From a virus (Duplodnaviria; Caudoviricetes), in IMG/VR virus record IMGVR_UViG_3300044676_000267, positions 1-37,496 of that record: 37,496 nt of DNA, one strand, 5' to 3'. The notes under the pieces are model-generated. The model saw only the letters and a program-made list of their open reading frames with translations, was not told the DNA's origin and did not search any database. Below, piece after piece: positions 1 to 37,496 of this stretch; the first letter of the stretch is position 1; the number at the start of each line of letters is the position of its first letter. Position numbers and translations under genes: made by a program.

Positions 1-127
1 GGGGGGTCGATTTGGCCGAGCGCGCCTGTGTGATTGCGCCTTGCCTGTGCGTATATATGAGAAGCAGACACGTTTGCCCGTAGCCTTTTAACAAGACCGC
101 AGGGATATGCCTTGCCTTTGCTCTGTG
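1..127. repeat. Terminal direct repeat, copy 1 (127 bp); most likely circular-assembly overlap
   Basis: Identical to 37370-37496; 127 is a common maximum assembler k-mer size. Confidence 0.95.
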
Positions 128-231
128 AGCGCGTGTGTGTGTGCGATGAACGTTTTTTCGGGAGGGTTTGGCTAAGCCCTGTGTGTGTCTATCCCTATGT
201 GTGTATATATAGGAATGAGCAGTATACGAGG

Positions 232-648
232 CTAATGCTTGATGTCTTTTGGACTAGACCCCGCGCCAATGGATTTGAGCAGGTGATTCAACTCTGTCTG
301 TAGTTCTTCATCTGTTCGTGTCTTGGTTACGTCTTCTACCTTATGCACTGTCTGGTAGCCTGTACGATCTAGGATGCTGTTGATTGCACCTAACTTGACC
401 GCAGGCGATACCTTGTCATCACTGATAAGGCTCTGGAGTTTCTCAACCGCCATGGGTACAGCACCGCCTAACGCGTGTCGTGTAGCGTCATCAATCTCAT
501 TAGCCAGTTTCTTCTTCAGTTCGTATGCCTGTTGCTCAGCAGTGGCAGGACTGTAGCCCGCGCTGATTGCTGACTGGGTTGCATTGCCCGTCTGACTAAA
601 GTGATGAACAAACAGTTTTTGTTTGTCTGTAAGGGTTTTCGCTGTCAT
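232..648 (-). CDS. terS: Terminase small subunit
   Basis: N-terminal LTDKQKLFVHHF...GNATQSAISAGYS HTH motif typical of Terminase_2; co-oriented and upstream of terL on the circle. Confidence 0.85.
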   Translation of the reverse strand: MTAKTLTDKQKLFVHHFSQTGNATQSAISAGYSPATAEQQAYELKKKLANEIDDATRHALGGAVPMAVEKLQSLISDDKVSPAVKLGAINSILDRTGYQTVHKVEDVTKTRTDEELQTELNHLLKSIGAGSSPKDIKH

Positions 649-654
649 AGCCTC

Positions 655-682
655 ATTATAACCTAAAGTAGTTACAAGGCAA
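655..682 (-). promoter_or_regulatory. sigma70-type promoter for terS, probably leaderless
   Basis: Minus strand TTGCCT-16 nt-TATAAT, then 6 nt to the ATG at 648. Confidence 0.5.
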
Positions 683-703
683 TATATATGTGTAAATAAA
701 TTC

Positions 704-733
704 TTGCGTACATTTATAAATGTGTTATATAAT
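704..733 (+). promoter_or_regulatory. sigma70-type promoter of the left early operon
   Basis: TTGCGT (704-709)-18 nt-TATAAT (728-733) in an AT-rich divergent intergenic region. Confidence 0.6.
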
Positions 734-746
734 TAACCTATGTTAA
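733..746. promoter_or_regulatory. Putative operator TTAAC-N4-GTTAA
   Basis: TTAACCTATGTTAA over the predicted +1; motif recurs at 5975, 6454, 6492, 6523 and 37287. Confidence 0.65.
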
Positions 747-1096
747 ACAACAATGAGGTAAACATCATGGATAATGAAACGATAAAGCAAGCCGTGCAGA
801 TGCGTAAGGCGCATTTGAATCTGATTAAGTGGGCTTTGAATGAAGGCTGTGCAATCAGTGTCTATTGCGAAGGCGATGACTTGATTGAGGATTCTACAAA
901 GTACACTGACATCAAGGAGCATACTGAATCAGTAGACATTGCTGAATTAGTATTCACTAAAGATGGCAAGCGTAAAGGTTGGGCATTGATTGTCTTTGGC
1001 AACGAGGATGATGAGTTGGTGTCTGACCACACCGCTAATGAGTGGATGGAATCTTGGTGGACTCAATACAACAAAATGTATGAGGCAACACAATGA
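740..1096 (+). CDS. Hypothetical early protein (start 740 if leaderless, or 767 with SD GAGG)
   Basis: ORF directly after promoter; ATGA overlap with next gene. Confidence 0.8.
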   Translation: MLNNNEVNIMDNETIKQAVQMRKAHLNLIKWALNEGCAISVYCEGDDLIEDSTKYTDIKEHTESVDIAELVFTKDGKRKGWALIVFGNEDDELVSDHTANEWMESWWTQYNKMYEATQ

Positions 1097-1290
1097 AAAC
1101 ATTTTTAAACGTATTTGGAGCGTGTGCAGTGGCTGTCGGATTGATGGCCATTGCAGGCAGTGCCAATGATTGTGATGGTAAATGTATGGAGTATGCCAAC
1201 GATTTGCCCACAATGCTTATGGTCATAGGTTATGGCCTAATTTCAATAATTGGTGGCGGAGCATGTTTGTTCGCTGCCAATAAATTTTAA
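1093..1290 (+). CDS. Small membrane protein (two hydrophobic segments around a CxxxC loop)
   Basis: ATGA coupling; hydrophobic N- and C-terminal stretches. Confidence 0.75.
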   Translation: MKTFLNVFGACAVAVGLMAIAGSANDCDGKCMEYANDLPTMLMVIGYGLISIIGGGACLFAANKF

Positions 1291-1306
1291 CAAAGGAGCA
1301 ACAACA

Positions 1307-1897
1307 ATGAGCAAAGTAAAAGCAGAAATGATGGATGAAACTGAGGTCAACCATATCGAGGATGCACAAGCAGCAACGGCAGAGGATAACCAAATAGCCG
1401 CCAACCTTGCGGGTGATTGCTACAACCAATTGACAGGCAACATGGTTCACACGTTTGCAGAGCAGTTGGTTGACACTGATGAAGACCTAGCAAACAAAAT
1501 CACATCAGCAATAACGTTTGCATTGCAGGACAAGTATTATCGGAGCATTGCAGACATTAAAAAGACTAGCAACACAGGTGGCACGCATTTACACGGTTAC
1601 ATCAAAAGAACATACCCGCAGTTGGTCGAGGTGTTTGGCGAGCCGCATTTTCGTTACATACCGCGAGCAGGTGCAGAGGATAAGATTGACGTTGAATGGG
1701 CATTTGAGTTCCCTGATGGTCGTGTGTTTACTGTGTACAACTGGAAGAACGGCAAGGCGTATTGCGGCACAGATGGCATGGACGTTGAGGCCATGACAGA
1801 GTGGAATGTCGGAGCGCATAAAATGTCATCTTTCCATGCCTTAACCGAGTTACTAGACATCAAACTGGGCAAAGGTGAGTCAAATGCAGCGCGATAA
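1307..1897 (+). CDS. Hypothetical phage protein
   Basis: SD AAGGAG before ATG 1307; C-terminal half GTHLHGYI...LVEVFGEP...KIDVEW...FTVYNWK...EWNVGA resembles a common phage family of unknown function. Confidence 0.8.
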   Translation: MSKVKAEMMDETEVNHIEDAQAATAEDNQIAANLAGDCYNQLTGNMVHTFAEQLVDTDEDLANKITSAITFALQDKYYRSIADIKKTSNTGGTHLHGYIKRTYPQLVEVFGEPHFRYIPRAGAEDKIDVEWAFEFPDGRVFTVYNWKNGKAYCGTDGMDVEAMTEWNVGAHKMSSFHALTELLDIKLGKGESNAAR

Positions 1898-2090
1898 GTT
1901 CATAAGCGTTGATGAGGTTTGGGTCAAAGCAATCGTAGATGAACATTTGAAAGGTCTTAGCCCGTCACAGCGGGTTGAGGCTTTTCAGTATCTACGGGTA
2001 AACCTAGACAAGTTATATCAAGGATTGGACGAAGGTTTGCGCCTTTGTCTTGATGATTGGCACAAGAAAAAGAACGCGGGTGATTTGTGA
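1884..2090 (+). CDS. Hypothetical protein
   Basis: Overlaps previous gene end, GGTGAG SD-like site; fills operon. Confidence 0.7.
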   Translation: MQRDKFISVDEVWVKAIVDEHLKGLSPSQRVEAFQYLRVNLDKLYQGLDEGLRLCLDDWHKKKNAGDL

Positions 2091-2245
2091 TCTGGCGTTT
2101 TTTGTTAAGCGGATTCATTTGGACTCTTGCCATTTACCAATGGTGGGGCGGTGAGAGTCTGGATGCAACCGTTGTCGCAATGTGGGGCGTGATAAATATC
2201 TGGCACGCTATCGAATCAAATAGAAGAAAGGAAATGAAACAATGA
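2087..2245 (+). CDS. 52-aa Trp-rich membrane protein (absent from ORF track)
   Basis: Translated by hand: MIWRFLLSGFIWTLAIYQWWGGESLDATVVAMWGVINIWHAIESNRRKEMKQ; GTGA and ATGA overlaps at both ends. Confidence 0.7.
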   Translation: MIWRFLLSGFIWTLAIYQWWGGESLDATVVAMWGVINIWHAIESNRRKEMKQ

Positions 2246-2577
2246 GCAAAGAAAAAGCAATCGAATATCTAAAAACAATAATCAGTGAGGGTGACACCAT
2301 TTACTACGTTGTCAAACAGGTCAGCAATTCTGGCATGTACAGACACATCACGTTTTACAAATTTGGTGTCAAAGATGAGTTCCGTGAAGGTGAGGACAGG
2401 ATTGAAGCGTATTGGCTAACGCGTACAATGTGCAATGCCTTGGACTACAGATTCAAGGACAAAACTGAGTGCATGGGCGTGTCTGGTTGTGGCATGGACA
2501 TGGGTTTCCATGTGATTCATCAACTTGGTCATGTGTTGTTTGGCGATGGATACAAATTAAAATCTAAATCGCTGTAA
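2242..2577 (+). CDS. Conserved phage hypothetical protein
   Basis: VSNSGMYRHI and GCGMDMGFH motifs, recognisable from a recurrent phage family; SD AAGGA. Confidence 0.8.
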   Translation: MSKEKAIEYLKTIISEGDTIYYVVKQVSNSGMYRHITFYKFGVKDEFREGEDRIEAYWLTRTMCNALDYRFKDKTECMGVSGCGMDMGFHVIHQLGHVLFGDGYKLKSKSL

Positions 2578-2934
2578 CTATTCATAAAACAAATTATTCC
2601 TTGTGAACGGGTTGGATGGATTTATCTGACCCGTTTTTTTATCTTCATAGTTTAACCAATCAAGCACCTCTTTCAGCAGTTCTTTTTGTGTACCAAAGTT
2701 TCCTGTAAATTCTGCAGGACTCTGGTGATAACCGTATGTTCCACGGTGATGCAGATAACACAGGGGGATCACCTCATAATGACTAGACCGCTTGCCCATG
2801 CCCGTCTGGTGTTTGATGTGGTGCAGTTCTGCAGGTGAATCGTAATGGCCTAACTTAGCACAGGCGATGCAACCCAAATCAGCAACGCGTGACATGTGTT
2901 TCTTTTCTTCTGCGTTTGCAGGTTTCTTAGCCAT
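2578..2934 (-). CDS. Ref-family (HNH-like, zinc-binding) recombination enhancement nuclease
   Basis: GCIAC...AELHH...GMGKRSSHYEVIPLCYLHHRG motif pattern. Confidence 0.75.
   Translation of the reverse strand: MAKKPANAEEKKHMSRVADLGCIACAKLGHYDSPAELHHIKHQTGMGKRSSHYEVIPLCYLHHRGTYGYHQSPAEFTGNFGTQKELLKEVLDWLNYEDKKTGQINPSNPFTRNNLFYE
2606..2640 (+). terminator. Intrinsic terminator of the left early operon
   Basis: AACGGGTTGGAT-loop-ATCTGACCCGTT stem running into a T7 tract, 28 nt after the stop at 2577. Confidence 0.75.
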
Positions 2935-3265
2935 ATTGTTTCCGTTCAATAGTCTGGTTAATCATGTTCGTTTTCCATTTCTCAAAGTTTATATCAACGA
3001 TTTTCTTTTCCCATGCCCATTTAAGTTCTTCTTCAATTGCAATGCCTAACGCTTCAATGTGTTTCTTGTAACGGTCATCAGCACGCGCTTCACGTTCCTG
3101 CCCTGCTGCTGTCTTCTCACCTTTGACCATGTATTCTTTCATAAGATCGGACAACATTATCTGTCTACCATGTTCAAGCACTACAACGTCACGCTTTGCA
3201 GCCGCATGTTTCTGCCCAATCTCACGCAGTTTATGTAGTTGTTGTTCTTTACTGTCCTCTGACAT
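2927..3265 (-). CDS. Helical/coiled-coil phage protein of a recombination-associated type
   Basis: QEREARADDRY...EEELKW...FEKWKT pattern; coupled between helicase and Ref-like gene. Confidence 0.65.
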   Translation of the reverse strand: MSEDSKEQQLHKLREIGQKHAAAKRDVVVLEHGRQIMLSDLMKEYMVKGEKTAAGQEREARADDRYKKHIEALGIAIEEELKWAWEKKIVDINFEKWKTNMINQTIERKQYG

Positions 3266-4745
3266 AAGCACCCCCATTTGCTTTGGCTTTTTTGATTCTT
3301 AGATGCTGAAGAAAGCCTTTGACCTCATCACCTACAGGCATTGGCATCACACGTTTACTGTGTGGAAAATGCCCAAACTTTTCTTTGAATGTCCAATCTG
3401 CCCAACCTTGCTTGTATCCTTTTTGCTTGGAGTGATACAGCAGTTGTGCATAGAAGTTCTGTTTGTCTTGTGCAGTGGTTTCGTCCTTGTCTTTCTCAAG
3501 TTCAACCAATCTGCCTTGCTTCACCAATACTTTTTTGTCTGCCTCTGTTGGTGCATGACCACACACAGGACAAGTTCGATAGACTCTTGTAGGCTGATAC
3601 ACAGTATTACATTGAGTACAGGTGAACGGTTGTTTTTCTACTGGCGTTGATTTCTTTTTTGGTCGTGTAATTTTATCTTCTGTTAGTTCCCATTCAGGCA
3701 CATCTTCAGGGAATCCATGCTCATACACACAACCAGAATGGTCGATAATTAATGTGTCTTGTTTGTTTTCAAACGGTCTGAGTGATCGTCCAACCATTTG
3801 CAGGTAAAGGCCATAAGATTTAGTAGGTCTGGCAAGTACAACACATGAAACCTTGGGTTCATCCCATCCTTCTGTCAGCACTTGGCAGTTAGACAACACC
3901 TTTATCTTACCTACATGCAAATCATGCAGCACTTGCTCACGTTCTAGTTCATCCATTTCACCATCAACATGCCCTGCAGGTATGCCGTTATCATTAAATA
4001 TTTTTGCAATGAATCTGCTGTGGGCAATAGATGTAGCAAACACAACAGTTGGTCGGTTCTCTGCATGTCGTATCCAATGAGTAACCAAATCACCAACTAA
4101 TTTAGGTTTATTCATTCGTGTGTTTAGACCACGTTTCTCATAGTCACCTGCCATAATCTTCAAACCTTGCAAGTCTGGCATGGTCGGTGCAACAACACGG
4201 TTTGACACAAGGAATCCTTGAGCAACTAAATCTCTGATGTTTCCGCATTCAACAAGATCATCATAGATACCTCCCAAACCTTTGCCATCATTGCGCACAG
4301 GTGTAGCAGTAAGGCCAATGACATAGGCATCTGGATATTCTTTGATTAAATCTTGGAATGATTTGCTGACAGAACGGTGCGCTTCATCCAATATAATTAG
4401 GTCTGCCTTTGGTTTCATAAAATACTTGTTGTCTTTGCGTATCGTGTACGTTTGGATACTTGCAACCTGTGTTCCTGCACCGATGTTTGCAGAACGTCCT
4501 GCCATCAATACGCCATGATTGACATCAAACTGCCGTAATTTATCAGAACATTGATTAACCAGTTCACGTCTATGAGCAACAAACAAACAACTTTTAAGCC
4601 TTTGTCTGGCTGCTTGTATCATTGCACTAGCAATCACTGTCTTACCGCTACCAGTAGGCGCAACAAGTAACACACGTTTGTTACCCAAACGCATGGACTC
4701 ACGCAAGTTATGCAGTGCTAGTTCTTGATAATGTCTAAGGTGCAT
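3249..4745 (-). CDS. Superfamily 2 DEAH helicase with C-terminal zinc ribbon
   Basis: APTGSGKT (Walker A), DEAH, TAT (motif III), QMVGRSLR (motif VI), CTQC...CPVC. Confidence 0.93.
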   Translation of the reverse strand: MHLRHYQELALHNLRESMRLGNKRVLLVAPTGSGKTVIASAMIQAARQRLKSCLFVAHRRELVNQCSDKLRQFDVNHGVLMAGRSANIGAGTQVASIQTYTIRKDNKYFMKPKADLIILDEAHRSVSKSFQDLIKEYPDAYVIGLTATPVRNDGKGLGGIYDDLVECGNIRDLVAQGFLVSNRVVAPTMPDLQGLKIMAGDYEKRGLNTRMNKPKLVGDLVTHWIRHAENRPTVVFATSIAHSRFIAKIFNDNGIPAGHVDGEMDELEREQVLHDLHVGKIKVLSNCQVLTEGWDEPKVSCVVLARPTKSYGLYLQMVGRSLRPFENKQDTLIIDHSGCVYEHGFPEDVPEWELTEDKITRPKKKSTPVEKQPFTCTQCNTVYQPTRVYRTCPVCGHAPTEADKKVLVKQGRLVELEKDKDETTAQDKQNFYAQLLYHSKQKGYKQGWADWTFKEKFGHFPHSKRVMPMPVGDEVKGFLQHLRIKKAKANGGAYVRGQ

Positions 4746-5559
4746 ATCTACTCCAAATATCTTTTACCTGAAACAATACTTCGTTGTGGTTTTCAGGTGG
4801 GTTACACGCGTTAGCAAACTTCAACGCTTCTTCACGCGCATAGTCTTCAGACTCACCACGCATTCTTATGGCAATCAACATCTTGACTAATGCAGCATGT
4901 CTATCGCCTTCACCTACACCATATCGCAACGTACCTGTGTATTTACCTTGGTACATTGATGGCTTGTAATCTGTTTTTATGGCAGGTTTTTGTGGTCGTT
5001 GCAGACCAAGGCCATCGCGTATCTCTGCCATTGTGTATGGTGTATCAATGCCCTGCGCACCAATTACTTTGATTGGATATGGCTTTGACTTGTTGTGGTA
5101 AAAGCCTGCAATACGCATTACACGGGGCAAGTCTTTGACAACAGGGTCACTGTTGTACTTTGCAGCCAATGCTTGCTGATACAATGTAAATGATTCCATA
5201 GGCATATCATCTACAAGCCAATAGCAATGGTATTTATCTGGTGATGTATTGAGTATGATGTTGGGCTTTAACTCAAAGTGATCTGGCAATGGCGCACCAT
5301 CCAAATCAATAAACACAGCCCTAATCTTTGTTATGTTCTTTGTTGTTCTACCATGCAAATCAGTTTGATTGACGGTAAAAAACACACCTGCACCCTGCTT
5401 GTTCAATGACCATAGTTCTTCAAGGTGTTCTTCAAGTGTGCCATGTAGTTGTTTGGTAATCCTACGGTTCTTACCTTTGTCACAAAACGTTTGGAAACTA
5501 TGATGTGTTCCAAATGCTTCTATAAACACTGCGTAATGACTATTTGGATTGTACCTCAT
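4735..5559 (-). CDS. RepB-type (archaeo-eukaryotic) DNA primase with PriCT-like C-terminal domain
   Basis: AVFIDLDG, TSPDKYHCYW, SDPVVKDLPRVMRIAGF motifs; C-terminal GEGDRHAAL...NPPE. Confidence 0.85.
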   Translation of the reverse strand: MRYNPNSHYAVFIEAFGTHHSFQTFCDKGKNRRITKQLHGTLEEHLEELWSLNKQGAGVFFTVNQTDLHGRTTKNITKIRAVFIDLDGAPLPDHFELKPNIILNTSPDKYHCYWLVDDMPMESFTLYQQALAAKYNSDPVVKDLPRVMRIAGFYHNKSKPYPIKVIGAQGIDTPYTMAEIRDGLGLQRPQKPAIKTDYKPSMYQGKYTGTLRYGVGEGDRHAALVKMLIAIRMRGESEDYAREEALKFANACNPPENHNEVLFQVKDIWSRYAP

Positions 5560-5929
5560 CCCTACCCCATCGTTTCTCAGCACCTTTTCTACCTGCTGCT
5601 TGGCGTTTCTTACGGTTCTCTGCTTGCTCTTTACGTTCTTCTTCTGCCTGCAAACAAATTAGATACATACCGTCTTTGTCTTTGATCTGTTGAAACATGT
5701 CCTGCATGTTAGGCCACATCTTTTTTATCTTCTCAATCGTGCAGTTACACATCCTTGACATAACTTCGTAATCGAACGGTATCCTAAAACCACGCCAACA
5801 ATGACAGTAAAGCAGAATGTATGCGCCTTGTTCTTCAAGCGTCATTCTCATTCTGTTTGGTTCGCTAATCCAATCGTTTGCGTAAAACTGAAACGCAGGT
5901 GATTGTTCATGTGTCTGTCGTTTTCTCAT
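5540..5929 (-). CDS. DUF1376/YdaU-like replication initiator, N-terminal domain only
   Basis: SPAFQFYANDW...MTLEEQGAYILL and KRQAAGRKGAEKRW; stops 8 aa after the KRW motif. Confidence 0.8.
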   Translation of the reverse strand: MRKRQTHEQSPAFQFYANDWISEPNRMRMTLEEQGAYILLYCHCWRGFRIPFDYEVMSRMCNCTIEKIKKMWPNMQDMFQQIKDKDGMYLICLQAEEERKEQAENRKKRQAAGRKGAEKRWGRDEVQSK

Positions 5930-5959
5930 TGTTGCCTGTTAATTTTTGTTAATGACAAT

Positions 5960-5988
5960 AATATAATCTGAATGTTAACCTATGTCAA
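5960..5988 (-). promoter_or_regulatory. sigma70 promoter of the replication operon with overlapping operator (5975-5988)
   Basis: TTGACA-17 nt-TATATT; TTAACCTATGTCAA overlaps the -35. Confidence 0.75.
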
Positions 5989-6036
5989 CACCAATTTATA
6001 TTGGGTGTGTACTGTCTGTACTATCTTGGTTGTAGT

Positions 6037-6133
6037 TGAAGGTGAAGATGAAGGTGAAGATGAAGATGAAGGGGATACTTTTGCCATTAGCAAAACGATG
6101 GCAAACACATAGCATTGCCATAGCATTGCCATA
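6037..6133. repeat. Iteron-like block, putative replication origin
   Basis: 6x TGAAGR (6037-6072); inverted pair TTTGCCAT/ATGGCAAA (6080-6105); 2.4x CATAGCATTGC (6108-6133). Confidence 0.65.
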
Positions 6134-6143
6134 CTTTTGAGAT

Positions 6144-6190
6144 AAAAAAAAGGGAGGCAGGCCAACAATGAGAAAAAGCCTAACCTCCCT
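6144..6190 (-). terminator. Intrinsic terminator after the cro-like gene with a 15-nt antisense loop
   Basis: AGGGAGG(U)UAGGC / GCCUGCCUCCCU stem then U7; loop UUUUUCUCAUUGUUG. Confidence 0.8.
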
Positions 6191-6208
6191 GCCGCTAGTA
6201 TTTTTAAC

Positions 6209-6448
6209 CTACGCGGAGTGGTCTACCCCCTGCGGCTGCGGGGCAATTTCATGCTTTAGATCAGGACGAATATAATCCAGATCAAAGTCGCCCAAGTCTG
6301 CTATCTGATAAGCACGCAGAGGCGGTATAACTTGCCATTTAGACACGGCAGGATGACTGATATTTAGCAGTCTGGCTAGGTTTCTACCGCCATACTTACC
6401 AACTACCTCTGTCTTACGCTCTTTTGCAAGTTCATACAGTAAACTCAT
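6209..6448 (-). CDS. Cro/YdaS-like HTH transcriptional regulator
   Basis: GGRNLARLLNISHPAVSKW..IPPLRAYQI, classic Cro-like HTH. Confidence 0.85.
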   Translation of the reverse strand: MSLLYELAKERKTEVVGKYGGRNLARLLNISHPAVSKWQVIPPLRAYQIADLGDFDLDYIRPDLKHEIAPQPQGVDHSA

Positions 6449-6476
6449 AGTTTATAACCTTTGTTAATACACATAA

Positions 6477-6505
6477 ATAATACATACAGTCTTAACTAAT
6501 GTCAA
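6477..6505 (-). promoter_or_regulatory. Promoter of the cro-like gene with operator 6492-6505 (second operator 6454-6467)
   Basis: TTGACA-17 nt-TATTAT; TTAACTAATGTCAA overlaps the -35; ATAACCTTTGTTAA overlaps the RBS region. Confidence 0.75.
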
Positions 6506-6513
6506 CAAAACAC

Positions 6514-6542
6514 TTGCATTTGGTAACTTATGTTAATATAAT
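6514..6542 (+). promoter_or_regulatory. Promoter of the ssb/nuclease operon with operator in the spacer (6523-6536)
   Basis: TTGCAT-17 nt-TATAAT; GTAACTTATGTTAA in spacer. Confidence 0.75.
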
Positions 6543-6579
6543 GGGCATTCAAATAGTAAATATACAAAAAGGAGCAAAC

Positions 6580-7194
6580 ATGAGTCTAATAGCAAAAACA
6601 GTAGACAATGAGTCTAAGTATCCTGAAGTAGCAACTGGTGTACACAAGGCACGATGCGTTAAGGTCATTGATCTTGGTACACAAGAAAACAACTACGATG
6701 GACAAGTCACATGGAAACACCAGTGCATGATTATCTGGGAAGTTCCATCACAATCTAACAACAACGGTGAGCCGCTGACAATCAGTAAGTTTTACACGTT
6801 GTCTTTACATGAGAAGGCTACACTAGGTAATGACCTATCATCATGGCGAGGCCGTCCATTTACAGAAATGGAAAAGAAAGGCTTTGATATATCAAAGTTG
6901 GTTGGCGTGCCATGTATGATTAACGTTATGGAAGGCAAGAATGGTAAGCCGCGTGTGTCATCCATTATGCCATTGTCAAAAGATGAGCAGTTGGCTGAAC
7001 AGTTCCATGAGGCTGTAGTCTTTAGCGTTGATGAATACCAAAAAGGCAACCGTGATGAATTTAACAAACTGCCTGATGGTATCCGTAACATAATCCTACG
7101 TTCAAAAGAGTTGGTAGATTCACAAGACATGGGTGATGAGAGGAATGGTCAAGACGTACCAGACCTTACCAACGATGAAGACATACCATTTTAG
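6580..7194 (+). CDS. SSB-like phage replication/recombination protein (NGO0469-like)
   Basis: SD AAGGAG; GVHKARCVKVIDLGTQ motif; acidic C-terminal tail ending EDIPF like SSB tails. Confidence 0.75.
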   Translation: MSLIAKTVDNESKYPEVATGVHKARCVKVIDLGTQENNYDGQVTWKHQCMIIWEVPSQSNNNGEPLTISKFYTLSLHEKATLGNDLSSWRGRPFTEMEKKGFDISKLVGVPCMINVMEGKNGKPRVSSIMPLSKDEQLAEQFHEAVVFSVDEYQKGNRDEFNKLPDGIRNIILRSKELVDSQDMGDERNGQDVPDLTNDEDIPF

Positions 7195-7203
7195 GGGGTA
7201 GTT

Positions 7204-8094
7204 ATGAAGATAACTAACAATCAAAACCTGCCTGCTGCAGTACAGCGTGCAGTTACTAATGACCCGTATGATGCAACTGGTAGTGACATTTCTGCAACAC
7301 GTTTGTTGCAACCACCACGCATTACAGCACTAACCAAGAAACACTATGAATCGTTAGAAGAAGACGTATCAGACCGTATCTGGTCATTGCTAGGGCAATC
7401 AGTACACCATGTCATAGAACGTGCCTCAGAAGGCACACAGGACATCACAGAGCAGCGTTTATTCGTGAAGAATGATATGACCCATGAATGGACACTATCT
7501 GGTACATTTGACTATCTATCGCATGATGGACAGTTAATTGACTTCAAGACTACATCTGCATGGTCTGCAATGGATGCCACAATCAAAGGCAAGCCAGAAT
7601 GGGAAGCACAACTTAACATACTTGATTGGCTGATTCGTCATTCATCATCAGAAATCAAGATTAAAGTTAAGTCTTTGTCTATCATGGCTATCCTTCGTGA
7701 TTGGTCTAAGTTAAAAGCGTTAACTTCAGACAATTATCCAAAGCAACAGGCTGTGATGATACCGATTAAACGTTGGTCACCTGAAGAACAGGATGAGTAT
7801 GTATCTAATCGTATCATTCTGCATCAAGCAGCAATGGAAGTAGATGAGCCGCCTGTATGTACACCTGAAGAACGTTGGAACAAACCAGACACCTACGCCA
7901 TTATGAAAGATGGCCGTAAGTCTGCGTTGCGATTGTTGCCTACACGGGAAGAAGCCGAGAAGTACCTGTCCGACAATAACATGAAGGAAGGTAAAGGCTG
8001 TCAGATTGTATTGCGTAAAGGTGAAGACACACGTTGCGCCCACTACTGCAGTGTTAACAAGTTCTGTAGTCACTGGAACAATGTCGCGTTTTAA
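7204..8094 (+). CDS. Cas4-like PD-(D/E)XK exonuclease
   Basis: GQSVHHVIE, LSGTFD...LIDFKT, QLN; Cys cluster VCTPEERW...RCAHYCSVNKFC. Confidence 0.8.
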   Translation: MKITNNQNLPAAVQRAVTNDPYDATGSDISATRLLQPPRITALTKKHYESLEEDVSDRIWSLLGQSVHHVIERASEGTQDITEQRLFVKNDMTHEWTLSGTFDYLSHDGQLIDFKTTSAWSAMDATIKGKPEWEAQLNILDWLIRHSSSEIKIKVKSLSIMAILRDWSKLKALTSDNYPKQQAVMIPIKRWSPEEQDEYVSNRIILHQAAMEVDEPPVCTPEERWNKPDTYAIMKDGRKSALRLLPTREEAEKYLSDNNMKEGKGCQIVLRKGEDTRCAHYCSVNKFCSHWNNVAF

Positions 8095-8314
8095 ACTAAC
8101 AAAAGACCCATTAGTTGCTGCCATAATCAAACGAGGCAATGATCGTTCAAATCAAGGCTTTGAAGATTATGGTGGCAGCATGGCAGATGCAGACAAGCCT
8201 CTGCTTGAGTGGATAGATGATGCCCAAGAAGAATTGTGGGATACCATAGTCTATCTTGAGAAGATAAAATCAGTGGTAGCAAAGTTAAGTGGTGAGCCTA
8301 CCAAAAAGAAATAA
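8081..8314 (+). CDS. Small all-alpha MazG-like nucleotide pyrophosphohydrolase (putative)
   Basis: G..YG...WIDDAQEELWDTIVYLEK with EExxD motif; ATG 8081 overlaps previous gene. Confidence 0.55.
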   Translation: MSRFKLTKDPLVAAIIKRGNDRSNQGFEDYGGSMADADKPLLEWIDDAQEELWDTIVYLEKIKSVVAKLSGEPTKKK

Positions 8315-8523
8315 TGGATTTAATCATACTAACTGATGGCATGTATCACTTGATACCTGTAACAGAGTTGATGTTACAAAATGTTACAATGGTAAAAGAG
8401 TTTAATGTTGCTGATCTATGTGATGTATTACGCTTAAAACTAACCACATACTATGAATATCCCATCAATCAACATCTGATGAAGGATGGTAGTGGTGCGT
8501 TTTATGGCTGTATTATGCGCTAA
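8314..8523 (+). CDS. Hypothetical protein
   Basis: TAATG coupling to previous gene; ends at the convergence point with the endolysin. Confidence 0.7.
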   Translation: MDLIILTDGMYHLIPVTELMLQNVTMVKEFNVADLCDVLRLKLTTYYEYPINQHLMKDGSGAFYGCIMR

Positions 8524-8972
8524 TTAAGTTCAAAATGTGGCGCATCAATAAATGGTCTACGCCTTTCAGCACGCCTTTCATCTATGTAACTGTTCATAGC
8601 GTCTTCCATAGATAGATTCCATTCTGCAATGTCTGGCACTGTCCATGCAGCACCCCATCTAATCCTTACGCCTTGATTCTTTGCAGCCTCACGCATTGCT
8701 TCAGCAATGTCATCGTACACGTTTAGTTCCCATGTACCTCTGCCCCCAATATATGCCATCAAGTCTACTGCATCACCTGTCAAATGCTTTGACTTCATGG
8801 TTTGACTAGCACCTTTTTCTACCAAAGCACGCTGTTCTTCCTCTGTTCTAAGACCACAGATAACGCCAAAGTCTACCTTGGTTAATTCAATTGCCTCTAA
8901 TACCACATCAAACAACTCTGGTTTGACAGGTTCTAATCTACTCAAAGACCTTTCTGATAGTTTAAATGTCAT
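8520..8972 (-). CDS. Endolysin, peptidase M15 (L-Ala-D-Glu peptidase-like)
   Basis: GLRTEEEQ, SKHLTGDAVD, DAPHFEL zinc-binding motifs. Confidence 0.9.
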   Translation of the reverse strand: MTFKLSERSLSRLEPVKPELFDVVLEAIELTKVDFGVICGLRTEEEQRALVEKGASQTMKSKHLTGDAVDLMAYIGGRGTWELNVYDDIAEAMREAAKNQGVRIRWGAAWTVPDIAEWNLSMEDAMNSYIDERRAERRRPFIDAPHFELN

Positions 8973-9373
8973 TTAGTTAATCCTTTCGATTTCTCATAAC
9001 TTCTGAGGCCACCAAGTCCTAGCATTCCAAGCAAAACAGTCATCAAACTGTCCATGTCAAATGCAGGCAGTTCAGGTATCTCTATGCCAGACCACCCTGC
9101 TACAAATAAAATTATAGGGTTAAGCACAAAATGATACCCAAGAGCAACAGCACATATCCAACCCACGAATGGTCGCCACCCCGCCACAAAAAGACTACGG
9201 TGTTTAGCCTCCGCTTGATTAACTGCAACCTGTGCCATAGCGGCCTCGTGAGCCTGCTTTTCCGCCATAGTCGCAATCTCATGCGCCAACTTATTTTTGG
9301 TATCTTTGTCTTCAATAAATTTATCTAGCAAACCAGTAACAGGGCCAACTAGACTACCTAGTAATTGTATCAT
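8969..9373 (-). CDS. Holin (3TM, GTA-type family)
   Basis: GWRPFVGWIC and GMLGLGGLRSYEK motifs; adjacent to endolysin. Confidence 0.85.
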   Translation of the reverse strand: MIQLLGSLVGPVTGLLDKFIEDKDTKNKLAHEIATMAEKQAHEAAMAQVAVNQAEAKHRSLFVAGWRPFVGWICAVALGYHFVLNPIILFVAGWSGIEIPELPAFDMDSLMTVLLGMLGLGGLRSYEKSKGLTK

Positions 9374-9695
9374 TTTTTTTATCCTCCCGTTTCTTGGCTA
9401 GATTTGTTACGCCCATAAATACAGACACTACGCCTGCTACAGATACAAAATAGATACTAGCCATTGCACCAATAATATCTGCTGCTTTATGAAGTCCTAA
9501 TAGATCGCAAAAAAATACGCCTGATGGATACAACAACATGCCCCATAATGCGAACCATGCCATCTTTCTGGTCTGGTCACGGTGAGCATCTTCGTCCAAC
9601 ATACGTCTGCGTCTGTCTTCCAAATCAATCGCAACCAACTCATCTGGGTCTATCTTACCGTTGTTGTTGGTATCGTATTTTTTCATTTCTTCCAT
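9354..9695 (-). CDS. Two-TM membrane protein with N-terminal EF-hand loop
   Basis: DTNNNGKIDPDE; two hydrophobic helices; TAATG coupling at 9695. Confidence 0.75.
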   Translation of the reverse strand: MEEMKKYDTNNNGKIDPDELVAIDLEDRRRRMLDEDAHRDQTRKMAWFALWGMLLYPSGVFFCDLLGLHKAADIIGAMASIYFVSVAGVVSVFMGVTNLAKKREDKKNDTITR

Positions 9696-9967
9696 TATGA
9701 CCACTTCACCTTGTTAGCCCACCAAGCCGCACTGCTTGGCCCTTTGGCTATGTTTTTTCTATGCCTATCTTTAAATGCTTTTCTTTGCTTTTCATTCTGG
9801 TTGGTCTTTGCACCTTGTTCACCAAACCTGATAGTCTTTAGGTTGCCATCAACTCTAGTGACAACAACGTGTGATTTGGTTGGATGATTTGGTGTTGCTT
9901 TTGGTTTGTTTACACCACTAACACCTACTGCTTTTAGTTTATTACCTAATACTGTTGTTGTACTCAC
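9695..9967 (-). CDS. Small basic conserved phage protein
   Basis: KSHVV...IRFGEQG...RKAFKDRH...SAAWWA..VKW pattern. Confidence 0.8.
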   Translation of the reverse strand: MSTTTVLGNKLKAVGVSGVNKPKATPNHPTKSHVVVTRVDGNLKTIRFGEQGAKTNQNEKQRKAFKDRHRKNIAKGPSSAAWWANKVKWS

Positions 9968-10422
9968 TGCTTCATATCCTTCAATAGTGGGTTATCTAAC
10001 GCCCTTTGAATACGTTTACCAAGGCGTTCTTCCATTGACGTAAGTTTCTCATCAATGTTTGCAGTACGTTCATCAAACCATTTCTTAGCGTCTTGAATAG
10101 TAGTCCGATTCTCACCTTCAACAGATCGTATTCTACCTTCAACTTCACCCAAAGCCTTTTCAACCGCGATAACGTCTGAGCGTAAATCGTTCTTAATGTC
10201 TTTCGCATAACTCAATGCCTCCTCTAGTTTGGTTTCAAGCACAGCATTTCTTGACGCTATTGCTTCAACATCTAGGTTGGCAAGTTTATCCTTCATATCC
10301 ATGTAGTCTTTATAAACTTCAAAGCCTCCGTACAACGTACCTATCATCGTACCTAGTGCTATGAAGATAGCCAGACCTTTGCCGCCTTTGACCTTTACTC
10401 CACCTACATCTAGTTCTGCCAT
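9964..10422 (-). CDS. N-terminal TM-anchored coiled-coil protein
   Basis: Hydrophobic aa 17-35 followed by heptad-rich helix. Confidence 0.75.
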   Translation of the reverse strand: MAELDVGGVKVKGGKGLAIFIALGTMIGTLYGGFEVYKDYMDMKDKLANLDVEAIASRNAVLETKLEEALSYAKDIKNDLRSDVIAVEKALGEVEGRIRSVEGENRTTIQDAKKWFDERTANIDEKLTSMEERLGKRIQRALDNPLLKDMKQ

Positions 10423-11834
10423 TGCATATCCACCATGTTATCCCACAACGCATCTGATGCACCCATGTACCACATGCCGTATGGATTATCGTATGTTTTA
10501 CCACCGTCTATTATTTCTGGTGCGTAAAATTCTGTCACAGGCAATGATACCTGCGTATATGTATTAAAGTTTTTGACTGCATCTGACTGTTGCATGACCA
10601 CCAATCTAGCAGTGTCCATTATGACCGAGTAAGCAACAGCCGTATTTCCTCTATTTGGTCTGCTCTTATCACTGGGTTTAGATTCTTTGGAGGTTTCTCT
10701 ATCTTTTCCCCCGCTTTCAACTGGAGTTTCGTTGCTTCCTTCGTCAGACTGATTTTCTGAAACTTGTGTTTCTTCTTGTTCATTTACGGCTACCTCTACT
10801 GTCGCTTCTTCTGGTGCATCTATTTCAGGCACATCAAATTCTTCTACTTCATTGATTTGTATTTCAAACTCACCCGATGGTGTATCAACTACCTCCACTT
10901 CAAACGTAGCCACACCGCCATCAAATGTGTCTAACTCCAACTCAAACGTTGTGCCTGAGTCTACAGTGTAGTCACTGTAATCTATCTCAATAGGTGGTGG
11001 AGGAATGTACTCTGAGTCATACGCATACTCTTGCGTTGACAACACAGTATTCATAGTTGTCTGTGTAATGATCTGGTTGATTACTTGTGTTAAATAATCA
11101 TAGGTAATATCAAAGTATGTACCGCCAAATGCAGGCCCATAATATCCGCTGTAGTATCCTGCATCTACACCATATAATTCTAATTCTGCAGTATTAAAAC
11201 TTAACGCAGACACATCCTGACTAAATGAATAATCCCTTGTGCCTGTCCAGTTGATGCTGCTGTAGTTATGTGTGTAAGTATTTTGCAAGACCTCATCATC
11301 AAAGAGCCTGACAGTTATCTTAAACTCATCCTGACAGTCACCTGTTGTGTTGGCGCATGTAGGCAATGTTGAGTTAGATATATGTGATGTAACGCTACTG
11401 CCGTAATCTATTTCTTTTACATCTTGATTGATTGTAAAATCATAGACTCTGCTACCACCGCCAGTAGATTGATTGCCAGTACAAATGTCTACGCCTGCTT
11501 GATAACAGTTTGTAGATACGTTGGTGTCAGTATATGTGGCTAGGTCTATAAGTTTGTCAGTTTGTTCTTGAATGACATTGACTGTTTGATAGGTAGTTGT
11601 TTCTACAGATTCTTCTATAGTTTCTGTGTATGTATATGTGTATGTAGTTTCTAAGAAGTCACCAATCATTTCTTCAGCGGTGTCTGATAGAGTAGGCACA
11701 ACAGTAACATTGGTAACTGTGCCGCCATTTGGCCCTGTGTCACCTACTTGGTACTGCTGCTCGTATGCGTTAGAGTAAGAACAACAAAGCAGCAAGACCA
11801 CTAAAGATAGCAAGCCCTGTCTTATCATCATCAC
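10410..11834 (-). CDS. Exported acidic protein with probable beta-sandwich domain
   Basis: Signal-peptide-like N-terminus, Cys pairs, Thr/Glu-rich, GVDAGYYSGYYGP motif. Confidence 0.75.
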   Translation of the reverse strand: MMMIRQGLLSLVVLLLCCSYSNAYEQQYQVGDTGPNGGTVTNVTVVPTLSDTAEEMIGDFLETTYTYTYTETIEESVETTTYQTVNVIQEQTDKLIDLATYTDTNVSTNCYQAGVDICTGNQSTGGGSRVYDFTINQDVKEIDYGSSVTSHISNSTLPTCANTTGDCQDEFKITVRLFDDEVLQNTYTHNYSSINWTGTRDYSFSQDVSALSFNTAELELYGVDAGYYSGYYGPAFGGTYFDITYDYLTQVINQIITQTTMNTVLSTQEYAYDSEYIPPPPIEIDYSDYTVDSGTTFELELDTFDGGVATFEVEVVDTPSGEFEIQINEVEEFDVPEIDAPEEATVEVAVNEQEETQVSENQSDEGSNETPVESGGKDRETSKESKPSDKSRPNRGNTAVAYSVIMDTARLVVMQQSDAVKNFNTYTQVSLPVTEFYAPEIIDGGKTYDNPYGMWYMGASDALWDNMVDMQWQN

Positions 11835-12306
11835 CTTTCGTTTCTTTTGGTATTACATCAAATGTTGGTGGTTGGTAGTTGTTTTCTTCCCATTTAGTCT
11901 TAGCCTCTGCCCCAATGCTGCCCAAATATGGACATGGTGTACCTGCCATCATCATTCCATTAAAAACTCTTTTGTCTTGGCATAGCACTGATACAGCCGC
12001 TACCTTCATACCCATACCGTACAAAGAACGTGCCAACTTCAAACGTTCACAGTTTTCATCTGTAACAGTTTGGCCTGTAGCAAAGCCAAGTATCTGCGTT
12101 TGTACAGCAACCGATGTGCCTGATGTACATACGTCTTGATTATTAATAACGATTGAGGGTGCTGATGCTGTAGAGGGAGTTTTGTCTACAGTAGTTGTGC
12201 CTGTCACTGTAGAAGACACAGTGTTAGTTTCTGCCCTTGTCAGCGTGCAAGTACATGCTGTTAGAAAAAATGCGATTGCAAATAATACTGCAGTTTTGAC
12301 ATTCAC
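11770..12306 (-). CDS. Exported Cys-containing protein with possible lipobox and C-terminal TM
   Basis: LTAC at aa 15-18; core DVC...ENCERLKL...LCQD...GTPCP; hydrophobic C-terminus. Confidence 0.8.
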   Translation of the reverse strand: MNVKTAVLFAIAFFLTACTCTLTRAETNTVSSTVTGTTTVDKTPSTASAPSIVINNQDVCTSGTSVAVQTQILGFATGQTVTDENCERLKLARSLYGMGMKVAAVSVLCQDKRVFNGMMMAGTPCPYLGSIGAEAKTKWEENNYQPPTFDVIPKETKGDDDKTGLAIFSGLAALLFLL

Positions 12307-12542
12307 TTCTTCATCCCTTCGATGAGTCGGTCAATCTTATGGTCTAATTGTTCCATACGATCTATGATTCGGTTGATATCGTGATGTGCTTCTGCTTTAG
12401 TGACATATTCTTTTGCTATTTCTTCTCTGGTTCTATTTAACAAGATAGATAGACGTTGTGTTTCTTTCCACATGTTGCTGCCCCACCACCCTATTAAGGC
12501 TAGTGTTACAGTAAGTAGAATGTTCCAGAGCATCATATCCAT
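12303..12542 (-). CDS. Single-TM coiled-coil protein (holin/antiholin-like topology)
   Basis: MDMMLWNILLTVTLALIGWW then charged helix; TAATG coupling at 12542. Confidence 0.7.
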   Translation of the reverse strand: MDMMLWNILLTVTLALIGWWGSNMWKETQRLSILLNRTREEIAKEYVTKAEAHHDINRIIDRMEQLDHKIDRLIEGMKK

Positions 12543-12682
12543 TACCAATGCCCTTCTGGACAATGAAACAAAGGTATGTTCCACTTAAATATTAAATGGC
12601 ATCCACACACTCCGCATGTGTTGTTATCTGGTATGTAGTTTTTACAATCCATACAAAATTTCTTTCGTTGTTTAGCATCCAT
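12542..12682 (-). CDS. 46-aa Cys-rich protein, DUF6171-like (absent from ORF track)
   Basis: Translated by hand: MDAKQRKKFCMDCKNYIPDNNTCGVCGCHLIFKWNIPLFHCPEGHW; TAATG overlaps at both ends. Confidence 0.8.
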   Translation of the reverse strand: MDAKQRKKFCMDCKNYIPDNNTCGVCGCHLIFKWNIPLFHCPEGHW

Positions 12683-14001
12683 TAGACTTTATTCATTCTT
12701 GCGCCATACATAGCGTATGCAATTAAACTACCTACTGATGGGTAAGATAATGCTGATGTATTACCATCTACAATGACCCACATATACCATCTATAGCCAT
12801 AACCGCTTGAGTTAAATGAACCAGACATAACAGTACAATCACTTGCAGAACCCCCGCCACCTGCATAACCTCTGCCTAAATGTGTCCAATTAGACAAAGT
12901 AGTAAAATTACCTGAAGTTATGCTTTGGTTAGAACCATAAATATCAAAGTTACCGCAAGCATTAGTGTGCTTTAACCATTGCCATTGATTTAAAACTCTT
13001 GGCGTTCCAGAGCCGCTAACAACTTGAATGGCTGTATAATGAGGCCAAGTACCTGAGTGACCTGAGTGTATTTTGAAACTATCACAAACATAATTCCAAT
13101 GGTTAGCAGGGTCGTTAGGTGTTGCTTGAGCGCAGTTTAAATTGTATGTAGTCATACTATTATTCGTTACACCAGTTGCGTTAGTTGCAACAGAATATGC
13201 AGAAGAAAATCCTCCACCTCCTCCAGAATCCGCAACAGGATTAACTACACTTAGGCTAAATGCTCTATCCGCTGTCTTGCCTCCTGCAGTAGCACGCAAT
13301 GTAAAATTATATGTATCAGTAGCACCTGTAGAGGGGTCTGTTGGGTCGCCACTAATTGCACCAGTAGAAGAATTTAAAGTTAAACCTGCGCCAGATAAAA
13401 CTGAGGTAGTTTCTGAATAGGAAACTGTATCACTTTCTGGGTCTGATGCTGCAACAGTAGCATGCGTACCAGTTTCGGTCATTTCTATTGTGCCTAAACT
13501 ACCGCTTGCTGTTGTCCAAGTAGGTGCATTATCAACATTGATTTGATTTTCAAGAATTCCACTTAATCCAGATGATGCTACAACTTTTACATCATAAGGT
13601 TCTTTAGAATTTTCAAATGAACTTTCTGCAATAACAGCACTAATGCTTGTTGAATTAGTTACAGTAGTCGTTGATGCCGTTACTTCTGTTCCATCATTAC
13701 CAATAAATTTAACGGTTGCGCCTGATGCAAAATTAGTACCTGTAAGGGTAAATGTTTCATTTCCACCACCTGCAGATTCTACTTCTGTAGGGGTTACTGC
13801 ACTAACAGTAGGCGGTGTATCAATGACACGCATTTGTGTGCCATCATAATACTCAGCAAGACCAAGTGTTGTATTAAATCGTATTTGTCCTGTAGTTGTG
13901 CCTCGCTCAGAAGTATGTCCTGATGCGATCTTAGTACCTTCCGTACCAGTATCTACAATGTTTTCAAACTTAAAGTCTGCTATATCTCTTGCTTTAGTCA
14001 T
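12682..14001 (-). CDS. Accessory tail fibre/adhesin with IPT/TIG and Ig-like domains
   Basis: MTKARDIAD start, GQIRFNTT motif, PTVSAVTP...TLTGTNF (IPT), GLTLNSSTGAISG (Ig-like). Confidence 0.8.
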   Translation of the reverse strand: MTKARDIADFKFENIVDTGTEGTKIASGHTSERGTTTGQIRFNTTLGLAEYYDGTQMRVIDTPPTVSAVTPTEVESAGGGNETFTLTGTNFASGATVKFIGNDGTEVTASTTTVTNSTSISAVIAESSFENSKEPYDVKVVASSGLSGILENQINVDNAPTWTTASGSLGTIEMTETGTHATVAASDPESDTVSYSETTSVLSGAGLTLNSSTGAISGDPTDPSTGATDTYNFTLRATAGGKTADRAFSLSVVNPVADSGGGGGFSSAYSVATNATGVTNNSMTTYNLNCAQATPNDPANHWNYVCDSFKIHSGHSGTWPHYTAIQVVSGSGTPRVLNQWQWLKHTNACGNFDIYGSNQSITSGNFTTLSNWTHLGRGYAGGGGSASDCTVMSGSFNSSGYGYRWYMWVIVDGNTSALSYPSVGSLIAYAMYGARMNKV

Positions 14002-14386
14002 CTGTTACCTCCACCCATCCTGTTGTGTTGTCTGCTTGGTAAGCATCTTCATCCCACAAATAATTGTTTCCATCTGTAGGGTAAGGCAATGGTGCTTCCC
14101 AAAGATATGTTGTATTATTAAATGTCCAACTGTTAAACGGCTGTGGAGCATAAAATCCTGTTCCATCGTAATGAAACCCTATACCTGCAAAATTCTTTCT
14201 TAATGATTTTGATTGATCTTCACTAGGCGTATTTGAATTAGGCTCATAATGAACACCACCTCTAGTGTTGTACGATGTCTGTATCCATTCGCCTGCTGAT
14301 GAATCTACAAATGTATCAAAAAAATCTTCTTCAGCAACGATGACATTTAAAACTTTACCATCTAATATTTTTGCATAATGTGCCAT
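13994..14386 (-). CDS. Tail-fibre-associated protein (putative chaperone)
   Basis: MAHYAK, WIQTSYN, LRKNFAGIG, WEAPLPYP motifs; directly follows the Gly-rich fibre. Confidence 0.7.
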   Translation of the reverse strand: MAHYAKILDGKVLNVIVAEEDFFDTFVDSSAGEWIQTSYNTRGGVHYEPNSNTPSEDQSKSLRKNFAGIGFHYDGTGFYAPQPFNSWTFNNTTYLWEAPLPYPTDGNNYLWDEDAYQADNTTGWVEVTDD

Positions 14387-14396
14387 GTTTCCTCCT

Positions 14397-17300
14397 TTAC
14401 GCCGTATATGTTCCTGATGATGTAAAGGTGTGATAAGTGTAACCTCCTGTTGAAGTTACAGTACCACCACTACCTCTTTGTGAACCTAAATAACGCACTA
14501 TCACAACACCAGAGCCTCCGCTGCCGCCATTATTAGCAGCAACAGCACCACCGCCGCCACCGCCTCCGCCAGTGTTTGCCGTAGCAGAACCACCAGTTTG
14601 ACCAGAACCGCCGTTTGCACCGTTTCCGCCGCCGCCAGAACCGCCTGATGCGCCAGTGCCACCACCGCCGCCTCCGCCACCTGCGTAATAAGTGCCAAGT
14701 GATTGCCAGTTAATTCCTATTCCACCTGCGCCACCAGTTGAGCCAGAACCATTTGCTCCTACTGCTCCTGCTCCACCGCCACCTCCACGGCCTTGGGTAG
14801 TGTTAAGAGCAACTCCTAAACCTCCCGCGTTACCTTGTCCTGATGTTCCTGATGCTGCTCCTGCAATGACTCCTCCAGTATCAGCACCGCCGCCGCCTCC
14901 ACCAGAACCACCTGCTACTCCTGCGTTTGCACCACCGTTTGAAAAGTGACCTCCGCCACCGCCTCCAACAGTTGATGTGGTAAATCCTGAAGAAGTACCA
15001 CCATTTGTTCCTACTGTTGAACCAGTACCATTAGCACCACCTGCTCCTATTGTTATTGAATTTGTTTGCCCTGTGCTAACAGTTGTGCTGCTTTGAAGAA
15101 GTCCACCTGCACCGCCTCCACCAGAAGCACCTCCGCCACCACCTGCAACTACTAGATAGTCAATATCATATTGGAATACAAAAGTTTGCCATCCACCATC
15201 TTGGTATATTTCATTTTTGTTTATTGTTGTGTTGTACCTCATCATTCCATTAACAGGTGATGCAGGTCTTTGCGCTGTTGTTCCAGTGTTTATTGAAAGC
15301 GCACTTGTACTTCCTGATAAATCTATTGTGAATGTTTGAGTATCAAGATCACCACCTAATTGTGGTGTTGTATCTGCTACTAAATTTGTATTGACCGTAC
15401 CCCATGATGAGTTAGTGCCATCAGTAGTTAAAAACTTTCCTGAGTTACTTGTTTGTGTTGGGGTAATTTCATCAAAACTTTTTGGCACAAAATTACTGCC
15501 ATCGTATTGAAGTACATCGCTTGTTGCCACGCCTGTAGTTGCCACATCGTTAGCATCACCAATACTAAAATTACTTAATGCAAATGTACCGTAAGCAATA
15601 ATGTCTACGGTATCTGTACCTGATGTGCCAATCGCACTAGCAAATACAATGCTTGTACCTGATGTGGCTGTAATGTCACTACCAACCACCATTTTGACAC
15701 CGTTCAAGTACACATCTACATAACCTGCGTCATAGGCTAATGTGCTGCCAGAATCGTCTGCACCTGTAATTGTTGTAGTGCTAGAAGATACTGTGTAAAT
15801 AAATCTGTCTGCTGTACCGTTTACTGATGAACCAGTAGATATCCACCCGCCAGATGAATAAACCTTCATCGTTGACGTTGAAGTATCAAAGTACAAGTCA
15901 CCTACCTGAAGTGCTGATGAATCTGCTCTTGCTGTAGGGGCTGTTGCTGATGGGCCAATGTACACATCTGCAAAGTTTGTAATATCAGTAACGTTACTTG
16001 CTGCTGTTGTAATATCAGCAGATATTGGGCCAAGTGCAGCAATCTCTGTGTTTAGACCCGCTACTGTGCCAATTGTGTTAGAACCTGTTAAGTTGGTTGC
16101 AACGGTACTAATGTTGGCATTTGCCCCTGCTACTGTCGCAATATTATTTGTTGGTGATATTTGACCTGCAACGTTTGAAATATTTGAATCTGCCGCTGCT
16201 ACGGTTGCAATGTTGTTAGTTGGTGAAATCTGTCCTGCAACTGTTGTGATGTTAGTAGTGTTGTTACCTGCATTCGATACTGCGTTAGTTGCTGTTGTAC
16301 CATCTTCAATATCAGCCAATGCACCTATATCTGCATCACGCGCTGCTACTGTTACTATATCCGCATCTCGTGCGGCTACTGTGCCTATATCAGCGTCACG
16401 GGCTGCAACGGTATTGATATTGGTCTGGTTTGAAACTGTTGGTGTAAGTTGATACCAAGTAGTAGAACCAAGATCATAGACCTTCATTACATTGTTGGTA
16501 GTATCAAAATACAACGCACCATCATCTAGTGCATCACCATCATTATCAACTGATGGGTCTGATGCTTTTGCACCTAAATATGTATCGTCAAAGTTATCAG
16601 CATACGCTAGTGCTGCTGCCTCACTTGCTGCCGCTGATGTAGCAGATGATGCAGCGTTAGTTTCGCTAGTTGCTGCATTTGTTTCACTTGTTGCTGCATT
16701 GGTTTCGCTAGTTGCAGCGTTTGTAGCACTGGTTGCTGCTGCAGTTTGACTTGTAGCCGCTGCTGTTTCTGATGCCGCCGCATTTGTTTCTGATGTTGAA
16801 GCCGCTGTTTCACTTGATGATGCAGCCGTTTCACTTGATGCTGCTGCAGTTTCTGACGCTGCTGCCGCAGTTGCAGATGATGCTGCCGCAGTTGCACTAC
16901 TTGCTGCGTTTGTTTCAGAAGTAGACGCATTACTTTCGCTAGTTGCTGCCGCACTCTGACTAGACGCTGCTGCTGATTCAGATGCTGCAGATGCTGATTC
17001 AGATGCTGCTGCTGCAGTTTCGCTTGCTGCTGCTGCTGTAGCACTTGAGGCCGCTGCTGTTGCACTGGTTGCTGCGTTTGTTTCAGAAGTTGCTGCTGCG
17101 CTTGCACTTGATGTTGCTGATGCAGCGTCTACCAATAAATCCCATTTAGCACTGTCTGTGTTGCTAGTAAGTGGCTGTGAACCTGATGATGTATGCGCTG
17201 TATTAGCAATAAAAATATTATTTGTTGAAGTGTCTTTGACAATATCACGGGCAGAATAATCGGTAGATGCTGACCAATCACCCTTGTAAGTACCTAATTC

Positions 17301-17792
17301 TTGAGTAACAGCAATCTCACCATTACCGTCAAAGGCTAGAATTTTGTTAGCACGCGTTGCTGCATCTACTGTAAATTCTGTAGATGTCATTGTGTTAGTA
17401 CGCGATAGTTTAATTGATCGGTCTACTTCTTCCTGCAATTCTTGTGCAACAATAATAGATCGGTCAAACGCACCTTCTACAGTTTCTGCTGTAAATGGGT
17501 CGTTTTCTACTAGGTCAACCGTTTGTGTCTGTGTTGTTTCACGTCTAATAACAACGGTTTCTGTATTTGTTGGAATGTTACCAGAGGTAAAGACTACATT
17601 ACCGCCACTGGCTGAACCTGCACCAGTTACAGTGTAATGAGTTGTCAAAGTTTTGACAGTTTCCGTACCGTTAGATGCACGGATAATGACCTGAATATCG
17701 CTATCAGCAAGGACTTTAAACGTATAGGCAAAGGTGTCGTTAGACCCGTCACCTGAATAACTGTTTTTAATTGTTGTAGTCGATATAGTCAT
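14397..17792 (-). CDS. Tail fibre (T7 gp17-like N-terminal adaptor, Ala/Ser/Thr stalk, Gly-rich C-terminus)
   Basis: YSGDGSNDTFAYTF N-terminus; heptad AAASET/SETNA repeats; YLVVAGGGGG...GGSGVVIVRY domain. Confidence 0.9.
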   Translation of the reverse strand: MTISTTTIKNSYSGDGSNDTFAYTFKVLADSDIQVIIRASNGTETVKTLTTHYTVTGAGSASGGNVVFTSGNIPTNTETVVIRRETTQTQTVDLVENDPFTAETVEGAFDRSIIVAQELQEEVDRSIKLSRTNTMTSTEFTVDAATRANKILAFDGNGEIAVTQELGTYKGDWSASTDYSARDIVKDTSTNNIFIANTAHTSSGSQPLTSNTDSAKWDLLVDAASATSSASAAATSETNAATSATAAASSATAAAASETAAAASESASAASESAAASSQSAAATSESNASTSETNAASSATAAASSATAAAASETAAASSETAASSSETAASTSETNAAASETAAATSQTAAATSATNAATSETNAATSETNAATSETNAASSATSAAASEAAALAYADNFDDTYLGAKASDPSVDNDGDALDDGALYFDTTNNVMKVYDLGSTTWYQLTPTVSNQTNINTVAARDADIGTVAARDADIVTVAARDADIGALADIEDGTTATNAVSNAGNNTTNITTVAGQISPTNNIATVAAADSNISNVAGQISPTNNIATVAGANANISTVATNLTGSNTIGTVAGLNTEIAALGPISADITTAASNVTDITNFADVYIGPSATAPTARADSSALQVGDLYFDTSTSTMKVYSSGGWISTGSSVNGTADRFIYTVSSSTTTITGADDSGSTLAYDAGYVDVYLNGVKMVVGSDITATSGTSIVFASAIGTSGTDTVDIIAYGTFALSNFSIGDANDVATTGVATSDVLQYDGSNFVPKSFDEITPTQTSNSGKFLTTDGTNSSWGTVNTNLVADTTPQLGGDLDTQTFTIDLSGSTSALSINTGTTAQRPASPVNGMMRYNTTINKNEIYQDGGWQTFVFQYDIDYLVVAGGGGGASGGGGAGGLLQSSTTVSTGQTNSITIGAGGANGTGSTVGTNGGTSSGFTTSTVGGGGGGHFSNGGANAGVAGGSGGGGGGADTGGVIAGAASGTSGQGNAGGLGVALNTTQGRGGGGGAGAVGANGSGSTGGAGGIGINWQSLGTYYAGGGGGGGGTGASGGSGGGGNGANGGSGQTGGSATANTGGGGGGGGAVAANNGGSGGSGVVIVRYLGSQRGSGGTVTSTGGYTYHTFTSSGTYTA
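16600..17125 (-). repeat. Degenerate 21-bp (7-aa) coding repeats of the fibre stalk
   Basis: Repeated AATSETN / AAASETA / ASSATAA units. Confidence 0.85.
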
Positions 17793-17812
17793 CTTTTTCT
17801 CCTATCTTACCA

Positions 17813-20800
17813 CTATTCTTCTTGAAACAACAGCGGAAAATCTGAAGGGTTCTCTTGAACAAAGTTTTGTATGTTCTTGATAATCACTGCCTTTTCCTCA
17901 TTAGTTTTTGCTGACAACAGCAGTTGCAACAAATCTGTTCCACCTGTAACTTTACCTATTTGCTTACGCAATAAAGTATTATTTTTAATATAATTTTCTC
18001 TTTTTGCAATCACTTGTATTTCTTCTACCGTTAATTTTTCATCACTGGCATCAAGAATCTTTTTAATTGCACCTCTAAAGATTAGGTTTTCTCTGCTTTT
18101 TTCCCTATCAAGCAGTTTCAAATCTTTGTAAATATCCATCTTAACAGGATGTTCACCAACTTTAAGGAAAACATTTGCCATTTCACCTGCTAGTGGGATA
18201 CGCAAAATTTCTTCTAATTCACTAACAATCTCTGTTGGGTCATCAGATCGTAGTCTGTAAATGCTTCCACCACCGTAAGTGTTCCACATATACTTCAATG
18301 CTTCTTTGGTTGTTTCAGTGTTCTGTGCTTTCCATACATCCTCATCCAAAGCATACTCACCTCTGAAATTATCAAGCGGATTACCGCCTGTAGCAAAAGT
18401 AATCGTATCTTTTAGGAACGGAATAACTGGGTTCAGACTAGGCAATACATCACTTTCCAATGCTTTTAGGAAGTTTGATGCACCTACTTCGCCTTCACCA
18501 AATGTAGCGTCCATTGCAAGACCAATAAAGCCATTCATTACACGGGCTGATTCGTCTTGTGGTATACGCCAATAAACAGGTGCGCCTGATTTAGTGTATG
18601 CAATCGGTATCACAATGTAGTTTTGTTCATCATACTCAGATACGCCTTTGTAGAAATAATACAGACCAGTACCAAACACACCGTATTTCATCATCTTCTG
18701 AATTGCTTTAGGTGCTACGTTATAGGCTATAAACTTACCTGTGACTGACATTGGGTCTTCACGCAGTCTTACATAATCTGCTCGGATACCCTCTTTCATA
18801 GCATTTGAAAATATTAGCATGTTATTAGTTAACTGGTGATAACGTGAAGTACGCAAGAATGCAGGTGAGCCTACATCTGCCTGTATCTTCAGCATCATTT
18901 CCTGTGTAGACATACTAAGTTCACCACGCGCAATCATATCTTTGAGATACGCTGTACCTGCTACTTTAGGCGCACGTTCAAGGAATTTTGCAAAGTCACT
19001 TAGATGTTGGAAGAAACGCCCCATTGTTCTGTCATACAATGACTCATATTCTTTTGGAGTCAAACGGTGCATCATCTTCTCAGTAACAAACTGATCTGGC
19101 GTTAGTAGTTTATTGTCAGCCAGTTTTTGAATGTATGCTTCGCCTGCTTTACCTCGGTAACCTTCTACTTGTGCAATTAGGAAACCTTGTTCTTCCATCC
19201 AACGTGTAAGTTCTGTGCCTTTTCTATCGCCATAGATAGACTTCCAAGTTGGTTTTAGATTCATAAGAAAATATTTAACGTATGAGTTTTTAAAACCACC
19301 TGCTAAATCAAAGTAACGTGCTTTAGGCAAGTTTCTTACTGCACGCCCAATATCTCTAAATGTGTTCTTTTGCCAGAATTTAGGATTGTATTCTGTGTAG
19401 ATTGTTCTGAAAAAGTTATTAGATGATTGCACATAACTCATCCATTGCATTGCTACATGCGGATTACGCTCAAGTGCTACTGCTGCAAATTTGTTAATGT
19501 GGTAGTAAGTAAATTTACCATTCTGCATAAAGGCAATAGTCTTCATACCTTCTGGTGCAGGCTCTACTTTACCTTTGTCAATATATTTAGCCTTTTGTAC
19601 AACCTTATCTTTCCATTGGCCTGATACTTGTTTTGCCATACGTTCAGCATCAAAACTTTCCATCCAATCTTTATTGGCTTCCATCCAACGCACAGCATCG
19701 TGAATCATACGATTACGTTTTAGTTCACCCATAATCAGCATGTCTTTTTGCACTGTAGCCAATAGTGGGTCTACAATGTCTGACAATGTACCTTCTGCTC
19801 TTTTGCTAAATGATGCAGATGAAATGTTTGTACCACCTGATCTATTCAATCGGTCAAGCGCATATTTCAATACATTGAACGTAATGTATTCTTCGTTGTT
19901 GAGAATCTTATCTAATGTTTCTTTATCAAACGCCTTACTTTCTTTGATAAGCGGATGAATGTAACGTTTACGGATTTCATAAAACCTAGTTGCTGCTTGG
20001 TCTAATATGGGGTGTTCTTTAGCAAACCATTGATAAGCCTCTAGTGGAGTACGCTCCCCTACAAACTCATTCATTATGGCTTCACCTTCAGGCCCAATAG
20101 CCTTTAACTGCGCCCATAAACCCATTGGGTTTGCTTTACCCATACGCTGTTGAGATACAGCAAGATTTCGTAGCAACAACATTGTTGATAGCATACTGCT
20201 GTTATAGCCTGCTGCTTCTACAGGGCGTACTACTTCAGCATCTAGTGTTTCTGCATAACGCTGCATACCTGCATGTCGATACCTGTAGTTTTCCATACGG
20301 GCATTAAGGTTCAACGTTTCTTTGTCCATCCAACGGCTTTGACCAGTTTTACTTTTGCCCCACATGCCGTTCTGTCCACCAAAACGTCTATAGAACCAAG
20401 CCATTGTATCTAGCAGATCAACTTCAATTGCATCACGCTTGTTAGGTTGCCAAGCGTTTTCCATGCCTTCAAATATCTTAATTTTACTATCTACAAACTT
20501 ATTAGAGATACGCGTGACCATTGATGAGTAACGTACATCTGAACCTGCGTTAAGTTCATTCTGTAGTTTTTCATACTGCGCTTTAACTTCTGGACGTTTG
20601 TACATGTGATAGTTAAACAATTGCCAAGACTTAGGTGCATTTATCATTGTCCATTGTGGACGCAACAAAAATGCCATCATAAAGTCAGCCATCAATTCTC
20701 TAGGGCTGTCACGGTATGCTGTATATTTAGGGTCAGCAATTCTGTTAAATGGTTTCCATGCCTGTGATAGTGCTTTTAGTTCTACTGTGATTTCTTCACG

Positions 20801-23800
20801 GCTAACCAAACCACGCTCACGCACCTCTGTTTCAAACTTACGCTTGAAGATTTCTGCCGCTTCTTCAGATAATTTAGCCTCTGCATCATTCTTAGGTTTC
20901 TTGCCATTTACACGGTCAACAAGTGCTTTGATATGTGGGTCAATCATTCCCCGCATTGCACTTTTTGTAATAAGTTTTTTGAGTTTGCCATCTAACTTAA
21001 TAAACGCATCATAAAACTCAGGGTCAATTTTCTTACGAATTTCTGGGTCACGGAAGATGTCGAGTATTTTCTCAGGAGTAATTTTTAGGTCTTCTGTGAT
21101 TTCTTTATCTACCTTTTTCTCAACCCGTCCTGCTTCAATTGTTGCTTCTTTTTTCATAGCAGCAATTTCTTTAGGGTCGAGTGGCTTTGCGCCATCTGCT
21201 CTACCGTCAATCCATTTATTCATGTAACCTTTTAGGGTTGACATTGAGCCTAGAATGTTACCTTTAGCCATAGTTTCTTGAGGCAGGTAATCAATCAAGT
21301 GTCCAATTTCATGCGCTAGTGTCATGGTAAAATCTTTAGGATTTTCAGCCAACGCACGATTTACAATAACTTTTAGTTCTTCCTTTGGTATTGGCATCTG
21401 TTTGCCTTTTTTACCAAACTGGAAGTAACCACGCAGATTAGGGCCAAGTTTTTCTACTGCAGGTGTTTTGTTAATTAGTATTTCTACCAATTCAACAAGA
21501 TCAAAGGTATCTAGCCCTTTAGCGTTGTTGTAAAACTTTTTGTATGGTGAGTTAAGCAACGGCATATCTGGCGGTACTTCAAAGCCACCACCTGATGTTG
21601 GTTCGTTAGGTACGCCCCAATCGTCACCACCTTTGCTGCTGTAAGCACGGTCTTGGTATGAACCGCCTTTCATATCAGAGTCAGCAAATACCTTCTCTTT
21701 TGCGCCTACATGCGTATTATAATAATTTGTTGCCTGTACTTCTGGCTGACCTTTTAGTTTTTCTACTTTGAATGCAGCAACAATACGTTTTGTTTGTTGG
21801 TCAAGTACCATCAAAACATTGTCACTTAATAGTACATCTGCTTTTTGAGGTGCTTCATAAATTGTTTTACCTTGAGCATCTATTTCTTTGATGTATTTAG
21901 TTTGTTGTACTGCTTCAAAAATAACTTTTGGAACAGCAAACATACTGCCTTCATTGTTACGCAAAATGTATGAATTTGCCTTTACACCTGATGGGCCATC
22001 TTTAGCAACTTCATAAACAACATCTACGCGGCTAACTTTTTCTTTTGCATTAGGCGCATTTTTTCCTAACCATTCTTTGACAATAATATCTTGCGTACCA
22101 CTACGGCCTTCTGCTGATTTTGTACGATTTGAGTAACCATCTTTAAATGTTTTGCCAAATGCACCAGTATCAATAATATATGTAGAATTACCCTCTAATC
22201 TGTTAAAACCTTTAAACGAACCTGTGCCATCATTAAGGTAGGTTTCTATAGCAGCATTAGCGTCTTTAATTTGTTCTGGTGATTCTTTCCAAATAATCTT
22301 TAATTGATCTTTTGGTGTTTGCAGTTCTACTACATCACTGTTGTACTCACCATTTTGTTTACGAGTTTCAAAGTTTGTTTCTACTTTTTCAGTAATTTCA
22401 ATCTTACCGTCTTTAGTTACATTAACCGTTTCTGTGTTAGGTTTGGGTGCTGTTTGAGCATCCATTTCTTTGATATGGACAATCTCACCGTTTTCTAACT
22501 CAACCCTAAGAATGACCTCACCGTTAAGTTCTTCACGGCCTTTAACAATACCTTCTTTTGAACCAGACCCTTCAACAGCAACTTTTGCTTCAAGTTCTAC
22601 TTTAGGCGGTTTGACAAGTTTGATGTTTGTTTCTGTTTCAAGCCCCTGAATAAATGCTTCATTTAGTTCTGCTAAAGCACGCGGTTCTGCTACATCAGGG
22701 TCTAGCAGGTCTGCTTTTACATCATCACGTTTTTGTGCCAATGTTTCCATGTCACGCGGATGGATGCCGTATTTTTTGTACGCATGGTACAGTTTGTTGA
22801 TACCGCTACCTGCGTAGTGAATACCAAAAATCAATACTGCAGCATGTGCAAAGTCTTTACGCGTTGGCACTTGACCTTCTAGTACAGATGATAGAGTTAC
22901 CATTGTGGCAACTTCACCTGCTATTTGTGTCTTACGGCCTCCGCCTAGTGCTTTAATACCTTTACCTGTACCGTATGTTGCAGCACCTACTGTTGTGTAT
23001 TTACCAAATGTTTTGAGTGTTTGAATACGCATAATTTCATCAAGCAACTCATCAAAGTTGTTGACTTCACCATTCATTATTGCACGCATATAAACGTCAC
23101 GCACAGTTTCTGGTAGACCAAATGCAGTTCCCATTGCTATAAATGGTGTTGCGGGGGCTGCTGCTCCTCCAGTAACCGCAGTAGTTCCCGCACCAATACC
23201 TAATCCGCCTACAAACCCTAGACCCATCATGGGTAGGTCATTCACAAGCGTTACAGCACTTTGTATTAGTTCTTGTGGGAAGTTCTGTGCTTGGTGCATA
23301 AAAATTTGTTCATAGGCTAATTGTGGGTCTACACCATCTTCTGTAACTGCTTTGTGATACGCTTCTATTAGACCAGTAGTAGACAATGCGTAACCTGCAC
23401 CAAATACGTTTTGGTCACCTGCACCGCCTGTATATTTAATAAACTTACGTCCTGCGTAGGATTCTTTTACAAATTTAGTAATCCACCAATCGTCATCTTC
23501 TGCTTTTGTGTTAGATGATGCCCATGTTGCTAGTTCAGGCAAAGCATATTCATAGCCTAGTGTATTCCAACTATTCATGTGTGAATTTACACGCTCGGCA
23601 AATTCAGCAACATTACGCCCTTCAGTGACAGGATTATAGTAATCTGTATACAACGCTGTTAGCGCATCTTTATCACCCCTAGCACCTTTCAAGATATATG
23701 CCTGTGCTTCAGGGTTCATTGTCAGTTTTATCAACGCTAATGCACGTTGAGCATCCAATGACAGTTTTGTAGCGTCTTTATGGGTGTATGCCATTTCCAT

Positions 23801-24736
23801 CCATTTTGGCATTTTCCAATCTGGATTTTCTGCTTTAGCAATGTTGCCATAGTAATTAAGCAGGCTAGGCATTTCATCGTCTGCTATTTGAAACACACCG
23901 CCTTTTGTGCCTGCTTCGTTATAAATATTACGATTACCAGACTCCATACTGCCAATAAATGACATGTATTCGTTTAGTGTGCCTACATCATCATCTTCTA
24001 ATGTTTGTGCATTTTTTAAAGAGTTTAGTACCAACATGCTGCTTGGGCCTGTTGTTACTGTAGTGTTTATAATTTTTAATTTTTCTGCAGGTGTTTCACG
24101 ATATACAACACCCATTTGCTGTCCATCACGGACAGGTTTTCTACGATTTCTGTTGTAAACTTTTTTTTCGCCATCACTCATTTGATCGTAGTAGATCAAG
24201 TTGTTGGCTTTCATTTCTTCTTGTTTTGCTAGTTCTGCTTGGTTTTGTTCAGCAATCGTTTTAAACAACTGCGTATTGTAATCAGGTGTTGGTACTGTTT
24301 GAAACGGCACTAAAGATGATTTGTTATCAAGTACCTGATCTGTTGATGTTTGGATATTACCTTCACTAAAGTTAACAGTATCGCCTTCCTTAATAGGTGC
24401 GTTTTCTGTTGAAGCAGTTGCATTGTTAACCTGAGTGCCATTAACAGCACTAGAAGGGTCTTTGTCTGCGTGCTTTTCAGCCCAAGTCTTACTTACATCT
24501 TGACCTGCGTTAAGTGATGAACCTTCAGTATTTTGACCAATTTTAACAGGATTAATGTCATCATTAGTTAATGGCGCAACTGTAGTACGCTCAATACCAT
24601 AAAACTTATCAATCTGATTGTCTGAAAACCCTGCTTGTTTTAGCAAAGGTCTTTGTGAATCAATATGGCCTAAGATAGATTCGTCATCAAATCCTGCTTG
24701 TCTTAGTTGTGATGCTGTAATTCCAACAACTGCCAT
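17813..24736 (-). CDS. Large internal virion/ejection protein (2307 aa) with putative transglycosylase and HExxH metallopeptidase motifs
   Basis: Last of three genes after the nozzle; MESGN...GGVFQI; Gly/Ala hydrophobic segment; LAHEIGH. Confidence 0.75.
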   Translation of the reverse strand: MAVVGITASQLRQAGFDDESILGHIDSQRPLLKQAGFSDNQIDKFYGIERTTVAPLTNDDINPVKIGQNTEGSSLNAGQDVSKTWAEKHADKDPSSAVNGTQVNNATASTENAPIKEGDTVNFSEGNIQTSTDQVLDNKSSLVPFQTVPTPDYNTQLFKTIAEQNQAELAKQEEMKANNLIYYDQMSDGEKKVYNRNRRKPVRDGQQMGVVYRETPAEKLKIINTTVTTGPSSMLVLNSLKNAQTLEDDDVGTLNEYMSFIGSMESGNRNIYNEAGTKGGVFQIADDEMPSLLNYYGNIAKAENPDWKMPKWMEMAYTHKDATKLSLDAQRALALIKLTMNPEAQAYILKGARGDKDALTALYTDYYNPVTEGRNVAEFAERVNSHMNSWNTLGYEYALPELATWASSNTKAEDDDWWITKFVKESYAGRKFIKYTGGAGDQNVFGAGYALSTTGLIEAYHKAVTEDGVDPQLAYEQIFMHQAQNFPQELIQSAVTLVNDLPMMGLGFVGGLGIGAGTTAVTGGAAAPATPFIAMGTAFGLPETVRDVYMRAIMNGEVNNFDELLDEIMRIQTLKTFGKYTTVGAATYGTGKGIKALGGGRKTQIAGEVATMVTLSSVLEGQVPTRKDFAHAAVLIFGIHYAGSGINKLYHAYKKYGIHPRDMETLAQKRDDVKADLLDPDVAEPRALAELNEAFIQGLETETNIKLVKPPKVELEAKVAVEGSGSKEGIVKGREELNGEVILRVELENGEIVHIKEMDAQTAPKPNTETVNVTKDGKIEITEKVETNFETRKQNGEYNSDVVELQTPKDQLKIIWKESPEQIKDANAAIETYLNDGTGSFKGFNRLEGNSTYIIDTGAFGKTFKDGYSNRTKSAEGRSGTQDIIVKEWLGKNAPNAKEKVSRVDVVYEVAKDGPSGVKANSYILRNNEGSMFAVPKVIFEAVQQTKYIKEIDAQGKTIYEAPQKADVLLSDNVLMVLDQQTKRIVAAFKVEKLKGQPEVQATNYYNTHVGAKEKVFADSDMKGGSYQDRAYSSKGGDDWGVPNEPTSGGGFEVPPDMPLLNSPYKKFYNNAKGLDTFDLVELVEILINKTPAVEKLGPNLRGYFQFGKKGKQMPIPKEELKVIVNRALAENPKDFTMTLAHEIGHLIDYLPQETMAKGNILGSMSTLKGYMNKWIDGRADGAKPLDPKEIAAMKKEATIEAGRVEKKVDKEITEDLKITPEKILDIFRDPEIRKKIDPEFYDAFIKLDGKLKKLITKSAMRGMIDPHIKALVDRVNGKKPKNDAEAKLSEEAAEIFKRKFETEVRERGLVSREEITVELKALSQAWKPFNRIADPKYTAYRDSPRELMADFMMAFLLRPQWTMINAPKSWQLFNYHMYKRPEVKAQYEKLQNELNAGSDVRYSSMVTRISNKFVDSKIKIFEGMENAWQPNKRDAIEVDLLDTMAWFYRRFGGQNGMWGKSKTGQSRWMDKETLNLNARMENYRYRHAGMQRYAETLDAEVVRPVEAAGYNSSMLSTMLLLRNLAVSQQRMGKANPMGLWAQLKAIGPEGEAIMNEFVGERTPLEAYQWFAKEHPILDQAATRFYEIRKRYIHPLIKESKAFDKETLDKILNNEEYITFNVLKYALDRLNRSGGTNISSASFSKRAEGTLSDIVDPLLATVQKDMLIMGELKRNRMIHDAVRWMEANKDWMESFDAERMAKQVSGQWKDKVVQKAKYIDKGKVEPAPEGMKTIAFMQNGKFTYYHINKFAAVALERNPHVAMQWMSYVQSSNNFFRTIYTEYNPKFWQKNTFRDIGRAVRNLPKARYFDLAGGFKNSYVKYFLMNLKPTWKSIYGDRKGTELTRWMEEQGFLIAQVEGYRGKAGEAYIQKLADNKLLTPDQFVTEKMMHRLTPKEYESLYDRTMGRFFQHLSDFAKFLERAPKVAGTAYLKDMIARGELSMSTQEMMLKIQADVGSPAFLRTSRYHQLTNNMLIFSNAMKEGIRADYVRLREDPMSVTGKFIAYNVAPKAIQKMMKYGVFGTGLYYFYKGVSEYDEQNYIVIPIAYTKSGAPVYWRIPQDESARVMNGFIGLAMDATFGEGEVGASNFLKALESDVLPSLNPVIPFLKDTITFATGGNPLDNFRGEYALDEDVWKAQNTETTKEALKYMWNTYGGGSIYRLRSDDPTEIVSELEEILRIPLAGEMANVFLKVGEHPVKMDIYKDLKLLDREKSRENLIFRGAIKKILDASDEKLTVEEIQVIAKRENYIKNNTLLRKQIGKVTGGTDLLQLLLSAKTNEEKAVIIKNIQNFVQENPSDFPLLFQEE

Positions 24737-26610
24737 TATTGATTTCCTGAAGGTGAAGGTAGAATCATAGAGCCTTGCGTACTTGCACCGCCTACTACAT
24801 CACTTCTTAGGAATGATGGTAGCCCAGTATTCTTAGCCTCTTGTTGTTTATTCCATTTTTGCAATCTTAACAAATATTCGTTGATGCCTTCATTTTCACC
24901 TTTAATTGGTATTTCTGGCTTTGGCTGTCCTGATAGTTTTGTTTCCTGATATGCAATCCATCCTGCAGGGTCAATTCTGTAGTCACCAAACTTAATAGTG
25001 TCTGGGTCAGATTTAATAAACGCATCTGCTTTATCTGTGTAATTTCTAATCTTATCTTCTTCTACTGATTTCTTATAAACCTGAACAAGATCGTTGATGA
25101 CATAGTGTGGGCTTTTTGTGTTAATTAGCATATCTGCCATTGATATGCCTTTCTTCTCACCTTCAGCAATAATTCGTGTCAAATTGTTGACAGCAGTGTA
25201 AGCAGTAGCATCTAGGCCACTTGAAAATATTGAGCCTAATACTTCGTTTACATCTTTAGCAGTCATGTTTTGACCGTCTAACATAGACAACAAGTTAGGG
25301 TCTGCGCCTGCTTCTTTAAGCACTACTTTAGCAGCATTCTTAAACATAAACAGTTTGTGACTATTAGCATCTTTTTGCATTGTTTCTATTTGCGTCTTCA
25401 ATGCTGTAGCACGTTCTGGTTTTATTTTGCCTTCTGCCAACAGTTGTATAATTACAGATTTTTCTTCTTCTGTGTCGATAGCACCACTTAGTACCATTGC
25501 AGTAACAATAGCGTCTGTTTGCTTACCTGCGTCTGTATCCCAATATGCTACTTTATCTTTTTGTGCTTTGACCGCAGCAAGGTAATCTGCGTTAAGTTTT
25601 TTCTTAGCATCCCCAGACAGATTGGATTTGTTTACATCATCCATAAATGTTGGGTCAGGTTGACCTGTGTAAAGCACACCAAGTCTTTCATTAAAACCAT
25701 CTACAGCGGCTCTATCATTTACAGTAATTTGGTTAGTATCAAACGTATCTTGTTCAGATGACAGTTGTTGTGCTTTTTTAATAAAGTCTGCACGGGCAGG
25801 GTCATCTACAGTAAGTTCATTGCCTTCTACGTCATACATTTTGACAGACGGGTCTGCAGCACGTTCTGATACTTTTGACCAATCCGTTGCTGTTGCACCA
25901 TTAGGATTTTGATAAATAGGTATTTTGCCGTTTTCGCCAGACTGCAATAGCATCATCTGACTATTAGATGTTGCTAATAGATCATCATAACCATTAGCAA
26001 GTGTGCCTTGGTCAAATGTTTGTAAGCCTGAATATTTTTTAAATGTACCGTCTGACCATTCTTGCCAGTTACCAATAACTTGTGCAGTTGATGTAGATGT
26101 TGAAATCTTTGTCTTAGTAGCATCAAAATTAGTATTATATGCTGTAACTGATTGTGCATTACGCGCTTTTGATATACTTGACTGTACGTTTACCTTACCT
26201 TCCATATATGCTTTGTTATGGAACGGTTCATACTGACTCCAAGCATATTCATCAAACACACCTTCTTTGTTTGTGTATCTTTCTTTTTTTACTTTAGCAG
26301 TGTGTTTAACCCAATCTTTGTCATAATCAGATTGGAAATTGTTATAATCTTTACGTTCTTCTAAACCAAAAACAAAATCATTAGCCCTCATCAGACTATC
26401 GCCTTCTGACAATGTGGCTAGGTTTGTGACTTCTTGGTCACGCAGTTTTAACTGTATTTCTTGTTTTTGTGCTGCAAAAGCAGATATAGAGTCCAACATG
26501 GTTTGACCCAAATTGACCATACCTTGTGCGCCACCAGTACCTGTAGTTAGCGTTCTACCGCTTTGGATTGGTGCTGAACCTAGATTACTTTGATAACGAG
26601 GTATTTTCAT
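24736..26610 (-). CDS. Internal virion/ejection protein (T7 gp15-like position)
   Basis: Synteny; helical; MKIPRY N-terminus. Confidence 0.65.
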   Translation of the reverse strand: MKIPRYQSNLGSAPIQSGRTLTTGTGGAQGMVNLGQTMLDSISAFAAQKQEIQLKLRDQEVTNLATLSEGDSLMRANDFVFGLEERKDYNNFQSDYDKDWVKHTAKVKKERYTNKEGVFDEYAWSQYEPFHNKAYMEGKVNVQSSISKARNAQSVTAYNTNFDATKTKISTSTSTAQVIGNWQEWSDGTFKKYSGLQTFDQGTLANGYDDLLATSNSQMMLLQSGENGKIPIYQNPNGATATDWSKVSERAADPSVKMYDVEGNELTVDDPARADFIKKAQQLSSEQDTFDTNQITVNDRAAVDGFNERLGVLYTGQPDPTFMDDVNKSNLSGDAKKKLNADYLAAVKAQKDKVAYWDTDAGKQTDAIVTAMVLSGAIDTEEEKSVIIQLLAEGKIKPERATALKTQIETMQKDANSHKLFMFKNAAKVVLKEAGADPNLLSMLDGQNMTAKDVNEVLGSIFSSGLDATAYTAVNNLTRIIAEGEKKGISMADMLINTKSPHYVINDLVQVYKKSVEEDKIRNYTDKADAFIKSDPDTIKFGDYRIDPAGWIAYQETKLSGQPKPEIPIKGENEGINEYLLRLQKWNKQQEAKNTGLPSFLRSDVVGGASTQGSMILPSPSGNQ

Positions 26611-27053
26611 TAGTCTATCCCCTTCGCATCAAGTAACTTTTGATTTTGTTGATATGAGCCTACCGAGGATGCCGTATTAAACAATGACTGACCAATAGCA
26701 AAATTAGCATTAGCAATTTCACCTGCTAACGCTGCATCCTGCGCCTGAGTCTTTGTCCATAGCCCCTTTTCCAGATACCACATATCTGTTTCAAATTCTT
26801 CCATATCAGCATTTGCTACAAGCAAACTACTACCTGTGAACATCTGTGTACCAGACGCACCTGTTCTTGCACGAACCTCACTCAAACGTTTCTTTTCTTC
26901 AGTTAAACGTTTTTGCTTTTCGTAGTTAAAATTTAAATCATTCTCATACTGCTGCCACGCTCTGTTGGCACGCATGTTTTTTTTCTGTTGTTGGATACCC
27001 ATAATGGTAACTGCGCTTGACGCAACCATTGCAGGTATAACCCACCATGCCAT
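26610..27053 (-). CDS. Small internal virion protein (T7 gp14-like position)
   Basis: Synteny; hydrophobic N-terminus; GASG...GSS motif. Confidence 0.65.
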   Translation of the reverse strand: MAWWVIPAMVASSAVTIMGIQQQKKNMRANRAWQQYENDLNFNYEKQKRLTEEKKRLSEVRARTGASGTQMFTGSSLLVANADMEEFETDMWYLEKGLWTKTQAQDAALAGEIANANFAIGQSLFNTASSVGSYQQNQKLLDAKGID

Positions 27054-27067
27054 ATCAGTATCCTCCT

Positions 27068-29551
27068 CTAATCACTGGTAACCAACGTTCCTGTTATACC
27101 AAGAACAGTCATAGGTAACGGCTGTGTTTGTTCTACCGTTATCTGACCTTCTCTGTTCCAACCCAAATTAGTCACTCGTTTATCACCTGAGAATGCAGGT
27201 ATATTCTGCCCTACAGGTGTAGACGATGATCTAAAAGGTATTTGGTCACCGTTTACTGTTACACCGACAGTTTCATATAATCTAACTGCCACTTCATTCC
27301 ATCTTTTTGGTCTGTTTTGTGCAGACCCTGCTGATGCTCCTGCTTCAACACGCATAGTTACCATTTTACTGGTATAACCTAAACCTATCTCAACATTTTG
27401 ATACCCGCTTGCTGATGGTAATGTTACAGTGACTTCACCGTTAGTTACCGTCTGATTTGGGTATACCGCATCACCTACTAAAACTTGTACACTTTCACCC
27501 TCCAAATGGTCTAGGTTTGTTAGTGTTCCAGATGTGCCATTTACTAATCCTGCCAATGTAGAATCCATGTTAAGTAATGGGTCTAAGTATTCAACATACT
27601 GTACTTTTTCGCCATTGATAGTACGTTCAACAACAACCCATACTTCAGTTGTATCACCAACTGGAATTGAAGCAACTGATTTTACTTTAGCGTGATTTTT
27701 AATAATGTGTGTGCCAGACCCTGTGCCAATTTGATGTACAGTACGATCTACGGCTTGTTTGTATGTTCTGGCTAATTCTACAGTGTTTGCGTCTACAGCA
27801 ATGACATAATATGTTTGACCATTAACAAGACCGCTGATGTCATCATTGCCGTTGTTGTCGTAGATAACTGGGTCACCTGTAGTGTATCCATGCGCTGTAA
27901 TAGTAAAATAGCCATTTTGCAGGCTATCACTAGCGTAATCTGTTAATTGTGTAGAAGTGTCAATTTCTTGAATAATGTAACCGCCAAAAATATGACGATG
28001 CCACGCAATAACGTCTTCTTCACGTTTATAAGTCATTCCTAATAGAACGCCATCATCACGCACAGCCCAGTAAATACTTTCTGGTTCTTGAGCGTAAGTA
28101 ACATCTGTAATACCTGTGCCTGTTATATGCTCTGCTAACAAACACATATCAGGTGCAGAATACGCATCATCTTCAAATTGATACGCAAACTCACGAATCT
28201 TTTTACGTTCTTTCTGTACAAATAAAACTACGTTACCAATTTGGATAGGCTCTGTAGTCCATCCACCGTATGTAGTTTGCTGTGTAATTGTAACGTTATC
28301 AGGCTTTAGAGGCTCACCAGTAGGTCTTCCTACCTTAAACTCACCACCTGCAGTACCTACAACCAAATCACGCGCAGGTGCTAACCAACGTATTACGTTT
28401 ACTTTGTTCGCTGCAATTGTGTAGATAAACGCATCTGCAGCGTCACCCGCGCCTGCATCAAAGTCTGTGTACAACCCTGATTGGGATGCCCAGATTGTTT
28501 GGGGGAAATATGTCGAGCCTGCAAATACTAAACGCTGCTCATAAAATGATACTGTACGCGGATAACCTGTGTGTTCTGACCATGCGCCTAATGCCCATTC
28601 TGTTGTGGCAGAAGCAGAGCCAATATCTTTTTTAATTTCCCATGTGACTACGGTAGATGATGTGTAGCCTGTAATTACACCCCAACCATCTTTCATCTTT
28701 ACCAAACGTCCAATATCGTCTGTATGGAAACCTGTTAAGTTTCCAACATCAGGAAATAAACCAGAAGCCGTTAAAGTACGTCCTGTGCCTACGCCTGTGG
28801 CAGATGAAGTAAATGTAAAACTTGAAGTGTTATCGTCTAAAAAAGGGCCGCCTGCAAACGTTTCATCACCAATTGTCCATGATGTATGACCAGTACGCGT
28901 TAATTTTTGTGGCGGCAACGTTTCATGCACGATGTACATGATGTCTGCCGATTGCGTGTACTGAATCTCATAAAGCATACTTTCAGTAATGCTCGTAGAG
29001 ATTTCGTAAATTTTATTAGCATCGCCACCTGATGTGTATGCCGTGTATCCACTGCTGTCAATATTGTTACCGTCTAGGTCTTGCAGTGCAAAAGTATTAG
29101 TTGTTGCTGATGCTACTGTATATCGTTTGCCATTAATTTCAGTCATACCTACTACAGCAGTAATAATGACTTCATCACCATTGCTATATCCGTGACTTGC
29201 AGATGTAACTACTGCAGGATTAGCCTGTGTTATGGCTGTAATAGTTTTATCGTTTTCAGTAATAATACCGTTATCTTTGTAAAAACGAATATATTGGTCA
29301 CCAAACTCTAATATGTAACTTTGCTCAACATTAAATTCAAAAGGTATGAGCCTTATTGTTTTTGTATGGTCTTTTACTGGCCCAACAAATTGTGTGCCGT
29401 ATCTACGCGCTGCACCCCCTTGTGGGAATACAGTCATATTCTCAAGAATTTCTAATCCATTTGAATATTTTTTAAAGTCAATCTGGCCTGCTAACTTGGG
29501 AGTAAGTTCGCCTGCTGTAAAATTTGATTGAAATGGATGTACTCTTGCCAT
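27068..29551 (-). CDS. Tail tubular protein B / nozzle
   Basis: QSNFTAGELTP, GGAARRYGT, YEQRLVFAG, IWASQSG, AWHRH motifs. Confidence 0.9.
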   Translation of the reverse strand: MARVHPFQSNFTAGELTPKLAGQIDFKKYSNGLEILENMTVFPQGGAARRYGTQFVGPVKDHTKTIRLIPFEFNVEQSYILEFGDQYIRFYKDNGIITENDKTITAITQANPAVVTSASHGYSNGDEVIITAVVGMTEINGKRYTVASATTNTFALQDLDGNNIDSSGYTAYTSGGDANKIYEISTSITESMLYEIQYTQSADIMYIVHETLPPQKLTRTGHTSWTIGDETFAGGPFLDDNTSSFTFTSSATGVGTGRTLTASGLFPDVGNLTGFHTDDIGRLVKMKDGWGVITGYTSSTVVTWEIKKDIGSASATTEWALGAWSEHTGYPRTVSFYEQRLVFAGSTYFPQTIWASQSGLYTDFDAGAGDAADAFIYTIAANKVNVIRWLAPARDLVVGTAGGEFKVGRPTGEPLKPDNVTITQQTTYGGWTTEPIQIGNVVLFVQKERKKIREFAYQFEDDAYSAPDMCLLAEHITGTGITDVTYAQEPESIYWAVRDDGVLLGMTYKREEDVIAWHRHIFGGYIIQEIDTSTQLTDYASDSLQNGYFTITAHGYTTGDPVIYDNNGNDDISGLVNGQTYYVIAVDANTVELARTYKQAVDRTVHQIGTGSGTHIIKNHAKVKSVASIPVGDTTEVWVVVERTINGEKVQYVEYLDPLLNMDSTLAGLVNGTSGTLTNLDHLEGESVQVLVGDAVYPNQTVTNGEVTVTLPSASGYQNVEIGLGYTSKMVTMRVEAGASAGSAQNRPKRWNEVAVRLYETVGVTVNGDQIPFRSSSTPVGQNIPAFSGDKRVTNLGWNREGQITVEQTQPLPMTVLGITGTLVTSD

Positions 29552-30129
29552 TATTTTCTAAAGTCCGTAAATGTGTTAGATACAAGGTCATCAATAAATC
29601 CTTCTTGACCATCAACACTACGGGCTTCAGATAGTTTGGCTTGATACATTTTTTCCATCTGCGCCTGTAGTTGTGCGCTTCCTGTTATTGCATACGCTAA
29701 ATCTACAGCCAACTTAGATGTAAGAGTTTCTACAAACATTGCATCAAAAAGCGTTGGGTCAGTGATTCGCGCTATGTACAAAATCTTTGCTGTACTTTCG
29801 TCAGTAACCAAGACCCTGCCATTAGTTGCATCGTTTTCAATTTTAAAGATGTAATCTGCATACTCCATTTCCAACACCCGCAAACAATATGGGTCTGTAG
29901 GAAGTGCATACATGTATGTAAATCCGTATGCAGGAGTGTTAGACAGTTGGGGCAGACTTGCCCTAGTTATTGCAAAATTCCATGGATGAGCGCGTAGTAC
30001 ATGGTCACGCGCTTCTGTAAAAAAGGCATTACATAGACGCGCTCTTTCTGTATCGTCAGTAAGACTTGTAATAGGTTGGTCACCTAATCGTCTTAAAGCA
30101 TTACTACAAATAGATACGTCTGTTGCCAT
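29551..30129 (-). CDS. Tail tubular protein A / adaptor
   Basis: ICSNALRRLG...HPWNFA...YALPTD motifs. Confidence 0.9.
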   Translation of the reverse strand: MATDVSICSNALRRLGDQPITSLTDDTERARLCNAFFTEARDHVLRAHPWNFAITRASLPQLSNTPAYGFTYMYALPTDPYCLRVLEMEYADYIFKIENDATNGRVLVTDESTAKILYIARITDPTLFDAMFVETLTSKLAVDLAYAITGSAQLQAQMEKMYQAKLSEARSVDGQEGFIDDLVSNTFTDFRK

Positions 30130-30145
30130 TCTAATCCCTTTTTAT

Positions 30146-30177
30146 AAAGGCAGGGGGGATTTTACACCCCCCAACCT
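30146..30177 (-). terminator. Hairpin terminator/attenuator after the capsid and decoration genes
   Basis: G6/C6 stem with AGG/CCT extension followed by a short TTTAT on the minus strand. Confidence 0.6.
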
Positions 30178-30184
30178 GTGCTAC

Positions 30185-30649
30185 TTAGTCGGTAACGTAT
30201 TGCATGCTTAGTACGATAGTACCTGTGCCTGCTGCGCCACCCATAGTAACTGTTACTGGCATACCAGTGTAGTCGGCATCAACTTCTAAACCATAGTTTA
30301 GAGCCAATGTCGCTGCACAATCTGCTAGTCCTGCTGAAGCAGAAGATGCTGCCGCTTTAAAAGCCGCTGCACCTGCTGATACTGCTGAACCTGAAGAATC
30401 AGTATGCGCTGCATAGCCTACAGAAAGAGTTGTAGATGAACCTAGTGCATCGTGTGCAATAGTTCCGCCAACAATCCTTGCTCCGTTAGGCAAGTTAAAC
30501 ATTTCAATGACATCGCCTGATGCTAGTGATGACGCTTCATAAGTAGCGTAAGCAATTCGCACCCTTCCTGCCATTTCATTTGTTTTGACTCGATCAGTTG
30601 GGTTGTTTTGACTCCAACTTGTCTTCTGTGCTGAATATACAGTAGCCAT
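30185..30649 (-). CDS. Capsid decoration/cement protein (putative)
   Basis: Directly after MCP; Ala/Ser-rich beta protein with LPNGARI motif. Confidence 0.65.
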   Translation of the reverse strand: MATVYSAQKTSWSQNNPTDRVKTNEMAGRVRIAYATYEASSLASGDVIEMFNLPNGARIVGGTIAHDALGSSTTLSVGYAAHTDSSGSAVSAGAAAFKAAASSASAGLADCAATLALNYGLEVDADYTGMPVTVTMGGAAGTGTIVLSMQYVTD

Positions 30650-30662
30650 AGATCAACCCTCC

Positions 30663-31523
30663 TTATTCTTGGCAAGCAATTTCTACTACTTTTTCGTCTT
30701 CAACTCGCGTTGCTCCGATAGTCATAGATAGAAATACTTGTGTTGCATAATTCTTGTCTGCTCGTTCAGAAATTTTTGTGTTTACATCCTGACCGACAGC
30801 AAGCCCGATACCAGACTTAGCAAAAGCCAATACTGCTCTGTCGCTGTTGCTATCCAATCCAAGCCTTTCAGTTCTGATGAACCTAAAGCCCATGAAAGAA
30901 TCAACTTGACCTGCAACAAGTGCTTTTACTGACGCAAAGTCTGCTGAAGTTACCTGTGTAATTGCAAGCAGATCAGAGATTTGCTTAGAAGTACAAATTA
31001 GGTATCTTTCTTCATCTGGGTCAATATCTGCGCCATCCAAAATCTCTTTAGCAGAGATAAGTTTGTCTACAGATAGTCCAGAAGACGCTACAGCAACTTT
31101 TTGTGTCGATGGTAGAGCAATTGAAGTACCGCCACTAACACCGCCAAAAGCGTTGCCTGTAGCAGCAGCAATAATTGAATCATCCATCGCACGGCCCATT
31201 GCCCATGCGCCTGCCATTGCGTATTCTGATTGAGGTGAGATAAGCATTCTGATCTTATCTTCATTATCAATCAGGTCTGCCCAATCGTAATCGTCCATAG
31301 TGACTTTACGTCTTGAGTGTGGTGTGTCCATTCTTGGGGTGTCAGAGTGGCGTGAAGTACGCTTCTGAGCCGCAACAGAACCGATACGCTCAAAGAAGTG
31401 CGATTTACCTGTAACTGTTTCAGTTCTAACCGCATCCCTTAAACGTGAGCCTTTCTGCTGCGCCAAGTGGAACACATTGCTTTTGTACTGTTCTACAAAA
31501 GCGGTTGTGATTTGCACTGACAT
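30663..31523 (-). CDS. Major capsid protein
   Basis: FVEQYKSNV.HLAQQKGSRLR, AMGRAMDD, GATRVEDEKVV; strong SD AAGGAGG. Confidence 0.9.
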   Translation of the reverse strand: MSVQITTAFVEQYKSNVFHLAQQKGSRLRDAVRTETVTGKSHFFERIGSVAAQKRTSRHSDTPRMDTPHSRRKVTMDDYDWADLIDNEDKIRMLISPQSEYAMAGAWAMGRAMDDSIIAAATGNAFGGVSGGTSIALPSTQKVAVASSGLSVDKLISAKEILDGADIDPDEERYLICTSKQISDLLAITQVTSADFASVKALVAGQVDSFMGFRFIRTERLGLDSNSDRAVLAFAKSGIGLAVGQDVNTKISERADKNYATQVFLSMTIGATRVEDEKVVEIACQE

Positions 31524-31557
31524 AGTGTGCCTCCTTTAGTTTAAGTTTACATTTCAC

Positions 31558-31665
31558 GGTTTTTGTCCTTTGCAGGGAAACCTTACAGTTAACGCACTGT
31601 CGAACGGATTTTAAGGCATCACACCTACAATCAAGGTTGTCCTATTAACGGGCCTTAATATTGTA
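31558..31665 (-). promoter_or_regulatory. Structured 5' leader of the capsid gene
   Basis: Two hairpins sharing a C / ACAA internal loop plus a central hairpin. Confidence 0.55.
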
Positions 31666-31688
31666 ATTCAAATATACCACATAAGTTG

Positions 31689-32510
31689 CTAATTACCATG
31701 CACTTTTTCCATAAGTTGACGCATACGCTCCACAGCCGATTTATGGTCTGGATGGTCTGCTTTAAAATATGGATGATTTGCATTAGCAAAAGTGCTGCTA
31801 ATTTCATCTTGTGCATCTAACCTGTTTGCAGCCAGAGTATTATTTTGCGTATTTTGCGTCATATCCTCTGTTACTTCTGCACCTAGTTTAGAAAACAACT
31901 TAATAACTGCAGGATGGTTACCTGCAGAGGTATTCATTAGTTCCATGATTTCGTCATCACCATATACCTGCAACGCTCTTTGTGCTGCACGAATATTTTT
32001 ACTGTAATCAACACCCCATTCTTTTTTCAAAAAGTCTTCAGTTTCTTCTTTTTGTGTTGCAAGAACAGCAGGTTCATTTTCCAAGTTATGTTGGATTGCG
32101 CCTGCTTGGTAGTTAATCAAAGCATCTACTTGTTTTTGGTTTAGACCAATATCATGTGCAACTTGTTTAAATTGGCTTAGTTCGTTTTCACCAAAATAAG
32201 ATTGCAAGTCTTCTGGTACTTTTGTTTCGTATGCAGATGGGTCATCTGGTCTACCCAGTTTACCGTATAGTTCTTTAAAACCATCCTCATCTTTTGGAAT
32301 CGGAATACGGTTTCCCATTTGCTTTTGTTGATGTACTACAGTCTTTGCTAGACTTTCCACATCCTTAAAATTAGATAAGGTTGGGTCATTTCTTAGATCG
32401 TCAGGTAGTGAAGATTTCCAATCAAGGTTATCGCTCACCCCTTCAGACCCAAGAACAGTAGTGTCTTGAGTTACCTGTTCGGTGGTAACGGCCTCTGCGT
32501 TTTCTGACAT
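31689..32510 (-). CDS. Capsid assembly scaffold protein
   Basis: Position between portal and MCP; LGRPD, LKKEWG, GNHPAVI, HPDHK motifs. Confidence 0.75.
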   Translation of the reverse strand: MSENAEAVTTEQVTQDTTVLGSEGVSDNLDWKSSLPDDLRNDPTLSNFKDVESLAKTVVHQQKQMGNRIPIPKDEDGFKELYGKLGRPDDPSAYETKVPEDLQSYFGENELSQFKQVAHDIGLNQKQVDALINYQAGAIQHNLENEPAVLATQKEETEDFLKKEWGVDYSKNIRAAQRALQVYGDDEIMELMNTSAGNHPAVIKLFSKLGAEVTEDMTQNTQNNTLAANRLDAQDEISSTFANANHPYFKADHPDHKSAVERMRQLMEKVHGN

Positions 32511-32743
32511 TATTTTTCTTTCCTTTCTTTTATCATTGAAATGATGCGTAGAAATAAACTACGCTGCCCTTCCTTGTATGCAGTTGAATACGGGTCACTA
32601 GAAAAACTAATTCTATTACCGTATGCTGCTTCCAAGTCTTTTAGCACTTTCTCACCCGCAGGTGTTGAGAAACACTCTTTGTAGTTTTCTACTAACTCTG
32701 CGTGTTCCTTATGCAATTCTTCAAATTGTTCTGAATCTGCCAT
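32510..32743 (-). CDS. Bbp19-like head protein
   Basis: F.TPAGEKVLKDL...AYKEGQRS motif. Confidence 0.75.
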   Translation of the reverse strand: MADSEQFEELHKEHAELVENYKECFSTPAGEKVLKDLEAAYGNRISFSSDPYSTAYKEGQRSLFLRIISMIKERKEK

Positions 32744-32886
32744 TATGCTTTTCGTGTTCCAATCTTAGGAAAACCTTTTTTCATGTTTTCATAATTTTTT
32801 GCAGAAATAGTAGATTTAGATTTAGGTCTACTAATTCCCTTTTTTTTTCTTTCATTGATGTTGTAATATAGTCCTTTATTTGGCAT
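32743..32886 (-). CDS. 47-aa highly basic protein (absent from ORF track)
   Basis: Translated by hand: MPNKGLYYNINERKKKGISRPKSKSTISAKNYENMKKGFPKIGTRKA; TAATG overlaps at both ends. Confidence 0.8.
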   Translation of the reverse strand: MPNKGLYYNINERKKKGISRPKSKSTISAKNYENMKKGFPKIGTRKA

Positions 32887-34556
32887 TACATTAACTCCTG
32901 TTCGGCTTGTGTTGACGCTTCAGTCATAACGTCTTGTACGTCTGGGTCTGCTACGGCTTTTGCCGCTTCAGCCTGCATCTTACCTGTCTGTGCCTGCTGT
33001 TGTTGCGCCATCATCATTTGTTGTTGCATTGCTGCTTGTTGTTGCGCTTCACGTTTATCTGCAACGTCTTCCCTAGAAACCAAGATAGATTTAGGTACAC
33101 CTAACAATGTTGCACGCATTCTAATTGCTTCATCGTGATTGATGTTATCCATAATAGTAGGGTCAATCTGAGCAACGTTTGCAGCAAGTTGGTATAGTCG
33201 ATCAATTGCTTGCGCTTCTTCCATTCGTTGCGAACGTGCCAATGGCCCTACATATTCAATATCCATCTTGGCCTCTTGGATATTATCAGGTGGAGGGAGC
33301 AACGCACCTGCTCTGAACATGATGCCAAAGACACGTTCTATCAACGGGTTGAGAAATTCACTTTGGAATCTACCCAACGTTGGGCCAAGAAGTCTTTGCA
33401 TTAGTTCATAACGAACCTGCACTTCTGTTGCAGTCATCTGTGGCCCATCCTGCAACTGTAGTTGATCTGAGTAGTATGCTTGGCGAATCGCAGTACGCAA
33501 CTGCGTTTCTTTCATGTCAGTAATTTGCCAGTTAGTGCCAATTTGTAGGGGTTTGATAGCACCATCATTACGAATAACTGTGATGCCTGCAGGTGTAGTT
33601 CTTACTCTGCCAATGACACCATCATCCTGTACCAAAAGTGGGGGGTCAATTGCTTTCGCCCATGCTTTAAGTCCAATCTCTACTGCTTTATTTAGAGTTT
33701 TAATATCAGGCAACGCGTTATAACTTGGTGAACGTCCGTATATTTCACCTGTTGCCTTAGACCATCTAGGTACTAAATATGGAAACTCATTGTATCCACC
33801 AGTACGCACAACCATTTTGTCTTCCTGACAAACATGGCAACTATGATATTTAAGTTTAGTTGCTACTTTGCCTGTTGCACGTTTGTAATCTTCTGATGGT
33901 TCTACACCATGAATAAACACAAACTCTTTTTCAGGTTTATGTTTTGCTGCTTCTAATATTTTTTCACCAAGACGTTCTTCACCAAACTCTTGTACTGCTT
34001 GTCGTGCTGACATTTTGTACTTACGGTATACAGTGTCGATAAATCCATTGTTGTTTTCTTGAATGTAAAATTCGTCAATGTGTAATGTTTTAAAATGTAT
34101 GCCATTGTCTGTAAATCCGTCTTTGTGTTCTTCAACAAACAAACATCCAGTACCAATTGATGTAAGATCAAGGTACATTTCATGTACTTCAGTATTAAAG
34201 TTTGCATCGTTGAATGCGTCATACATTCTACGCGCAGTATCTTCTAGCCACATTTGTACTCTGTGGTCTTCGTTTACAATTTTATCTCGGAGTTTTATTG
34301 AGAACCAAGGCAATGATGGGGAGGTAAGTGTGCCTTGTAGACTTGCTGCTAAAAGAGTGTTTGCAGTGATTGCTGTACTATCAAATAATACTTCAGTTCT
34401 TTTTGTACCTTTGGTTCTTACTGTAGTAACATCAGCCTTACGCGGCATGACATAATCAAGTATTTCTTGCCAATGGTCTTCCCAAGTGCCACGATTAGAC
34501 TCCATTGCACTTAGTCGTTTTTTTACATACTCGTATGGTTCTAGTTTTGTTTCCAT
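32886..34556 (-). CDS. Portal (head-to-tail connector)
   Basis: FDSTA, PRW...GEIYGRSP, MTATEV motifs; Gln-rich C-terminal tail. Confidence 0.93.
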   Translation of the reverse strand: METKLEPYEYVKKRLSAMESNRGTWEDHWQEILDYVMPRKADVTTVRTKGTKRTEVLFDSTAITANTLLAASLQGTLTSPSLPWFSIKLRDKIVNEDHRVQMWLEDTARRMYDAFNDANFNTEVHEMYLDLTSIGTGCLFVEEHKDGFTDNGIHFKTLHIDEFYIQENNNGFIDTVYRKYKMSARQAVQEFGEERLGEKILEAAKHKPEKEFVFIHGVEPSEDYKRATGKVATKLKYHSCHVCQEDKMVVRTGGYNEFPYLVPRWSKATGEIYGRSPSYNALPDIKTLNKAVEIGLKAWAKAIDPPLLVQDDGVIGRVRTTPAGITVIRNDGAIKPLQIGTNWQITDMKETQLRTAIRQAYYSDQLQLQDGPQMTATEVQVRYELMQRLLGPTLGRFQSEFLNPLIERVFGIMFRAGALLPPPDNIQEAKMDIEYVGPLARSQRMEEAQAIDRLYQLAANVAQIDPTIMDNINHDEAIRMRATLLGVPKSILVSREDVADKREAQQQAAMQQQMMMAQQQQAQTGKMQAEAAKAVADPDVQDVMTEASTQAEQELM

Positions 34557-34768
34557 TATGTAATTGTTCCGCCTAACATTGTCTTCTTAGTTTCGGCTTC
34601 TTCATCTACACCCATTCCAGAAGTCAAAATAGTTCCATATTGGCCTTTCTTTCTAGTAGCCAACATTTTTGCTTTTTCCTCTGCAACCGCTGCCTCTTTC
34701 TCTGCTGTACGATCTGTCACTGAAGTATCTACAGGTGGCGGCATTGCAGGTGATGATTTCATACCCAT
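34556..34768 (-). CDS. Small virion-associated protein
   Basis: SD GGAGG; Pro-rich then TILT...KTMLGG C-terminus. Confidence 0.75.
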   Translation of the reverse strand: MGMKSSPAMPPPVDTSVTDRTAEKEAAVAEEKAKMLATRKKGQYGTILTSGMGVDEEAETKKTMLGGTIT

Positions 34769-35193
34769 CTGCATTCCTCCTTTAACATTCCGTAAAGAGC
34801 AGCATCAATATACTTACCCTTTACCTTCATAGTTTTACGAACAACACCTTCCTTGACAAAGCCTACGCCTGCAAGTAATCTTTCGTTTCTTTCGTATCCA
34901 TTAACACACATTGCTGTCATTCTACTACATTTACACTGATTAAAAGCATAATCAAACATCAATTTAATATTTCTTCGTTGACAGACCCTTGGGTCATCTA
35001 ATGCCAAATGAACGAAAATATTGTGACCATCGTAATCAGAAAACAACAAACATCCCAAAATTTCGTCTGTTTCGCCTTCAACAAATACAACAAAACGATC
35101 AGATTCCTCCATATCGCGTAAGATATGCGCTCTTGGCGCAATATAATCGTATGCACGTTCTCGTATTTCTGCGTCAACGCGCACTTCGATCAT
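34759..35193 (-). CDS. GNAT-fold (RimJ-like) acetyltransferase-like protein
   Basis: FDYAFNQ...RMTA...NERLLAGVGFVKEGVVR...YGML pattern. Confidence 0.8.
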   Translation of the reverse strand: MIEVRVDAEIRERAYDYIAPRAHILRDMEESDRFVVFVEGETDEILGCLLFSDYDGHNIFVHLALDDPRVCQRRNIKLMFDYAFNQCKCSRMTAMCVNGYERNERLLAGVGFVKEGVVRKTMKVKGKYIDAALYGMLKEECRWV

Positions 35194-35510
35194 TATGCAG
35201 CACCGTAATTAGTTTTCCTTTTACGTTTTCCGCCTGTTGATGCTCCACCTAAAACAGTTTTAGCAACGTTTGCTTCTTCTTCAACGCCACTTGCACCTGT
35301 CATCATAGTGCTACCACCATATCCTGCGCCTAGTGTTGCTCCTGCGTCTGCTAGTGCTGCTGCTTTAGCAGTTTGCGCTTGTGCTGCTTCTGCTGCCTTT
35401 TTAGTTGCTGCAGGTGCTGCTGCTTGCGCTACTGGCGCAGGTGCAGGAGCAGGTGCTTTCTTAGGTGCAAGACCAACGGCTTTTGCAATAGTTCTTACTA
35501 CTCCGCCCAT
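35193..35510 (-). CDS. Ala/Pro/Lys-rich small virion-associated protein
   Basis: MGG start; TMMT...KTVLGG motif shared with 34556-34768. Confidence 0.75.
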   Translation of the reverse strand: MGGVVRTIAKAVGLAPKKAPAPAPAPVAQAAAPAATKKAAEAAQAQTAKAAALADAGATLGAGYGGSTMMTGASGVEEEANVAKTVLGGASTGGKRKRKTNYGAA

Positions 35511-35528
35511 GTTTAGTCCTTTCCTTTG

Positions 35529-36950
35529 TTATGCAAACACATTAAAATTACTATCTGAATATATTTGCGTTGGTTCATAATTTTTAACCCTAGCCTTTCT
35601 GACAGACATAACGGCATAACGTGCAGCCGAAATAACATCATCATGCTTAAATACGATTTTACCGTCTTTACGATGGTACATTCGTAATTCTTCTAACAAC
35701 TTACTTTGATTATTAAAAATTTTCAATCTATTAGTCATAAATCTCGTATACATCTCTTGAATGCCTGCCTCAACAGATATTCCTCCAGAATTTTCTTTTT
35801 GACCTTGTTGGGGCGGGTTTGTGAAGTGTTCACGCGTCATGTTTACACCTTCATTACGATATTGCTCTGTCAAACTTTTTCCAGAACCTTTATCTGCTTG
35901 CCTACCATCCATAGGCCATATTACTGGTATCCAGTTACCACGCCCTTTAATAGCAGACGCATGTATTGGCACTGCTTCTTGTGACATTGCATAAGTATCA
36001 TAGATGTAAATTACGTCTGAATCTCTATCCCACGCTGCCCATGCAGCAGCAGTCGGGTGATCCCATCCAAAATCAAGACCACAGATTCTAGGCCAAAACT
36101 CTGGTATCTCAATTGGGTCACAAACCATGTCTGCTTCAGCAATAGGAAACACCAAACCTGAACCTAGTTGCGGGATACCTTGTTCACGCATTTTACGTTC
36201 ATGTGGGGGTAGCGCAGCCAATATTTGTTGACGCACCTCGGCAGTCATGTGTGGTGCATCATCCCACCCTGCCTGTATGAGAGCCTGCCCATCCCTTAGA
36301 TCGTTGACAAACTGCGCTACAGTTTCAGTCATACCGCTTTCTGGTGTAAATGTCATGTAGACAATACCGCCTTTGTCAGCAGTACGCGTCAATGATTGTG
36401 TGTATATTGATGATGGCGGTTCTTCGTCTAGCCAAATAACATCTAACGATTCACCCATCCATTTTTCTTTGCCCATTTCATAGGCTTTGAACGCTAATCG
36501 TGACCATCCGCCTGTCACATGTTTAATGACAAGACTATTCATAGCATTAGGCACGCCTGCTTTTCTTACCGTTTCACCAATTAACTTTAGTGGTATAGAC
36601 CCAGTACCTTTTGCCGTAGGGTCATCAGGTTGCCCCACCAGTTCTTTTTGGCAAATGTCACGCGTAGTTTCGTTAGACGCACCACCTGCCCATGCTCTGA
36701 TAGGTCTAGTAAATTTTCTGCCTTCCCACCAATCAGGATATAACCCTGTTAAATGATATGCTAGTTCCATAGCCCCGCAAAATGACTTACCGATACGGTT
36801 ACCCGCCATTAGCAGCCTTTGTTGCGCTACAGTGTTGTGAAATTTAGTTTGATAATCGTAGGGGGTATAGTTAGCCATCAGATTTGTGGCTTTTCTGTGT
36901 TCTAATTCTTTGGCAATCTCTAATGCCCTTGCTAATGCGTCATTGCTCAT
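35529..36950 (-). CDS. terL: Terminase large subunit (P22 gp2-like)
   Basis: AGNRIGKS Walker A, WLDEE Walker B, TFTP, GLDFGWDHP nuclease, DDVISA. Confidence 0.95.
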   Translation of the reverse strand: MSNDALARALEIAKELEHRKATNLMANYTPYDYQTKFHNTVAQQRLLMAGNRIGKSFCGAMELAYHLTGLYPDWWEGRKFTRPIRAWAGGASNETTRDICQKELVGQPDDPTAKGTGSIPLKLIGETVRKAGVPNAMNSLVIKHVTGGWSRLAFKAYEMGKEKWMGESLDVIWLDEEPPSSIYTQSLTRTADKGGIVYMTFTPESGMTETVAQFVNDLRDGQALIQAGWDDAPHMTAEVRQQILAALPPHERKMREQGIPQLGSGLVFPIAEADMVCDPIEIPEFWPRICGLDFGWDHPTAAAWAAWDRDSDVIYIYDTYAMSQEAVPIHASAIKGRGNWIPVIWPMDGRQADKGSGKSLTEQYRNEGVNMTREHFTNPPQQGQKENSGGISVEAGIQEMYTRFMTNRLKIFNNQSKLLEELRMYHRKDGKIVFKHDDVISAARYAVMSVRKARVKNYEPTQIYSDSNFNVFA

Positions 36951-37234
36951 AGTTTGTACAAATCATCACTGTGTACCATTATCCAGAATCCCTTACGGTT
37001 TTTTTCGCATAATGCAATCACTGGAGTTTTGTTTTCTGCATCTGCGAGTTTCTTAGTGTCATCCCACAATGTAACTACCGTATGTTTTGCACGCAGTTTA
37101 CATTCGATAAATAACGTTTCATGGATAACATCTGCGCGGGTAATCTTGCCGTTGCCACCCGACAAAGCAGCCCTATCGCCACCAAAGAATGCAGCAACTT
37201 TTCTTTCCCGCTGTTTCCACGCTTTATCGCCCAT
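36947..37234 (-). CDS. PD-(D/E)XK nuclease, Holliday-junction-resolvase-like
   Basis: ERKVA...ADV...IECK motif. Confidence 0.7.
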   Translation of the reverse strand: MGDKAWKQRERKVAAFFGGDRAALSGGNGKITRADVIHETLFIECKLRAKHTVVTLWDDTKKLADAENKTPVIALCEKNRKGFWIMVHSDDLYKL

Positions 37235-37241
37235 AATTAAC

Positions 37242-37300
37242 ACTATACCCGAAACTTAACTTTACGCAACTCCCATGTGATATTCGTTAACTTACGTTAA
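37242..37300 (-). promoter_or_regulatory. Late promoter candidate with upstream operator copy (37287-37300)
   Basis: TTGCGT-16 nt-TATAGT, 7 nt to ATG 37234; TTAACTTACGTTAA upstream. Confidence 0.55.
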
Positions 37301-37369
37301 TATCTAAAAATGCCCTCCGCTGTATGGATGAATCCATTGTATGTATACGGCAGACGCACTTTGGGGGGT

Positions 37370-37496
37370 GGGGGGTCGATTTGGCCGAGCGCGCCTGTGT
37401 GATTGCGCCTTGCCTGTGCGTATATATGAGAAGCAGACACGTTTGCCCGTAGCCTTTTAACAAGACCGCAGGGATATGCCTTGCCTTTGCTCTGTG
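37370..37496. repeat. Terminal direct repeat, copy 2
   Basis: Identical to 1-127. Confidence 0.95.

Follow-up and report, generated by a model that had tools for sequence, protein, structure and literature searches.

A hairpin with a large, pyrimidine-rich loop lies directly behind the cro-like gene of a podophage, and its loop is complementary to the translation start of the initiator-like gene and to several early translation starts. Related phages carry many different loops, which change together with their target starts. Because the loop complements these starts and changes with them, the hairpin probably serves as a trans-acting antisense RNA that blocks translation of the first gene of the replication operon and of early genes; we put the probability of this sequence-based reading at about 0.75.

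The hairpin and its matches in one phage genome

The window (the whole 37,496-nt stretch analysed here) is an entire 37.5-kb contig of a podophage. A PHROGs scan of 42 ORFs matched terminase, portal-type adaptor, capsid, tail, lysis, helicase and primase genes, and detected no integrase. The capsid protein shares 77.6% identity with that of Pelagibacter phage EXVC032P Baldr, whose host is Pelagibacter HTCC1062, and ∼57% with that of HTVC010P. The group comprises widely distributed marine phages that are kin of SAR11 viruses, with Baldr as a cultured member. Baldr (OQ414636.1) has the same order of cro, hairpin, origin block and initiator, with the hairpin, at ∼32245–32297, left without annotation in its record, and it is the sole record among 50,697 that bears this initiator or cro. 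The host of the window phage is possibly not SAR11, because the window has a GC content of 41.3% and the Baldr stretch one of 32%. HTVC010P-type pelagiphages are recognised by a G+C content of 29–36% and at least 40% shared genes, and their groups include lytic and integrase-bearing ones (PMC8477408). The window lies outside that G+C range, and the available text of the same source does not mention such an RNA. Among genome contigs, the single match to the locus was a 6.3-kb Pelagibacter MAG contig, which is uninformative about integration.

The cro-like gene (6209–6448, minus strand; P22_Cro PF14549, E 1e-10) has a predicted promoter at 6477–6505 (minus strand, 11/12 consensus) that overlaps an operator-like 14-mer at 6492–6505. 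On the same strand lies a DUF1376 (YdaU-type) initiator-like gene that encodes the N-terminal domain only (5540–5929; PF07120, E 8e-7, slightly below the curated cut-off); its neighbour at 4735–5559 has a domain match to RepB-type primases. The predicted replication-operon promoter (5960–5988, minus strand, 11/12) likewise contains an operator-like 14-mer (5975–5988), and another such palindrome lies at the early promoter (733–746, plus strand). In total the 14-mer occurs five times against 0.27 expected (733–746, 5975–5988, 6492–6505, 6523–6536 and 37287–37300), in the early, replication, cro and ssb promoter regions and in one late promoter region, and we infer that Cro binds these sites. 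The 14-mer is kept in relatives though the loop–target code varies over at least 20 types. The early and replication operons converge on a hairpin of 14 pairs with T runs (2605–2636), likely a two-way terminator.

The hairpin behind cro occupies positions 6144–6190 on the minus strand, with a stem (6190–6178 paired with 6162–6151), a loop (6177–6163) that reads UUUUUCUCAUUGUUG, and a U7 tail (6150–6144). A 12-bp stem, 15-nt loop and U7 tail had been described in an earlier sequence-only reading of this DNA, and all three are present; RNAfold adds one closing U–G pair to give 13 pairs and a 13-nt loop at −26.1 kcal/mol (z −2.48; 3 of 200 shuffles were equally good). The window hairpin has the form of an intrinsic terminator, a GC-rich stem followed by a U run, and is overlooked by the terminator scanner because its loop exceeds 8 nt. 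The name terminator suits this genome; it does not extend to the family, where only 12 of 20 loop types have at least five U among the eight bases after the stem. RNA data came from five RNA runs, from which X1–X3 and X8, all assembled contigs, were compared with the window. Identical full-length pieces fall at 5861–6100 (X1), 6230–6454 and 12954–13193 (X2), and 6299–6434 (X3); none spans the hairpin and, as contigs, they are uninformative on expression, ends and strand. We rejected as a function a plus-strand 35-codon ORF that begins in the loop, since the anti-AUG triplet occurs in only 8 of 20 loops.

The main target is the start region of the initiator-like gene (5921–5938, minus strand). 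Here a 14-nt loop complement at 5921–5934 extends, with one bulge, to 18 bp and into the 3′ arm of the stem. Three further targets lie on the plus strand: in the leader of the first early gene (748–757), where the site terminates in the first three bases of the GAGG Shine–Dalgarno (SD) sequence ahead of ATG 767, and at the starts of the early genes 1307–1897 (site 1302–1311) and 2242–2577 (site 2238–2246). Motif counts and duplex energies point to all three, and the family test described below covered the first early leader as well as internal early genes. A genome-wide count found four copies of CAACAATGAG against 0.21 expected, a number reached in 0 of 100 shuffles, and five of AACAATGAG against 0.79; apart from the loop itself, every copy lies inside a start window. 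When the 43 starts annotated within this analysis were ranked by duplex energy, the top four were 5929 (−17.3), 767 (−14.0), 1307 (−13.6) and 2242 (−12.9), the same four at which the sequence-only reading had noticed the loop core. The 7-mers pointed out at 1093 and 8081 exist but are background, ranking 14th (−7.7) and 26th (−6.6), and we rejected 8081 and, more weakly, 1093 as targets.

Nine of the 14 initiator target bases are ATGAGAAAA, which is also the commonest start in loci without a called hairpin (24 of 54), so the target is partly fixed by the protein. The early targets have no Pfam match, and their PHROGs matches are all of unknown function. The start of ssb, which replication requires, is not among the targets. 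In co-folding predictions the 3′ arm is able to bind the leader of the initiator or the SD of 1307, with a net gain from opening the stem of only about −6 kcal/mol over the folded hairpin. Extension of the pairing by an anti-SD 3′ arm agrees with prediction in the window; as a conserved family feature the anti-SD arm is not supported, the family arms being merely C-rich. An anti-SD-like word stands within the loop itself in 13 of 20 loop types.

Loops and target starts change together across relatives

We fetched 241 loci, which with the window make 242, many being one contig retrieved repeatedly. A Cro match was present in 230, of which 14 were dropped for an absent origin block, leaving a redundant set of 216. 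Starts in relatives came from a simple in-house caller. A hairpin was called behind cro in 162 of the 216 loci (46 distinct strings) and left uncalled in 54, one of which (L109) has a hairpin that overlaps the cro stop; the large-loop hairpin is therefore present behind cro in at least 163 of the 216 redundant loci, Baldr included. Up to 53 loci are without it, so the hairpin is dispensable; a quick tree, in which 18 of 47 branches are open, spreads these loci over several separate branches. One hairpin-less lineage (L066–L070) has a 600–700 bp insertion between cro and the origin block. The loops fall into 20 types at 72% identity, are 8–40 nt long and 65–90% pyrimidine, and contain an anti-AUG or anti-SD-like word in 18 of 20 types. 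The automated pick erred for L117, which was left out of the tests, and for the L106 group, whose hairpin was picked by hand. In L046 and L055 the hairpin loop measures 40 nt and includes an inner stem and a strong anti-SD word; it is without a clear own-phage target among the tested starts, and might aim at another gene or a host mRNA.

To quantify co-variation, we computed the pairing of every loop with the start windows of every phage, double-centred the resulting matrix, and tested its diagonal by permutation. For the first gene of the replication operon (n = 20 types), own pairings reached −12.6 kcal/mol versus −9.3 for cross pairings (p = 5e-5), with the own target ranked first in 9 of 20. 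For the first early leader (n = 14), the values were −13.0 versus −9.9 kcal/mol (p = 5e-5), with the own target in the top three in 12 of 14. Both p-values were unchanged within GC classes, and became 0.0001 (replication gene) and 0.0002 (early leader) without the hand-picked L016, and 0.0001 and 0.0014 without the three largest types. The loop types are related by descent; when related types were merged by clade, by hand, the signal persisted (n = 11, p = 0.0013; n = 8, p = 0.0033), as it did on the untranslated 25 nt alone (p = 0.0011). Control starts of cro, ssb, exonuclease, primase, helicase, a 116-aa gene and terS gave no signal (p 0.25–0.95), nor did lysin and holin (n = 4; p 0.08 and 0.37) or late genes (n = 13; p = 0.14–0.15). 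Weak control signals came from a 123-aa nuclease (p = 0.014–0.025) and terL (0.047 unstratified, range 0.047–0.10); after merging, six controls lay at p 0.37–0.86 and the nuclease at 0.077. Internal early genes gave a weaker signal that derives from a few types (n = 15; p = 0.012–0.033). Co-variation in relatives, which the sequence-only reading had proposed as a check, is borne out for the first gene of the replication operon and for the first early leader; that reading's wider list of early and replication targets is weaker at internal early genes and unsupported at 8081.

Individual loci illustrate these paired changes; an exact-match target search on its own is noisy in AT-rich lineages. 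For example, the L014 loop CAUUGUUUC is accompanied by GAAACAAUG at four starts: the first early gene, the initiator, the primase and another early gene. L176 pairs CAUUGG with CCAAUG, L007 and L168 pair CUCCGUU with AACGGAG, L027 shows a paired change with AACUAAAAUGGA, and Baldr matches UUUCACUC with GAGUGAAA; further concrete cases are L018, L103, L156 and L023. Where genes have been inserted before the initiator (L057, L061 and L065), the loop fits the new first gene. What is conserved as a target is whichever gene comes first after the replication promoter, be it the initiator or another, together with the leader of the first early gene. Counter-cases exist: the loops of L046 and L146 form poor duplexes with either target, those of L007, L008 and L103 fit the early leader and leave the replication gene unmatched, the early leader of L061 ranks 10 of 14, and in the L003 group an alternative first early gene is without a match.

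These results bear on three other explanations. The element could be an ordinary terminator, or an origin-associated DNA hairpin, whose loop resembles the starts through composition, shared ancestry or a local inverted duplication. The loops are U-rich and the leaders A-rich, the hairpin adjoins an origin-like block in a phage that encodes a RepB-type primase, and ATGAGAAAA is kept in loci without the hairpin. However, composition or ancestry should equally affect the ssb, helicase, cro and terS starts, which show no such effect, and the signal remains on untranslated bases; moreover, hairpin-less lineages retain the origin block, and a local duplication fails to explain the distant early leader. 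We consider this account improbable. Nor is it probable that the hairpin acts only in cis, with read-through from the cro promoter joining hairpin and initiator start on one RNA, where the loop would fold back on that start and leave the initiator to be translated only from its own promoter. The loop and the initiator start are 230 nt apart on one strand, the weak U tail of 8 of 20 loop types makes read-through plausible, and no match in the window is stronger than the replication target; yet the first early leader, ∼5 kb away on the opposite strand, co-varies equally strongly, and three types match the early leader only. An effect in cis could accompany action in trans but cannot stand in for it.

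Co-variation alone is silent on strand, and other measures point to RNA of the cro strand. Allowing G–U pairs in cro-sense pairing raises the own-phage advantage, whereas allowing the reverse type lowers it. In the flanks of own-phage exact runs, 17 of 43 mismatches are sense-type wobbles versus 9.2 expected (p = 0.005) and four are of the reverse type versus 5.5 expected; the ratio of the two by itself gives p = 0.06. Of the 20 types, 12 have a U tail on the cro strand and three have one on the opposite strand, the cro strand is the better fold in 17, and the invariant G–U pairs of motif X, a structured element adjoining the hairpin (see next section), exist on the cro strand only. Together these moderately favour cro-sense RNA–RNA pairing over a DNA motif or a plus-strand decoy. 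A phage protein that binds the shared start sequence, as RNA or DNA, and is titrated by a plus-strand copy of the hairpin would accord with the plus-strand loop being a copy of the target and with a weak plus-strand promoter match (9/12) at 5975–6002, but the strand measures above run against it and the loop diversity is excessive for a single binding protein, so we give it little credence.

Motif X and the origin-like block

Motif X (6191–6236, minus strand), which the sequence-only reading overlooked, overlaps the end of cro and adjoins the hairpin upstream. It consists of a 7-bp outer stem, a GGNGUAG / UA(A/C)AARU internal loop, and a 4-bp inner stem. It was found in 125 of the 216 loci and among 10 of the 20 types; 124 of these loci also have the hairpin. 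In an alignment of 23 sequences, 92.3% of the cells are paired, and two-sided changes occur at 9 of the 13 pairs; RNAalifold independently predicts 10 pairs, eight of them with two-sided changes. Motif X was found behind cro only (30 sources); in 23 of the 64 parts of a viral collection, 22 of 97 distinct matches had the GG and a paired inner stem, and all 22 had a cro match. The two elements are separable: the hairpin stands without motif X in many types, and motif X without the hairpin in L120. Rfam returned no match to motif X, the hairpin, ribozymes or riboswitches in window positions 1–9000 or in nine related loci. Motif X is a well-supported structured RNA, separate from the hairpin and without an Rfam family; it may resemble a tRNA D-arm and a T-loop. 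Its outer stem begins within the cro reading frame, and the 5′ part of the RNA therefore lies within the cro transcript. A TAAAAAT in motif X is disfavoured as the −10 box of a separate promoter, as it sits inside covarying stems that start upstream.

Several lineages vary at this position. The L090 and L196 types have a different stem-loop, with a TTCGCAG loop, in the place of motif X, and the L092 and L106 types have one additional hairpin there. In L016 (∼2800–2860) and L037 (∼1040–1100), motif X is followed by an unpaired anti-SD stretch and then a normal small-loop terminator, an arrangement that resembles a classical sRNA; the seed in both was picked by hand, and they were omitted from later tests. 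In L023 (1269–1359, plus strand), and also in L024, a gene resembling a tRNA, whose anticodon arm is enlarged and which has a CCA end, lies between the hairpin and the origin block; it scores 50.7 bits against the Rfam tRNA model, and ARAGORN does not call it.

The origin-like block (6021–6135, minus strand), a putative origin with two 11-bp repeats and a strand-skewed repeat, lies between the hairpin and the initiator promoter and is kept in the 216 loci. In longer DUF1376 relatives, a repeat block stands inside the gene after an AEKRW motif and reads MAKNSSSSS. In the window, the block is outside and upstream of the truncated 129-aa gene, and reads MAKVSPSSSS in one frame. The 6021–6135 block is likely an origin that has shifted out of the initiator gene.

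Proposed mechanism and relation to known antisense RNAs

We propose that the transcript from the cro promoter would end in the hairpin, whose unpaired loop would nucleate on an A-rich leader and cover the SD or AUG; pairing may next invade the 3′ arm. The early and replication promoters share the operator-like 14-mers, through which Cro would repress both, while the antisense RNA of the same transcript would silence mRNA already made from these promoters. Together, Cro and the RNA could form a double lock that ends the early phase and limits replication initiation. Such timing, in which the early phase is closed and the initiator limited, is the likeliest role, because no integrase is seen; a role in superinfection or carrier states is possible. 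The overlap of motif X with the cro stop is a position that fits a dual-function RNA or a 3′UTR-derived sRNA, and more speculatively motif X may define or shield the 5′ end of an RNA piece that is released.

Several described systems resemble parts of this scheme. The c4 RNA of P1 and P7 is trans-encoded, its loops bind the phage's own mRNA around the ribosome-binding site, and its sequence differences lead to heteroimmunity (PMC12197685); the precursors of c4 and of P4 CI are RNase P substrates (PMC5499578). As with c4, the loop described here is complementary to a ribosome-binding region of phage mRNA and, by the computed co-variation, changes with its target. Unlike c4, it is one large-loop hairpin directly behind cro, and its predicted targets, the first gene of the replication operon and the early leaders, fall into two separate operons, with none identified as an antirepressor. 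The Rfam c4 models were unmatched in window positions 1–9000 at E ≤ 5 and in nine related loci at E ≤ 3. In OxyS, exposed terminator-loop bases pair with the fhlA translation initiation region (PMC11979758). The proposed kissing of a terminator loop with a translation initiation region is similar, but OxyS is a host sRNA with its own gene, whereas this is a phage element that ends a coding transcript and whose U tail is not conserved.

RNAII of pMV158 is a separate countertranscript. Together with the transcriptional repressor CopG, this antisense RNA controls the initiator repB (PMC4485353). The logic of a repressor and an antisense RNA aimed at a replication initiator would be shared, but here the RNA lies on the repressor's own strand, without overlap with the rep leader, and would use short-loop pairing with several targets; nor is there a minus-strand promoter match between 6190 and 6470 that would give it a promoter of its own, as RNAII has. 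Lambda OOP is located between cro and the replication genes. It is cis-encoded antisense to cII with its own promoter, pO (PMC12197685). Both would be small regulatory RNAs of cro-bearing phages, but the element described here shares its strand with cro, lies apart from its targets and complements these distant sequences only in part. From sequence comparison, the best reading is a variant of phage trans-acting antisense RNA, c4-like in logic and a member of none of the c4, pMV158 and OxyS families. A search of the accessible literature found nothing on this element.

The observation is real and not confined to this genome. It points to control by RNA of both early genes and replication in marine phages of a widespread group, for which we found no prior report, and the 20 loop–target pairs with compensatory changes form a natural set that is directly testable in reporters. 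We also conjecture, as a bolder and rather doubtful extension, that one transcript yields both Cro and a released, structure-protected antisense RNA, with motif X as the processing or protection element, and that this RNA forms a self/non-self lock in integrase-less marine phages. If that were so, the early and replication genes of a superinfecting phage of the same type would be silenced, or a carrier state would be held in starved hosts.
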